DNA of 58,851 nucleotides, taken from contig WTAL01000163.1 in assembly GCA_013139635.1 (NCBI GenBank), positions 1-58,851 of the forward strand, in the 5' to 3' direction. The DNA comes from Paracoccaceae bacterium (GTDB taxonomy: Bacteria; Pseudomonadota; Alphaproteobacteria; Rhodobacterales; Rhodobacteraceae). Shown here piece after piece: positions 1-58,851 of the stretch (positions are counted from its first letter, which is position 1; every line of letters starts with the position of its first letter). Both the position numbers and the translations under genes were made by a program. Under the pieces are notes generated by a model, which was not told the origin of the DNA, made no database searches, and saw only the letters and a program-made list of their open reading frames with translations.

Positions 1-1540
1 CCAGCCGGATAAAATCCGCCCCGCCGTGCAGGGCCTCCCGCCAGCGGTCAAAGTTTTGCAAAACCGTATTGAGGCTGTTGCACGCCCGCGCGGGCAGCGC
101 CTTTTCGGCCACCACAATGCGCGCGCCTTCAAATGGCGAAACCCCGTTATCCCGCGCCACTTTGGCCACGGTTTGCAGGGCTTTATCACCCAAGCCGCGC
201 TTGGGTGTATTCACAATCCGGTCAAACGCCATGCCATCATCAGGGCTAACGACTACGCGGAAATAGGCCATGGCATCCCGAATTTCGAGGCGCTCATAAA
301 AGCGCGGGCCGCCGATCACGCGGTAGGGGATGCCGATGGCCATAAAGCGGTCCTCAAAGGCGCGCATCTGGTGAGAGGCGCGGACCAAGATGGCCATATC
401 ATTGGGCGAAACGGGGTCGAGGCCCCGTGTGCCACGCTGATAGGCCTCAATCTCCTCGCCAATCCAGCGGGCCTCTTCTGTGCCATCCAGAACGCCGATC
501 AGGCGAACTTTTTCGCCTTCTTTCTCAGCGGTCCACAGGGTTTTGCCGAGGCGGTTTGAATTGCTGTCAATTACCCCCGCAGCTGCCGCCAAAATATGCG
601 GCGTAGAGCGGTAATTCTGCTCCAAGCGCACCACATGCGCGCCGGGAAAATCCTTTTCAAAGCGCAAGATGTTACCCACTTCGGCCCCGCGCCAGCCATA
701 GATGGATTGGTCGTCATCCCCCACGCAGCATATGTTTTTATGACTTGAGGCCAGCAGCCGCAGCCATAGGTATTGCGCGACATTGGTATCCTGATACTCA
801 TCGACCAGAATATACTTAAACCAGCGCTGATATTGCTGGAGGATGTCAGGATAGGCCTGAAATATTTGCACCATGTGCAGCAGAAGGTCGCCAAAATCCA
901 CCGCGTTTAGCGTGGTTAGCCGCGCTTGGTATTGCTCATAAAGCTCAACCCCGCGCCGGTTATACGCCCCCGCCTCGCTACTCGGCACCTTGGAGGGCGT
1001 GAGCGCCCGGTTTTTCCAGCTGTCAATAATGCCCGCCAGCATGCGCGGCGGAAAGCGCTTTTCGTCGATGTTTCCATCGGCGCGGATGAGCTGTTTCATC
1101 AGGCGGATTTGGTCGTCGGTGTCGAGAATCGTAAAGCTGCTTTTCAGGCCCACCAGCTCGGCATGGCGGCGCAGAAGCTTGACGCAGATCGAGTGGAAAG
1201 TCCCGAGCCACGGCACGCCTTCAACCGTGCCGCCAAGGTTTATGCCCACCCGCTCTTTCATTTCTTTTGCGGCTTTATTTGTAAAAGTCACCGCCAAAAT
1301 CTCGTTTGGCCGCGCCCGCCCTGAATGCAGCAAATGCGCAATGCGCGCCGTAAGCGCTTTGGTTTTGCCAGTCCCCGCCCCCGCCAGCATCAAAACCGGC
1401 CCGTCAAGCTTCTCAACCGCCTGCTTTTGCTCGGGGTTTAACCCCTTCAAATAATCCGCAGGGCGCGCCTGCATCGCTTGTTGCGATAGCGGCACGGCGG
1501 CCTCAAAGGCGTCCGATTCATTATAATCCCAGTCATTCAT
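1..1540 (-). CDS. uvrD: UvrD/PcrA-family ATP-dependent DNA helicase (3' end runs off the window)
   Basis: Hand translation of the minus strand from ATG at 1540 gives MNDWDYNESDAFEAAVPLSQQ...LMLAGAGTGKTKALTARIAHLL (Walker A), AVTFTNKAAKEMKERV and ILVDEYQDTN (DEYQD box). The frame stays open to position 1. The plus-strand track ORFs here are shadows. Confidence 0.85.
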   Translation of the reverse strand, partial: MNDWDYNESDAFEAAVPLSQQAMQARPADYLKGLNPEQKQAVEKLDGPVLMLAGAGTGKTKALTARIAHLLHSGRARPNEILAVTFTNKAAKEMKERVGINLGGTVEGVPWLGTFHSICVKLLRRHAELVGLKSSFTILDTDDQIRLMKQLIRADGNIDEKRFPPRMLAGIIDSWKNRALTPSKVPSSEAGAYNRRGVELYEQYQARLTTLNAVDFGDLLLHMVQIFQAYPDILQQYQRWFKYILVDEYQDTNVAQYLWLRLLASSHKNICCVGDDDQSIYGWRGAEVGNILRFEKDFPGAHVVRLEQNYRSTPHILAAAAGVIDSNSNRLGKTLWTAEKEGEKVRLIGVLDGTEEARWIGEEIEAYQRGTRGLDPVSPNDMAILVRASHQMRAFEDRFMAIGIPYRVIGGPRFYERLEIRDAMAYFRVVVSPDDGMAFDRIVNTPKRGLGDKALQTVAKVARDNGVSPFEGARIVVAEKALPARACNSLNTVLQNFDRWREALHGGADFIRL

Positions 1541-1658
1541 GAGAGAGAAACTAACCTAGTTTAATAAAATGTGAAAGGGGCTTGTTCTGGAAATGTTCTG
1601 ATTGACATAAGGCGGGAACACTCCACTATGACGCGCATATCTTATTGGAGGTATTGAA

Positions 1659-2255
1659 ATGCTAAAGTATCTAATTATTGCTGTTTTGAGCTTAAGTGGC
1701 ATTAGCGCCAAAGCCCAATACGCTCCTGAAAATGAGGCCGGCCTAGCGGCAGCGCGCGGGGGGGATATGCAGGCGGCGTGGGATATCTGGAAGCCCTTGG
1801 CTGATGTGGGGGATGCGCGGGCGCAGTCCAATATCGGGGTTATGTATGATAATGGTGATATTGTGGCAGAGGATGATACCGAGGCCGTGCGCTGGTTTAC
1901 CCTTTCGGCTGAGGGCGGTTTTGATCAAGGTCAGTTCAACCTAGCGCAAAAGTATGGTGAGGGGGCGGGCGTGGCGCAGAACTGGACTATTGCGATAGGC
2001 TGGTACCAAGCGGCGGCGCGGCAGGGGCATCCGTACGCGCAGATGGCGCTTATGCAGGCGTATTACTTTGGTAATGGCGCCACGCCAGACCCCGCAAAAG
2101 CTTATATGTGGATGACCATCGCCGCCGAGACGGGCTTTGCGACGGCGGTCGATAACCTAGCGGATTTTGAAGCGCGGGTTGGCAAAGAAGCGGTGGCGCA
2201 AGGGCGAGAAATGGCGGTAAAATGCATTTCGGCGGGGCTGGAGGATTGCCCTTGA
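1659..2255 (+). CDS. secreted Sel1-repeat (SLR/TPR-like) protein
   Basis: Signal peptide MLKYLIIAVLSLSGISAKAQ. Repeated Sel1 units (AQSNIGVMYDNG, GQFNLAQKYGEGAGV, AIGWYQAAARQGHPYAQ). Confidence 0.8.
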   Translation: MLKYLIIAVLSLSGISAKAQYAPENEAGLAAARGGDMQAAWDIWKPLADVGDARAQSNIGVMYDNGDIVAEDDTEAVRWFTLSAEGGFDQGQFNLAQKYGEGAGVAQNWTIAIGWYQAAARQGHPYAQMALMQAYYFGNGATPDPAKAYMWMTIAAETGFATAVDNLADFEARVGKEAVAQGREMAVKCISAGLEDCP

Positions 2256-2265
2256 AGGATGATAA

Positions 2266-2829
2266 ATGAACAAGACAAACGCATTCTTGGTTCTGTTGTT
2301 GGTAATGGAGTTCTACCTTTTCTGGCGGCTTGATGTTGCCTTGAGGAAATCAAAACCACTGGATTTCACCGAAATATCGGGGCGAATTCGGTCGCATATT
2401 GCGCTCGTGGTTTTAGGCACAATGGGTTGTGCTGGGTTTTTGACCTTGGCGTTCGCTGTAGTTTCTTCGGATTCCGAATGGCTTAGCAAGCTCGGCCCGC
2501 TTTTGATTTTCGCAACATGTGCTGTTTTAACTGCGAGGCCTGCTTTGCCTTGGAGCGAAGTTAGATGGGACGAAAATGGCGTCGAGGGGTATGTATATTC
2601 GTGGCGACACCCGATCATCCCAAAACACAGGAAAGTCACTTGGGAGGGAATTTCGGAAGTTAAAATGCAACGGGGCGGAACAATTTTGCTAGGCGATAAC
2701 AAAAGGTGCTTACTCGCATGGCCAGGAGCATATCGTGGCCATAGATTCCTCAATGCGCATTTATCGAAGATGAGACCAGATTTGTTTTACGCGCCCTATT
2801 ACATTGTCCCGATCCCGCGTGAAAAGTAG
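2266..2829 (+). CDS. hypothetical membrane protein
   Basis: 187-aa ORF with 2-3 hydrophobic helices. Visibly lower GC than the neighbours. I recognise no motif. Confidence 0.45.
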   Translation: MNKTNAFLVLLLVMEFYLFWRLDVALRKSKPLDFTEISGRIRSHIALVVLGTMGCAGFLTLAFAVVSSDSEWLSKLGPLLIFATCAVLTARPALPWSEVRWDENGVEGYVYSWRHPIIPKHRKVTWEGISEVKMQRGGTILLGDNKRCLLAWPGAYRGHRFLNAHLSKMRPDLFYAPYYIVPIPREK

Positions 2830-2913
2830 GCTGCTACATCATGTTGCATTGCAATATTGGCTTCCCTTGGGTAAGAAGGGCTGACCCGTCACCCAACACA
2901 CAAAGGTTCTGTG

Positions 2914-5900
2914 ATGAAAAACTTCTCCAAAATCCTGATCGCCAACCGTGGTGAAATCGCCATTCGCATCATGCGGGCTGCCAATGAAATGGGCAAACGC
3001 ACGGTGGCTGTGTATGCGGAGGAGGACAAGCTGAGCCTGCACCGCTTTAAGTCAGACGAGGCTTACCGGATTGGCGAGGGCATGGGGCCGGTGGCGGCTT
3101 ATCTTTCGATTGAGGAAATCATCAGAGTGGCGAAGGAATGTGGCGCGGATGCTATTCACCCCGGCTATGGGCTGCTCTCGGAAAACCCTGATTTTGTGGA
3201 TGCCTGCGTGGCGGCTGGTATTACGTTTATTGGCCCTAAGGCGGCAACGATGCGCCAGTTGGGCGATAAGGCATCGGCGCGCAAAGTGGCGATTGAGGCG
3301 GGGGTGCCGGTGGTGCCAGCGACCGAGGTTTTGCCGGATGATATGAATGAAGTGCGCCGGATGGCCGCCGAAGTTGGTTATCCGTTTATGCTGAAAGCCA
3401 GCTGGGGCGGCGGCGGGCGCGGGATGCGGCGGGTGATGTCTGAGGACGAACTGGAAGACATGGTGCTGGAAGGGCGGCGCGAGGCCGAGGCAGCGTTTGG
3501 CAATGGTGCGGGGTATTTGGAGCGGCTGGTGCAGCGGGCGCGGCACGTGGAAGTCCAAATTCTTGGCGATTCCCACGGGAAGATTTTCCACCTTTGGGAG
3601 CGGGATTGCTCGGTGCAGCGGCGGAACCAGAAAGTGGTGGAGCGGGCGCCTGCGCCTTACCTTTCGCAAGAGCAGCGCGAAACGCTTTGTGCCTTGGGCC
3701 GCAAGATTTGCGCCCATGTGGGCTATGAATGTGCGGGCACGGTAGAGTTCCTGATGGATATCGACACCGAGGAGTTTTTCTTTATTGAAGTGAACCCGCG
3801 CGTGCAGGTGGAGCATACGGTGACGGAGCAAGTCACTGGTATTGATATCGTGCGGGCGCAGATTTTGATCGCCGAAGGGCGGACGATTGAGGAGGCCACG
3901 GGGAAGGCCAGCCAAGACGAGGTGAAGCTGAACGGCCATGCGCTGCAATGCCGGATTACGACGGAAGACCCGCAGAACAATTTTATACCGGATTATGGCC
4001 GGATTACTGCCTATCGCGGGGCGACGGGCATGGGGATACGGCTGGATGGTGGCACGGCGTATAGCGGGGCTGTGATCACGCGGTATTATGATAGCTTGTT
4101 GGAGAAAGTGACGGCATGGGCGAACACGCCCGAGGCCGCGATTGCGCGGATGGATCGGGCGTTGCGGGAGTTTCGGATACGGGGGGTTTCGACAAACATT
4201 GCGTTTGTTGAGAACCTGCTGAAACACCCGACTTTTCTTGACGATACCTATACGACGACCTTTATTGATAACACGCCGGAGCTGTTTAACTTCAAAAAGC
4301 GCCGTGATCGGGCGACGAAGATTTTGACGTATATTGCGGATATTACGGTGAATGGGCATCCGGAAACGGAAGGGCGGGATAAGCCGCCAGCGCACGCGCG
4401 CACGCCGGTTGTGCCGGTGGTGCGTGCTTCGCGGGCACCCTACGGGACGCGGAATTTGCTTGAGGACAAGGGCGCGCAGGCGGTGGCTGATTGGATGCTG
4501 GCGCAGAAGCAGTTGCTGATTACGGATACGACGATGCGGGACGGGCATCAAAGCCTGCTCGCCACGCGGATGCGCTCGGTTGATATGCTGAATGTAGCGG
4601 AGAGTTATGCTCATAATCTCTCAGGCCTTTTTAGCATTGAGGCATGGGGCGGGGCGACGTTTGATGTGGCGTATCGGTTCTTGCAGGAGTGCCCGTGGCA
4701 GCGGCTGCGTGACTTGCGCAAGCGGGTGCCAAATGTGATGACGCAGATGCTTTTGCGGGCGTCTAATGGCGTGGGGTATACCAATTATCCTGATAATGTG
4801 GTGCAGAAATTTGTGGCGCAAGCGGCGGATACTGGCGTGGACGTTTTCCGGGTGTTTGACAGCCTCAACTGGGTTGAAAACATGCGCGTGGCGATGGATG
4901 CCGTGGTGGAAAGCGGCAAAATTTGCGAGGGCGCGATTTGCTATACGGGTGATATATTGAACCCTGAGCGGGCGAAGTATGACCTGAAGTATTACGTGGC
5001 TATGGGCAAGGAATTGCGCGACGCAGGGGCGCATGTGTTGGGCCTTAAGGATATGGCGGGCTTGCTGAAGCCAGCTGCCGCCACGGCGCTTGTAAAAGCG
5101 CTGAAAGAGGAAGTCGGCCTGCCGATTCATTTTCACACGCACGATACCAGCGGCATTGCTGCCGCCACCATTCTGGCGGCCTCCGAGGCCGGTGTGGACG
5201 CGGTAGATGTGGCGATGGACGCGTTTTCCGGCGGCACTTCGCAGCCCTGCCTTGGCTCGGTGGTTGAGGCCCTGCGCAACACCGACCGCGATACCGGCCT
5301 TGATATCGGCGTCATCCGCAAAACGTCGGATTATTGGGAGGCCGTGCGCCAGCAATATGCGGCGTTTGAAAGTGGCCTTGCGGCGCCTGCTTCCGAGGTT
5401 TATTTGCACGAAATGCCCGGTGGGCAGTTTACCAATTTGAAGGCGCAAGCGCGCAGCCTTGGCTTGGAAGAGCGCTGGCACGAGGTGGCGCAAGCCTATG
5501 CCGACGTAAACCAGATGTTTGGGGACATCGTGAAGGTGACGCCATCGAGTAAGGTCGTCGGCGATATGGCCTTGATGATGGTTTCTCAAGGCCTCACCCG
5601 TGCCGAAGTGGAAAACCCTGAAGTAGACGTAGCCTTTCCTGATAGCGTGATCGACATGATGCGCGGCAATCTTGGGCAACCTCCGGGAGGTTTCCCTGAG
5701 GCGTTTGTTTCAAAAGTGCTGAAGGGCGAAGCGCCAAATGTGGAGCGGCCCGGCAAGCACCTGCCAGCAGCAGACCTTGAGGCTGTGCGGGCCGAGATCA
5801 GCAAACAGCTTGAGGGCTTTACGGTTGATGACGAGGATCTGTGCGGCTATCTGATGTATCCAAAAGTGTTCCTTGATTACATGGGCCGCCACCGGATATA

Positions 5901-6357
5901 TGGCCCCGTGCGCACGCTGCCGACGAAGACTTTCTTCTATGGCATGGTGCCGGGCGAGGAGATTTCAGCCGAGATTGACCCTGGTAAAACCCTTGAGATC
6001 CGCCTGCAAGCGGTGGGGGAAACCAATGAGGATGGCGACGCCAAGGTGTTCTTTGAGCTTAACGGCCAGCCGCGCAACATCCGCGTGCCTAACCGCAAGG
6101 TGGCTGCGACTACGGCGAAGCGGCCCAAGGCTGAAGCGGGCAATGCCCTGCATATCGGCGCGCCCATGCCGGGGCTGATTGCCACCGTAGGCGTGGCTGC
6201 TGGGCAGGCCGTGAAAGAGGGCGACCTTTTGATGACCATTGAAGCGATGAAAATGGAAACCGGCATTCATGCGGATGCGGATGGCACGGTGAAAGCGGTG
6301 CATGTACATGCGGGTGCGCAGGTAGATGCCAAGGAGTTGCTGGTCGAATTCGAGTAG
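2914..6357 (+). CDS. pyc: pyruvate carboxylase
   Basis: About 1147 aa. Biotin carboxylase N-terminus (KILIANRGEIAIRIMRA), carboxyltransferase core and C-terminal biotinyl domain with the EAMKMET motif. ATG at 2914 is preferred over GTG at 2911. Confidence 0.95.
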   Translation: MKNFSKILIANRGEIAIRIMRAANEMGKRTVAVYAEEDKLSLHRFKSDEAYRIGEGMGPVAAYLSIEEIIRVAKECGADAIHPGYGLLSENPDFVDACVAAGITFIGPKAATMRQLGDKASARKVAIEAGVPVVPATEVLPDDMNEVRRMAAEVGYPFMLKASWGGGGRGMRRVMSEDELEDMVLEGRREAEAAFGNGAGYLERLVQRARHVEVQILGDSHGKIFHLWERDCSVQRRNQKVVERAPAPYLSQEQRETLCALGRKICAHVGYECAGTVEFLMDIDTEEFFFIEVNPRVQVEHTVTEQVTGIDIVRAQILIAEGRTIEEATGKASQDEVKLNGHALQCRITTEDPQNNFIPDYGRITAYRGATGMGIRLDGGTAYSGAVITRYYDSLLEKVTAWANTPEAAIARMDRALREFRIRGVSTNIAFVENLLKHPTFLDDTYTTTFIDNTPELFNFKKRRDRATKILTYIADITVNGHPETEGRDKPPAHARTPVVPVVRASRAPYGTRNLLEDKGAQAVADWMLAQKQLLITDTTMRDGHQSLLATRMRSVDMLNVAESYAHNLSGLFSIEAWGGATFDVAYRFLQECPWQRLRDLRKRVPNVMTQMLLRASNGVGYTNYPDNVVQKFVAQAADTGVDVFRVFDSLNWVENMRVAMDAVVESGKICEGAICYTGDILNPERAKYDLKYYVAMGKELRDAGAHVLGLKDMAGLLKPAAATALVKALKEEVGLPIHFHTHDTSGIAAATILAASEAGVDAVDVAMDAFSGGTSQPCLGSVVEALRNTDRDTGLDIGVIRKTSDYWEAVRQQYAAFESGLAAPASEVYLHEMPGGQFTNLKAQARSLGLEERWHEVAQAYADVNQMFGDIVKVTPSSKVVGDMALMMVSQGLTRAEVENPEVDVAFPDSVIDMMRGNLGQPPGGFPEAFVSKVLKGEAPNVERPGKHLPAADLEAVRAEISKQLEGFTVDDEDLCGYLMYPKVFLDYMGRHRIYGPVRTLPTKTFFYGMVPGEEISAEIDPGKTLEIRLQAVGETNEDGDAKVFFELNGQPRNIRVPNRKVAATTAKRPKAEAGNALHIGAPMPGLIATVGVAAGQAVKEGDLLMTIEAMKMETGIHADADGTVKAVHVHAGAQVDAKELLVEFE

Positions 6358-6374
6358 GCCTGTGGGGATAACAA

Positions 6375-7130
6375 ATGCTAAAATCTTATGCCGCTATAAT
6401 TTTGATACTTGGTTGCTTTGGCAACACGGCGCAGGCGGGAGACCCGTGCCCTATTCATGTGAGTATAAACGATCTGGGCTCGCCGGACTGGCTGGATAAT
6501 TCGGCGCTTCTCAATGCCTTGGAGTCGCGTCAAATCTGGATAGGCATTAGCTATGAAAACCTAGATGACGGCATTTTGCTAACGCGTGTTTACGCGGGGT
6601 CGCCGGCTGCCGAGGCGGGGCTGCTAGAGGGGGATATCGTCTCCGATATTGAAGGGCGGCCCACCACAGAAAGCGAAACTTTTGAGCGGTTAAATATTGG
6701 GGAGGCCGTGGTTTTCTCAATTGATAGGGATGGGCAAAGGCTTGATGCGCTTGTGACGATTGGCGGCGCTGACCCTGTGCCGCTGGCGATCGTTCAGCAG
6801 CTTGGCAAAACTGAGTGCCGCACGGCTGATATTGCGCAAGCGGATGCTGAAATGGATCGAGCGGTGATGGCGCGGCTATTTACCGAAAGCCGCGCGTTTA
6901 GATGTGACGATGCGCATAAGGTGCTTGAGCCGTTAATGGAGCCATTTCAAAGTGATACGGTTTACTTTGTGCGCGGCAGCCGCCGGTTGCTGCTAACAAT
7001 GCCCTATTACGGAACGGCTTGTATTTCCACGTTGTCTTTGGATGGTGAAAACCTGAATGACAGCGCCGTCAGTGAAGTGATCGAACAGGTGATCAGCGAC
7101 TATGTTCGCGAGCGGTTTGAGAATCCATAG
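6375..7130 (+). CDS. secreted PDZ-domain protein
   Basis: Signal peptide (ILILGCFGNTAQAG). PDZ-like core GILLTRVYAGSPAAEAGLLEGDIVSDIEG. Confidence 0.7.
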   Translation: MLKSYAAIILILGCFGNTAQAGDPCPIHVSINDLGSPDWLDNSALLNALESRQIWIGISYENLDDGILLTRVYAGSPAAEAGLLEGDIVSDIEGRPTTESETFERLNIGEAVVFSIDRDGQRLDALVTIGGADPVPLAIVQQLGKTECRTADIAQADAEMDRAVMARLFTESRAFRCDDAHKVLEPLMEPFQSDTVYFVRGSRRLLLTMPYYGTACISTLSLDGENLNDSAVSEVIEQVISDYVRERFENP

Positions 7131-7654
7131 GGTCGTGGTGTGCGCCTTGAAAAGCGCCGCCATATGGCGCGTGCCAGCCCCACGAGCAAGGCAATAAAAG
7201 CAAGCGTTGTCAGCACAGATTTTACGATGGTCAGTCGACTGGCAAAGCCAACCATTTCTTCCGTCAGGCCTGAAGGGTATGCACTGAGCATGCTCGAAAC
7301 CGCCGCGTTTTCAAGCAGGTCAAACCCAGCGGCACTTACCGCAAGCGCAATCATTGCGAAGGCCACTTTTCGGCGAAACAGGAGGCGGAAGCTCAGGGCA
7401 AATGAGATGGCGAGCAGCGGCGGATATACCGTATCCAATTTGTGTTGGGCATCTAGGTAGTAGGCACGGCCCTCCTCGCCGAGGCTGTCAATTAATGCCA
7501 AGGCCTGTTTGAAAGTATAACCTGCTGGCAGCATGTCAAAAACGGGCTGCCCGCCGGAAAAGGCAGTAAGGGCAGGCATGGTCCAGACAAGCATTGCTAA
7601 ATAGACAGCACACGCAAGCCCCCACGCGAGAATCGCAGTATTTCGACCCATCAT
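7100..7654 (-). CDS. hypothetical multi-pass membrane protein
   Basis: Hydrophobic ORF. I prefer the ATG at 7654, which forms an ATGA start/stop overlap with the upstream DUF2306 gene, over the longer 7714 start. Confidence 0.55.
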   Translation of the reverse strand: MMGRNTAILAWGLACAVYLAMLVWTMPALTAFSGGQPVFDMLPAGYTFKQALALIDSLGEEGRAYYLDAQHKLDTVYPPLLAISFALSFRLLFRRKVAFAMIALAVSAAGFDLLENAAVSSMLSAYPSGLTEEMVGFASRLTIVKSVLTTLAFIALLVGLARAIWRRFSRRTPRPYGFSNRSRT

Positions 7655-8244
7655 TTGGCCCGCCCGTTTAGCCACCACCACGCAAAGCCCAAATTTGGCA
7701 GCCAGCAGAGCCACGCAAGATAAACCGAGGCTTCGGTATAGCTGAAACCGGCGGCCATAAAGCCGAGCAGGTAAAGCCTTAGGGTAACGCCTGCAAAGGT
7801 CAGGGCGAAGGAATATATCATCCAGCGGCGGTGCTTACCGATGCGGCGTGCCATAGCATGGCGGATGGCGTTGGCCGTTGTGAAAACCCAAGCAATGGCG
7901 AGCAGGGCAAAGCCGGATTGTGCCGAAAGCCCGCCAGCGGCATTTAAGGCCACGAGTAGGCCAGCACTTCCGCTCACGACAATCGCCACGCCATACACGC
8001 GCCCAAGCCAGCGGTGCAAAGGTTTACGCCGTCTAATGCTGGCAAAAAACTGTACAGACCCAACCATAAGCGCAACAGGTGCGAGGCTGACATGCAGCAC
8101 AAAAGCCAGCCGTTGCCCCTCTATTTGCCCAAGCATATCGGGGAATGACAATGGCAGGCCGAGGGCTAGAAAACGGTAAGAACCGAGCGCAACAAGCAGG
8201 CTGAGTATGGTTGCGATTATTAGCGAAATGCGGGCGTAGGCCAT
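7651..8244 (-). CDS. DUF2306-like membrane protein
   Basis: 197 aa and about 5 TM helices. The pattern VQF..S.RRRKPLHRWLGRVY is typical of DUF2306 as I remember it. Confidence 0.6.
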   Translation of the reverse strand: MAYARISLIIATILSLLVALGSYRFLALGLPLSFPDMLGQIEGQRLAFVLHVSLAPVALMVGSVQFFASIRRRKPLHRWLGRVYGVAIVVSGSAGLLVALNAAGGLSAQSGFALLAIAWVFTTANAIRHAMARRIGKHRRWMIYSFALTFAGVTLRLYLLGFMAAGFSYTEASVYLAWLCWLPNLGFAWWWLNGRAK

Positions 8245-8260
8245 GGGAGCTCCTTAACTA

Positions 8261-8298
8261 GACAGTGTAAAGTTAAATGTGTTGCTTGACACTGTCAA
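8261..8298. promoter_or_regulatory. candidate TetR operator / promoter in a divergent intergenic region
   Basis: Perfect 6-1-6 palindrome TTGACA-C-TGTCAA at 8286-8298. An 8-bp inverted partner, GACAGTGT (8261-8268) with ACACTGTC (8289-8296). TTGACA plus a 16-nt spacer plus TACATT (8308-8313) resembles a sigma70 promoter. Confidence 0.4.
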
Positions 8299-8319
8299 GC
8301 TGTGAGTTACATTTGTGCA

Positions 8320-8916
8320 ATGCGTAAAGATACACACCACCACGGAGACCTGCGTGAGGCTCTCATTCTGGCAGGCATTGAATTGCTGGATGAGGGCGGC
8401 ATTGACGCCCTGACATTGCGCAAATGCGCCGCAAGGGCTGGGGTTTCGCATGCTGCGCCCGCGCACCATTTTAAGGGCCTCGTCAGCCTAAAAGCCGCCA
8501 TAGTCGCCCGTTGCTATCGTATGTTTTCAAGCACTATGCTGGCGCACAAAAACAATGCAGGCACCACGCCGCGCGCGCAACTACTGGCGATTTGCGAGGG
8601 GTACCTTGCGTTCACCCGCACCCACGCGCCGCTCTTCCAGATCATGTTTCAGCCCAAGCCCGAGGGTATGGAGCGGGTAAACCCAGACATTCTGGAAGAG
8701 CTGGAAACTGAGTCGACCAATGCCTTTATGATTCTGCGCGCAGCCAGCGCCCCCTTTGCGCCTGTTGGCGGGCATGAGCAGGGTACAGAAGTTATGGTCT
8801 GGGCGCTGGTGCATGGCTATGCCGTGCTATTTGCCAACGCACCGGACGAAGAAACCCCCGCTGGGGTGCTGCCTGAATTTGCCCGCATCCTGCCAGATTT
8901 GCCGCTGCGCAAATAA
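8320..8916 (+). CDS. TetR/AcrR-family transcriptional regulator
   Basis: N-terminal HTH: GDLREALILAGIELLDEGGIDALTLRKCAARAGVSHAAPAHHF. ATG 8320 is preferred. The GTG at 8302 would lie inside the putative promoter. Confidence 0.85.
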   Translation: MRKDTHHHGDLREALILAGIELLDEGGIDALTLRKCAARAGVSHAAPAHHFKGLVSLKAAIVARCYRMFSSTMLAHKNNAGTTPRAQLLAICEGYLAFTRTHAPLFQIMFQPKPEGMERVNPDILEELETESTNAFMILRAASAPFAPVGGHEQGTEVMVWALVHGYAVLFANAPDEETPAGVLPEFARILPDLPLRK

Positions 8917-8981
8917 TTTGCCAAAGCGTGAATTTTCCGCTTGCAGCCCCATCGAGAATCTCTATATATCAGCCACAAGAA

Positions 8982-9056
8982 GCGGGCGTAGCTCAGTGGT
9001 AGAGCACTTCGTTGCCAACGAAGATGTCGTGAGTTCGAATCTCATCGCCCGCTCCA
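8982..9056 (+). tRNA. tRNA-Gly (anticodon GCC)
   Basis: 75-nt cloverleaf folded by hand. Acceptor GCGGGCG/CGCCCGC, anticodon stem CTTCG/CGAAG with loop TTGCCAA, T-loop GTTCGAATC, encoded CCA. Confidence 0.95.
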
Positions 9057-9134
9057 ATTTACCCCAAAACCCTAAAGCCTGCGGCTGATATATTGTGCTA
9101 TGCTCTGCCTTTACAAAAGAGGTTTGCCAGCACT

Positions 9135-9407
9135 ATGTCAGTTTTACGGTTTTTCAGCGCGGCCAAAGTTTGGAGCCACGGGGATTTTTATGAACCCTGG
9201 GAGGCTGGGCCGTCTATTTTTGAGTTTTTGGCCGACACTCCGAACGAAGGTTCAGAGCAGCACCTGCCGGACGAGGAAAAACTGTTTAAACCCGATAAAA
9301 TCCGCTTTGCGGCGGGGGCGTTAGACAACCTGTTGGGCGGGGCTTCGGAGGATAGTTTAAAGAAGGCTGCCAAGCATTACGGGATGATCCAAAAGGTTGT
9401 GAGCTAG
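9135..9407 (+). CDS. hypothetical protein, possibly the N-terminal fragment of the downstream ORF
   Basis: ORF ending in TAG at 9405-9407. It is in the same frame as 9447-10697. I recognise no motif. Confidence 0.35.
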   Translation: MSVLRFFSAAKVWSHGDFYEPWEAGPSIFEFLADTPNEGSEQHLPDEEKLFKPDKIRFAAGALDNLLGGASEDSLKKAAKHYGMIQKVVS

Positions 9408-9446
9408 CCAAGCAAGGCCAATATCGCCAAGCTTTATGCGGCCCTG

Positions 9447-10697
9447 TTGAGCGAGGGCGGGATATCTACCGTTGATCAGTTAAGCGATATGGTGCGAAAT
9501 GCTGGCGGGGTTGACCTGCACAAATTTCGCTTGCTTTTCAGGTGGATGGCCACCAACGCCCCCGATAGGGAGCCGGTAAAAATCGCAATCGCAATGCTGG
9601 GCCTTTTTAAAGGCACAGATGACCGTGCGCTGTTTTTGACTTTTGGCTGCCATGGCGAATTTTCGCTTTATGCTGTGGTTGCTCTGCAAAACACGCTTGA
9701 GAATGCTGACAAGGATTTATGGCATATCGCGCAAAAGCTTGAAAGCTGGGGGCGGATTAATGCGATTAAGCGGCTGGCTGATACCACGGATACCGACATT
9801 AAGCGCTGGCTTGTGCGCGAAGGCTATAAAAACAATATTATGTATGAATATACCGCTTATGTTGCCGCAGTTACCGGAGAGCTTGCCAATGAACTGGCGA
9901 GCGATACCCCCGAGCCAGCGGTGCTGGATGGCGCGGCTGAAATCCTGTCGGCCCTGTGTTCAGGAGGCCCCGGTGAGAGCATTTCAGCCTATGCGGATGC
10001 CCCCATCGCCGTGGCTCGGTTTTTAGCGCATGTGCAAAACGGGCAGGTGAATGTTATTCGCTTAGAAGCGGTCTGCAGCTTGCGCCGGTACTTCAAGCGC
10101 GCCAAAAACCAAGCCCCTTGGCGCGATGCCGAATGGCAAGCGGCCCTCCGCCAATCAGAGGCCATTTTGGAGCACAAGCCCAATGTTGAATTGATAAGTC
10201 AAGCCCTTTGGCATGGTGAAAGAAACGAATTTTGGACAGCGCGGGGGGTCGCCAATGCGCTTGGCATAGACACATGGGACGCGAGCCTAAAGCAGCATAT
10301 GTCTGGTGATGAGCAGTGGGGTGCGTTGATGCAATCCAAAGATCCGGCGCGGATAGACCGCGTAATTGCCTTGGCTGAAAAAACGCTCCCTTTGGAGGCC
10401 ATCGCCAGCGGGCCAGCCCTGCTCAATGGGTTGGGTTTGGCATTTATAGATCACTCAGCTATAGATTATATCGTGCAGGATCTGAAACTATTTCCGGGCA
10501 AGGGATGGCGCCTTGTGCTGACGGCTCTCAAAAGCCCCGTTATCAGGAACCGAAATATGGCGGTGAACGTGCTTGAAGCATGGGGCAAGGAAAATTGCTC
10601 TGCCGAGGCGCGCCATGAGATTGAGCAAGCCCTGCTGCATGAGCCGCATGAAAAGCTCAAGCTTCGGCTGGCGGAATTACGGGAAGATTTTGCATAG
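9447..10697 (+). CDS. hypothetical protein, helical-repeat (HEAT-like) appearance
   Basis: 416-aa ORF with a TTG start in the track. All-helical composition. The C-terminus (NRNMAVNVLEAWG...EIEQALLHEP) looks HEAT-like. The start is uncertain (see findings). Confidence 0.6.
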   Translation: MSEGGISTVDQLSDMVRNAGGVDLHKFRLLFRWMATNAPDREPVKIAIAMLGLFKGTDDRALFLTFGCHGEFSLYAVVALQNTLENADKDLWHIAQKLESWGRINAIKRLADTTDTDIKRWLVREGYKNNIMYEYTAYVAAVTGELANELASDTPEPAVLDGAAEILSALCSGGPGESISAYADAPIAVARFLAHVQNGQVNVIRLEAVCSLRRYFKRAKNQAPWRDAEWQAALRQSEAILEHKPNVELISQALWHGERNEFWTARGVANALGIDTWDASLKQHMSGDEQWGALMQSKDPARIDRVIALAEKTLPLEAIASGPALLNGLGLAFIDHSAIDYIVQDLKLFPGKGWRLVLTALKSPVIRNRNMAVNVLEAWGKENCSAEARHEIEQALLHEPHEKLKLRLAELREDFA

Positions 10698-10817
10698 GAT
10701 CACCGCCAAATTGCCGCAACCCCCGCTTTTTTGCGTTGGTTTCCCATTGGAAACTTTGCAAAGTGCTTATATTCGGTTACAGCTAATCCTGACAAATAGA
10801 GTTTTGTGGAGTGTGAA

Positions 10818-12377
10818 ATGAAAATAGGTGCGCCAAAAGAGATTTTTGCAGGGGAAGCACGGGTGGCGATGACGCCGCAATCCGCGCTCGCATTGCAAAA
10901 GCTCGGCTATGAATGTGTGGTGGAATCCGGGGCAGGGGCCTTGGCTAACTTCTCGGATGCCGATTATAAAGAGGCCGGTGTAACGGTTGTAAAAACTGGG
11001 GCTGCTTTGTGGAAGGCCGTTGATATTGTTATCAAAGTGCGCGCGCCTGAAGCCGTTGAGGTTAAGCGCTTCACCAAAGGGCAGGCGCTTATTTCCTTCA
11101 TTTGGCCCGCGCAATCGACCGAGCTGCTGGAAAGACTGAAAGAAAAAGGCGTAACCACGCTCGCCATAGATATGGTGCCGCGTATCTCGCGGGCGCAAAA
11201 GATGGATGCGCTTTCCTCCATGGCAAATATCGGCGGGTATCGCGCTGTTATTGAAGCCGCCAACAATTTTGGCCGCTTCTTTACGGGGCAAATTACCGCC
11301 GCTGGCAAAGTGCCCCCCGCCAAGGTGCTGGTGATCGGCGCGGGCGTGGCGGGACTTGCCGCCATTGGTGCGGCGCAAAGCATGGGTGCGATTGTGCGCG
11401 CCTTTGATGTGCGCCCCGAAGTGGCTGAGCAGATTGAGAGCATGGGCGCTGAGTTCCTGTTCCTTGATTTCACCGAAGATGGCTCGGGCGATGGTGGTTA
11501 CGCCGCTGTGTCTTCCCCTGAGTTCCGCGAAAAGCAGCTAGAGCTGTTTCGGGCGCAGGCGGCTGAGGTTGATATCGTAATCACCACCGCGCTTATCCCG
11601 GGCCGCGATGCGCCCAAGCTTTGGCTTGAAGACATGGTGCTCGCCATGAAGCCCGGCTCGGTGATTGTGGACCTTGCCGCTGAAAAGGGTGGCAACTGTG
11701 ACCTGACGGTGATGGACGAGAAGATCATCAGCAAAAACGGCGTTACCATTATTGGCTACACCGATTTCCCGTCGCGAATGTCTACACAGGCGTCTACGCT
11801 TTATTCCAACAACATCCGCCACATGATGGACGATCTGACCCCTGAAAAAGACGGCGTGGCTGTCTTTAACATGGAAGATGACGTGATCCGTGGTTCGATG
11901 GTTACAAATGCGGGCGAAATCACCTTCCCGCCGCCGCCGCTTAAAGTGGCCGCGCAGGCTAAGCCGCCAGTGAAAACGGTTGAGAAAACACCGGCAGAGC
12001 TGAAGGCGATTGAAGCGCAGAAAATGCGCGCCGCAGGCACCAAGCAAACCCAACTACTGATTGCTGGTGGTGTATTTATGGCGGTGCTCGGCATGTATGC
12101 CCCCGCCAGCTTTATGCAGCACTTCATCGTGTTTGTGCTGGCGGTGTTTATTGGTTTCCAAGTTATTTGGAACGTAAGCCACGCGCTGCACACGCCGCTT
12201 ATGGCGATCACCAACGCAATTTCGGGGATCATCATCATCGGGGCGCTGCTTCAGGTCTCGGGGGGCGGCTGGTTTGTGTCGATCCTCGCGGGTATTTCAA
12301 TTTTGATCGCCACGATTAATATCGTCGGTGGATTTATGGTAACACGGCGCATGCTCGCCATGTTCCAGAAAAGCTAA
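10818..12377 (+). CDS. pntA: NAD(P) transhydrogenase subunit alpha (fused dI + dII-alpha)
   Basis: [20 protein letters not shown] opening, Rossmann motif [17 protein letters not shown] and C-terminal TM helices. It sits directly upstream of pntB. Confidence 0.93.
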
Positions 12378-12392
12378 GGGAGGGCTGATGAT

Positions 12393-13868
12393 ATGAGTTT
12401 CGGTCTCGTTCAAGCGGCATATGTAGCCGCGTCTGTGTTGTTCATTCTGGCCCTTGGCGGATTGTCTAATCAGGAAAAAGCCAAACGCGCGGTGTGGTAT
12501 GGCATTATCGGCATGGGCATTGCCTTTGCGGCCACGGTGCTTGGCCCGCAGGTGCAGTCCTATTGGCTGCTGGTGACTATGGTCGTGATCGGCTCGGTGG
12601 GCGGCTATATTGTTGCTACGCGGGTTGAGATGACAGGCATGCCAGAGCTGGTAGCCGCGCTGCACTCCTTTGTGGGTTTGGCGGCGGTGTTTATCGGTAT
12701 TAACTCCGAGCTTAGCCCCTCGGCTGAAATGCAGTCCATGATGATGGCTGTTGAAATGCTGGAGAGCAATGCGGGGGCGGCTGGTGCGGTCGCGTCTATT
12801 CTTGGCGCTGATATGATGGCCCAAATGGGCGATTTTGGCGCGCTGATCGGCATTCACCATGTTGAGGTGTTCCTCGGGGTGTTTATCGGTGCGATCACAT
12901 TTACGGGCTCCATCGTGGCGTTCCTCAAGCTTTCCGGCAAAATAGACGGCAAAGCGCTTATTCTGCCCATGCGGCATACGTGGAACATCATCGGTATCGT
13001 TGCCACCCTCATTTTGCTGATCATCTATATGAACGGCGGCGGCATGTGGGCGCTTATCCCGATGCTGCTTATTGCCTTCGCCATCGGCGCGCACCTAGTG
13101 CTGGCCATCGGCGGGGCCGATATGCCCGTTGTTGTGTCTATGCTCAACAGTTATTCCGGCTGGGCCGCAGCGGCTACGGGCTTCTTGCTCGGCAATGATC
13201 TTCTTATTGTGGTCGGCGCGCTGGTTGGCTCCTCGGGTGCAATTCTAAGCTACATCATGTGCCAAGCCATGAACCGGCAATTCCTCGCGGTTATATTGGG
13301 CGGCTTTGGCGGCCCAACTGGCCCCGCGATGGAGATTGAGGGCGAGCAAATCGCCATTGATGCCGACGGTGTGGCAGCGTCTTTGGACGAAGCCGACAGC
13401 GTGATCATCGTGCCGGGCTATGGCATGGCCGTGGCGCAAGCGCAGCAGAGCGTGTCTGAACTCACCCGCCGCCTGCGGGCCGCGGGTAAAGATGTGCGCT
13501 TTGGCATTCACCCTGTGGCGGGCCGCTTGCCGGGCCACATGAATGTGCTGCTGGCCGAGGCCAAAGTGCCATACGATTACGTGTTGGAAATGGACGAGAT
13601 CAACGACGATTTCCCCGAAACCGATGTGGTGATTGTGATCGGCTCAAATGACATCGTAAACCCCGCCGCGCAGGAAGACCCAAACAGCCCCATCGCCGGT
13701 ATGCCGGTGCTGGAGGTTTGGAAAGCGAAACAAGTGTTTGTGAGCAAACGCGGGCAAGGCACGGGGTATTCCGGCATCGAGAACCCGCTATTCTTCAAGG
13801 AAAACACGCGGATGTTTTATGGCGATGCCAAGGTGAGTGTGGATGCGCTGTTGCAGAGGATAAGTTAA
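12393..13868 (+). CDS. pntB: NAD(P) transhydrogenase subunit beta
   Basis: Multi-TM N-terminal half. The C-terminal dIII domain has [31 protein letters not shown] and [12 protein letters not shown]. Confidence 0.95.
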
Positions 13869-13874
13869 AGGAAA

Positions 13875-13900
13875 GGCCCGCAGTTGCGGGCCTTTTTATT
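13875..13900 (+). terminator. rho-independent terminator after pntB
   Basis: GGCCCGC-agtt-GCGGGCC stem-loop (13875-13892) followed by TTTTTATT. Confidence 0.75.
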
Positions 13901-13918
13901 GTTGCGTCTCTGGTTGCA

Positions 13919-14941
13919 CTAAAGTTGTAGGAGTTGATCAAAGGATAGCATTTTCTTCAGTTCAGAGTCTTTGATAACCTTTGCGTTCCTTCCGATGCGA
14001 CTGGATAAACTGGACAAACTTACACAATTATTTTTTGCGATAAATGATGAAAAAGCGCAGTTTGCAAGGATTCGATTGATGGTCGCATCATCTCTGATTG
14101 CCGTTTTCCGTGCCCTGCCAACGACAATTGTATCGCTTGATATTGGGAAAAGCACTTGTTCGAGATGATCATCTTTTTGCGAAATTGGAGAAGCTCCGCG
14201 TTTCATTAAAAATGCCAGAGTTGTGTCGGGTAAAATAAATTGAGCGTTGTTAGTTCGATGAATAAAATAGTCCCTTTCGAGGTGCATATTAGTTCTGTCT
14301 ATTGCAGCGAAGGATGACTCAAGCGATTTTATATGTGCGTTCCTTGCCGTATTTGCAATTTCTTCGAGTAAAGGGTTGAAAAGTGTTCCTACGAGCTTTG
14401 AGACTTCTTTAGCCCCTTGTTTAGTGGCGTTCGGCATTAGCTGTGCGGCATAAGCTTTCGCAATTTGGCGATGCTCGCCTTGAATCCCATTGTCATCCAA
14501 TACTTCATCGATTAATTCTGGATGATTATTTAAGTATGATGAAAAAAGCTTAATTGCATGCTTCTCCGATGCGACGTAATCCCGAAGCGTTTTTAGTAGC
14601 CGTTCGCCTAGGTTGGAAATCTGATCTCTGAGGAACATGCTCCTCATCTCAAGATGCGCAATTATTGGCGCTAAAATTGCGGGGTCAAGTTCTTCCCCGT
14701 TTTCAGCTTTGCGAGCATCTTGAATAAAGCTCTGAGTGGCATTCTCAAAATTAGTTATATTAGTGTCAGCGCTTGAGCCTTCTGGGCCATAGAAAAATTT
14801 TATTGCACCATATTTTCTTGTTACAGTTTTCTTAGGAGGATTTCCTTTCTCGTAAACCCAAATATGGTGATCTCCATGCGATTTCTCCCCAAATCCTCTT
14901 TGTAAGAGCTGCCAAATATGATGATGATTTTTTCCAGCCAT
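13919..14941 (-). CDS. DUF4238-like hypothetical protein on an AT-rich insertion
   Basis: 340 aa from ATG 14941 (the track's TTG start is at 14971). The opening MAGKNHHHIWQLLQRGF...IWVYEK...AIKFFY resembles the HHxxPxFYLxxF...vydk...dFY pattern of DUF4238 as I remember it. GC is far below the flanks. Confidence 0.6.
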   Translation of the reverse strand: MAGKNHHHIWQLLQRGFGEKSHGDHHIWVYEKGNPPKKTVTRKYGAIKFFYGPEGSSADTNITNFENATQSFIQDARKAENGEELDPAILAPIIAHLEMRSMFLRDQISNLGERLLKTLRDYVASEKHAIKLFSSYLNNHPELIDEVLDDNGIQGEHRQIAKAYAAQLMPNATKQGAKEVSKLVGTLFNPLLEEIANTARNAHIKSLESSFAAIDRTNMHLERDYFIHRTNNAQFILPDTTLAFLMKRGASPISQKDDHLEQVLFPISSDTIVVGRARKTAIRDDATINRILANCAFSSFIAKNNCVSLSSLSSRIGRNAKVIKDSELKKMLSFDQLLQL

Positions 14942-15014
14942 AAGAATCAGTTTCCTTGCCAAATTTATCAAGACATTCTCTCACATCTTTATGTTGAATG
15001 ATATGGCAGACCCT

Positions 15015-15698
15015 TCACCCCAACCACCCCTCAATCTCCCCAATATCCGCCAGCACCACATCGGCCACGGCCTCCAGTTCCGCCCGTGAGGTCGTGCCCG
15101 TCAGCACCCCCACCGTCACCATCCCCGCATCCCGCCCTGCGGTCATGTCGTGCAGGCTGTCGCCGATCATGGCAACCTCGGCGGGGGCCAGCCCTTGGGC
15201 TTTGCAAAAGGCGTGCTGCATGCCGGTGGCGGGCTTGCCGCCGAAGCCGCTATCATAGCCCGCGATGAAATCAAAATGGTTGATCACGCCTGCGGCCTCT
15301 AGCTGGGTGCGGGCCGGATGTTCGTTATCATTTGTGGCCACGCCCAGCACCAGCCCGCGCGCTTTAAAACCGGAAAGCAGGGGGGAAAGCGGCACCGTAG
15401 GCACTTGTGGCACCTTGGCGGTTTCCTCAATCGCATAGGCCTCCAGCGCGCTGCGTTTCCAGGTGGGCAGGTGCGGCAGCACGGCGTCCATGATCTCCTC
15501 TAGCGTGTCATGCACAAACACGCTTCCGGGGCGAAAAACCTGTTTCGAAGGGTCAAACCCGAGGGCATTTGCGAGCAGCACTTTGTGGGTTTCGTCGGTG
15601 GAAACCTCAGCCAGAAACCCCGTCAGCCACGGCCCCCACGAGCGGTGAAAATCAAACAGGCAGCCGTCTTTATCAAACAGCAATCCGCGCAGCTTCAT
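15015..15698 (-). CDS. HAD-superfamily hydrolase (phosphatase-like)
   Basis: MKLRGLLFDKDGCLFDF (HAD motif I DxDG), GVATNDN and MIGDSLHDMTAGRDAG (motif IV). The ATG at 15698 makes an ATGA overlap with the upstream gene. Confidence 0.8.
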   Translation of the reverse strand: MKLRGLLFDKDGCLFDFHRSWGPWLTGFLAEVSTDETHKVLLANALGFDPSKQVFRPGSVFVHDTLEEIMDAVLPHLPTWKRSALEAYAIEETAKVPQVPTVPLSPLLSGFKARGLVLGVATNDNEHPARTQLEAAGVINHFDFIAGYDSGFGGKPATGMQHAFCKAQGLAPAEVAMIGDSLHDMTAGRDAGMVTVGVLTGTTSRAELEAVADVVLADIGEIEGWLG

Positions 15699-15970
15699 GT
15701 CCAGTTCGGCAGGCCGCCCCCTAGCTCTACGCGGGCGCGCTGCACGCTTTCTGGGGTGGCGCTGGCGGCGTTGCAAAACCCCAGAATCGTTTTGTCATCG
15801 CGCATGATAAAATCGAGCACAAACCCTAGGAATTCCGGCTCTACGGCGCGCGCACGCAGGTCTCCGGGGGCGGCGCCGGTTACATTCAGGAATTGGCTCA
15901 AATTATCTTCGTCTGAGGCCAGCCAGCTAAGTGCCTGAATTGCCAGTGTTTCAGCTTGATCGTGTCGCAT
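15695..15970 (-). CDS. DUF3572-like small protein
   Basis: 91 aa. AETLAIQALSWLASDEDNLSQFLNVTGAAPGDLR matches my memory of DUF3572. It is coupled to the HAD gene. Confidence 0.7.
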   Translation of the reverse strand: MRHDQAETLAIQALSWLASDEDNLSQFLNVTGAAPGDLRARAVEPEFLGFVLDFIMRDDKTILGFCNAASATPESVQRARVELGGGLPNWT

Positions 15971-16070
15971 AGGTTACACTCCAGCGGGGAATTCCCTGAG
16001 TTATGAAGGTTTCGTTAAGGTTTTGGCGTGACAATCTGAGGATATTATTGGGTTTTTGCACGAGGATTAT

Positions 16071-17453
16071 ATGCCAGGTCGTATTTTAGTTGTAGATGAT
16101 GTAGCCACAAACCGGCTGATTTTGAAAGCGAAATTGGCGGCGGCCTATTATGACGTGCTGGAAGCCGATTGTGGGCAGGCGGCCTTTGATGTGGCAAAGG
16201 CTGAGCAGCCGGACGTAATATTGCTGGATATCATGATGCCAGACATGGATGGCTACCAAGTTTGCGAGATGCTTAAAGCCTGCTCTGAAACCTCACATAT
16301 CCCTGTGGTTATGGTCACGGCCAGCAGCGCCCCCAAGGAGCGGATTCGCGGCCTGGCTGTAGGGGCAGATGATTTTTTGATCAAGCCGATTAACGATATG
16401 GCACTGTTTGCGCGGGTGCGAAACTTGCTTCGCGTTAAAATGATGTTTGACGAACTCAAACTACGGGATTCGACCTCGCGGGAGCTTGGGCTATCTGATT
16501 TTCTGGAAACCGGAGACGAGGATGATCAGCATGTGGACGCCGTGATGCTGGCCCCGGCGGCAATTGCGCAAGGTGATGCTTGGAAAGCCGCAATATCTGA
16601 AATGAAAAACGTGGAGGTTATCGGCACTTGCTCTGAGCGGGAGGCGCTAAATATGGCGCGCTTTGAGCAGCCCGACGCTATTATCGTTCATCAACGATTG
16701 ATGGAAGATGGCGATAGTTTACGGCTGATATCAGCGCTGCGGGCGCGGCCAGAAACGCGGCAGGCCGTGATGATTTACGTGGTGTCGGATGGCGCTATTG
16801 AAACCGCTGCCAAGGCGCTGGACCTTGGTACGAGTGACTATGTGCTGGAACCGTTTGAGGCCGAAGAGCTAACCATTCGGCTGCGCACGCAGCTACGCCG
16901 AAAGCGTTATTCAGATAAGCTGCGATCAAATGTGCGAGATGGCCTGAAAATGGCAGTGATTGACCCGCTCACCGGGCTTTACAACCGCCGCTATGCCACC
17001 CAACATATGCAAAAGATCGTTGAGCGCGCAAAGGACTCTGGCAGTAGTTTTGCGGTGATGATGATGGATCTTGATAAATTCAAACTGATAAATGACACCC
17101 ATGGCCATGACGCTGGAGACATGGTGTTGAAAGAGTTTTCACGCCGCATTCAGGAAAATGTGCGCGGGGTCGATCTAGTGGCGCGCATGGGTGGAGAAGA
17201 GTTTCTTGTGGTTATGCCGGACGCGAGTGATATGGTGGCCAAGCATGTATCAGAGCGGTTAAGGCGGGCGGTTGAAAGCAAGCCATTTATTACGGCGTCG
17301 GGCGTGGAAATAAGGATTACGGTGAGCATCGGCGTTGCGATTGGCCAGCCAAGTGATGAAAGCCCTGACCTATTGATCAAGCAGGCTGATACCGCACTAT
17401 ATGCGGCAAAGAGCAATGGCCGTAATCTGGTCTCGTTTCACGAAGCCGCTTAA
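16071..17453 (+). CDS. pleD: PleD-type response regulator diguanylate cyclase (REC-REC-GGDEF)
   Basis: ILVVDDVATNRLILKAKL...LLDIMMPDMDGY (REC), a second degenerate REC, and a GGDEF domain with RMGGEEFLVVMPD. ATG 16071 is preferred over TTG 16056. Confidence 0.88.
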   Translation: MPGRILVVDDVATNRLILKAKLAAAYYDVLEADCGQAAFDVAKAEQPDVILLDIMMPDMDGYQVCEMLKACSETSHIPVVMVTASSAPKERIRGLAVGADDFLIKPINDMALFARVRNLLRVKMMFDELKLRDSTSRELGLSDFLETGDEDDQHVDAVMLAPAAIAQGDAWKAAISEMKNVEVIGTCSEREALNMARFEQPDAIIVHQRLMEDGDSLRLISALRARPETRQAVMIYVVSDGAIETAAKALDLGTSDYVLEPFEAEELTIRLRTQLRRKRYSDKLRSNVRDGLKMAVIDPLTGLYNRRYATQHMQKIVERAKDSGSSFAVMMMDLDKFKLINDTHGHDAGDMVLKEFSRRIQENVRGVDLVARMGGEEFLVVMPDASDMVAKHVSERLRRAVESKPFITASGVEIRITVSIGVAIGQPSDESPDLLIKQADTALYAAKSNGRNLVSFHEAA

Positions 17454-17546
17454 AACCCTAGCGAGATATTTTTGCCGAACGCTTGCCCAATCAGGGCAGG
17501 CGGGCTATGTGTATAAACACATGGCAAATGCAAAGAGATTGTCTAT

Positions 17547-19085
17547 ATGACCACCAAATCACGGCCACCCAAGCCTGTTGTGCTCTGCATTCTTGATGGC
17601 TGGGGCCTGTCAAACGAGACCGAGTTTAATGCGGTTGCGCAAGCGCATACCCCCGCCTTTGATCGGCTGATGCAAGATTCCCCTAGCGCAACGCTTATCG
17701 CTTGCGGTGAAGATGTGGGCTTGCCCGATGGCCAAATGGGCAACTCTGAGGTGGGCCACACCAATATCGGCGCAGGCCGCGTGGTTTGGATGGACCTTCC
17801 GAAAATCAACAACGCCATAGAAGATGGCAGCTTTGATGAAAACCCAGCCTTACAACGCTTTATTGCCACGCTAAAAGCCAATGGCGGCACGGCGCATTTG
17901 GCGGGGTTGGCCTCACCGGGTGGGGTGCATGCACACCAAAATCACATCGCCAAAGCCGCGCAAGTGATTGCGGCGGCGGGGGTGCCGGTGCAGCTGCACG
18001 CCTATTTGGATGGCCGTGATGTGCCGCCAAAATCGGCGCTTGGGCAGATTGAAAAACTGGAAGCGGCCCTGCCGGGCGGGGCAAAGATTGCCACGATTAT
18101 AGGCCGTTTTTTCGCGATGGATCGCGACAACCGCTGGGAGCGGGTGCAAGAGGCCTATGAACTGATGGCAAATGCCAAAGGTGCGCGAGCGAATAACGCG
18201 CGTGCAGCGATTCAAGCGGGTTATGATGCTGGCGAAACAGACGAATTTATTAGCCCTGTCGTGATTGGGGATTATGCGGGCATGCAAGACGGTGACGGGC
18301 TGTTGTTCCTCAATTTTCGCGCCGATCGTGCGCGTGAGATACTGCGTGCCTTGGCCGAGCCGGGGTTTGATGCCTTTGAAACCGGCCCCCGCCCCGCGTT
18401 TTCTATCATCACCGGCATTGCTGAATATTCGACCCTGCATAATGAATATATGGAGGTTATGTATCCCTCCGAGCCCATTGCCAACACGCTTGGACATTGG
18501 GTTTCGACCCATGGCCTGAGCCAGTTTCGCCTTGCTGAAACTGAGAAATACCCACATGTGACGTTTTTCCTGAACGGCGGGGAGGAGGCTCCCGAGGCCG
18601 GTGAGGACCGCTATGTAGCCCCCAGCCCGAAGGTAAAAACCTATGATATGCAGCCGGAAATGTCGGCTGCCGAGGTAACAGAGCATTTTGTTGAGGCCAT
18701 TACCTCTCAGGCCCATGACCTGATTGTGGTGAATTACGCCAACCCTGATATGGTGGGCCATACCGGAGATCTGGCCGCCGCCGTTAAGGCTTGCGAGGCC
18801 GTGGATGCAGGGGTTTCGCAGGTGTTGGACGCGCTGGAAAGCGTAGGCGGCACAATGATTCTCACAGCTGACCACGGCAATTGTGAGGTAATGGTGGACC
18901 CGATTACAGGCGAGCCACATACCGCCCATACGCTCAATCCGGTGCCCGTTGTGCTGTTTAATGGCCCTAAGGGCGTGGGGCTGCGCGCGGGCGGGCGGCT
19001 GGCTGACCTTGCGCCGAGCCTGCTGGCGCTCATGCAGCTCGAAAAACCTGAGGAAATGACCGGCGTGTCATTGTTAACACATTGA
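17547..19085 (+). CDS. gpmI: 2,3-bisphosphoglycerate-independent phosphoglycerate mutase
   Basis: 512 aa. VLCILDGWG, NSEVGHTNIGAGR, YLDGRDVPP, NYANPDMVGHTG and TADHGN motifs. Confidence 0.95.
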   Translation: MTTKSRPPKPVVLCILDGWGLSNETEFNAVAQAHTPAFDRLMQDSPSATLIACGEDVGLPDGQMGNSEVGHTNIGAGRVVWMDLPKINNAIEDGSFDENPALQRFIATLKANGGTAHLAGLASPGGVHAHQNHIAKAAQVIAAAGVPVQLHAYLDGRDVPPKSALGQIEKLEAALPGGAKIATIIGRFFAMDRDNRWERVQEAYELMANAKGARANNARAAIQAGYDAGETDEFISPVVIGDYAGMQDGDGLLFLNFRADRAREILRALAEPGFDAFETGPRPAFSIITGIAEYSTLHNEYMEVMYPSEPIANTLGHWVSTHGLSQFRLAETEKYPHVTFFLNGGEEAPEAGEDRYVAPSPKVKTYDMQPEMSAAEVTEHFVEAITSQAHDLIVVNYANPDMVGHTGDLAAAVKACEAVDAGVSQVLDALESVGGTMILTADHGNCEVMVDPITGEPHTAHTLNPVPVVLFNGPKGVGLRAGGRLADLAPSLLALMQLEKPEEMTGVSLLTH

Positions 19086-20188
19086 AAAAGCTCGTTTTCA
19101 TCATGGTGCTTATAGCAAGCACGGCTTTTGCTCAGCAAGACCCGGTGCTGGCTTTGCGAGATGCCTCCAGCCAGATTGAGGCGGCGAGGGTGTCCTTGGC
19201 TGCCGCCAATGAGAACGAAGACCGGATTGGCGCGCTCTCATTGTCTATTCGCAGCTTGGAGGACGGGCTGGGCTCTTTGCGGCTGGCGCTTCAGGCTTCC
19301 AAAGCAGAGGAAACGGCAAAGCAGGCCGAGATGATGAGTAATCGAGAGGAGTTTGGCCGGTTGCTTGCGACCTTGATTGCCCTGCAAAATACGCCCGCCA
19401 CGCTTTCGGTTTTGCACCCCGAGGGTGCCACGGCTTCGGCACGGGCGGGGCAAATGCTCACGGCGGTTACGCCCGCGCTTCGCGCAGAGGCCAACCGGAT
19501 TCGAGGCGAGCTCGCCACGCTTTCGGCCCTTAATTCGCTGCATGATACGGCGCTTGCAAATATGCAAGCCGCGCTTGGCAGCTTGCAAATGGCGCGTAAT
19601 GCGCTCACCGTTGCGATCCGGGAAGAGCAGCCGTTGGCGGAAGATACTGTTTCACAAGCGGGGCTGGCGCAGTTGGCGAAAGCGAGCCAGGATTTGACCG
19701 CATTGGCGCGCGCCTTGAAAGCCCGCTTTCCAGAGGGTGCAGGCGTAGCCAATACTGAAAATATGCGCGGGCGCCTTCCGATGCCGCTTACCGGCACCAT
19801 TACGCGGCGGTTTAACCAGCCCAACGGGGCGGGCATTCGCCAGCCCGGCATTGTGGTAACGGCCCCGGCGCTTTCACTGGTTTTGGCCCCGCAGGCCGGG
19901 ATCGTCCGGTTTTCGGGCGATTTTTTAGAATACGGGCAAGTGGTTATTTTGGAACCCGCCCCCGATCAGCTGCAAATCTATGCCGGATTCGGACAAGTTT
20001 ACGTGAGATCGGGAGAAGTGCTTGAATCTGGCACCGCAATGGGGCTTCTTGGGGGAGAGATGCCGGATTCCGCCGAGTTTTTGGCTGAAAGTGGCAGTGA
20101 AAATGACAAGGGTGCCGAAAGCCTCTATATAGAGATTCGGGAAAATGGAATGCCGGTGAACCCCGAAACGTGGTTCGCCACCAATTAG
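19082..20188 (+). CDS. EnvC-like murein hydrolase activator (coiled coil + degenerate LytM/M23 domain)
   Basis: TTG start overlapping the gpmI stop (TTGA). Signal peptide MKKLVFIMVLIASTAFAQQ, long coiled coil, and a C-terminal LytM-like fold without catalytic His residues. Confidence 0.78.
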   Translation: MKKLVFIMVLIASTAFAQQDPVLALRDASSQIEAARVSLAAANENEDRIGALSLSIRSLEDGLGSLRLALQASKAEETAKQAEMMSNREEFGRLLATLIALQNTPATLSVLHPEGATASARAGQMLTAVTPALRAEANRIRGELATLSALNSLHDTALANMQAALGSLQMARNALTVAIREEQPLAEDTVSQAGLAQLAKASQDLTALARALKARFPEGAGVANTENMRGRLPMPLTGTITRRFNQPNGAGIRQPGIVVTAPALSLVLAPQAGIVRFSGDFLEYGQVVILEPAPDQLQIYAGFGQVYVRSGEVLESGTAMGLLGGEMPDSAEFLAESGSENDKGAESLYIEIRENGMPVNPETWFATN

Positions 20189-20201
20189 ACAGGATTGACT
20201 T

Positions 20202-21530
20202 ATGAATAAATATTGGATGGCGGCAGTGGGCGGCATTACAGCGGGACTAATAACCAGCACGCAATTTGCCCTGCCGAGCTTTGCGCAAGAGGCTGATCAA
20301 ACAACGTCGACCTATGAACAGCTTGATCTGTTTGGCGATATTTTCGAGCGCATTCGCTCGGCCTATGTGGATGATGTGGATGACCAGGAGCTGATAAGGG
20401 CTGCGATCAACGGTATGTTGATCTCGCTGGACCCGCACTCCAGCTATTTGCCACCGCAGAACTATGAAGAAATGCAGTTTGATACGCGCGGCGAATTTGG
20501 CGGGCTGGGCATTGAAGTAACGCAGGAAGAGGGCTGGGTGAAGGTGGTTTCACCCATGGATGGCACGCCTGCGGACGATGCTGGTATTCAGGCGGGCGAT
20601 TTTATTTCGGCGGTAAACGGCGAGCCGACGTTGGGCCTAACGCTGAACGAAGCGGTAGACCTGATGCGCGGGCCGGTTGGCTCTGATATTACGCTCACTA
20701 TTGTGCGGGATATTACAGCCGAGCCATTTGAAGTGACCCTGACGCGGGCCATTATTAAGCTGACAGCGGCGCGTGTGCGCACCGAGGGCCGCACCATTGT
20801 GATGCGCGTAACCACGTTTAATGAGCAGAGCTACCCCAACATGGCCGAGGGCATGGCGCGCGAAATCGAGGCTGCTGGTGGTATCGAGAATATCGACGGT
20901 TTTGTGCTTGATTTGCGCAATAACCCTGGCGGGCTGCTGAGCGAGGCTATTAGCATCTCTGATGCGTTCCTTAATGAGGGCGAAATTGTTTCGACCCGAG
21001 GCCGCAATGACCGGGATTCCAACCGATTTAGTGCTTCTGAGGGGGACCTGACCGAGGGTAAGCCCTTGGTCGTGCTCATTAATGGCGGTTCTGCTTCGGC
21101 CTCTGAAATTGTGGCCGGCGCGCTGCAAGACCATCAGCGCGCAGTGGTTGTGGGCACCAAGAGCTTTGGCAAGGGCTCGGTGCAAACCATTATGCCGATG
21201 CAGGGTAACGGCGCTATTCGCCTGACAACCGCGCGCTACTACACCCCTTCGGGCCGCTCCATTCAGGCGCTTGGCGTAGAGCCGGATATCATCGTGGATT
21301 ACGTGCCGCCTGCGCCAGTTGACCCAGATGCCGAAGATGGGCCGCAGCGGCGCTCGGAAGCCGACCTGCGCGGGGCTATTTCTAACGATAGCCTGACAGA
21401 AGATGAGCGCGCTCAGCTAGAGGCCGACCGCGCGGCACAAGAGGCCGCCGCCAAGCTGAAAGTGCAAGATAACCAGCTGTCCTTTGCCATCGATCTGATC
21501 AAAGGCATCACGGTTTTTGGCGGGCGATAA
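20202..21530 (+). CDS. ctpA: carboxy-terminal processing protease (S41)
   Basis: PDZ (GTPADDAGIQAGDFISAVNGE), LDLRNNPGGLL, and the catalytic region GGSASASEIVAGALQD...GTKSFGKGSVQ. Confidence 0.92.
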   Translation: MNKYWMAAVGGITAGLITSTQFALPSFAQEADQTTSTYEQLDLFGDIFERIRSAYVDDVDDQELIRAAINGMLISLDPHSSYLPPQNYEEMQFDTRGEFGGLGIEVTQEEGWVKVVSPMDGTPADDAGIQAGDFISAVNGEPTLGLTLNEAVDLMRGPVGSDITLTIVRDITAEPFEVTLTRAIIKLTAARVRTEGRTIVMRVTTFNEQSYPNMAEGMAREIEAAGGIENIDGFVLDLRNNPGGLLSEAISISDAFLNEGEIVSTRGRNDRDSNRFSASEGDLTEGKPLVVLINGGSASASEIVAGALQDHQRAVVVGTKSFGKGSVQTIMPMQGNGAIRLTTARYYTPSGRSIQALGVEPDIIVDYVPPAPVDPDAEDGPQRRSEADLRGAISNDSLTEDERAQLEADRAAQEAAAKLKVQDNQLSFAIDLIKGITVFGGR

Positions 21531-21536
21531 AACGAA

Positions 21537-21566
21537 GGGGGGCTTTGGTGCCCCCCTGATTTTTTA
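21537..21566 (+). terminator. rho-independent terminator after ctpA
   Basis: GGGGGGC-tttggt-GCCCCCC stem-loop followed by tgaTTTTTTa. Confidence 0.7.
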
Positions 21567-21576
21567 GGGTTTTATT

Positions 21577-22074
21577 ATGACAGACGAAGAGTTTTTGGCG
21601 CTGCCTTATCGGCCCAATGCGGGGCTAATGCTGCTAAATAGTGCCGGAAAAGTGTTTGTGGGCAAGCGGATAGACACAGATGGTGAAGCTTGGCAAATGC
21701 CACAAGGCGGCATTGATAAAGGCGAGGACGCCAAAGCGGCGGCTTTGCGGGAACTGGAGGAAGAGACCGGCATTCCAGCCCGTTTGGTTGATATTATCTC
21801 GGTAACGGATGACTGGATAAAATATGATTTTCCGCGCGAGTTGGCGGCCAAGCTCTGGGTGCGGCGCTCAGGTGAGCCGCGCTATCGTGGGCAAAAGCAA
21901 CGCTGGTTTTTAATGCGGTTTACGGGGCAGGAAAGCGACGTAAACATCGCGACAGCTCATCCCGAGTTTTCGGAGTGGAAGTGGATGGACCCAGCCGATT
22001 TGCCGGACTTCATTGTTCCGTTTAAACGGGAAATTTACCGACAGGTTCTTGAAGAATTTTCGGGCTGGATTTAG
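21577..22074 (+). CDS. rppH: RNA pyrophosphohydrolase (Nudix)
   Basis: [11 protein letters not shown]...[28 protein letters not shown] (Nudix box), GQKQRWFL, and synteny after ctpA. Confidence 0.9.
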
Positions 22075-22976
22075 CCGCGACTATCTAAAACACGTTGAAC
22101 CTGGCCCACCTGTGCTTTGGCAACAGGAATTTGTGTGCCGTTTTGTAAAGTGACAAAGTATCGCCCTGAGTTATTTTCAAGCGAAAGCATGGTGTTGTTC
22201 GCAACCCAGTGGGAGCGATGCACCCGAACGCCCGAATTTTCCGGCACAAGTTTTGTGGCGTCTGTCATAGACAGGCGCACCAAATGGGAGCCTTTTTCTG
22301 TGGTGATTTTTACATAATGGTCTTGCGCAGAAACCGCGATGAGCGGCCCGATTTTGTCTATCGGTAAATACTTTTGAATGGTTGGGCTTTGCTGCCTACT
22401 TTTATGCTTCCGAAAGCACATTACTTGGTGTGTTCTGGCATGAACGAAGGGCAGTGCTAGCGCATAAAACACAAAAATCTTCCAGAAAAGATCATCAAAA
22501 TACAGAATGCCACCAGTGTAAAAATAGTTGGGAATCGCGGGTTCAATGATGCTGAATATGATTGAGGACAGCACTACATTCACGGCCACAAGTGCCCAGA
22601 TACTGATTGAGAATATGAGATGAATCGGCACTAAAGCCAATAAAAGAACGTAAGGAATAGCGGCGGCCAATAGGGCTGCCAGCCCAATGACTACCGGCCG
22701 CCATGGGCCATAGTCAAACCCCGGCTCAGAAAAGGTGCCGGTTGCCAAAGATATGATCGTTAGGCCAAATATAATGGCATAAACATCGGTGTTATTACGG
22801 TGGATACGCAAGGTGATTTTTGCCGCGTCCCAAATGTCTTTTTTATCGAGGCGCTCTTTCTCTGCAATGCGTAGGAACACAGCCTCGAGGCTTACGATTG
22901 CATGGTCAAACGACGCTGCCTGCCAATTTTGGAAATTACCAAAACTGTGTTTTAGTGAGGTCAGAAATTGTTGCAA
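22071..22976 (-). CDS. membrane-fused LytTR DNA-binding protein
   Basis: N-terminal part with about 4 TM helices. C-terminal LytTR domain ([34 protein letters not shown]...[10 protein letters not shown]). The start is uncertain (TTG at 22976, no early ATG). AT-rich. Confidence 0.72.
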
Positions 22977-23037
22977 TTTTGTTCCGTTTTCGAATGGTTT
23001 GACGCTTGCTATGAACCACAGGCACCTGAAAGTATTT

Positions 23038-23068
23038 TACATTTACAAGTGATGAAACCTACATTTAC
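23038..23068. promoter_or_regulatory. 9-bp direct-repeat pair upstream of the LytTR gene (candidate LytTR box)
   Basis: TACATTTAC occurs at 23038-23046 and again at 23060-23068 (13-nt spacer, 22-nt period). This is 62-92 nt upstream of the ORF start at 22976. Confidence 0.35.
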
Positions 23069-23174
23069 CAATTAGATCGCCGTATTATCCTCACTATTCA
23101 ACACAAAAACACATGAAATGGAAGTGAATTGTTGTTTTGTACATTAAGCGAATAAGGCACCTGTGGAATACTGC

Positions 23175-23762
23175 TTAAAGCTGACTTGCTTGGATGAAGG
23201 GAAAGAATTGCCCGTCGGACCAAACCCCTAACCAGTCTTCACCCTGGTGGGTGTGCGTCTGCGCCAGATCAACCAACCGATAAAAGCTTTTGCGATCAAT
23301 CCGGGCCTCCAAATTGGCGCGCACAAGCAAATAGGGTGCGGGTTCACCTTTTGCATTGAACTCGATGCGCATTGGGTGCGCGGGCCCGAGCGGCACCCGA
23401 TCTCCAACATTGGTTTCGAAAACAATCGAATTTTGTTCGACGTTAAAATCTAGCGCTAAAAAAGGCACGTCATCCACCTTAATGCCGACCTTCTCCACGG
23501 GCGTAACGAGGAAATAATCCTCACCTTCCCGCTTGATGATTGAAGCAAATAGCTTCACCAGCGGCAGACGGCCAATCGGGGTGCCGAGGTAAAACCACGT
23601 GCCGTCCCGCGCAATGCGCATATCAAGGTCGCCACAAAACTCGGGGTTCCACAAATGCACAGGTGCCGGGCCGCGCTTGGCAAAGTGCTGGGCGGCGCCC
23701 GCAAGGCTGTCAGCGCTCGGCTTCACGGTATTCTGATCAGGTTTGCTCATGTTTTTACCCAA
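23175..23762 (-). CDS. DUF1285-like protein
   Basis: 195 aa. FCGDLDMRIARDGTWFYLGTPIGRLPLVKLFASIIKREGEDYFLVTPVEK matches my memory of DUF1285. Confidence 0.75.
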   Translation of the reverse strand: MGKNMSKPDQNTVKPSADSLAGAAQHFAKRGPAPVHLWNPEFCGDLDMRIARDGTWFYLGTPIGRLPLVKLFASIIKREGEDYFLVTPVEKVGIKVDDVPFLALDFNVEQNSIVFETNVGDRVPLGPAHPMRIEFNAKGEPAPYLLVRANLEARIDRKSFYRLVDLAQTHTHQGEDWLGVWSDGQFFPFIQASQL

Positions 23763-23852
23763 AATCGGTAGTTTTCAGCCGAGATACTCGCAGCTTTGCT
23801 AGACGAATCTACTGCGGTGGTTAAACTGGCGCAAATTAAAAAGGAATTTATA

Positions 23853-24854
23853 ATGTCAGATACCGCCTCCGTTGAGCAGATTAAAGACCTGAGTCGCCAG
23901 CTGAAAGATGCTAAAGCGATGATTGCGCGCAAGGTTATTGGCCAGCACGCGGTGGTGGACCAAACTTTGATGACCGTGCTTTGTGGCGGTCACGGCTTGT
24001 TGGTGGGCGTGCCTGGGCTGGCAAAAACCCTCCTCGTTGATACCCTTAGCACCGTGCTTGGCCTGCAATCCAACCGCGTGCAATTCACGCCAGACCTTAT
24101 GCCGTCTGACATTATCGGCTCGGAAGTGCTGGAAACCGCTGATGATGGCTCTCGCGCGTTTCGCTTTGTTAAAGGGCCGGTTTTTTGCCAGCTGATGATG
24201 GGTGACGAGATTAACCGCGCCAGCCCGCGCACGCAATCGGCCCTGCTGCAAGCCATGCAAGAGCACCACGTTACCGTGGCTGGTCAGCGGTTTGATTTGC
24301 CCGAGCCGTTTCACGTGCTCGCCACGCAAAACCCTGTTGAGCAGGAGGGGACCTATCCGCTGCCCGAAGCCCAGCTTGACCGGTTTTTGATGCAGATAGA
24401 CATTGATTATCCGACTTATGAAAACGAGCGCGCCATCATTTTGGCGACCACGGGCACGCGAAACACAGAGCTTGAGCCGGTGTTTAACACCGAACACCTG
24501 ATTGAAGCGCAGCTGCTTATTCGGCGGATGCCGGTGGGTGAGCAGGTGGTGGATATGATCCTTGATCTTGTGCGTTCGGCCCGCCCGGGGGAGGGCGCGA
24601 GCGAGCTGGTAAACAAAGCCGTTGTGTGGGGGCCGGGGCCACGAGCGGCGCAGGCACTTATGCTTTTGGTGCGGGCGCGGGCCTTGCTGGAAGGGCGGAT
24701 GGCCCCCTCGATTACTGATGTAGAAGCGCTGGCACGCCCTGTGCTTATCCACCGTATGGCGCTTGGGTTTGCGGCGCGGGCCGAGGGGATTACGCTGGAA
24801 GACATTATCGCGAACCTCGTGGCAGAGGCGGCCAGCCGGAGCGCCGCCGCGTGA
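23853..24854 (+). CDS. MoxR-family AAA+ ATPase
   Basis: ATG 23853 follows AAGGAA. GHGLLVGVPGLAKT (Walker A), FCQLMMGDEINRASPRTQSALLQAM (Walker B / sensor) and ATQNPVEQEGTYPLPEAQLDRF. Confidence 0.9.
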   Translation: MSDTASVEQIKDLSRQLKDAKAMIARKVIGQHAVVDQTLMTVLCGGHGLLVGVPGLAKTLLVDTLSTVLGLQSNRVQFTPDLMPSDIIGSEVLETADDGSRAFRFVKGPVFCQLMMGDEINRASPRTQSALLQAMQEHHVTVAGQRFDLPEPFHVLATQNPVEQEGTYPLPEAQLDRFLMQIDIDYPTYENERAIILATTGTRNTELEPVFNTEHLIEAQLLIRRMPVGEQVVDMILDLVRSARPGEGASELVNKAVVWGPGPRAAQALMLLVRARALLEGRMAPSITDVEALARPVLIHRMALGFAARAEGITLEDIIANLVAEAASRSAAA

Positions 24855-25729
24855 GCCAAACCCCGCAATTTTTAAGGGCCGAAGCGCAAGCGCTTTCTGG
24901 CGCGCTGCCCCCGCTTTTGGCGGATGCAGAGCGGTTGGCCGCCAATGTGGCCATGGGCGCGCATGGCCGTAGGCGCGCGGGCAGTGGCGAGAGCTTCTGG
25001 CAATATCGCCACGCAATGCCGGGCGATAACCTTGCGAGCATTGACTGGCGGCGCTCGGCCCAAGGGGATGCGCTTTTTATTCGTGAGCGCGAATGGGAGG
25101 CCAGCCAAACCATTGGTTTTTGGGTCGACCCCTCGCAAGCGATGGACTACCACAGCGCCAAGCACGTGCCAAAATCCACCCGCGCCAAGGTGTTGGCTTT
25201 GGCATGCGCGAGCCTGCTTAGCCGCGCGGGCGAAAGGGTGAGCCTACTCGCGACCGCCGCCCCGCGGCCAGGGTTTGGCCAAGCGAAACTTCACCAAATG
25301 GCCGTGGCGCTGGCTGATCTTGGCCAAAGCAGTGATTACGGCATTCTGCCGCCCCCGCACGGTGCGCGCGGCGGCCACCGCCTGTTTTTCTCTGATTTTA
25401 TGGGCGCGGAAGATGATATTTTTCCTGCGCTGAAAGCCCATGCCGAAGCCGGAAATGATGGCGCCCTCATCCATATTCTGGACCCCTCAGAGGAGGCCTT
25501 CCCCTATGATGGCCGCATCATTTTTGAAAGCATGGGCGGGGCGATAGATTTTGAAACTCGCCGCGCTAAAGCCCTGCGCGAGGCCTATCAAGAACGCTTA
25601 GACGCCCGCTCCGCTATGCTGAAAGACTGGGCACATCGCGCCGGATGGCATTACCTGCGGCACTCTACCGGCGATAACCCGCAAGCCGCTTTACTGTGGC
25701 TTTTCAGTGCTTTGGGGGTCAAAAGGTGA
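24851..25729 (+). CDS. DUF58 (vWA-like) protein
   Basis: GTG start overlapping the MoxR stop (GTGA). FWQYRHAMPGDNLASIDWRRSA is the typical DUF58 core. This is the usual MoxR partner. Confidence 0.85.
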   Translation: MSQTPQFLRAEAQALSGALPPLLADAERLAANVAMGAHGRRRAGSGESFWQYRHAMPGDNLASIDWRRSAQGDALFIREREWEASQTIGFWVDPSQAMDYHSAKHVPKSTRAKVLALACASLLSRAGERVSLLATAAPRPGFGQAKLHQMAVALADLGQSSDYGILPPPHGARGGHRLFFSDFMGAEDDIFPALKAHAEAGNDGALIHILDPSEEAFPYDGRIIFESMGGAIDFETRRAKALREAYQERLDARSAMLKDWAHRAGWHYLRHSTGDNPQAALLWLFSALGVKR

Positions 25730-28443
25730 TCGGATTTCTTAACCCGCTTATCCTGCTGGGCCTGCTCGCCTTGCCGCTGCTTTGGTGGCTGCTGCGCGCC
25801 GTGCCGCCTGCGCCTTCGCGCCGCCGCTTCCCCGGTGTGCGGCTGCTGCTGGGCCTGAAAGACCCCGAAAGCACCCCCGACCACACCCCGTGGTGGCTAC
25901 TGCTTTTGCGCCTATCCGCGCTCGCCGCCGCCATTATCGCCTTTGCCGAGCCGGTGCTGAATCCGCGCGTGCAGGTCGCGGGCTCTGGCCGTTTGCTCGT
26001 GCTGCTTGACGGTGGCTGGGCGTCTGCGCCTGATTGGCGCCAGCGCCTCACCAAGGTTGAGGAGGTCCTCGCCAGTGCCAACCGCCCCGTGGCCCTACGT
26101 TTGCTCACATCCCCGCTGCCTGCCGAGGGAGACCTCGGCTTCACCGCGGCCAAAGATCTCGCGCCGATTGTGCAATCCTTCACCCCTGCGCCCTTCGCGC
26201 CAAACCGTGAGGCCTTTGCCAACTGGCTGGCTGAAAACCCGCAGGAGCCGTTTGAAACCTTATGGCTTTCTGACGGTATCGGAGACGCAGGAACCCTTGC
26301 CCGCGCCTTGAAAGCGCAGGGCAACGTAACGCTTGTTACCAGCCATTTCCCAGCGCTTTCCCTTCTGCCTGCCCGCATTGAATCCGAGCTGCTCGTGGCC
26401 CCTGTACATCGGGTCAATACCGAGGCCAGCCAAACCGTGCCGCTCATCGCCATTGGCCCTTCGCCAGATGGCATTGAGCAGGTGCTTTGGCGCACCGAGG
26501 CCCGTTTTGAGGCGGGGCAATCCGAGGCCAGCGCGCCCTTTGATATGCCCTTTGAGCTGCGCAACCGCATTAAGCGCATTGCCCTTGCCGAGGGCGTTTC
26601 TGCTGGCGGCGTTGTGCTGGCAGATAGCGGCCTTATCCGCCGTAAAGTGGCGCTTTATACCCCGCGCGACAGCCAAGAAGGCCCGCAACTTGTTGACCCG
26701 CTGTTTTTCCTGAAAAAGGCGCTGGAGCCGTCTTCGCAAGTGATACGAGGCACGCTGGACGATATTTTGCTAGCGGTGCCAGATGTGCTGATCCTTGCCG
26801 ATGTGGCCGCGCTGCCAGAGGAAGATACCAAACGAGTGATGGCATGGGTGGAAGAGGGCGGCACGCTGTTGCGCTTTGCCGGCCCGCGCCTCGCCGCCGC
26901 CTCGCGTGATCTTACGGTGGTTGACCCGCTTTTGCCGGTGCGCCTGCGCGCTGGCGGCCGCCAGCTTGGCGGCGCGATGACATGGGACACCCCAAAACGC
27001 CTACGGCCTTTTCCTGCGGAAAGCCCGTTTGCGGGCTTAAGCGTGCCGGAAGATGTAGAGGTTATGGCGCAGGTGCTGGCCCAGCCGGGGCCTAACCTTG
27101 CAGGCAAGGTAATGGCCGCGCTGGAAGACGGTACGCCGCTGGTCACCTCGGCGCGCCGTGAGCAGGGGCGTATCGTGCTTTTCCACGTTACGGCCAATGC
27201 CGAATGGTCCAACCTGCCGCTTTCGGGCCTGTTTGTAGACATGCTCACGCGGCTTTCGGTTTCGGCCCGCAATGGCGCGGCCTCGGCTGATGAATTGGCT
27301 GGGCAAAACTGGCTGCTGACCCGCGCGCTAGATGGCTTTGGCAACCTAATAGATGCCGCGCCTTCCAGCGCTGTTTCTGGTGAAACGCTGGCGAGCAGCC
27401 CCCGCACGGCCACCACCCCGCCGGGCTATTACCAGAGCGCCGAGCGCGAGGTTGCGATTAACCTGCTAACGGCAGAAACCCTGCCGCAAGCGCTTTCCGG
27501 CCTGCCTTTGGGCATTGCGCGTGAGGGGTTTGAAACCCAGCCCGAAACGCCGCTCAAGCCACCATTCTTGCTAGCGGCCCTCCTGCTGCTCACGCTGGAT
27601 ATCCTCGCCTCGCTGTTTATTTCGGGGCGGCTTACGGGCGGGGCGCAGGCGGCGCTTTTGGCGCTGTTGCTGGTGCCTGCTCCGCAAGCCAAAGCGCAAG
27701 ACGAGCGCGCCTTGCTGGCCGCCGATAATACGGTGCTGGCCTATGTGCTCACGGGTGATACCCGCACCGACGAAATTTCCCGCGCGGGGCTTTATGGCCT
27801 TTCCCGCACGCTTTTTGAGCGCACATCCATAGAGCCGGTTGACCCTATTTCAGTAGATATCGAGATACATGATATCTCGCTTATTCCCTTCCTTTACTGG
27901 CCGATTTCTGATCAGCAAACCCCGCTTAGCCCACTGGCCGTTTCCAAGGTTAACAGCTATTTTCGCAATGGTGGCATGATCATGTTTGATACCCGTGATG
28001 CCCAACTTGGGGCAGGGTCTATTAACGGGGCCGCCCTTCAGCGCCTTACCAGCCAGCTCGAGATTCCGCCACTTGCGCCGATCGAATCTGACCACGTGCT
28101 TACTCGCAGTTTTTACCTGCTGGAGGTTTTTCCCGGTCGCTGGGCCAAGGGACAGCTTTGGGTGGAGGCCCCGAGTAACCTGACGACGATAGAGGGCGCA
28201 CCATTTCGCAACCTGAATGATGGCGTGACCCCGGTGGTGATCGGCAGCAATGATTTTGCCAGCGCGTGGGCGATAAACCCGCAGGGCCGCCCGATGTATC
28301 CGGTGGGCACGGGCGCGCGGGGCGAGCGGCAGCGCGAGCTGGCCAAGCGTTTTGGCGTTAACCTGATTATGTATGTGATGACGGGCAACTATAAATCAGA
28401 TCAAGTGCATGTGCCCGCCTTGCTGGAAAGGTTGGGCCAATGA
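25726..28443 (+). CDS. BatA-type N-terminal double-TM domain + C-terminal DUF4159 protein
   Basis: GTG at 25726 overlaps the DUF58 stop (GTGA). The N-terminus LNPLILLGLLALPLLWWLLRAVPP is of the aerotolerance-regulator type. The C-terminus (FLYWPISDQ...GGMIMFDTRD...VVIGSNDFASAWA...NLIMYVMTGNYKSDQVHVPALLERLG) is DUF4159-like. Confidence 0.8.
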   Translation: MIGFLNPLILLGLLALPLLWWLLRAVPPAPSRRRFPGVRLLLGLKDPESTPDHTPWWLLLLRLSALAAAIIAFAEPVLNPRVQVAGSGRLLVLLDGGWASAPDWRQRLTKVEEVLASANRPVALRLLTSPLPAEGDLGFTAAKDLAPIVQSFTPAPFAPNREAFANWLAENPQEPFETLWLSDGIGDAGTLARALKAQGNVTLVTSHFPALSLLPARIESELLVAPVHRVNTEASQTVPLIAIGPSPDGIEQVLWRTEARFEAGQSEASAPFDMPFELRNRIKRIALAEGVSAGGVVLADSGLIRRKVALYTPRDSQEGPQLVDPLFFLKKALEPSSQVIRGTLDDILLAVPDVLILADVAALPEEDTKRVMAWVEEGGTLLRFAGPRLAAASRDLTVVDPLLPVRLRAGGRQLGGAMTWDTPKRLRPFPAESPFAGLSVPEDVEVMAQVLAQPGPNLAGKVMAALEDGTPLVTSARREQGRIVLFHVTANAEWSNLPLSGLFVDMLTRLSVSARNGAASADELAGQNWLLTRALDGFGNLIDAAPSSAVSGETLASSPRTATTPPGYYQSAEREVAINLLTAETLPQALSGLPLGIAREGFETQPETPLKPPFLLAALLLLTLDILASLFISGRLTGGAQAALLALLLVPAPQAKAQDERALLAADNTVLAYVLTGDTRTDEISRAGLYGLSRTLFERTSIEPVDPISVDIEIHDISLIPFLYWPISDQQTPLSPLAVSKVNSYFRNGGMIMFDTRDAQLGAGSINGAALQRLTSQLEIPPLAPIESDHVLTRSFYLLEVFPGRWAKGQLWVEAPSNLTTIEGAPFRNLNDGVTPVVIGSNDFASAWAINPQGRPMYPVGTGARGERQRELAKRFGVNLIMYVMTGNYKSDQVHVPALLERLGQ

Positions 28444-30497
28444 CCAGCAGCATAAATTTTGACCCTATGTTTCCGCTGTGGCTACTTGGGGCGCTGGGCG
28501 CAGTGGCGCTTGTTTTACTGGCATTTTCGGCGTGGCGCGGGCTAAAGGGTTGGCCGCTGCGGGCGCTGGCGCTGGCCGCACTGGGGCTGGCTTTGCTCAA
28601 CCCGCTTTTACGCGAAGAAAACCGCTTGCCGGAGCGCGATGCGGTGGTGATCATCGTTGACGAAAGCTCATCTCAAAGCCTGACGGTACGGCCCGAGCAA
28701 ACCGCAAAATCCTTAGAGGATTTGCAGGATGCACTGGCCGCGCTGGCCAACCCGCCCGAGGTTTTACTGCGCCAAGTCGGCGATGCGGGCCGCGATGGCA
28801 CCTTGCTTGTGGAAGCCTTGCGAGAGGCGGCGGGGACGGTCTCGGCTGATCGCTTATCCGGCGTTTTCCTGATCACTGATGGCGTGGTCAATGATGCGGA
28901 TACGCCCTATTTCCCCAGCGCCCCCGTACATCAGCTCATGACCGGGGAAAGCCGCGATTGGGATCGGTCTATCACCGTTACCACCGCGCCCGCCTTTGGG
29001 ATTGTGGGGGAAGATGTGCAGCTTGTATTGCGGATTGAGGACAAGGGCGCGGCACCGGATAGTAACGAAAACGCGCGCGTTATTGCCACCATTGACGGCG
29101 GCACTGAGCAGGTGATTGACCTGCCGCTTAACCGTGATGTGCCGTTGAACCTGAGCATTGAGCATGCGGGCATTAACCTGCTTGAAGTGCGCACGCCCGA
29201 GCTGGCGGGTGAGCTAACGGGCCTTAATAACCGCACGATTTTGAGCGTAAACGGCGTGCGGGACCGCCTCCGCGTGCTGTTGATTTCGGGGGAGCCTTAC
29301 CCCGGCGAGCGCACGTGGCGCAACCTGCTTAAGGCCGATGCCGCGGTGGACCTTGTGCACTTCACCATTCTGCGCTCACCCGAAAAGCAAGACGGTGTGC
29401 CGTATGAAGAAATGTCGCTGATCGCCTTTCCAACGCAGGAATTGTTTACCGAAAAGATCAGTGATTTTGACCTCATCATCTTTGACCGCTTCCGGCGGCA
29501 AGGGGTGCTGCCGCAAATTTACATCGAAAATGTTGCTAATTATGTGCGGGGCGGCGGGGCGGTACTGATCGCGTCCGGCCCTTCATATGCCTCGGCTGAA
29601 AGCCTGTACCGCTCACCGCTAAGGGATATTTTGCCCGCTGCGCCTACGGGGCGGGTGATGGAAGAAGGCTTCCTGCCGAGGGTTTCCGAAATTGGCCGCC
29701 GGCATCCGGTAACGGAAGGGCTGGCAGGGCAGGGGCTTGACGGCAATGAGCCGAGCTGGGGCCGTTGGATGCGCCAAATCGAAGTTGAGCTAACGGGCGG
29801 AGATACGGTGATGGAGGGCATTGATGGGCGGCCATTGCTTGTGCTTTCGCGCGTGGTGCAAGGGCGGCTGGCGCTGCTGGCCTCTGATCAGGCATGGCTG
29901 TGGAGCCGTGGCTTTGAAGGCGGCGGACCGCAGCGCGAACTGCTACGCCGCTTGGCGCACTGGCTGATGAAAGAGCCGGAACTGGAGGAAAACGTGCTGC
30001 GGGCCTCGGCGCGGGGCATGGATGTGGTGGTTGAACGGCAAATGCTGAGTGGAGACGTCGGCGAGCTGACGGTGACCTCTCCCAGCGGCGAGGAACAGGT
30101 GCTTGGTTTTACCCAACTTTCTGAGGGCCGTTGGCAGCTTGGCTTTACAGCCGTGGAAAGCGGCGTATATCGGCTGTCTGAGGGCGATGCCCTGACGGTT
30201 GTGGCGACTGGCCCGGCAACCCCAGTTGAATTTGCGGCGCCGATTGCGACCGGGGCCTTGCTATCCCCGCTGGTGGATGGCTCGGGGGGGGGCGTATTTG
30301 CGCTGGAGCGCGGGCTGCCGAGCATTCGTGTGGTGCGCGAAGGCCGCCTTGCGGCAGGCCGTAGCTGGGCGGGCGTGGTGTCTCGTGGGGCGTATGTCGT
30401 GCAAGATGTGCGGCTTTTGCCATTGGCCAAGGGTTGGATTTACCTGCTGGCCGCGGCGTTTTTCAGCCTGCTGGCATGGCGGGTGGAAGGCCGATGA
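28440..30497 (+). CDS. membrane protein with a vWA-like MIDAS motif and a GATase1-like domain
   Basis: ATGA overlap with the upstream stop. Two N-terminal TM helices plus a C-terminal TM. VVIIVDESSSQS contains DxSxS. The middle region (RVLLISGEPYPGERTWRNLLKAD...FDLIIFDRF) resembles the class-I amidotransferase-like fold seen in Bat-type operons. Confidence 0.68.
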   Translation: MTSSINFDPMFPLWLLGALGAVALVLLAFSAWRGLKGWPLRALALAALGLALLNPLLREENRLPERDAVVIIVDESSSQSLTVRPEQTAKSLEDLQDALAALANPPEVLLRQVGDAGRDGTLLVEALREAAGTVSADRLSGVFLITDGVVNDADTPYFPSAPVHQLMTGESRDWDRSITVTTAPAFGIVGEDVQLVLRIEDKGAAPDSNENARVIATIDGGTEQVIDLPLNRDVPLNLSIEHAGINLLEVRTPELAGELTGLNNRTILSVNGVRDRLRVLLISGEPYPGERTWRNLLKADAAVDLVHFTILRSPEKQDGVPYEEMSLIAFPTQELFTEKISDFDLIIFDRFRRQGVLPQIYIENVANYVRGGGAVLIASGPSYASAESLYRSPLRDILPAAPTGRVMEEGFLPRVSEIGRRHPVTEGLAGQGLDGNEPSWGRWMRQIEVELTGGDTVMEGIDGRPLLVLSRVVQGRLALLASDQAWLWSRGFEGGGPQRELLRRLAHWLMKEPELEENVLRASARGMDVVVERQMLSGDVGELTVTSPSGEEQVLGFTQLSEGRWQLGFTAVESGVYRLSEGDALTVVATGPATPVEFAAPIATGALLSPLVDGSGGGVFALERGLPSIRVVREGRLAAGRSWAGVVSRGAYVVQDVRLLPLAKGWIYLLAAAFFSLLAWRVEGR

Positions 30498-30946
30498 TCG
30501 CCGTTGCCCAAACGCGCTTTGGGCGGCTGGGCGTTGAAAGTAATGGCCCGCATATTGTGGCCCTTCATTGGGACGCCGTGCCGCAAGGAAATGGCTCGGC
30601 GCTATTGGCTGAAGCCGTGGCACAGCTTGAGGCTTATGATGCAGGTAGGCTCACAGAATTTGATTTGCCGCTCGCGCCGAAAGGCTCGGATTTCCAAAAG
30701 CAGGTTTATGCTGCCATGTCGGCAATTCCCTATGGTGAAACCCTTACTTACGGCGAGATTGCCAAGGCGCTTGGGTGCCCGGCACAGCCCATTGGGCAGG
30801 CCTGCGGGGCTAATCCGATTCCCGTTATTATTCCGTGCCACCGTGTGCTTTCAAAAAACGGCATTGGCGGTTTTTCTGGCGCGGGTGGGGTCGAAGGCAA
30901 AATTGCGCTGCTCAAACATGAGAACGGGTTTCCATTTTTGTTATAA
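30494..30946 (+). CDS. ogt: methylated-DNA--protein-cysteine methyltransferase
   Basis: ATG 30494 makes an ATGA overlap with the upstream stop. FQKQVYAAMSAIPYGETLTYGEIA...NPIPVIIPCHRVL (PCHR active site). Confidence 0.88.
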   Translation: MIAVAQTRFGRLGVESNGPHIVALHWDAVPQGNGSALLAEAVAQLEAYDAGRLTEFDLPLAPKGSDFQKQVYAAMSAIPYGETLTYGEIAKALGCPAQPIGQACGANPIPVIIPCHRVLSKNGIGGFSGAGGVEGKIALLKHENGFPFLL

Positions 30947-30956
30947 TGGGACAGTT

Positions 30957-31022
30957 CTAGCCTCGCGCCTCCGCGGCGACCCTTCGGGCCACCTTGTCGG
31001 CGCGGGTCGTGCAAGCACGACC
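30957..31022 (-). repeat. intergenic repeat module M1 (inverted copy)
   Basis: The reverse complement matches 39822-39887 at 63 of 66 positions by hand alignment. Confidence 0.85.
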
Positions 31023-31111
31023 GAAAAGAGCCTAAACCGACATGAATTTGTCGGAAAAACGGAAACGCTCGGTAAAATTCCTGCCAAGATGACCAGAATC
31101 GCGAGGGTAAA

Positions 31112-32329
31112 ATGCGCCTACTCATTTCGTTTTCTGCACTATTTGCATCAATCTCGATGCTCCAGCTCAGTTCTGGTGCGATCGGCCCGCTAGATGTGCT
31201 TTCAGGCCTGCAAGAAGGCTTTAGTAATACCCAGATTGGCCTGCTTGGCTCAGCGCATTTTACCGGATTTTTTATCGGCTGCTGGTGGGCCCCGCGCCTG
31301 ATGGGGGAGGTCGGCCATGCCCGTGCGTTTGCGGCCTTTGCGGCTGCGGGTGCCATTGGGGCGATTGCACACCCATTGCTGATAGACCCTCTGGCTTGGG
31401 CGGCACTTAGAGTGATGACAGGCCTTTGCGTGGCTGGGTGCTATACGATTATTGAGGCATGGATGCAGGCCAAGCTGACCAACCAAAACCGGGGCCGCGT
31501 GATGGCCTCTTATCGCGTGGTGGATACGGTGGCCTCGGCCATGGCACAGCTGATGATCGGGGCATTGGCGCCCGCGAGTTATGTGTCCTATAACCTGCTG
31601 GCCATTCTTTGCTGCGCCTGCCTTTTTCCGCTTACGCTTACAAAACTGCAACAGCCAGCCACCCCCAAAGCCCCGCGCCTCCGGCCGCTCAAAACCATGC
31701 TGACATCTCCGCTTGGGGCTATGGGTGTGATTGTGGCGGGTGTTTCGGGTGCATCATTTCGGATGGTGGGGCCTATTTATGGCGGCGAAATTGGCCTCAC
31801 CGCTGTGCAAATAGGCTATTTTCTGGCCTCTGTGTTGGTGGGCGGGGCGCTGGCGCAGTTTCCGGTTGGTTTTCTGGCAGACAAATTTGACCGCCGTAAG
31901 GTGCTCATAGGCATTTCGGCGCTGGGCATTGCTGCCAGCTCGCTTTTGGCGGGCCTTAGCCCCTCAAACTTTACCCAAGTTGTCTTGTTGGCTCTGCTTT
32001 TTGGCGCCTTTGTCTATCCGGTTTTTTCGGTGTCTACGGCACATGCCAATGATTTTGCGACCGCCGAAAATATGGTGGAACTCAACGCGTCCTTGATGTT
32101 CCTTTATGGCATTGGTGCCATTTTCAGCCCGCTGCTGGCCTCGGCGCTTATTGAATATTTCGGGCCGTCAGCCCTGTTTGTTTTCATCGCGGCTGCGCAT
32201 GTTTTTCTGGTTGGTTTCGGCCTTTACCGCATGCTGGTGCGTGAGCCGCGCCTGCACAAAACCCGCTATGCTTATGTGCCGCGCACGTCCTTTACCATTG
32301 GCAAACTGATCCGTCGCAAGAAGCGCTAA
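31112..32329 (+). CDS. MFS transporter
   Basis: 405 aa and about 12 TM helices. MFS loop motif (FPVGFLADKFDRRKVL). Confidence 0.85.
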   Translation: MRLLISFSALFASISMLQLSSGAIGPLDVLSGLQEGFSNTQIGLLGSAHFTGFFIGCWWAPRLMGEVGHARAFAAFAAAGAIGAIAHPLLIDPLAWAALRVMTGLCVAGCYTIIEAWMQAKLTNQNRGRVMASYRVVDTVASAMAQLMIGALAPASYVSYNLLAILCCACLFPLTLTKLQQPATPKAPRLRPLKTMLTSPLGAMGVIVAGVSGASFRMVGPIYGGEIGLTAVQIGYFLASVLVGGALAQFPVGFLADKFDRRKVLIGISALGIAASSLLAGLSPSNFTQVVLLALLFGAFVYPVFSVSTAHANDFATAENMVELNASLMFLYGIGAIFSPLLASALIEYFGPSALFVFIAAAHVFLVGFGLYRMLVREPRLHKTRYAYVPRTSFTIGKLIRRKKR

Positions 32330-33315
32330 AACGGATAAACGGGTGCTGGGCCAATGGTGAAGGGGCCAATATTACTTTCACCGTTTTCAAAAACAATGGT
32401 GAATACAAGGTTTCCGCCACCTGCCGCCCCGTCAAGCGCCCGCTTTAGGGTTAAAAGCTCGGTGGTTGTTAGGTTGGAAACTTGCTTGAATACGTCCAGC
32501 AGCGGCTCCCAGTTTTTCACGTCAAACCTAAGGTCCCCCGCAACAAAGCCGTTGCTTCCTTTTTCGAGCGTGCCAGATATGGTAAGCTCTGAGGTGCCCC
32601 AAAGCAAAGTGCTTTGCTCAATTTCAGCGCGCACAGGCAGCGGGGGTTGCCCACTCTCTAAGGCGAGCCGGTCTATCTCGCGATCAAAATCAAGCAGGGC
32701 CGAAAGCTTAAAGCTCTCGATTGGGCCGCTGAAAATGCTGCCGCCCCCCAAGCGCCTAGTTAAACTTTGCGGCGGCTCAATGTCTGCAAGGTCAATTCCG
32801 AGCCGGTACCGCGTGGCCATATCTTCATCTTGAAAGACAGCGCCATTAAGCTGGCCAATGCTGGCAGGCCCGAGCTTTTCGCTCTCAATATCCAGGTTTT
32901 CCCCTTCGATCTGAAACCGAGAGAGCGGCAGGTTGGTGGAAGGGGACACAACCAAGGACGCGCGGAGCAATTCAGCAATAATATCAATGCTACCCTCGGG
33001 GGTTTCTAGCTCCTGCTTGCCGGGCCATGCCATGATAATATGGTTAAGCTGGTAGGAGAGCGCTTTTATCTGAAATTCTTCTCCGCGCCAGCCCCAGCGC
33101 CCGCTTGGGTCACGAAAGTTCAGGTCTGTTAGGGTGGTGTCAAACCGGTTGGGAAAACCTGAAACACCAAGGTTCCGGCTCTCGGCTGTCCAGCCTTGGT
33201 CGCGGCCTTCGGTGAGCAGATCAACATATATCTTTTCTTGTGCGCGTGCGCCAAAATACCAATAGCCGCTCCAAAGTGCGGCTGCCAGAAACACGAATTT
33301 GAACATCCATTTCAT
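32326..33315 (-). CDS. DUF2125-like secreted/anchored protein
   Basis: 329 aa. N-terminal anchor MKWMFKFVFLAAALWSGYWYFGA. GFPNRFDTTLTDLNF fits my memory of DUF2125. Confidence 0.68.
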   Translation of the reverse strand: MKWMFKFVFLAAALWSGYWYFGARAQEKIYVDLLTEGRDQGWTAESRNLGVSGFPNRFDTTLTDLNFRDPSGRWGWRGEEFQIKALSYQLNHIIMAWPGKQELETPEGSIDIIAELLRASLVVSPSTNLPLSRFQIEGENLDIESEKLGPASIGQLNGAVFQDEDMATRYRLGIDLADIEPPQSLTRRLGGGSIFSGPIESFKLSALLDFDREIDRLALESGQPPLPVRAEIEQSTLLWGTSELTISGTLEKGSNGFVAGDLRFDVKNWEPLLDVFKQVSNLTTTELLTLKRALDGAAGGGNLVFTIVFENGESNIGPFTIGPAPVYPF

Positions 33316-33371
33316 TTTGGGCTCCTATATTTTGGTTTATCGGCGTATACCACAAAAAACAGAAGGTTACT

Positions 33372-33908
33372 ATGCAATACGAAAACGGTATTTGGATATT
33401 TGGATACGGGTCCCTGATCTGGAATCCGGGTTTTGAGTTTGAGGCCAAACAACGCGCGACCCTAACGGGGTTTAACCGCGCGTTTTGTTTGTGGTCTGTG
33501 CATTACCGTGGCAATGAAAAGCAGCCCGGATTGGTGCTCGGGTTGGACCCAGCGCAGGGCGTGCAATGTGAGGGCGTGGCATATTTTGTGGATGCTAAAG
33601 CCGCTGAGCAGGTCCACATGTATTTACAAAAGCGCGAGCTTGTATCTTATGCGTATCATGAACGGCTTGAAACGCTCACTCTTAATGACGGGCAAAAGGT
33701 GCAGGCCATTTGCTATATCGTAGACCCTGACCACAGCCAATATGCGGGTGGGCTTAGCCTGAAAGAGCAAGCGCAGGTTATCAAATCAGCCAAAGGGTCG
33801 GCAGGGGAAAACCTGGAATACCTTTGCAATACGGCGGCTCACCTAAAAACATTGGGCATTGAAGACCCTGAAATAGATAGGCTGTTACAGATGTCGACAT
33901 CTGATTGA
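33372..33908 (+). CDS. ChaC-family gamma-glutamylcyclotransferase
   Basis: IWIFGYGSLIWNPGFEF opening, PGLVLGLD and ERELVSYAYHE are typical of ChaC. Confidence 0.85.
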   Translation: MQYENGIWIFGYGSLIWNPGFEFEAKQRATLTGFNRAFCLWSVHYRGNEKQPGLVLGLDPAQGVQCEGVAYFVDAKAAEQVHMYLQKRELVSYAYHERLETLTLNDGQKVQAICYIVDPDHSQYAGGLSLKEQAQVIKSAKGSAGENLEYLCNTAAHLKTLGIEDPEIDRLLQMSTSD

Positions 33909-33952
33909 AGATCGTACAGGAAACTTAGAGGCAGGCTTGTGTGGCTCAGCCT

Positions 33953-34978
33953 CTAGTTTGATAAGTGTTGGTTAACAATTCCAAACCACTCACCCGAAAT
34001 CAGAATTTCTTTCAAGCCTGCGTTTGCCATTTTCAAGACCTCAATCGCCGCTGGATTTTGGCTATAGGCAACCGCGTGAAGCGTGGTTATTTGGGCAAAT
34101 GCCGGAATATCCGTTAATTGGCTATCAGGCGAAACGATGGATCCAAAACTTTGATAATCCGCTAGCATCGCGTCGTAATTACCGGTTTCCAGCCCTGCGA
34201 GGCAGCTTCGGAAATCTGGGGAGAGCACAATGGTGGCGCTGGTTTCCGCAATGCCGTTTTGGCCCAATAAATCTGCCGTATGGAATTGAGGAACACAAAT
34301 TGTTTTGCCCGCAAAGCTGCGCGCGGTTTGTGCGGTTGCAAGTGGGCTATCGGCAGGTGTGAAAATCCCGAGCGTTATCTCATAAAGCGGGTTGGAGAAT
34401 GTGTAATTGTTACACATGTAAATCGACTGAGGCGAGAGCGAAGCGGCATCACCACAATCAGGCATTGTCCAAGGGAAGGAAAGCAGCGCATTGGGCTCTA
34501 TCGAAATCTGCAAAACGTCCGAAATACCATTTGGGCGCGCAATACTCAGCGAGTCCTGATACCCTCCGGCGCGCAATGCGGCGCCAAGAATGTCAGGGAT
34601 AATGCCTGAACTATCATGGTTGATAAACGGGGTTTCGCCGGCTTTAGCCAAAAACCGCGGTTCAACAGTTTGCGTGGCTTCAGGCACCGGGCTGACCAGC
34701 GCCAGAAAGGCAGTAGGTTGAGGAATTTGTATATTCTCCCGACAGGGAATCGATAATTCCATACCAATTTCGATAGAATTCGGATTTTCGCCGATCGTGC
34801 TCGCGTTGGCTTCAAAAAGAATAGGCGAATACTCGCGCGAGCCATAGTATCGCTCTGAGATCAACCTTAAGGTGTCTCCTGGGACAACCGAATACGTATC
34901 ACAAAAGTCAGAGGCTTTGGCTGCACTGCTTGCAGCTACCAACGCACTAAGACCATAGAAAACCATAGCTTTTAACAT
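33953..34978 (-). CDS. secreted LysM-domain protein with a solute-binding-protein-like C-terminal region
   Basis: Signal peptide. LysM motif (YSVVPGDTLRLISERYYGSREYSPILFEAN...IEIGMELSIP). The remainder resembles a periplasmic binding fold. Lower GC than the flanks. Confidence 0.65.
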   Translation of the reverse strand: MLKAMVFYGLSALVAASSAAKASDFCDTYSVVPGDTLRLISERYYGSREYSPILFEANASTIGENPNSIEIGMELSIPCRENIQIPQPTAFLALVSPVPEATQTVEPRFLAKAGETPFINHDSSGIIPDILGAALRAGGYQDSLSIARPNGISDVLQISIEPNALLSFPWTMPDCGDAASLSPQSIYMCNNYTFSNPLYEITLGIFTPADSPLATAQTARSFAGKTICVPQFHTADLLGQNGIAETSATIVLSPDFRSCLAGLETGNYDAMLADYQSFGSIVSPDSQLTDIPAFAQITTLHAVAYSQNPAAIEVLKMANAGLKEILISGEWFGIVNQHLSN

Positions 34979-35040
34979 GTTGCACCATTAAATAGTTACT
35001 TTACATGGGTAATATAACATGTTTTGTTAAATAATTCAAT

Positions 35041-35505
35041 TCATGAATTGTTAACGATTGCGCGTAGGTTAACGCCAGCAGCATCTGTGACCGTGACGTG
35101 CTGGCCTTCTTCCGGCGCGTGGGTCTCCCAGGTTGTGGGCCACTGAACGCCGTCAATTTCCACCTTACCTTGCGAGCCGCTTACGCTCAGCACCTTGGCC
35201 TCGCGCCCGATCAGGCTTTTGCCACGGGCGTTTAGTGTCGTTTGCGGCTCATCTTGCTCAACCCGCGCCATCAGCGCGCGGCCACCAAAGAGCAGCGCGA
35301 TTGAAAGCGCGGCAAATATTGCGATCAGCGCTTGCCCCGAAAATCCGGGGGCGAGCCACGCCAGTACCGCCATGCCTACCGCGGCAAGGCCGGGCCAGAT
35401 CATAATAAAGCTGGGCGCGAGGATCTCCACCGCGATCAGCATTATGCCAAGTGCCAGCCACAACCACGGGCTGGCCTCAGAGACCCAAATGAAAAACTCA
35501 GCCAT
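35041..35505 (-). CDS. NfeD-family membrane protein
   Basis: 154 aa with 3-4 TM helices, then a C-terminal OB-like domain (GREAKVLSVSGSQGKVEIDGVQWP). It directly abuts the SPFH gene with no gap. Confidence 0.8.
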   Translation of the reverse strand: MAEFFIWVSEASPWLWLALGIMLIAVEILAPSFIMIWPGLAAVGMAVLAWLAPGFSGQALIAIFAALSIALLFGGRALMARVEQDEPQTTLNARGKSLIGREAKVLSVSGSQGKVEIDGVQWPTTWETHAPEEGQHVTVTDAAGVNLRAIVNNS

Positions 35506-36447
35506 CTATTTGTCCTTTCCGGTAACCGCCTTGGCGATATCGGCAATGCCGGCAATAGAGCCAAGCAGGCCGGTGGCCTCCAGCGGAATCATCACGGTTT
35601 TGCTGTTTGGCGAGCCCGCAATATCGCGCAAAGCTTCGGTGTATTTATTGGCCACAAAGTAGTTGATCGCCTGAATGTCACCCTCGGCAATCGCTTTAGA
35701 AACCATCTCTGTCGCCCGCGCTTCGGCCTCAGCCGAACGCTCCCGCGCCTCCGCATCGCGAAACGCCGCTTCCTTACGGCCCTCGGCCTCCAGAATTTGC
35801 GATTCCCGCTCGCCCTCGGCCATCAGAATGGCAGATTGCTTGCTACCTTCGGCTTGCAAAATATCAGCCCGCTTGGTCCGCTCGGCCTTCATCTGCCGCG
35901 CCATCGCTTCGTTAATGTCTGGCGGTGGCGCAAGGTCTTTGATCTCTACGCGCGTAACTTTTACGCCCCAGCTATGGGAGGCTTCATCAATCACGCTGAG
36001 CAGGCGGTGGTTAATGCTATCACGGTTGGAGAGGCTTTCATCAAGGTCCATCGAGCCGATCACGGCACGAATATTGGTCATCGAAAGGTTACGCAAAGCC
36101 CGCTCAAGGTCGCGCACCTCATAAGAGGCCTGCGCGGCATCTACCACTTGGTAAAACGCAATCGCGTCGGCCACCACCATCACGTTGTCTTTGGTAATCA
36201 CTTCTTGCGAGTGAATATCCAGCACGGTTTCCATCATGTTCACTTTAGCGCCCACTTTATCAACGATCGGCACCAAAAAGCGCAAGCCCGGTGAGAGCGT
36301 GCGGGTATATCGCCCAAAGCGCTCCACCGTCCATTCCTCGCCCTGTGGAATGGTTTTTACCGTCATCCAAATAAGGATAATCGCGAATACCAAGAGCGCT
36401 ATGGCCGGTGCGCCAGTGGTTGTTAGCAGGTCTACAAGCTCGTTCAT
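35506..36447 (-). CDS. SPFH/band-7 (stomatin-like) protein
   Basis: N-terminal TM helix. SPFH core (VERFGRYTRTLSPGLRFLVPIVDK...TKDNVMVVADAIAFYQV...). C-terminal AEAEA-rich coiled coil. Confidence 0.92.
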   Translation of the reverse strand: MNELVDLLTTTGAPAIALLVFAIILIWMTVKTIPQGEEWTVERFGRYTRTLSPGLRFLVPIVDKVGAKVNMMETVLDIHSQEVITKDNVMVVADAIAFYQVVDAAQASYEVRDLERALRNLSMTNIRAVIGSMDLDESLSNRDSINHRLLSVIDEASHSWGVKVTRVEIKDLAPPPDINEAMARQMKAERTKRADILQAEGSKQSAILMAEGERESQILEAEGRKEAAFRDAEARERSAEAEARATEMVSKAIAEGDIQAINYFVANKYTEALRDIAGSPNSKTVMIPLEATGLLGSIAGIADIAKAVTGKDK

Positions 36448-36615
36448 AACGACTCCAAAAGTTGTAAAATATCAATTCGTGTGCACAACATATAGGCATG
36501 TTCACGCTCAAATTGAAGGGTTTTTCCCACTTGCTTTGTGTTATTCACTGGCTAAATGTCAAATTGAGTGCTGTAATGCGCTATTGTTATGCGTGTTCAG
36601 GAGCAAAGACGCTGT

Positions 36616-37797
36616 ATGAAACTAGAGATCGACTTTAAGCACGAGCCATCCTTTACCAGACCAACCCGACAAGCCATGATCATGCTGATCATTTTGGTTT
36701 TGGTGGCCATTGGCGGGGTCGCGATGTTCCCGTCTATGTCGGACGTATTTCTGGTGTCCCCGTGGCTAAACGGGGTTATTATCGCGGTGTTTGTCATCGG
36801 CGTGATGGCCTGTTTTTACCAAATCCTCACGCTTTTGGTCGCCGTGCGCTGGATCAAAGGCTTTGTGATGGATATCCCGGGCCACGAATTTGTGCGCTCT
36901 CCCCGCATTCTTGCCACGCTAGAAGCGCTATTGCGTGATAGCCGCGCCCGCAAATCGCTCACCTCCACCTCTAGCCGCTCTATTCTTGATTCGGTTGGCA
37001 CAAGGCTAGATGAGCTGCGCGATATCACCCGCTATATTGCTAGCCTGCTGATTTTCCTCGGCCTGCTCGGCACGTTTTATGGCTTGGCCACCACCGTGCC
37101 AGCTGTGGTTGACACCATTAAAAGCCTTGCGCCGCAAGAGGGGCAATCGGCGTCTGAGACCTTCAAAAACCTGATGAACGGGCTGGAAGACCAGCTCGGC
37201 GGCATGGGCACGGCCTTTGCGTCGTCGCTTTTGGGCCTCGCTGGCTCGTTGGTGGTGGGCTTGCTTGAGCTTTTTGCTTCCCACGGGCAAAACCGGTTTT
37301 ATATGGAACTGGAGGAATGGCTGTCCTCGATCACCACGCTGAGCTTGGTGGGGGACGGCGAAGGCGGGGCAGGGGGCACTGATCTTTCGGCGCTTTATGG
37401 CTTCATGGAGCAAACCGCGATGCAGATCGAAACGCTCAAGGATGTTACCTTGCGCGGCGAGGAATCCCGCCAGAAAACGGATGCGTCACTCGGCCAGCTG
37501 GCCACGGCGGTGAGCGCCATGGCCAGTAATACGGGCGGGGCAGGGATTGACGAAGAGGTGTTTGAGCGCATCGCCGCCTCGCAGTCAGAAATGACGCGAA
37601 TTTTGCGCGACCGCGAAGAAAGCGCGGGCCTGCTGGATAGCGAAGCCCGCTCGCGCCTGCGCAATATTGATGTGCAGCTTTTGCGGGTGCTGGAGGAAAT
37701 GTCGGCTGGCAGGCAAGAAAGCATTGCTGATCTGCGCGCAGACCTTGCGCAACTGGCGCAAAGCATTTTGGCGCTGGCCAACACGCGGGGCAGCTAA
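36616..37797 (+). CDS. MotA/ExbB/TolQ-like channel subunit with a C-terminal helical tail
   Basis: Two N-terminal TM helices, a cytoplasmic insert, then LIFLGLLGTFYGL...GGMGTAFASSLLGLAGSLVVGLLELF (MotA_ExbB-type TM pair) and a tail of about 150 aa. The alternative start is ATG 36589. Confidence 0.65.
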   Translation: MKLEIDFKHEPSFTRPTRQAMIMLIILVLVAIGGVAMFPSMSDVFLVSPWLNGVIIAVFVIGVMACFYQILTLLVAVRWIKGFVMDIPGHEFVRSPRILATLEALLRDSRARKSLTSTSSRSILDSVGTRLDELRDITRYIASLLIFLGLLGTFYGLATTVPAVVDTIKSLAPQEGQSASETFKNLMNGLEDQLGGMGTAFASSLLGLAGSLVVGLLELFASHGQNRFYMELEEWLSSITTLSLVGDGEGGAGGTDLSALYGFMEQTAMQIETLKDVTLRGEESRQKTDASLGQLATAVSAMASNTGGAGIDEEVFERIAASQSEMTRILRDREESAGLLDSEARSRLRNIDVQLLRVLEEMSAGRQESIADLRADLAQLAQSILALANTRGS

Positions 37798-39816
37798 ATG
37801 GCCCTCGGTCGGCGCGGCAGTGGGCGAGACGCCCCCAATATTTGGCCCGGATTTGTGGACGCCATGACGGCGCTTTTGCTGGTGCTGTTTTTCGTGATTT
37901 CCATTTTTATGATCGTGCAGTTTGTGCTGTCTGATACCGTTGATAAGCAAGACGAAGAACTGAGCTCGCTCTCCGAGCAGGTGGCGGGGTTAGCGGATGC
38001 TTTGGGGCTGGAGCAATCCCGCGGGCGGGCGCTGAACACTGAACTCGGGGAGCTAAATAGTGCCTTGAGTGAGGCCGAAAACCAGAGCAATGCGCAATCA
38101 GCCTTGATAGCGACCTTGACGCAGCAGCGCGATAGCCTGCAAACGCAAGCCAGTGAAAGCGCAGGGCGGATTACCGATTTTGAAGCGCAAATCGCAGCGC
38201 TGCTTTTGCAAAACCAATCGCTTGAAGGTACTGTGGCCGCAACGCAGGCCAGCCTGGATGCCGAGGCTGAGGCCGCGCGGCTGGCAGCGGCCCGCACCGA
38301 GGCGTTGCGGGCAATGATCGCGGACCTTGAAACCGCGCAATCCGGCAATGCCGCGCAGGTTTCGCAAATGCAGGCGCAAATCGAGAACGCAACGCAGGCG
38401 CTGTTTCTGGCCGAGGCCGCCAAGCGCGCCGCCCAGATTTCGGCCTCAGAACGCTCTGGTGAAATTACTCGGCTACGCCAGGAGCGCGATTCGGCACAAG
38501 CCCAGCTCGCCAGCCTGCGCGGAGAGCTGGATACTGCTACCACCGCCCTTGGGGATAACCGAGAGTTGGCCTTGCAGGAGGCGGTGGCGTTACGCGCCCA
38601 AATCGCGGCGCTCACCGAAGCCCGCCGCACGCTAAGCGAAGACCTGAATTTGGAGCAACTGGCGCGCATTGCTGTGCTCAAACAGCTTTCTGATGCCCAA
38701 GGCGCGCTGGATAATAGCGCTGAAAGCACCGCGCAAACCGAGGCCGAGCGCCTACGGCTAGAGGCATTATTAGCCGATAGCGAAAACCAGATCACCGCCG
38801 CGGAACTGGCGCTTGCCGAGCGCGCCGCCGCGCTGTCAGACGCCGAAAAAGGCCAGCTCGCCGAAGCCGCTGCCGCAGAGGCCCTACGCGCCCGCATGGC
38901 CAATGCCGATGCCGAGCTCACGGCCATGACACTCCAGCTGGAAGCCGAGCGCCAGCGCGCGCAAGATACGCTCACGCAATTGGCCGCACTCAGGGCGGCC
39001 CAGCGTGAGCTATCGGGCCAAGACCGGCAAAACCTTGAGGTGATCACTAGCCAGCAAGCGGCTCTGCAAGAGGCTGAGCGGTTGCTGGCAGGCGAAGAAT
39101 CCCGTTCGCTTGAAGCCCAGCGGCAAGTTGAGTTGCTAAACCAGCAGACAGCCGCTCTGCGCCAAGAGCTAAACCAGCTGCAAGGGTTGCTGGATGCGTC
39201 TTCGCTCGCCGATAGCGAAGCGCAAATAAGAATTGAGACGCTCGGCTCTGACCTCAACACAGCACTGGCCCGCGTGGCCGCCGAAGAGCGCGCCCGCGCC
39301 GATGCAGAAAGCCGCGAAAATGAACTTTTGGCGGCTGAGGCCGTGCGGCTGGAAGCCGAGGCCAATGATCTGCGCTCGTTCCGCTCCGAATTTTTCGGGC
39401 GCATGCGTGAAGTGCTGGGCGGGCGCGATGAATTGCAAGTGGTGGGGGACCGCTTTGTGTTTTCATCTGAAGTTTTATTCGAGCCAGGATCGGCAACGTT
39501 GGGCTTTGAGGGCCAGCAACAACTCTCTGATTTGGCAGGCGTAATTCGTGAGCTCGAAGGTGAAATCCCCCCCGAGATTAACTGGATATTACAGGTAGAA
39601 GGCCACACAGACGCGACAGGCAACGCCGCCAGCAACTGGGCACTTTCCCAAGCGCGCGCTCTGTCTGTGGTGACTTATTTGATTGATGTCGAGCGCCTCA
39701 CGCCCGCGCACCTGTCGGCCGCCGGCTTTGGCGAGTTTCAACCCATCGCCGAGGGGGACAGCCCGCAAGCTTTAGCGGCTAACCGGCGCATCGAGCTAAA
39801 ACTGACCGAGCGGTAA
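37798..39816 (+). CDS. MotB-like protein: TM plug, long coiled coil and OmpA-type peptidoglycan-binding domain
   Basis: The N-terminus IWPGFVDAMTALLLVLFF is a MotB-type TM helix with a conserved Asp. About 450 aa are A/L/E/Q-rich. The C-terminus has VEGHTDATGNAASNWALSQARALSVVTYL...ANRRIELKL. The ATG follows the upstream TAA directly. Confidence 0.8.
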   Translation: MALGRRGSGRDAPNIWPGFVDAMTALLLVLFFVISIFMIVQFVLSDTVDKQDEELSSLSEQVAGLADALGLEQSRGRALNTELGELNSALSEAENQSNAQSALIATLTQQRDSLQTQASESAGRITDFEAQIAALLLQNQSLEGTVAATQASLDAEAEAARLAAARTEALRAMIADLETAQSGNAAQVSQMQAQIENATQALFLAEAAKRAAQISASERSGEITRLRQERDSAQAQLASLRGELDTATTALGDNRELALQEAVALRAQIAALTEARRTLSEDLNLEQLARIAVLKQLSDAQGALDNSAESTAQTEAERLRLEALLADSENQITAAELALAERAAALSDAEKGQLAEAAAAEALRARMANADAELTAMTLQLEAERQRAQDTLTQLAALRAAQRELSGQDRQNLEVITSQQAALQEAERLLAGEESRSLEAQRQVELLNQQTAALRQELNQLQGLLDASSLADSEAQIRIETLGSDLNTALARVAAEERARADAESRENELLAAEAVRLEAEANDLRSFRSEFFGRMREVLGGRDELQVVGDRFVFSSEVLFEPGSATLGFEGQQQLSDLAGVIRELEGEIPPEINWILQVEGHTDATGNAASNWALSQARALSVVTYLIDVERLTPAHLSAAGFGEFQPIAEGDSPQALAANRRIELKLTER

Positions 39817-39821
39817 TTACC

Positions 39822-40009
39822 GGTTGTGCTTGCACAACCCGCGCCGACAAGGTGGCCCGAAGGGTCGCCGCGGAGGCGCGACGCTAGAGCTGACCGAAAG
39901 TCCCGAGCTTGCTTTGACCTCTGCGGGGGTAAACCTCCACTCGGTCAAAGCACGTTTTTCAGCAAGCTGAAAAAACGCCTGCCGCTGGCCGTGGCCTCGC
40001 TACGCTCGG
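39822..40009 (+). repeat. composite intergenic repeat (modules M1 + M2), reference copy
   Basis: It fills the convergent spacer between the MotB-like gene and clpA. Several perfect hairpins. The modules recur at 30957, 45566 and 55846. Confidence 0.85.
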
Positions 40010-40015
40010 CGGCGC

Positions 40016-42334
40016 TTACTCGGTTGTCAGCATTGGTGGTTTTTTCGGCGTCGAAATCCGCAGCTTTTCCGGCTGCAATATCTCCAGATGGATTTTGCCA
40101 TCTTTCACCTCAACCCGCACCGAGCCGCCTTTGGCGAGCTTGCCAAACAGCAGCTCCTCCGCCAGAGGCTTCTTAATATACTCCTGAATGGTACGTCCCA
40201 AAGGCCGAGCGCCCATATTTTCAGAGTAGCCTTTTTTGGCCAGCCAATTGGCCGCTGGCTCGGTCAGCTCAATGGTTACATTGCGATCCATCAATTGTGC
40301 TTCAAGCTGAAGCACAAACTTTTCAACCACTTTCAGGATAACCTCACGCGGCAGCGTGCTGAAGCTGATAACGGCATCAAGGCGATTGCGAAATTCCGGC
40401 GTAAACGTGCGCTCAATCGCGGCAGTATCTTCGCCTGTGCGCTTGCTATCCCCAAAGCCTATGGCCGATTTTGCCTGCTCGGCGGCGCCTGCATTGCTGG
40501 TCATAATCAGCACCACATTACGAAAATCAATCGCTTTGCCGTTATGGTCTGTCAGCTTGCCGTGGTCCATCACTTGCAACAAAATGTTAAACACATCGGG
40601 GTGGGCTTTTTCGATTTCGTCAAGCAGCAGCACGCAGTGCGGGTGTTGGTCAACACCATCTGTCAGCAGCCCGCCTTGGTCAAAGCCAACATAGCCCGGA
40701 GGCGCACCGATTAGGCGGCTAACCGCGTGTTTTTCCATGTATTCCGACATATCAAACCGCAGCAGTTCAACGCCCAAAGTATCCGCCAACTGTTTGGCAG
40801 CTTCGGTTTTGCCCACGCCCGTAGGCCCTGCAAACAGGTAGCTGCCAATCGGCTTTTCTGGCTCGCGCAGCCCTGCGCGGGCCAGCTTGATAGAGCTGGA
40901 AAGCGCCGTAATCGCGTCATCCTGCCCAAACACCACCCGCTTGAGGCTCTTCTCAAGGTCGCGCAGCACTTCGCTATCGTCCTTAGAAACGCTTTTGGCT
41001 GGAATGCGAGCAATTTTCGCGACAACCGCCTCAATATCCTTGGTGCCAATGGTTTTGCGGCGTTTGCTTTCGGCCACCAGCATTTGCGCCGCCCCCGCTT
41101 CGTCAATCACGTCAATCGCGCTGTCGGGCAGTTTGCGGTCGTTAATATAGCGCGCCGCCATATCAACCGCGGTTTTGATGCCGTCATTCGTATAGCGAAT
41201 ATCGTGATGCTTTTCGAAATACGGCTTAAGCCCCATCAAAATCTTGATAGCATCCGGAATGCTCGGCTCGTTCACGTCAATCTTTTGGAAGCGCCGTGCC
41301 AGCGCACGGTCTTTCTCAAAATGTTGCCGGAATTCTTTATAAGTTGTCGAGCCCATGCAGCGCAGCTTGCCGCCTTGCAAGGCGGGCTTCAGCAAATTAG
41401 ACGCATCCATCGCCCCGCCAGAGGTGGCCCCCGCGCCAATCACCGTATGGATTTCGTCGATAAACAGCACGGCGTTATCGTGCTCTTCCATCTCGGTCAT
41501 CACTGCTTTGAGCCGCTCCTCAAAGTCGCCCCGATACCGCGTGCCTGCCAGCAGTGCGCCCATATCGAGCGAGAATATCGTGGTCTCAGCCAGCACTTTT
41601 GGCACTTCCTCATCCACAATCTTGCGCGCCAACCCTTCGGCTATCGCAGTTTTGCCCACGCCCGGATCTCCGACCAGAATCGGATTATTCTTCCGGCGGC
41701 GGCATAAAATCTGGATGCAGCGATCCACCTCGTGCTGGCGGCCAATCAGAGGGTCCACCTCGCCCGCCCGCGCTTTCGCGTTCAGGTCGTCGCAATATTT
41801 CTCCAGCGCTGTTTCTTTTTTCTCTTCTTCTGGCGCAGCATCCTCCGCCATATCGCCCGCGCCTTGCAGTGGCACATGCTCGCTATAGGCCGGGTCTTTC
41901 GCCACCCCGTGGCTAATGAAATTCACCGCGTCATAGCGGGTCATGTCCTGCTGTTGCAGATAATAGGCCGCGTGGCTTTCTCGCTCGGTAAAGATGGCCA
42001 CAAGCACATTTGCGCCCGTCACCTCGGCGTGGCCCGAGCTTTGCACATGAATGGCAGCGCGCTGAATAACCCGCTGAAAGCCGGTCGTCGGCGCGGCTTC
42101 GGTGCCCTCAACCTCCGAAACAAGCGAATCCAGCTCATTATCAATAAACCGCGTGAGTCGCCGCTTCAGCTTATCCATATCAACGGCACAGGCGACCATA
42201 ACTTTACGGGCCTCCGGCTCGTCAACCAGCGCCAAAAGCAGGTGCTCTAGCGTGGCCAACTCGTGCCGGCGCTCGTTCGCGAGGCTCAGCGCTTTGTGGA
42301 TGGCCTCTTCAAGGGTGGTGGAAAATGATGGCAT
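40016..42334 (-). CDS. clpA: ATP-dependent Clp protease ATP-binding subunit ClpA
   Basis: 772 aa. Clp N domain and two AAA+ modules (GDPGVGKTAIAEGLA, GPTGVGKTEAAKQLA). AGGAGG lies upstream of the ATG. Confidence 0.96.
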   Translation of the reverse strand: MPSFSTTLEEAIHKALSLANERRHELATLEHLLLALVDEPEARKVMVACAVDMDKLKRRLTRFIDNELDSLVSEVEGTEAAPTTGFQRVIQRAAIHVQSSGHAEVTGANVLVAIFTERESHAAYYLQQQDMTRYDAVNFISHGVAKDPAYSEHVPLQGAGDMAEDAAPEEEKKETALEKYCDDLNAKARAGEVDPLIGRQHEVDRCIQILCRRRKNNPILVGDPGVGKTAIAEGLARKIVDEEVPKVLAETTIFSLDMGALLAGTRYRGDFEERLKAVMTEMEEHDNAVLFIDEIHTVIGAGATSGGAMDASNLLKPALQGGKLRCMGSTTYKEFRQHFEKDRALARRFQKIDVNEPSIPDAIKILMGLKPYFEKHHDIRYTNDGIKTAVDMAARYINDRKLPDSAIDVIDEAGAAQMLVAESKRRKTIGTKDIEAVVAKIARIPAKSVSKDDSEVLRDLEKSLKRVVFGQDDAITALSSSIKLARAGLREPEKPIGSYLFAGPTGVGKTEAAKQLADTLGVELLRFDMSEYMEKHAVSRLIGAPPGYVGFDQGGLLTDGVDQHPHCVLLLDEIEKAHPDVFNILLQVMDHGKLTDHNGKAIDFRNVVLIMTSNAGAAEQAKSAIGFGDSKRTGEDTAAIERTFTPEFRNRLDAVISFSTLPREVILKVVEKFVLQLEAQLMDRNVTIELTEPAANWLAKKGYSENMGARPLGRTIQEYIKKPLAEELLFGKLAKGGSVRVEVKDGKIHLEILQPEKLRISTPKKPPMLTTE

Positions 42335-42617
42335 GATGCCTCCTAACCCGAATAATAAAATGCAACTGCGCGTACCGCAGCCTAATGCTTATCCTTTAAT
42401 TTCGGGTTTATTTCCCGAGCTTCAAGGGAAAAGCGCTCAAATGAGCTAAATAATCCGTGATCGGGCGGTTTGGCTGCGTCATAACTACCATAAGTAGCAC
42501 GGACGACTGGGGATGCACCTTTAATTGCACTCACATGATTATGCAGGCTTTATTGATGCAGCGCATATTCTGTGGTTTTATATGCCTGTAAACGTCAAAA
42601 ATACGACCGCGCTAAAA

Positions 42618-43733
42618 ATGGAGCCGCCAATGGCTGATATGCACCCGCTTGCAGGGCTAAAAATTGTTGAGTTCGCCGGCATTGGCCCCGCGCCCTATGC
42701 GGGCCAGCTTTTGGCTGATCTCGGGGCTGATGTGGTGGTCATTGATCGCCCCAAACGCGGCGAAATTGGCTTGGCGCAAAGCCCTGATCGGCGGGGCAAG
42801 CGCTCTATCGTGATTAACCTGAAAACCGAGGCGGGCAGGGCGGTGGCTGAGAAGCTGGCCCAATGGGCCGATGTGCTGATTGAGGGCAACCGCCCGGGTG
42901 TGATGGAGCGGCTAGGGCTGGGGCCAGCGCCGCTGATGGCCGCAAACCCCGCACTGGTGTATGCGCGCATGACAGGCTGGGGACAAACCGGCCCGATGGC
43001 CATGCAGGCGGGGCATGATATCAATTACCTGTCTCTGACTGGCGCTTTGCAGGCCATGGGCGATGCAGACCGCCCGCCGCCCCCGCCGCTTAACCTTGTA
43101 GGTGATTTTGGCGGCGGCTCGATGTTTCTCATCATGGGGATTCTTTCCGCGCTTTATGCGGCCCGCAGCACGGGCAAAGGGCAGGTGGTAGATGCCGCGA
43201 TTGTGGATGGCGTGAACTCCATGATGGGCATGTTTCACGGCCTCCACGCCGCGGGCGGCTGGACGCCGGAGCGGCAGAGCAACTGGCTGGATAGCGGTGT
43301 GCCATACTACCGTTGCTACGGCAGCAAGGATGGGCGCTTTGTGGCAGTGGGCGCGATTGAAGCGAAGTTTCATGCGGAGATGCTTTCTCGGCTTGGCGTG
43401 CCGCCTGAAAGCTATGGCGCGCAGCATGATAAGCATTTGCACGCCGCGCAAATGGCGCAGCTGGAAGCCGTGTTTGCCACGAAAACTATGGCTGAATGGG
43501 CTGAGGTCTTTGCGGGGAGTGACGCCTGCGTAACCCCCGTGCTCACCTATGAAGAGGCGGCGGATGACCCGCATATGGCGGCGCGCACGGCGTTAACGCA
43601 GGTAAAAGGCACCCGCCAGCCAGCGGTTGCCCCACGCATGGGTGCGGCAATTCCGTTGCCCACGGAAATGCCCGAAGATGGGGCCGATACAAACGAAATT
43701 CTTGAAATGCTGGGCGCTGAAGGGCAGGCTTGA
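42618..43733 (+). CDS. family III CoA-transferase (CaiB/BaiF, alpha-methylacyl-CoA racemase-like)
   Basis: PLAGLKIVEFAGIGPAPYAGQLLADLGADVVVIDRP, LIEGNRPGVMERLGLGP and GHDINYL. The start is chosen among ATG 42618, 42630 and 42639. Confidence 0.87.
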   Translation: MEPPMADMHPLAGLKIVEFAGIGPAPYAGQLLADLGADVVVIDRPKRGEIGLAQSPDRRGKRSIVINLKTEAGRAVAEKLAQWADVLIEGNRPGVMERLGLGPAPLMAANPALVYARMTGWGQTGPMAMQAGHDINYLSLTGALQAMGDADRPPPPPLNLVGDFGGGSMFLIMGILSALYAARSTGKGQVVDAAIVDGVNSMMGMFHGLHAAGGWTPERQSNWLDSGVPYYRCYGSKDGRFVAVGAIEAKFHAEMLSRLGVPPESYGAQHDKHLHAAQMAQLEAVFATKTMAEWAEVFAGSDACVTPVLTYEEAADDPHMAARTALTQVKGTRQPAVAPRMGAAIPLPTEMPEDGADTNEILEMLGAEGQA

Positions 43734-43734
43734 T

Positions 43735-44919
43735 ATGGCACTAAAAGAGCAGGGCATCGCCATTATTGGCGCGGGGATTGGCGGGCTGGCGGTGGCCACA
43801 GCGCTGGCCCAAAAAGGCGCGCGGGTGCGGGTTTTTGAGCAGGCCGACGGGCTGGGTGAAGTGGGCGCAGGCTTGCAGATAAGCCCTAACGGCGTGGCCG
43901 TGCTGGACGCGCTGGGGCTTCGAGATGCCGCCGCCAAGCTGGCCAACACCCCCGAGGCCGTGGTGCTGCGCGATTATCGCGGAGCCGAGGTGGTGCGCCT
44001 GCCCATGGGGGCCAGCGCTGAGATGCGCTATGGCAAGCCCTACTGGCAGTTTCATCGGGCTGATTTGCTGGGTGTGCTGGCCGAGGGCGCGCGGAATGCA
44101 GGGGTAGAGCTGGTGTTTGGCCATCGGCTTGCCGAAGTTTCACAGAAAAACGCCCGCGTTTCGGCGCGCTTTGGCAATGAGAGCACTGCCGAGGCCGATT
44201 GCCTGATCGGGGCCGACGGCGTGCGCTCTGTAGTGCGGGGCCTCGCCCTGCAAGGCCGCCCCGCCGAATTTACCGGGCAAGTGGCGTGGCGCGGGCTGGT
44301 GCCTAGCGACCGCCTGCCAAAAGGGCTATTTGAAAACGCAGCACAGGTGTTTATGGGCAAAGGGCGGCACCTTGTGGTCTATCCTTTGCGCGGCGGCACG
44401 CTGATCAATTTTGTGGCGGTGGAGGAGCGCGCGGGCTGGGCCGATGAGGGCTGGAGCCTTCCAGACTCGCCCGAAAACCTGCGCGCCGCGTTTCAAGGCT
44501 TCGCCCCGCCCGTGCAGGCGCTTTTGGCGCAGGTCGATGAGACCTTCCTTTGGGGCCTGTTTAACCATCCGGTGCTGCCGAACTGGTCGAATGGCCGTAT
44601 TGGCCTTGTGGGTGATGCCTGCCACCCCATGCTGCCTTTCCTCGCGCAAGGGGCTGTAATGGGGCTGGAAGATGCGTTTGTGCTAGCCGAAGCACTGGAG
44701 GTTAACGGCATTGAAAAGGGCTTTCAGGCCTATGAAGCCACCCGCAAAGCGCGCGCCACCCGCGTGCAAAAAGGGGCGGCGCGCAATGCGTGGTCTTACC
44801 ACCTGCGCAACCCCCTACTGCGCGGGGCGGCACACAAGTTGTTAGGGATGGCACCACAGAACACCTTGCTGGGGCAGTTTGATTACCTGTATGGTCATGA
44901 CGTGACGGATAAGAACTAG
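43735..44919 (+). CDS. FAD-dependent aromatic monooxygenase (salicylate hydroxylase-like)
   Basis: IAIIGAGIGGLAVATALAQKGARVRVFEQ (the dinucleotide fold) and LVGDACHPMLPFLAQGAVMGLEDA. The ATG lies 1 nt after the upstream TGA. Confidence 0.87.
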   Translation: MALKEQGIAIIGAGIGGLAVATALAQKGARVRVFEQADGLGEVGAGLQISPNGVAVLDALGLRDAAAKLANTPEAVVLRDYRGAEVVRLPMGASAEMRYGKPYWQFHRADLLGVLAEGARNAGVELVFGHRLAEVSQKNARVSARFGNESTAEADCLIGADGVRSVVRGLALQGRPAEFTGQVAWRGLVPSDRLPKGLFENAAQVFMGKGRHLVVYPLRGGTLINFVAVEERAGWADEGWSLPDSPENLRAAFQGFAPPVQALLAQVDETFLWGLFNHPVLPNWSNGRIGLVGDACHPMLPFLAQGAVMGLEDAFVLAEALEVNGIEKGFQAYEATRKARATRVQKGAARNAWSYHLRNPLLRGAAHKLLGMAPQNTLLGQFDYLYGHDVTDKN

Positions 44920-44926
44920 AGGCTAC

Positions 44927-45562
44927 ATGCTGAAACACCTGATATTTATCATTGGCTTAACGCCTGCTGTGAGCATGGCGCAAAGCTTCCCCGCGCTTGG
45001 CGCAGGCGGCACCAGTTGCGATTCGCTCTGGATTGAGCGTAATCAAATACTCAACGCCGCCGGATATTGCTTTGATACCCGCCTCGGGCTCGCGGTGTTT
45101 GATAACAGCGATTGCACGCCCGGCATGCCGTCGCTGCCAGAAACAGCCCTCAACCAAATAGCAGACATAGAATTGGCTGAGGTAGGGCGGCTATGCGATA
45201 TAAATACCGACAGTACCCAGATTTCAGTGAACGGCCGATATGGTCCCCTGCGCTTTGGCACGGGTGGCCTTACGCTCGGCCTCTGGCCCGATGTGCTGCA
45301 AAACCTTGACGTATTTCCGCAAATTACCGGGCGGGTGCGCAGCTGCACGGTTTCTGGCCTATCGGCTGAAGGCGATAGCTTTCTGGCTCTGCGCAGTGGC
45401 CCAGACACACGTTACCCGCAAATTGGACAGCTGATGAATGGCGAACGTGTGTTCTCCAGCGCTGCCTGCATGGGCCGCTGGTGTTTTGCCGACAGCGTGC
45501 AAAACGGAAACCGCCAAGCGTTACGAAACGGTTGGTTTCATGTGCGGTGGTGCCAGCCATAA
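44927..45562 (+). CDS. secreted Cys-containing protein with a C-terminal SH3-like region
   Basis: Signal peptide MLKHLIFIIGLTPAVSMAQ. The N-terminal CDSLWIERNQILNAAGYCF is YARHG-like. The C-terminal FLALRSGPDTRYPQIGQLMNGERV resembles bacterial SH3. Confidence 0.5.
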   Translation: MLKHLIFIIGLTPAVSMAQSFPALGAGGTSCDSLWIERNQILNAAGYCFDTRLGLAVFDNSDCTPGMPSLPETALNQIADIELAEVGRLCDINTDSTQISVNGRYGPLRFGTGGLTLGLWPDVLQNLDVFPQITGRVRSCTVSGLSAEGDSFLALRSGPDTRYPQIGQLMNGERVFSSAACMGRWCFADSVQNGNRQALRNGWFHVRWCQP

Positions 45563-45565
45563 CCA

Positions 45566-45775
45566 CCGAGCGCAGCGAGGCTAGGGCCAGCGGCAGTCGT
45601 TTTTCAGTTTACTGAAAAATGTGCTTTGGCCGAGTGGGGCTTTAGCCCCGCAGAGGTCAAAGCAAGCTCGGAGCTGGCGGTCAATTCCGGCCTCGCGCCG
45701 CCTCGGCGGCCTGCAGTAGCAATTTGTATGCAAAATTGCGAAAGTTAGCAGCCCACCATGTCGGCGCGTTGGGCG
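45566..45775 (-). repeat. composite intergenic repeat (inverted: M2, divergent M1 halves, one M3 unit)
   Basis: 45566-45683 is the reverse complement of 39891-40009 (roughly 85-90 percent by hand alignment). 45718-45740 is the reverse complement of the 55873-type core. Confidence 0.8.
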
Positions 45776-46546
45776 TTAGACGTCGAGGTCTATCCATATC
45801 GGTACGTGGTCAGATGGCTTTTCACGCCCCCGCATATGGCGGTCTATCTCGCAAGCTTTTAGGCGGTCGGCGGCTTGGGGGGAGAGCAGGTGGTGGTCAA
45901 TTCTGATACCGTTATTGCGGTTCCATGCGCCCGCTTGGAAATCCCAAAACGTATAGGTGAGCGGGGCGGGGTTGAGCGCGCGCAGGGCATCGGTGAAACC
46001 TAGGTTTAGCACCTTGCGAAAGGCGCTTAGGCTTTCGGGGTGATAAAGGGCATCGCCCTCCCAGTTCTCAATATTATGGGCGTCTTCCGGCTGCGGGATG
46101 ATGTTATAATCCCCCGCCATCACCACCATTTCCTCGCTCTCAAGCAAGGCTTGTGCGCGGGCGTGTAGCCGCCTCATCCATGCCAGCTTATAGTCAAACT
46201 TTGGCCCTGGCAGCGGGTTGCCATTGGGCAAATACAGGCAGCAGATTCGCACGGTATCTATCGTCGCTTCAATCCAGCGGGCTTGCTCATCGTCATCATC
46301 GCCGGGCAATCCGCGCGTCACGTCTTCGATCGGCAGTTTTGACAGAATAGCCACGCCGTTAAAGCTTTTTTGTCCGTGGGTCACTACGTTATAGCCCAGA
46401 TCCTCAATCGCTTCGCGCGGGAAGTTTTCGTCAACTGACTTGATTTCCTGCAACAAGGCCACGTCAATATTGCTCTCCTGCAACCATTCGGTTAATCGTG
46501 GCAGGCGGGCCTTTATTCCGTTAATGTTAAATGAGGCGATTTTCAT
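45776..46546 (-). CDS. xthA: exodeoxyribonuclease III
   Basis: MKIASFNINGIKARLPRL, LLQEIK, and the C-terminal SDHVPIWIDL. ATG 46546 is preferred over the longer track ORF. Confidence 0.93.
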   Translation of the reverse strand: MKIASFNINGIKARLPRLTEWLQESNIDVALLQEIKSVDENFPREAIEDLGYNVVTHGQKSFNGVAILSKLPIEDVTRGLPGDDDDEQARWIEATIDTVRICCLYLPNGNPLPGPKFDYKLAWMRRLHARAQALLESEEMVVMAGDYNIIPQPEDAHNIENWEGDALYHPESLSAFRKVLNLGFTDALRALNPAPLTYTFWDFQAGAWNRNNGIRIDHHLLSPQAADRLKACEIDRHMRGREKPSDHVPIWIDLDV

Positions 46547-46605
46547 GGCGGGCTCCGGATTTTTTTCGCATGCTATGGGGCCACGCTGCAATAGGCAAGG
46601 AGCCG

Positions 46606-47436
46606 ATGGCGCTAAGTAAGATATCAAGGCTGCTAAAAAAGCAGCCAGACCGCAAGGTTAAGGTTTTTGGCGAGCGCAATACCGGCACCCGCGCCGTGGT
46701 GCGGATGCTGCGGGCGCATAAGGGCGTTTCTGTTGGCTTTCCAAACCCTAAAACGGCTGAGCTTGAGCATTTAGAGCGCCGCGTTCATGAAAAGCTGGAA
46801 GGCTTTGCGCTAGAGCTTTTTACTGATGCGCTGGATGATATGCGCCGCAAGCCTCTTGGCGGTCATAGTGCATGGAAACATGCTGCCCCCATAGTGGACG
46901 ATAGCTATGCGGCCAAAAACGCCTCTGTGCTGTTTTTGGTGCGGGACCCCTATAGCTGGATTGCAGCACTTTTTCGCAACCCCTACCATGCCCGCGCGCC
47001 CTTGCCTGATACGCTGGCCGGGTTTCTTGCGCAGCCATGGCTTACAGTTCAGCGCGAAAATATTGCGCCGATTCTGCTATCACCTATGGAGCTTTGGAAC
47101 CTGAAATTACGCGCGTATCGAGATTTTTCGAATGCAGCCCCTGTGCCCTCAACCGTGCTGCATTTTGAGCCGTTTGTGCTGGACCCTGTGGGGGAACTTA
47201 CCGCCGCGCTTCAGAAATTTGGGATACCTAGTAAGGGGTTGGTCGAGGCCGAAGCGCCAACCAAAAAGCTGGGCGTTAGCCGTGAAACGCGCCAAAATTA
47301 CTATAAGACCAAAGCGTGGGAGCAGGAGATTTCTGCCGAGGCGGCGCAGATGATCAATGAATGTGTAGACTGGGAGGTTGCCGCTGCATTTGGCTACCAT
47401 CGCCGCGACCCCGCTGAATTTCAGGCAAAAAGTTAG
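46606..47436 (+). CDS. sulfotransferase-like protein (tentative)
   Basis: ATG 46606 follows AAGGAG. VFGERNTGTRAV resembles a PAPS 5'-phosphosulfate-binding loop. FLVRDPYSWIAALF resembles the RDP 3'-phosphate motif. Weak, from memory. Confidence 0.45.
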   Translation: MALSKISRLLKKQPDRKVKVFGERNTGTRAVVRMLRAHKGVSVGFPNPKTAELEHLERRVHEKLEGFALELFTDALDDMRRKPLGGHSAWKHAAPIVDDSYAAKNASVLFLVRDPYSWIAALFRNPYHARAPLPDTLAGFLAQPWLTVQRENIAPILLSPMELWNLKLRAYRDFSNAAPVPSTVLHFEPFVLDPVGELTAALQKFGIPSKGLVEAEAPTKKLGVSRETRQNYYKTKAWEQEISAEAAQMINECVDWEVAAAFGYHRRDPAEFQAKS

Positions 47437-47506
47437 CCTACACCCACCGAAACAGTTGATATTCCTGAAATTTCCGTCAGTATTACGCAAACGGAGGTTT
47501 GTAATT

Positions 47507-48568
47507 ATGAAATTTGATACCCTAACACGTGCGGCCGCGGCGGCTGTTTTTAGCTTAACGCTGGCCTTGGCACCGGTGCCTATGGCGGCACAAACATCTG
47601 TGGCTGACTATACGCTTGAGCAGCTTCAGCAGGCTTCAAGATCGGGCAGTGTGGAGGCGATGTCTTACCTCGCCGATGCCTATTATGACGGAGAGAAAAC
47701 CACACGAAACTATGGGCTGGCGGCTGATTGGTATCGTAGAGCCGCTGAGCAGGGCGACACCTATAGCCAAACAAATTTGGGCTATATGTATGAAAACGGC
47801 TTCGGCGTGGCCCAAGATGATGGGCAGGCGTTTTTGTGGTATCAGCGCGGCGCGGCGGGTGGCTCTGTGGTGAGCAAAAACAACCTTGCGTTGTTTTATG
47901 AAAAAGGACGTGGCACACGGCAAAACACAAGTGAAGCCCTTCGGCTCTATCGCGAAGCTGCCGATACCGGCTATGCTTTGGCGCAGTATAACCTGGGGTA
48001 TATGCTGGCTTACGGCGAAGGTATTAGGCAAAGCTACCCAGAAGCAGCACGGTTTTTTAGGCTGGCAGCTGATCAGGGGAATGCGCAATCCCAAGCTGAG
48101 CTGGCCTATTTGTATGAACGCGGGCTAGGCTTGCCGCAGGATGATACACAGGCGTTTTATTGGAACACGCAAGCGGCCAATCAGGGCAACCGGCAAGGGC
48201 AAAACAACCTTGGGTATTTATATGAATCCGGGCGCGGCGTAGCGGCAAATTCAGCCGAGGCGGCGCGGCTGTATCTGGCATCAGCCGAGCAGGGCTATGC
48301 TTTAGCGCAATCCAATATCGGGCTTATGTATCTGGACGGAACGGGCGTGCAGCAAAGCAATGCCCAGGCTTTAAGGTGGTTTGAACGCGCCGCTGAAAAC
48401 GGAAATTCTAACGGCCAAACCAACCTTGGTTATATGTATGAAAACGGGCTAGGCGTGACGAGGAATATCAACACGGCCATGCACTATTACCAACTCGCCG
48501 CCGATCAAGGCAGCGAAACCGCGCTGAGCAATCTAAAGAAGTTGTTTAATGCGGGGCAGGGCGGCTGA
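47507..48568 (+). CDS. secreted Sel1-repeat protein (about 8 repeats)
   Basis: ATG 47507 follows GGAGG. Signal peptide ...LAPVPMAAQ. Iterated units such as AQ.NLGYMYENG.GV.QD...A..WY..AA.QG. Confidence 0.85.
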   Translation: MKFDTLTRAAAAAVFSLTLALAPVPMAAQTSVADYTLEQLQQASRSGSVEAMSYLADAYYDGEKTTRNYGLAADWYRRAAEQGDTYSQTNLGYMYENGFGVAQDDGQAFLWYQRGAAGGSVVSKNNLALFYEKGRGTRQNTSEALRLYREAADTGYALAQYNLGYMLAYGEGIRQSYPEAARFFRLAADQGNAQSQAELAYLYERGLGLPQDDTQAFYWNTQAANQGNRQGQNNLGYLYESGRGVAANSAEAARLYLASAEQGYALAQSNIGLMYLDGTGVQQSNAQALRWFERAAENGNSNGQTNLGYMYENGLGVTRNINTAMHYYQLAADQGSETALSNLKKLFNAGQGG

Positions 48569-48570
48569 GC

Positions 48571-48903
48571 TTACATCGAAAAGCTGGTGCCACAGCCGCA
48601 GCTTGAGGTGGCGTTGGGGTTCTCAATAACAAAACGCGCGCCGATTAGTTCTTGGGTGAAGTCAATGGTGGCGTCTGCAAGGAACGGCAGCGAGATCGGG
48701 TCTATCACCACTTTCTGGCCGCTGCCTTCTAGCACGAGGTCGTCAGCTTTTGGCTCACCAAGCTCGATCTCATACTGAAAGCCCGAGCAGCCGCCGCCCT
48801 CAACCGCAATGCGCAGCGCTTGTGGGGTGTCGGCGTCATCATTGATCTCAGCCAAGCGCTCAAAGGCGCGCGGGGTCACTTTGGGGGGGATGGTAAGCTG
48901 CAT
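48571..48903 (-). CDS. erpA: iron-sulfur cluster insertion protein (HesB/IscA/ErpA family)
   Basis: 110 aa. GGGCSGFQY and the C-terminal SCGCGTSF motif. Confidence 0.9.
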   Translation of the reverse strand: MQLTIPPKVTPRAFERLAEINDDADTPQALRIAVEGGGCSGFQYEIELGEPKADDLVLEGSGQKVVIDPISLPFLADATIDFTQELIGARFVIENPNATSSCGCGTSFSM

Positions 48904-48981
48904 CTGTTCAACCCTTTTAAACTGTTATAACAGTGAATGTAGGCGGGCCGTAGACCTGTTGCAAGTGCGGAGCATTGACAC

Positions 48982-50097
48982 ATGTTGGCGAAATACGCCT
49001 CAAAGCCCATCGACAGCCGTGGGCGGCAGTTAGACGAGGGCCATAGCGCCCATCGGTCTTGCTTTCAGCGAGACCGTGACCGGATCATCCATTCCACCGC
49101 CTTTCGGCGGCTCAAGCACAAAACGCAGGTGTTTGTGGAGCACGAGGGCGACCACTTTCGCACGCGGCTAACGCACTCGATAGAGGTGGCGCAGGTGGCG
49201 CGCACCATTGCGCGCACGCTGGGCTTGAATGAGGAGCTAACGGAAGCCGTGGCGCTGGCGCATGACCTTGGCCACACGCCCTTTGGCCACACGGGGGAAG
49301 ACGCGCTGGATGAGTGTATGCAGCCATACGGTGGCTTTGACCATAATGCGCAGGCGATCAGGATTGTGACCAAGCTGGAGCAGCATTACGCCGAGTTTGA
49401 CGGGCTGAACCTGACATGGGAAACGCTGGAAGGCCTAGCCAAGCATAACGGGCCAGTGGTGGGGGATATCCCCTATGCGCTTGCTGAGGCGAACGCGGCG
49501 TTTGACCTTGAGCTAGGCACTTTTGCCAGTGCCGAGGCGCAGGTGGCGGCGCTGGCCGATGATATTGCTTATAATAATCATGATCTTGACGACGGCTTGC
49601 GGGCGGGGCTTTTTAGCGTCGAAGATATTTTGCACCTGCCTATCGTGGGCCGATGTTTTGGCGAGGTGGATGCCAAATACCCCGGGCTGGACGCAGGACG
49701 GCGGCGGCACGAGGCTTTACGGCGGGTGTTTGGCGTGATGGTTGAGGATGTGTTGACGGAAAGCGCTGCGCGGCTCGCGGCTTCTGGTACTTTGAGTGCG
49801 CAGGACATTCGCATGCTGGGGCGGCCCGTGGTACAGTTCTCAGCTTCGCTTTGGGAGGAGCTGAAAGAAATACGGGCGTTTTTGTTTGGTCATATGTATC
49901 GGCATGAAACCGTGAAGGTTATGCGGGTTGAAACGGCGCAGGTGGTGCGGGAATTGTTTGCGGGCTTTATGGAAAATCCGGAGCGGTTGCCGGAGGATTG
50001 GCGGGCTTCGGGCGAGCTGGCGCAGGCACGCAAAATCTCCGATTATATTGCGGGCATGACCGACCGTTACGCCCTGCAACGACACAAAAAGTTCTAG
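48982..50097 (+). CDS. dgt: dGTP triphosphohydrolase-like HD-domain protein
   Basis: FQRDRDRIIHSTAFRRLKHKTQVF, RTRLTHSIEVAQVAR, LAHDLGHTPFGH, and C-terminal DYIAGMTDRYA. Confidence 0.9.
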   Translation: MLAKYASKPIDSRGRQLDEGHSAHRSCFQRDRDRIIHSTAFRRLKHKTQVFVEHEGDHFRTRLTHSIEVAQVARTIARTLGLNEELTEAVALAHDLGHTPFGHTGEDALDECMQPYGGFDHNAQAIRIVTKLEQHYAEFDGLNLTWETLEGLAKHNGPVVGDIPYALAEANAAFDLELGTFASAEAQVAALADDIAYNNHDLDDGLRAGLFSVEDILHLPIVGRCFGEVDAKYPGLDAGRRRHEALRRVFGVMVEDVLTESAARLAASGTLSAQDIRMLGRPVVQFSASLWEELKEIRAFLFGHMYRHETVKVMRVETAQVVRELFAGFMENPERLPEDWRASGELAQARKISDYIAGMTDRYALQRHKKF

Positions 50098-50237
50098 TGC
50101 GGCGTGGCGAGGCTGCTCTGCTTGGCGAGGCGGCACTCACGCCGCGCTGATACATTGGTGCTTTTTGCGGCCTTGCGCGCTGGCCCTTGCGGGTGCCATA
50201 TGGTATGGCGCGCCGAACCTGATGTGGAATTTATAAA

Positions 50238-51971
50238 ATGAACCTGTTTGCCGAGATAAAAACCGTAGTGCTGGAAAAGCTGGAGGCCTTGGTGGCCGCT
50301 GGCACGCTGCCCGAAGGCCTGAGCTTTGCCAATGTAACCGTTGAGCCGCCGCGCGATGCGCTGCACGGGGATTTGGCGACAAATGCGGCTATGGTTTTGG
50401 CTAAGCCTGCGAAGATGAAGCCGCGCGATATTGCCGAAGCATTGGCCGGTCTGCTGGCGGAAGATGCCCGCGTGCTGAGCGCCGATGTCGCTGGCCCTGG
50501 GTTCCTTAACCTGCGGATTGATCCGGCCATTTATCAAGGGCTCGTTGGCGACATTCTCGCCAAAGGCACAGATTTTGGCCGCTCCAATATTGGCGGCGGG
50601 CGCACGGTGAATGTTGAGTTCGTATCAACCAACCCCACCGGCCCTTTGCATGTGGGCCATACGCGCGGCGCGGTTTTTGGCGATGCGCTGGCCAGCCTGC
50701 TGGATTTTGCCGGTTACAAAGTAACCCGTGAATACGTGATTAATGATGGCGGCAGCCAAATTGACGCCTTGGCGCGCTCGATTTACTTGCGCTATCTTGA
50801 AGCCCATGGGCAGGCGGTTTCCTTTCCCGAAGGGGTTTACCCCGGTGATTATCTTATCCCGATCGGGCAGGCCCTAAAGGACAAGGTGGGCGACCGCTAT
50901 GTTGACCAGCCCGAGGCCGTGTGGCTTGAGGATATCCGGAATTATGGCACCGACGCGATGATGGATATCATCCGCGATGACCTTGCGCTGATCGGCGTGA
51001 AATTCGACCATTTCTTCTCGGAAAAATCACTTTACGGCACGGGCAAAATTGAGGCCTGCCTGCAAGCGCTTGATGATAAAGGATTGATTTACCAAGGTAA
51101 ACTTGAGCCACCCAAAGGCAAGCTGCCGGACGACTGGGAGGCGCGCGAGCAAACGCTATTCAAATCTACCGATTTTGGCGATGACGCTGACCGCCCTGTT
51201 CGGAAATCTGACGGCGCGTGGACCTATTTCGCCCCCGATATCGCCTACCACCACGATAAAATTTTGCGCGGCTTTGATGAGTTGATCAACGTATTTGGCG
51301 CTGACCATGGCGGCTATGTGAAGCGCCTAAAAGCCGTGGTTTTTGCGCTGTCTGATGGCAAGGTGCCGCTGGATATCAAGCTCTGCCAGCTGGTGCGGCT
51401 GTTTAAAGATGGCGAGCCGTTTAAAATGTCTAAACGCGCGGGCACCTTTGTGCTGATGCGCGATGTGGTGGAGCAAGTCGGGGCCGATGTAACCCGATTC
51501 GTTATGCTGACCCGCAAAAACGACGCCCCGCTTGATTTTGACTTCGCTAAAGCGCTGGAGCAAAGCAAGGATAATCCGGTATTTTATGTGCAATATGCCC
51601 ATGCGCGGGTGTGCTCGGTGCTGACCAAGGCCGATGGCCCTAGTGATTCGAGCCTGCAAAAAGCCGATACCAGCCTGCTGACCGCTCCCGCCGAAATGGC
51701 GCTGCTCAAGAAATTGGCCGAGTGGCCGCGCTTGGCAGAGCTGGCCGCCACCCATCATGAGCCGCACCGGATCGCCTTCTATCTGTTTGAATTGGCGTCC
51801 GAATTTCACGCGCTCCAGCATTTGGGCAAGGTGGATGGCAGCCTGCGCTTTATTCTGGCAGACCAGCCCGCGCTCAGCCAAGCCCGTTTGGCAATGATCC
51901 GCTCGGTGGCGGTTGTTATTTCCGCTGGTCTTGGTATCTTGGGCGTAACCCCGAAAGACGAGATGCGTTAG
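50238..51971 (+). CDS. argS: arginine--tRNA ligase
   Basis: 577 aa. VSTNPTGPLHVGH (HIGH), the FKMSKRAG region, and C-terminal anticodon-binding domain motifs. Confidence 0.96.
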   Translation: MNLFAEIKTVVLEKLEALVAAGTLPEGLSFANVTVEPPRDALHGDLATNAAMVLAKPAKMKPRDIAEALAGLLAEDARVLSADVAGPGFLNLRIDPAIYQGLVGDILAKGTDFGRSNIGGGRTVNVEFVSTNPTGPLHVGHTRGAVFGDALASLLDFAGYKVTREYVINDGGSQIDALARSIYLRYLEAHGQAVSFPEGVYPGDYLIPIGQALKDKVGDRYVDQPEAVWLEDIRNYGTDAMMDIIRDDLALIGVKFDHFFSEKSLYGTGKIEACLQALDDKGLIYQGKLEPPKGKLPDDWEAREQTLFKSTDFGDDADRPVRKSDGAWTYFAPDIAYHHDKILRGFDELINVFGADHGGYVKRLKAVVFALSDGKVPLDIKLCQLVRLFKDGEPFKMSKRAGTFVLMRDVVEQVGADVTRFVMLTRKNDAPLDFDFAKALEQSKDNPVFYVQYAHARVCSVLTKADGPSDSSLQKADTSLLTAPAEMALLKKLAEWPRLAELAATHHEPHRIAFYLFELASEFHALQHLGKVDGSLRFILADQPALSQARLAMIRSVAVVISAGLGILGVTPKDEMR

Positions 51972-52044
51972 GCGCACAGGCAGATTTAGGGGTTGGAGCA
52001 GGGGCGCACCCTATTTATAGTGTGCCTTGAGAGGCAAAAAACCG

Positions 52045-53010
52045 ATGCGTGACAAGTTAAGCGAGACCTTAAAACAAAAGCTGTGGGACGAGTATGGCGA
52101 ACAAGGGGCTGACGAGGGCAGGCCCTTGGAAAGACGTGCGCGCGCCAGAAATACTGCGGAACCCGTAGCGCAGAGCAACGGCTATATGCAATGGGTCGGC
52201 GGGTTTGTGTCTTTGGCATTGGTTATGGCTGTAATTTACTGGGTTTTTGAGCTTGGGCGGCGGGATGCCACCGAGGTGCCTGTTATTCAGGCCATGGCGG
52301 GCGAGGCGCGTGAGTTGCCAGCAAATAGCGGCGGGCCAGAGGTGGATAACCAGGGCTTGCAGGTGAACGAGGTTTTGGGCAGTGATGCCACAGCCCCCGT
52401 TGAGCCAGAAACCACCCTTGCACCGCCCCCGCAGCGCGTGGTTGTGGAAGACGTAACCCCGCCAGCCGAAACCATAGTGGTGCCACCAATCTTAGTGCCA
52501 CTTGAAAGCTTGGCTGATGCCACGCCGGAAACCCCGACCCAAGCCTCCACCCTTCCGCCCTCAATTCCGGGGGCAGACCCAAATATGCTGCGCCCCGAGC
52601 GCCGTGTGCAAGCCGCTGCTCTTTCTGATAATGCCGATATTTTGAGTGACGCGATCGCAAGTGCTATTCTGGAGGCCACCACCGGCGCCGCGCCCGCGCC
52701 CGCGCCTGCAAATACCCCTGAAGCCGCCCAAAGCCCTGCGCCCCCTGCGGCGAGTTTTACCGGGGAAAGGATGATCCAACTCGGCGCGTATGACGACGAG
52801 GAAAGCGCCAATCGTGATTACGACCTGTTACTGGAAGATAACCAAGACCTGATGGGCCAATTGGTGCGCTTTGTGGAGCGCCGCGAGGCTGGCGGACGGG
52901 TTTTTTACCGCCTGCGGGCGCGCGGTTTTACCAGCATGGATGAAGCCGCCGACATGTGCACGGCCCTTTTGGCCCGCTCAGTGCAATGCATTGCCGTGAC
53001 CGCGAGGTGA
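52045..53010 (+). CDS. SPOR-domain membrane protein
   Basis: One TM helix (FVSLALVMAVIYWVF), a Pro/Ala-rich linker and a C-terminal SPOR domain (MIQLGAYDDEESANRDY...VFYRLRARGF). Confidence 0.75.
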   Translation: MRDKLSETLKQKLWDEYGEQGADEGRPLERRARARNTAEPVAQSNGYMQWVGGFVSLALVMAVIYWVFELGRRDATEVPVIQAMAGEARELPANSGGPEVDNQGLQVNEVLGSDATAPVEPETTLAPPPQRVVVEDVTPPAETIVVPPILVPLESLADATPETPTQASTLPPSIPGADPNMLRPERRVQAAALSDNADILSDAIASAILEATTGAAPAPAPANTPEAAQSPAPPAASFTGERMIQLGAYDDEESANRDYDLLLEDNQDLMGQLVRFVERREAGGRVFYRLRARGFTSMDEAADMCTALLARSVQCIAVTAR

Positions 53011-53798
53011 GCGTGGCTGACGATTTTATGCAAGAAACCAACGACGTAAACGCCCGCCTAGCGGCCGAGGCCTTGGTGGTCGATGTTGAGGGTTTTGAAG
53101 GCCCGCTTGATGTGCTGCTCATGCTTTCGCGCACCCAAAAGGTTGACCTCCGGCAGGTGTCCATTCTGGCGCTCGCCGAGCAATACCTGATTTTTGTGGA
53201 AGAAGCCAAGCGCCTGCGCATTGAGCTGGCGGCTGATTATCTGGTTATGGCCGCGTGGCTGGCCTTCCTGAAATCGCGCCTGCTGCTGCCGCCAGACCCT
53301 AAAGACGAAGGCCCCAGCGGTGAAGAAATGGCCGCGCATCTCGCCTTTCAGCTAGAGCGCCTTGAGGCCATGCGCAAATCTGCTGCCCGCCTGATGGCGC
53401 GTGACCAACTAGGCCGCGATTTTTTCGCCCGTGGCCAAACCGAGATTTATAGCCGCAAGCGCACTGTGCGCTATGATGCCAACTTGCTTGACCTGATGCA
53501 GGCCTATGCCCGCATCAAAACCAAAGACGATTTTGAGCCGCTGCACTATAAGCGCGACGCTGTCTATACGATGGAGCAAGCGCTGGAGCGGATGAAAAAG
53601 CTGATCGGCACCGCCATGGAGTGGGGTGAGCTATCGCAATTCCTGCCCGAAAGCTGGCGGGATGACCCAAAAAAACGCCGCTCCGCCACCGCCTCCACCT
53701 TTGCCGCCGCGCTTGAGATGGTCAAAGAAGGCCGCATGGAAATTCGGCAATATGATACCTTCTCCCCTATTCAACTCCGCCAAAGAGCACCGCAATGA
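53007..53798 (+). CDS. scpA: segregation and condensation protein A
   Basis: FEGPLDVLLMLSRTQKVDLRQVSILALAEQYL and YLVMAAWLAFLKSRLLLP. The start is either GTG 53007 (GTGA overlap with the SPOR stop) or ATG 53028. Confidence 0.85.
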   Translation: MSVADDFMQETNDVNARLAAEALVVDVEGFEGPLDVLLMLSRTQKVDLRQVSILALAEQYLIFVEEAKRLRIELAADYLVMAAWLAFLKSRLLLPPDPKDEGPSGEEMAAHLAFQLERLEAMRKSAARLMARDQLGRDFFARGQTEIYSRKRTVRYDANLLDLMQAYARIKTKDDFEPLHYKRDAVYTMEQALERMKKLIGTAMEWGELSQFLPESWRDDPKKRRSATASTFAAALEMVKEGRMEIRQYDTFSPIQLRQRAPQ

Positions 53799-54421
53799 TG
53801 GAAGACGAGATCAACGACTCGCTGTTTGAGGCCCCGCCAATGGGCGAGCAAGAGCGCATGGTTGAAGCCCTGCTTTTTGCCAGCGCCGAGCCGATGAGCG
53901 TGGCTGAGATCACCTCGCGCCTGCCGCATGGCTGTGACGCCAAAGAGGCGCTTGTGCATCTTGGCAAGCGCTATGAGGGTCGCGGTGTGGCCTTGCGCCG
54001 CATCGGTGATGCTTGGGCCTTTCGCACCGCGCCCGACCTTGGTTTCCTGATGCAAAAAGAGCAGGTTGAGCATCGTAAACTGTCCCGCGCCGCCGTTGAA
54101 ACGCTGGCGATAATTGCCTATCACCAGCCCGCCACCCGCGCTGAAATCGAAGAAATTCGCGGCGTTTCCGTATCACGCGGCACCATTGATATGCTGATAG
54201 AGCTGGCGTGGGTTAAGCTTGGCCGCCGTAAAATGACCCCGGGCCGCCCGGTTACTTTTATCGTTACGCAAGTATTTCTTGACCATTTCGGGCTAGAAAC
54301 CCCCAGTGACCTCCCCGGCGTGCGCGAGCTGCGCGCCAGCGGGATGCTTGACAACCGTCCGCCGCCCGAAGCGGCACTGGAGCCGGAAAGTGATGAAGAT
54401 CAAGACGATATGTTTGAATAG
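53795..54421 (+). CDS. scpB: segregation and condensation protein B
   Basis: ATGA overlap with the scpA stop. EALLFASAEPMSVAEI, LSRAAVETLAIIAYHQPATRAEIEEIRGV and GRPVTF. Confidence 0.9.
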   Translation: MMEDEINDSLFEAPPMGEQERMVEALLFASAEPMSVAEITSRLPHGCDAKEALVHLGKRYEGRGVALRRIGDAWAFRTAPDLGFLMQKEQVEHRKLSRAAVETLAIIAYHQPATRAEIEEIRGVSVSRGTIDMLIELAWVKLGRRKMTPGRPVTFIVTQVFLDHFGLETPSDLPGVRELRASGMLDNRPPPEAALEPESDEDQDDMFE

Positions 54422-55823
54422 CCTGCGCGCCGCGCTCGCGTTTCTTTGCCTCGCCGCCCCCGCCCAAGCCGAGCGCCCCAATCTGGTGTTTCGCCTCGCG
54501 CTGGATAGCCTAAGCTATGATCAATCCGACATTGAGGGCCTGAGCGGCATGTCCCTTTTTGTAGTCAGCGAGCGTGGGTTTTATTTTGGAGAAAGCATTT
54601 ATTCTGCCGCGTTAGGGCAGGGCGGCGGCTTTTTTGTTGGGGGCGTTGAGCTTGGTAAAACCACCCCCATCGGCGAGCGGTTTTTCGTCGATGCCAGCCT
54701 GTTTATCGGTGGCGGCGGTGGGGCCGCCCAAGTGCCGGGAGACGGCCTGATGCTCCGCCCGCAAGTTCACGCAGGCATAAACCTTGGCCGCGTGCGCCTC
54801 GGGGCTGGCGTGGCCTGGACCCATGTTTCAGGCTCCGATATTTCCAGCCCCAGCTTTGGCGTCGTACTGTCTCGCCCACTTGATCTTGCGATTGTCAGCG
54901 GCGGTGGCGCAGGGGGCAACACTGAATTTTCCCAAATGCGGGTGCGCTACCGGCCCTATATTCCGCTCGGCAGCACCAAGCGAAACGGCCAGCCTTTGCA
55001 AACCATGCATATGCTTGGTGCCGAAATGATATTCGCCGAGAGCGATACGCGCGAAACCTTTATTGCCGCCAACGGTGCGGTGGCCGGAGATGCCGAGGGC
55101 TATGCCGACTGGCAACTCGGCCAGCGCTACTTGCTCGGGCAGGGGGCCTTGCGTGCCTACGGCGAGGCGGCTTTTGGCATCGGCGGCGGAGGCGCGGTGG
55201 AAAGCGGCGGCGGGCTTATTGCCAGCATTGGCGCGGGCCTGCGCTGGCAGCCCGGCAGGCTCGGGTTTGATCTGGGCGTCAGCGCGATCACCTCGCTCAC
55301 CGGTGATTTTCTGGTGGTTTCCCCAGCACTTAACATCGGCCTCGCCTTTGGTGGTGGTCAGGGCCACAGCACCGAATGGCAAATTTCCACCGGCCTCACC
55401 CAGCAATTCCCCAATGCCAATTTCCGCAAACCAACCGCACCAAATACCGGTGCGCCGCTGATGATAGACACTAAAATTGACCTTTTCCTGAGCGATAATC
55501 TCTATCTATCCGGCCAAGCCTACACCGCGCTCGCCGGTGGCGCTGGCGGTTACCAAATCGGCCTTATCGGGCTGGGATATCGCCATAGGCTCACCCCGCG
55601 CTGGTCGCTCTCAGGCGAGGCGTTTGTGGGCGCTGGCGGCGGCGCGGGGGTTGATACCAAAGGTGGGCTGCTGCTGGCTTACGGCGTTGATCTTGATTAT
55701 GCCCTCACCGAGCGTATGTATCTTACTCTGGGCGCGGGGCAAGTTATGGCCCTGCAAACCGGTGGTATGGCCCCGCTCACCGCCAATCTCGGCCTCAAAT
55801 TCCCTTTCACCACGTTGCATTAA
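54393..55823 (+). CDS. Gly-rich putative outer-membrane protein with a three-fold internal repeat
   Basis: ATG 54393 gives the signal peptide MKIKTICLNSLRAALAFLCLAAPAQA. Alternating beta-strand-like pattern. Three related units, each containing F.G.GGGA...GGL. It overlaps the scpB 3' end by 29 nt. Confidence 0.6.
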   Translation: MKIKTICLNSLRAALAFLCLAAPAQAERPNLVFRLALDSLSYDQSDIEGLSGMSLFVVSERGFYFGESIYSAALGQGGGFFVGGVELGKTTPIGERFFVDASLFIGGGGGAAQVPGDGLMLRPQVHAGINLGRVRLGAGVAWTHVSGSDISSPSFGVVLSRPLDLAIVSGGGAGGNTEFSQMRVRYRPYIPLGSTKRNGQPLQTMHMLGAEMIFAESDTRETFIAANGAVAGDAEGYADWQLGQRYLLGQGALRAYGEAAFGIGGGGAVESGGGLIASIGAGLRWQPGRLGFDLGVSAITSLTGDFLVVSPALNIGLAFGGGQGHSTEWQISTGLTQQFPNANFRKPTAPNTGAPLMIDTKIDLFLSDNLYLSGQAYTALAGGAGGYQIGLIGLGYRHRLTPRWSLSGEAFVGAGGGAGVDTKGGLLLAYGVDLDYALTERMYLTLGAGQVMALQTGGMAPLTANLGLKFPFTTLH

Positions 55824-55847
55824 TCCGGTCGGGCTTGCCCCGACATG

Positions 55848-55872
55848 CGCCGACAAGTCGGCCCGTTTTTTT
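55848..55872 (+). terminator. candidate rho-independent terminator built from a repeat half
   Basis: GCCGAC-aa-GTCGGC palindrome, followed by ccg and TTTTTTT. Confidence 0.45.
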
Positions 55873-55935
55873 GCGCAATTTTGCATACAAATTGCTGGTC
55901 ATTTTACGCGCAATTTTGCATACAAATTGCTGTCG
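55866..55935 (+). repeat. tandem 35-nt repeat x2 (module M3)
   Basis: The identical 25-nt core gcgcaattttgcatacaaattgctg occurs at 55873-55897 and 55908-55932. Each core holds the inverted repeat gcaattt/aaattgc. Confidence 0.9.
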
Positions 55936-55962
55936 AAGGGTCGCCGCGGAGGCGCACGCTAG
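55934..55962 (+). repeat. 3' half of repeat module M1
   Basis: cgaagggtcgccgcggaggcgcacgctag matches 39858-39887 with one 1-nt deletion. Its terminal ctag supplies the stop codon of the converging gene. Confidence 0.85.
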
Positions 55963-57032
55963 GACTTGAAGTGCTTGCTCAGCTTCAACCCTTGCCCCTG
56001 ATAATTCGAGCCCAAATCAGCCCCATAAAGCACCTTTGGCACCGCCTGCATGCGCTCATACACCAACCGCCCCACAATTTGCCCGTGCTCCAGCACAAAA
56101 GGGGCCTCGTGGCAGCGCACTTCCAGCACGCCCCTAGAGCCCTTACCCCCCGCATTTTCGTTACCAAAACCGGGGTCAAAGAACCCCGCATAATGCACCC
56201 GAAACTCACCGACCATCGCCAGATACGGCGCCATTTCTGCCGCGCAATCCGGCGGAATATGCACGGCCTCGTTGCTCACGAGAATGTAAAAAGCACCCGG
56301 GTCCAGAATGATCCGGCCATTGGGTGCCGTCACCGGCTCCCAAAACTCTTCCACAGGGTAATGCGCCAGCTTATCAAGGTCTATCAGCCCTGTGTGTGGC
56401 TTGGCGCGATAGCCCACAATTCCACCCTCACGCGGGGTCAGATCCACCGAAAACCCAAGCCCGTCAGAAATATGCGCCTGCTGGTCCACCAGCCCCTGCG
56501 CCGCATCCAGCGCCCGCAGCTCGTCATCGCTCAATACCAGCTGCCCATTGCGAAACCGTATCTGGTTAAGCCGCATGCCGGGGCGGGCCAGCACCGAAAA
56601 CGAGCGCGGCGAGATTTCAGCATAAAGCTGGCCGGTATAACCCGCCTCGATCCGGTCAAATTCGGTCGCGTTTTCAGTTATCAGCCGCGTAAATAAATCC
56701 AGCCGCCCCGTAGAGCTTTTAGCATTGGCCACTGCATTAATATGCGCGGGCAGGGCTAGCGATTCCATCAGCGGCACAAGGTAAACACAGCCCTTTTCCA
56801 GCACCGCGCCCTCGGTCAGGTCTATCTCGTGAGTCGAAAAATCCTTGATCCGCTGGGTGATGCCTGCCGCACTTGGCAGGAAAGACGCCCGCACCCGCCA
56901 CGCTTTTGCGCCAAGGCGTAAATCAAGGCTAGCCGGTTGAATTTGCGCTTCAGGAATCGACTGTGTCGCCGTAATTTCCCCGTCCGCGATCATCTGTTCA
57001 ATGGCCTGAAAAGGCAAAACACCAGCGGTCAT
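55959..57032 (-). CDS. 2'-deoxycytidine 5'-triphosphate deaminase (long alphaproteobacterial type)
   Basis: 357 aa. Two dUTPase-like beta-barrel halves (LDLRLG...VYLVPLMESL and GFFDPGFG...VLEVR). Matches my memory of the PF06559 family. Confidence 0.75.
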   Translation of the reverse strand: MTAGVLPFQAIEQMIADGEITATQSIPEAQIQPASLDLRLGAKAWRVRASFLPSAAGITQRIKDFSTHEIDLTEGAVLEKGCVYLVPLMESLALPAHINAVANAKSSTGRLDLFTRLITENATEFDRIEAGYTGQLYAEISPRSFSVLARPGMRLNQIRFRNGQLVLSDDELRALDAAQGLVDQQAHISDGLGFSVDLTPREGGIVGYRAKPHTGLIDLDKLAHYPVEEFWEPVTAPNGRIILDPGAFYILVSNEAVHIPPDCAAEMAPYLAMVGEFRVHYAGFFDPGFGNENAGGKGSRGVLEVRCHEAPFVLEHGQIVGRLVYERMQAVPKVLYGADLGSNYQGQGLKLSKHFKS

Positions 57033-57087
57033 AATTCCATCCCCCTAAACGTCAAAAACGCCAGCTTGCGCCAGCGTTTTGAATAAT

Positions 57088-57164
57088 TGGTCGGGCTAGC
57101 GAGATTCGAACTCACGGCCTTTCGTCCCCCAGACGAACGCGCTACCAAGCTGCGCCATAGCCCG
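57088..57164 (-). tRNA. tRNA-Pro (anticodon GGG)
   Basis: The reverse complement folds by hand. Acceptor CGGGCTA/TAGCCCG, D arm GCGC-agcttggta-GCGC, anticodon stem TTCGT/ACGAA with loop CTGGGGG, T-loop TTCGAAT, encoded CCA. Confidence 0.93.
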
Positions 57165-57214
57165 ACTGAGGCTTGTTATATCGCCAATTTCAGCAGGTGC
57201 AAGTGCGAAACGCA

Positions 57215-57589
57215 TCAAAGAGAAGAAGCTATCGAGCTGCGTAAATTTTCCAGCCCCTTAACGATCTCTTTCAAGTCTGGCTTATGGGAAACCACGGTCA
57301 GCTCCACCTCTTGGCCAATGCCCATCACATGCTTTAGTCCGCGATCTTTCAGCACTTTTTGCACGCCTTTAATGGTCATCCCCTGCACATGCAGCAGGTC
57401 TTGGATGCCACGAAGTAGCGCAATATCTTCAGGGCGGTAATACCGCCGCCCGCCACCACGCTTCACGGGTTGAATTTGCGAAAATCGTGTTTCCCAAAAC
57501 CGCAGCACATGGGCCGGCACATCCAAAAGGTCAGCGACCTCTGAGATTGTCCGAAATGCTTGTGCAGATTTTTGCTTTGCCAGCGCCAT
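57215..57589 (-). CDS. MerR-family transcriptional regulator
   Basis: [45 protein letters not shown] is a MerR HTH. It follows ihfA with a 3-nt gap, the common alphaproteobacterial arrangement. Confidence 0.85.
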
Positions 57590-57592
57590 CGC

Positions 57593-57895
57593 TTAAGCCT
57601 TATTGCCGGTATCAACCCGCTCTTTCATAAGGTGCGAAGGCCGAAAGGTGAGCACGCGGCGCGGTGCAATCGGCACCTCTTCACCTGTTTTCGGGTTACG
57701 GCCAATGCGGGCGTTTTTGTCCCGTGTGCTAAAAGTGCCAAATGAGGAGATTTTCACCTGCTCGCCTGCCACCAGCGCTTCAGCCATATGGCCCAATACA
57801 GATTCTACCAAATCAGCAGAATCATTCCTCGATAATCCAACCTCACGAAATACAGCTTCGCTCAGGTCCATCCTTGTTAAAGTATCTACGCTCAC
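57593..57895 (-). CDS. ihfA: integration host factor subunit alpha
   Basis: 100 aa. [26 protein letters not shown]...[23 protein letters not shown]. Confidence 0.93.
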
Positions 57896-57984
57896 AGAAT
57901 CGTCTCCCTTTTGTCACGTTCACGTTACGGGAAAGAGGGAAAGCGAGTCAATAACAACGGCTTATCGCGCTACATTATAGTGCA

Positions 57985-58851
57985 CTACCAGCGAAGAGTT
58001 GCCGCACCCCATGCCAAACCACCGCCAATGGCCTCCATTAGCAGTAGGTTTCCAGGCTTAATTTGCCCGCGCTGCACCGCGACGCTGAGCGCCATAGGGA
58101 TAGATGCAGCCGAAGTATTGCCGTGATCTTGCACCGTTTGCACGATTTTATCCATGCTCACGCCCATATTTTTGGCGGTGCGGGAAATGATCCTAAGATT
58201 GGCTTGGTGCGGCACGATCCAGTCGATATCATCAGCCGTAACGCCGGCGGCCTCCATGGCCACTTCGCCCGTGGCCACCAGCTTTTTAACTGCGTGTTTA
58301 AAAACTTCCTGCCCTTGCATGCGCAAAACGCCAGTGGTTTGGGTACTGGAAACGCCGCCATCCACATAAAGCAGGTCATTATATTTGCCGTCGGAATGCA
58401 GATCGGTGGACAGAATCCCGCGGTCAGCCGCCACGCCTTCCCCCTGCTGCGCTTCCAAAATCAGCGCCCCTGCGCCGTCCCCAAACAGCACGCAGGTGCC
58501 GCGGTCTGTCCAGTCCAAAATGCGAGAGAATGTCTCGGCCCCAACGACCAAAACCCGCTTGGCTTGGCCCGCCAAAATCATCGCATTGGCCGTGGAAAGC
58601 GCATAAATAAAGCCTGCACATACGGCCTGAATATCAAAGGCAAAGCCGCCATTCATTTGCAGCGCGTGTTGCAGCTTGGTGGCGGTAGAGGGGAAGGTTT
58701 GGTCGGGCGTGGCGGTGGCCAGCACGATGGCGTCTAGGTCGCTCGCCTCAAGCCCTGCACTGGCCAGCGCATTCTGGGCGGCCTTTAGGGCAAGGTCAGA
58801 GGTCAGCTCGCCTTCAGCCGCAAAATGCCGGCGCTCAATGCCGGTGCGGGC
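57985..58851 (-). CDS. fabH: beta-ketoacyl-ACP synthase III (5' end runs off the window)
   Basis: AFDIQAVCAGFIYAL (active-site Cys), PHQANLRII, GNTSAASIP. The frame stays open upstream to the window edge (hand translation gives ARTGIERRHFAAEGE...). Confidence 0.92.
   Translation of the reverse strand, partial: ARTGIERRHFAAEGELTSDLALKAAQNALASAGLEASDLDAIVLATATPDQTFPSTATKLQHALQMNGGFAFDIQAVCAGFIYALSTANAMILAGQAKRVLVVGAETFSRILDWTDRGTCVLFGDGAGALILEAQQGEGVAADRGILSTDLHSDGKYNDLLYVDGGVSSTQTTGVLRMQGQEVFKHAVKKLVATGEVAMEAAGVTADDIDWIVPHQANLRIISRTAKNMGVSMDKIVQTVQDHGNTSAASIPMALSVAVQRGQIKPGNLLLMEAIGGGLAWGAATLRW

Follow-up and report, generated by a model that had tools for sequence, protein, structure and literature searches.

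The closest described relatives of the two-gene locus analysed here are the ZorA-ZorB motors of the Zorya systems (types I-III; PDB 8qyd and 8vvn), in which ZorA is followed by ZorB and the 5:2 assembly carries a cytoplasmic helical tail of about 500 aa (70 nm) on the A subunit. Defence is lost with every truncation of that tail (PMC11946911). Zorya systems lie in defence islands and include ZorC/D, ZorE and ZorF/G partners. ExbB and TolQ, of the ExbB-ExbD and TolQ-TolR complexes, have three transmembrane (TM) helices, a GLLGT-x-x-G motif and long helices running from the membrane into the cytoplasm, and their partners are TonB, TolA, TolB and Pal. The MotA-MotB and PomA-PomB stators have A subunits with four TM helices; MotA adds a torque-generating cytoplasmic domain, and MotB has an Asp-bearing TM helix, a short plug-and-linker and a peptidoglycan-binding domain. 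MotAB-like motors are also found outside the flagellum: SiiA-SiiB of Salmonella SPI-4 works with a type 1 secretion system, and GldL-GldM with type 9 secretion and gliding. GldM illustrates that a B-type dimer can bear a long periplasmic extension, which in this case consists of globular domains without an OmpA tip.

We examined a 58,851-nt stretch of DNA from a Paracoccaceae bacterium (contig WTAL01000163.1; the window) in which genes A and B form an A-then-B unit like that of ZorAB. Gene B has the TM motif (W-x-x-F-x-D-x-M) and OmpA-like peptidoglycan-binding domain of ZorB, the alignment of gene A with ZorA runs from TM3 through the loop and TM4 into the beginning of the tail, and a 5:2 architecture with a cytoplasmic helical A tail is probably common to both systems. 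However, the tail of gene A is only ~170 aa long, gene A has an additional N-terminal TM helix and the 150-900-aa periplasmic coiled coil of the gene B family is absent from ZorB. The long filament (483 aa) is on the B rather than the A subunit, as the initial annotation had remarked. The Zorya partners are also missing, and the pair is syntenic, core-genome and vertically inherited. In structure the A model comes closest to ExbB-ExbD and TolQ-TolR, with which it shares the glycine motif and long helices, and the periplasmic helix and peptidoglycan-binding tip of gene B resemble TolR, TolA domain II and Pal combined in one chain. The pair departs from these complexes in A, with its fourth TM helix and extended C-terminal tail, and in B, where an OmpA-type domain stands in place of the ExbD/TolR domain; none of the Ton or Tol partners are neighbours. 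The four TM helices of A and the Asp-bearing helix and peptidoglycan-binding domain of B recall MotAB and PomAB, but the MotA torque-generating domain and the MotB plug-and-linker are absent, with the coiled coil beginning directly at the membrane. At the loci examined the pair is unlinked to flagellar genes, and S. meliloti has true MotAB in addition to it. No sequence relationship to SiiAB or GldLM was detected in this analysis.

Architecture of the two proteins

The mechanical ORFs (36589..37797, 402 aa, and 37798..39816, 672 aa, both on the plus strand) abut as first described: the junction reads AGC TAA ATG GCC, the TAA at 37795-37797 being followed without a gap by the ATG at 37798, and all peptide motifs quoted in the initial annotation were found in the translations. 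The true start of gene A is most likely ATG 36616 instead of 36589, because homologues are ~393 aa long with alignments beginning at residue 10, and because close relatives keep CAGGAGC...ATGAAA and not the upstream ATG, having TTACGCG instead. The conserved upstream motif (Table 1) might serve the pair as a promoter element; it was not picked out by a consensus promoter scan.

Table 1. Features of the locus, in window coordinates
Feature	Position	Strand	Basis
TTGAAGGGTTTTT motif, divergent intergenic region; candidate promoter element	36513..36525	+	Kept in nearest relatives (13 upstream regions aligned)
Shine-Dalgarno AGGAG	36599..36603	+	12 nt 5' of ATG 36616; kept as CAGGAGC in close relatives
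Gene A, 393-aa ZorA/ExbB/TolQ-type motor subunit (most likely start)	36616..37797	+	ORF, profiles, AF2, Foldseek
N-terminal helical hairpin, residues 17-84 (TM1 + TM2)	36664..36867	+	AF2 helices H17-47 and H49-84, pLDDT 88-98
Channel core, helices 117-170 and 179-245 holding TM3/TM4	36964..37350	+	Alignments, AF2
Cytoplasmic helical tail, residues 222-393	37279..37794	+	AF2, conservation, ZorA1 alignment
Gene B, 672-aa ZorB/MotB-like subunit	37798..39816	+	ORF; NCBIfam PRK09039.1-1 member
Basic cytoplasmic N-terminus and single TM helix, residues 1-45	37798..37932	+	Asp21 motif conservation
Periplasmic coiled coil, residues ~46-528 (483 aa)	37933..39381	+	Heptad and Fourier analysis, shuffle control
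OmpA/MotB-type peptidoglycan-binding domain with N-terminal extension	39382..39813	+	Pfam PF00691; PDB relatives

Membership of gene A in the MotA/ExbB/TolQ/ZorA superfamily, with ZorA as its nearest relative, is supported by profile and structure comparisons, in line with the MotA/ExbB/TolQ-type assignment made at the outset. The PADLOC ZorA1 profile matched gene A (E = 1e-13) and all 61 of its diverse relatives, ZorA3 matched 57/61 and Pfam MotA_ExbB 36/61; NCBIfam ZorA_4 scored 20.9 bits against a cut-off of 500. An ExbB-type fold is predicted with confidence by an AF2 model built from a 96-sequence alignment (pLDDT 81, core 82-98). The top 47 PDB matches of this model in Foldseek were all ExbB, TolQ or ZorA, with a probability of 0.96-1.0 for most top matches, TM-scores of at most 0.56 and modest E-values (0.014-0.1). 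Among PDB sequences, the TM core matched ZorA 8vvn_C best, on TM3-loop-TM4; a HMMER profile search against PDB sequences was not significant (E = 0.42), and hhalign against E. coli TolQ or MotA, both single-sequence targets, carried little information (probability 7% for MotA).

Gene A comprises four TM helices and a helical tail whose presence had been recognized, at a slightly short ~150 aa. TM1 is without counterpart in the three-TM layout of ZorA and ExbB, the first-TM region of ZorA 8vvn_C aligning with TM2 of gene A, and an acidic periplasmic loop of ~35 aa connects TM3 to TM4. The channel core aligns with the same region of 8vvn_C and with the TolQ motif GLFGTVWG, and residues G149, G152, T153, G156, T160, F201, S204, G207, G210 and G215 are invariant in 96/96 sequences; T199 and S203 are conserved in 38 Rhodobacterales sequences but not invariant across the 96. 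Within the tail, the model places helices H257-305, H313-337, H342-363 and H367-392 (pLDDT 60-74) with Gly-rich breaks between them. The terminus is conserved (...D-x3-R-x-RLRNID...LEE...GR...LR), and the ZorA1 alignment extends over residues 135-384.

Gene B scored 553 bits against NCBIfam PRK09039.1-1 (NF006542; cut-off 388) and matched the PADLOC ZorB1 and ZorB3 profiles (E = 1e-16). Asp21 (codon 37858-37860) lies within the TM motif IWPGFVDAMTALLLV, which is kept in nearly all 67 Rhodobacterales orthologues, one having an ambiguous-base run across it, and the residue was found wherever these sequences were readable. Six distant orthologues also carry the Asp-bearing motif, which is kept in Thauera, MAG, S. 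meliloti and Komagataeibacter proteins. This agrees with the MotB-type acidic helix originally proposed; the alignment of this region with ZorB 8vvn_B is weak. The peptidoglycan-binding domain expected at the other end was likewise recovered (Pfam OmpA, residues 560-663, E = 2e-16), with landmarks RSEFFGR...VGDRFVFSSEVLF ... GHTD ... SNWALSQARA ... NRRIELKLTER. It retains the canonical GHTD / N-x2-LS-x2-RA / NRRIE residues, and its best PDB relatives are the MotB domains 6ysf and 8ucs (E = 4e-14).

Between these parts, the stretch first described as roughly 450 heptad-like residues is a coiled coil of greater length (Table 1). There are no prolines at residues 17-563, Fourier peaks occur at 7/3 and 7/2 residues, the heptad register switches once as against a mean of 9.2 in 200 composition-preserving shuffles, and 52% of 28-residue windows lie above the a/d occupancy threshold compared with 19% in shuffles. 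This heptad pattern is far beyond chance. The register runs unbroken from the TM helix into the coil, a search for internal repeats found none, and both ends are conserved while the middle is lineage-specific. As one continuous two-stranded rod the coil would be ~72 nm long. It ranges from ~320 to 906 aa across Rhodobacterales, about a three-fold spread in one order, and measures 150-190 aa (22-28 nm), about the width of a periplasm, in most lineages; this shorter form is ancestral, and the ~480-aa coil arose from it by expansion in Rhodobacterales.

Distribution, inheritance and earlier experiments

The pair is not peculiar to the window: it belongs to the core genome of many proteobacteria, is inherited vertically and has a very wide distribution. 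Gene B follows gene A in 77/77 Rhodobacterales loci, and the same order occurs in Thauera, three MAGs/complete genomes, a gammaproteobacterial MAG, S. meliloti and a Komagataeibacter contig. Pairs from Sinorhizobium, Komagataeibacter, Thauera and gamma- and betaproteobacterial MAGs all have the 150-190-aa coil. Synteny is conserved across Rhodobacterales (DUF2125-ChaC-(NfeD-SPFH)-A-B-ClpA), and gene A identity follows ClpA identity (Spearman 0.70, p = 1e-7). The five matches among plasmids were all to rhizobial replicons of 3.5-4.6 Mb, with no genuine plasmid record; that of S. meliloti is a 3.7 Mb replicon with purE, rpmE and flagellar motA. Phage collections yielded only weak matches (27% identity).

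The eight flanking genes and seven further scanned genes of the window are housekeeping genes, and tblastn of E. coli TolQ/R/A/B and MotA/B against the 58 kb returned nothing at E < 0.1. Neither Zorya effectors nor genes of flagellar, Tol or Ton systems lie beside the pair in the window, in the Rhodobacterales loci searched with its flanking proteins or in seven other loci. The absence of ZorC/D/E-like partners was upheld, and that of flagellar, Tol and TonB genes from the window holds for these six queries and 15 scanned genes. Beyond the pair itself, the neighbourhoods of the loci examined give no hint of function.

NCBIfam PRK09039 is the only curated family to claim the pair; it bears no more specific name than 'peptidoglycan-binding protein' and is not a characterized Tol, Exb or Mot paralogue. 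To this extent the pair is uncharacterized, as initially suggested, but the family has already been studied: its experimental record consists only of work on Komagataeibacter hansenii, where the two proteins were misleadingly called MotA/MotB. Jacek et al. (2018-2019) read these as motility proteins, in a genus without flagella, and studied only how they affect cellulose, the length of cells and the spreading of colonies (PMC6570709). The Komagataeibacter A orthologue has 348 aa (35% identity over full length, E = 5e-44) and the B orthologue 320 aa with a ~150-aa coil (E = 1e-51; 480 bits against sister model PRK09039.1-2, cut-off 305), and gene order and terminal motifs are those of the window pair. 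Overexpression gave elongated, chained cells, threefold colony spreading and polar or bipolar foci of GFP fusions, and disruption made the cellulose denser. These data derive from overexpression and C-terminal GFP fusions, which for B would be periplasmic, and the foci could be aggregates.

Function of the motor

The pair probably forms a membrane motor of the 5:2 type that is driven by ions and belongs to the ZorAB/ExbBD/MotAB superfamily, acting as a stand-alone, vertically inherited housekeeping module and not as a flagellar stator, Ton/Tol energizer or Zorya defence system. The motor-like layout noted from the start is backed by the ZorA and ZorB profiles, the predicted fold, Asp21 and the OmpA-like domain. 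We infer stoichiometry, ion flow, rotation and wall binding alike by analogy with solved relatives (PMC11946911, PMC11890865). Five A subunits would ring the two TM helices of B; protons or Na+ would pass via Asp21 of B and a Thr/Ser ring of A (T153, T160, S204); the B dimer would form a parallel two-stranded stalk with its tip bound to the cell wall; and ion flow would rotate the A ring and its cytoplasmic tail around the tethered B dimer. The A tail ends in an Arg-rich segment that is strongly conserved and through which the motor probably acts on a partner whose gene lies elsewhere.

Output might instead be periplasmic, with B as a fused TolR-TolA-Pal analogue whose stalk is twisted or pulled so that force acts on the wall or on components of the outer envelope, and with the A tail purely structural. 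The ancestral stalk is roughly periplasm-wide, like TolA domain II, both coil ends are conserved, and the heptad register shared with the TM helix argues for a continuous shaft. Rotate-and-pull models are available for ExbBD-TonB (PMC9389320), descriptions of further motor-driven transducers that use a helix with an Asp are now appearing (PMC12204202), and the chaining of Komagataeibacter cells is like that of Tol-Pal defects. We nevertheless regard such a transducer as unlikely, given that the MotB-type tip is a fixed anchor in MotB and ZorB (PMC11946911, PMC11890865), that stalk length differs about three-fold inside one order and that the C-terminal segment of the A tail, among the best conserved outside the channel, favours cytoplasmic output. 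The great and variable length of the coil and the lack of recognizable partner genes at the loci examined would also suit a passive tether linking inner membrane and wall, or a scaffold that orders the periplasm by means of the coil, with ion conduction vestigial or regulatory. This is quite unlikely, because Asp21 of B and G149, G152, T153, T160, S204 and the TM4 glycines of A are among the most conserved residues in alpha-, beta- and gammaproteobacterial members, which disfavours a vestigial channel.

A minimal or ancestral Zorya-like anti-phage sensor, with effectors elsewhere in the genome, would account for the closer match of gene A to ZorA profiles than to MotA_ExbB, for the ZorB1 and ZorB3 matches and for the fact that the TM regions of A and B both find their best PDB sequence match in one ZorAB entry, 8vvn. 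However, the conserved core-genome synteny and the vertical descent of the pair differ from the patchy islands typical of defence systems, and neither the window nor the seven non-Rhodobacterales loci have a ZorC/D/E/F/G or any defence gene next to it, the Rhodobacterales loci keeping their housekeeping synteny. Together with the short A tail, the ZorA_4 score and the lack of plasmid or convincing phage copies, this makes a defence role improbable. The idea of an accessory flagellar stator, implied by NCBI names ('flagellar motor protein MotA' for some members) and the Komagataeibacter papers, can draw on the MotB-like C-terminal domain and on increased colony spreading. It is close to refuted: curated MotA/MotB models all score below cut-off, the hhalign probability against the single E. 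coli MotA sequence is 7%, the cytoplasmic TM2-TM3 loop of gene A is just ~60 aa, the pair occurs in non-flagellated Komagataeibacter (PMC6570709) and never beside flagellar genes at the loci examined, and in S. meliloti it lies 2.4 Mb from true motA on the same replicon.

For the stand-alone motor that we favour, a simple anchored stator also fits uneasily, as a coiled coil of such length is soft in torsion and gives a torque generator little to react against. The variable stalk length (~320-906 aa in Rhodobacterales) points to a leash or tension element and not a ruler. Cell elongation, chaining and polar foci with overexpressed Komagataeibacter orthologues suggest, tentatively, that at poles and septa the motor may couple the inner membrane to the wall or monitor the one relative to the other, in a Tol-Pal-like role in the envelope or in cell separation.

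The putative motor subunit and its predicted wall-anchored partner

The pair consists of gene A, a ZorA/ExbB/TolQ-type motor subunit, and gene B, a ZorB/MotB-like subunit with a long coiled coil and a predicted peptidoglycan anchor. The initial annotation was accurate in its description of the locus: both ORFs lie where it had placed them, the stop codon of A meets the start codon of B directly (AGC-TAA-ATG-GCC) and all of the peptide motifs that it quoted are found in the two ORFs. The sequence suggests that translation of A most likely starts at the ATG at 36616, for a product of 393 aa, because homologues are of about this length and begin MKLEIDF, because AGGAG lies 12 nt upstream, and because the nearest relatives have ACG in place of the upstream ATG and conserve CAGGAGC...ATGAAA. 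Residues of A are numbered on this 393-aa product.

Features of the window (coordinates in nt)
Feature	Position	Strand	Remark
tRNA-Gly(GCC)	8982-9056	+	RNA gene/Rfam match
LytTR DNA-binding-domain protein	22071-22976	-	301 aa
341-aa ORF	33953-34978	-	signal-peptide-like N-terminus; LysM-like stretch
NfeD and SPFH/Band 7 stomatin-like genes	35041-36447	-	154 aa and 313 aa; directly upstream of, and divergent from, gene A
Gene A	36589-37797	+	402 aa as ORF
Arg-rich segment of A	37645-37680		residues 344-355
Antisense ORF over gene B	37794-39635	-	613 aa
Gene B	37798-39816	+	672 aa
Asp21 codon of B	37858-37860
CoA-transferase III	42525-43733	+	mechanical ORF
FAD monooxygenase	43627-44919	+	mechanical ORF
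tRNA-Pro(GGG)	57088-57164	-	RNA gene/Rfam match

Gene A is characterized by its fold and by polar and Gly residues that are conserved in TM3 and TM4. The Pfam MotA_ExbB model was sub-threshold on the window protein (16 bits vs 22.9) and matched 36 of 61 diverse relatives (best E = 5e-6). Much stronger matches came from the PADLOC ZorA models: ZorA1 (PDLC00597) matched residues 135-384 of the window protein (E = 1e-13) and all 61 relatives, and the ZorA3 models matched 57. A first AlphaFold model, built on a shallow alignment of 38 close homologues, had a pLDDT of 53 and a Foldseek list without significance. The AF2 model from 96 alpha-, beta- and gammaproteobacterial sequences reached a pLDDT of 81 (82-98 in the membrane core) and a pTM of 0.63, and its top 47 PDB matches in Foldseek were all ExbB, TolQ or ZorA chains, with probabilities mostly of 0.96-1.0, modest E-values (0.014-0.1) and target-normalised TM-scores of up to 0.54-0.56 over ~215-225 columns. 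This model and its exclusive list of matches bear out the MotA/ExbB fold proposed for the first gene of the pair. Sequence comparison with the PDB was not significant for the TM core, whose best match was ZorA 8vvn_C (from a Zorya ZorA-ZorB structure) on TM3-loop-TM4 (E = 0.42), and the full-length profile matched nothing but coiled-coil noise, which came from the tail of A. The hhalign probabilities against single E. coli sequences (TolQ 34%, MotA 7%) are uninformative.

Helix positions in the AF2 model, together with charge, predict an N-in topology for A with four TM helices: the loop of ~60 aa between TM2 and TM3 is basic and cytoplasmic, and the one of ~35 aa that separates TM3 from TM4 is acidic and periplasmic. 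MotA carries its cytoplasmic torque-generating domain at the place of the basic loop. In the model the TM4 helix extends far into the cytoplasm, where a tail of ~170 aa follows in four helices with Gly-rich breaks. Invariant positions among the 96 sequences are L148, G149, L150, L151, G152, T153, F154, G156, L157 and T160 in TM3, M197, F201, S204, L205, G207, L208, G210, L212 and G215 in TM4, and Q225, N226, F228 and E233 just past TM4. T153, T160 and S204 align with the GTF and TS positions of ZorA, and we infer that they are placed around the aspartate of B. Conservation is also seen over the final ~50 residues of the tail (D-x3-R-x-RLRNID...LEE...GR...LR). Within its R-x-R-x-R/RLRNID segment, R345, R347, R349 and N350 are conserved or invariant among close relatives; from its sequence, this Arg-rich surface could be a candidate binder of an anionic ligand or partner. 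Longer homologues of A (485-614 aa) carry no additional Pfam domain that would hint at function.

Gene B joins an Asp-bearing helix, a coil in register with that helix and a MotB-type anchor domain. Its N-terminus is basic and leads into a TM helix with Asp21 within WPGFVDA. The motif NIWPGFVDAMTALLLV is retained in essentially all of 67 Rhodobacterales orthologues, one of which has a run of ambiguous bases across it. Asp21 is present in all of these orthologues with a readable N-terminus (67, one ambiguous) and in six distant B proteins, with the motif taking the form WP[GA][FY]VDA in Thauera, three other beta/gamma genomes, Sinorhizobium meliloti and Komagataeibacter. The C-terminus belongs to the OmpA family (Pfam PF00691, E = 2e-16), has the MotB peptidoglycan-binding domains 6ysf and 8ucs as its nearest solved relatives (E = 4e-14) and shows the canonical GHTD, N-x2-LS-x2-RA and NRRIE motifs. 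Between these ends, the long coiled coil of the initial annotation was recovered over residues 46-528 (21% Ala, 15% Leu, 12% Glu, 10% Gln), enclosed in a proline-free stretch of 545 residues. The strongest Fourier periods (2.33 and 3.5 residues) are heptad harmonics, and one register, which starts inside the TM helix, holds until about residue 267 and another takes over from there to about residue 506, a single switch as compared to 9.2 in shuffled sequences. A continuous two-stranded rod of this kind would be ~72 nm long. No internal repeats were found in B at the DNA or protein level, and the coil is therefore not a recent tandem expansion. The whole protein scored 553 bits (cut-off 388) on the NCBIfam equivalog NF006542 (PRK09039.1-1, 'peptidoglycan-binding protein'), one of the PRK09039 set NF006542-NF006546, and sister models captured the B proteins of S. 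meliloti (PRK09039.1-3, 692 vs 362) and Thauera (PRK09039.1-2, 410 vs 305). The antisense ORF spanning nearly all of B has a Ser/Ala/Arg/Cys-rich translation and looks like a by-product of GC-rich Ala/Leu/Glu/Gln coiled-coil codon usage rather than a gene.

Distribution, synteny and stalk length

The A-B family is large and conserved, has an architecture of its own and is not exotic to the window genome. Gene A matches at least 8000 90%-identity clusters in a collection of 5.8 billion proteins. In a library of 50%-identity representatives, the number of matching clusters falls from 2152 at E <= 1e-3 to 1196 at E <= 1e-10 and to 383 at E <= 1e-30. The family ranges across alpha-, beta- and gammaproteobacteria and includes model organisms such as S. 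meliloti. A second search for homologues, for which the alignment was made diverse, again remained within the Rhodobacterales, and a third, seeded with a distant 349-aa member, led to the beta/gamma branch of Rhodocyclaceae (Thauera, Nitrogeniibacter) and gammaproteobacterial MAGs. In all five beta/gamma genomes A (335-367 aa) is followed directly by an OmpA protein of 368-381 aa, among unrelated housekeeping neighbours. The S. meliloti pair (A 368 aa, B 342 aa, the latter annotated 'peptidoglycan -binding protein') has an inositol monophosphatase gene on one side and an ABC transporter gene and then rpmE on the other. The replicon, CP090106.1, is labelled 'plasmid pSymB', yet it has a length of 3.7 Mb and harbours purE, rpmE and flagellar motA. 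The Rgs polar-growth proteins of S. meliloti proved to be unrelated. Annotation of the family is wrong or inconsistent, with 'ExbB', 'MotA' and 'peptidoglycan-binding protein' all in use and B captured by NCBIfam PRK09039; members from Hyphomicrobiaceae, Sphingomonadales and unclassified Alphaproteobacteria carry the source annotation 'flagellar motor protein MotA'.

Co-occurrence of A and B is obligatory. Loci were analysed in the best 80 of 400 confirmed encoding stretches (one genome per species, 49-93% identity), which by title are nearly all Rhodobacterales, Rhodobacteraceae or Paracoccaceae, with a few Alphaproteobacteria or Pseudomonadota and one Halieaceae MAG. A precedes B in 77/77 of these loci with sufficient flank, ChaC lies upstream in 65 and ClpA is convergent downstream in 52. 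Identities of A and ClpA are correlated (Spearman 0.70, p = 1e-7). Genuine plasmid records contained no match, the five matches in the plasmid collection being rhizobial replicons of 3.5-4.6 Mb, and the phage collection gave only weak matches (27% identity). In the window the neighbours of A-B are DUF2125, ChaC, the 341-aa protein, NfeD, SPFH, ClpA, the CoA-transferase and the FAD monooxygenase. NfeD-SPFH was considered as a functional partner and rejected: it is found between ChaC and A in 40 of the best 80 loci and is missing from the other half while A-B stays, so it is probably not one.

Several further observations concern the window itself. The LysM-like stretch of the 341-aa ORF reads YSVVPGDTLRLISERYYG; this ORF has no Pfam match at E <= 1e-5 and is syntenic in many related loci (25-82% identity). 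The CoA-transferase and monooxygenase ORFs share 107 nt, and the Rossmann motif of the monooxygenase (MALKEQGIAIIGAGIGG) begins ~37 codons in; its real start is therefore probably near 43735 and the overlap an artefact. GC content falls to 0.48 at 22-24 kb, as compared to 0.55-0.62 around, coinciding with the LytTR-domain gene, whose flanks are ordinary (S41 peptidase, NUDIX, DUF1285, MoxR-DUF58). Rfam detected nothing besides the two tRNAs over the 58.8-kb window, and scans for promoter and terminator consensus sequences gave no useful excess over shuffled expectation.

The length of the stalk differs markedly between lineages. The B coil of S. meliloti measures 150 aa and those of the beta/gamma genomes 178-192 aa, and Rhodobacterales B proteins are 515-1100 aa long (median 656) with coils of up to 906 aa, so that stalks, if extended, would span from 22 to ~135 nm. 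Window B is homologous to the short forms over residues 1-165/197 and 371/421-672, that is at both ends of the coil only, and the extra length of the Rhodobacterales was therefore inserted mid-coil. In most lineages the stalk is about as long as the periplasm is wide; the Rhodobacterales vary about three-fold with both ends unchanged, which speaks for a leash or tension element rather than for a ruler or stiff shaft.

The Komagataeibacter pair and comparison with known motors

Experimental study of the pair has been incidental, in Komagataeibacter. The motA and motB genes of K. hansenii, a non-flagellated cellulose producer, encode 348 and 321 aa, with four predicted TM helices in A and one TM helix plus an OmpA domain in MotB, and the cloning primers in the supplement give the termini VTRPTTY.../...TNHSAS for motA and MARRSR.../...EFRLTDR for motB (PMC6570709). 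An exact match to the motA primer in a metagenome collection led to a Komagataeibacter-like contig with ORFs of 348 and 320 aa that have exactly those termini. Window A matches this MotA over its full length (35% identity, E = 5e-44), window B matches both ends of MotB (E = 2e-18 and E = 1e-51), and MotB scores 480 bits on PRK09039.1-2 (cut-off 305) and passes no flagellar MotB model. K. hansenii 'MotAB' is therefore a member of the A-B family. A SuhB-like inositol monophosphatase, directly upstream of A-B in S. meliloti, lies two genes upstream in the Komagataeibacter-like contig, where it was assigned by eye from a sequence motif; this hints at an older alphaproteobacterial synteny, unlike that of the Rhodobacterales.

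Overexpression of either K. hansenii gene gave longer, chained cells with visible septa, threefold greater colony spreading and looser cellulose and left E. coli unaffected, and C-terminal GFP fusions formed polar foci that were bipolar in long cells (PMC6570709). Disruption made the cellulose denser (PMC7347698). As these data come from overexpression and GFP at the C-terminus of B would be periplasmic, they give weak hints of a role in the envelope, division or the poles.

In solved ZorAB and MotAB complexes, five A subunits surround two B helices, the B aspartate faces a Ser/Thr ring, a dimeric peptidoglycan-binding domain provides the anchor, and ion flow drives rotation of A around B (PMC11946911, PMC11890865). 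By analogy, A-B would form an A5B2 motor in which ions would pass along the same path, B would bind the wall, A would rotate and the A tail would serve as output. We regard this architecture, that of a 5:2-type motor, as rather probable. The initial annotation, which saw a Zorya-like stator pair lacking its usual partners, was confirmed as an observation and supported in its interpretation by the fold of A, the layout of B and the absence of flagellar, Tol and Zorya partners from the loci examined.

To our knowledge, the uses of 5:2 motors are a handful: flagellar rotation, gliding/type 9 secretion, Ton uptake, Tol-Pal, SiiAB and Zorya. Zorya is the closest in sequence, since A has a ZorA-type motor domain (ZorA1/ZorA3) and B is a ZorB-type partner (ZorB1/ZorB3). 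This genuine affinity could indicate defence with remote effectors, which we consider very unlikely, because the pair is syntenic and vertically inherited, its tail is short and effectors were not found with it. Rhodobacterales loci keep the housekeeping synteny of the window, and neither in the window nor in seven non-Rhodobacterales loci did Pfam or annotation of the neighbours reveal ZorC/D, ZorE or ZorF/G genes. A also misses the curated ZorA cut-off by far (its sole NCBIfam match, ZorA_4, gives 20.9 bits vs 500) and has an extra N-terminal TM helix. Its tail, short, segmented and with a conserved Arg-rich end, contrasts with the 70-nm bundle of ZorA, whose cytoplasmic tail has ~500 aa (PMC11946911); the long B stalk is the pair's own feature. 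An accessory flagellar stator is essentially excluded: B reaches 50-64 bits on the MotB, MotS and MotD models (cut-offs 264-301) through its OmpA domain only, curated MotA models do not match A, no locus examined contained flagellar genes, and the genuine flagellar motA of S. meliloti is 2.4 Mb from A-B on the same replicon. Komagataeibacter, which has a family member, is non-flagellated (PMC6570709).

A Tol/Ton-like transducer, with the periplasmic stalk as its useful output, would fit a stalk that is continuous with the TM helix and thus shaft-like, and an ancestral stalk length that spans a periplasm. B has the PF00691 OmpA domain and no ExbD/TolR domain, the window contains no homologue of TolQ/R/A/B and the neighbours are unrelated. 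The MotB-type anchor at the tip and the conserved A tail also speak against this explanation, and we judge it unlikely. A passive tether or scaffold is hard to reconcile with the invariant channel residues and is quite unlikely.

Physiological reading and significance

Our preferred physiological reading is that A-B serves an envelope function at poles or septa, where it would couple or monitor inner membrane and wall. We put it forward tentatively, on the basis of the Komagataeibacter phenotypes and the housekeeping distribution. It is likewise possible, though not probable, that the family makes up a functional class of its own, the fourth, among wall-anchored 5:2 motors, a core-genome, 'long-necked' relative of ZorAB in which the B dimer forms a periplasmic coiled-coil leash of 20-130 nm that links motor to peptidoglycan. 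The motor would then be gated or loaded by tension or torsion in this leash, arising as the inner membrane leaves the wall, for example in constricting septa, at poles or upon osmotic shrinkage, and the conserved A tail would report it to the cytoplasm.

We found no paper that treats the pair as a distinct motor class: it is unmentioned in a study of MotAB evolution (PMC12505986) and in one of force transducers (PMC12204202), and searches for 'PRK09039' returned nothing relevant. A-B is probably a further lineage of 5:2 motors, and a very common one, and offers a tractable, non-essential-looking case of a putative wall-tethered rotary motor without flagellum or defence effectors. Its identification would correct the reading of the 'motility genes' used in bacterial cellulose engineering, and its function is testable in model alphaproteobacteria. 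Finally, the family may show the origin of Zorya's sensor: if the 'long-necked' reading is true, A-B would be the housekeeping lineage from which the phage sensor of Zorya was recruited.
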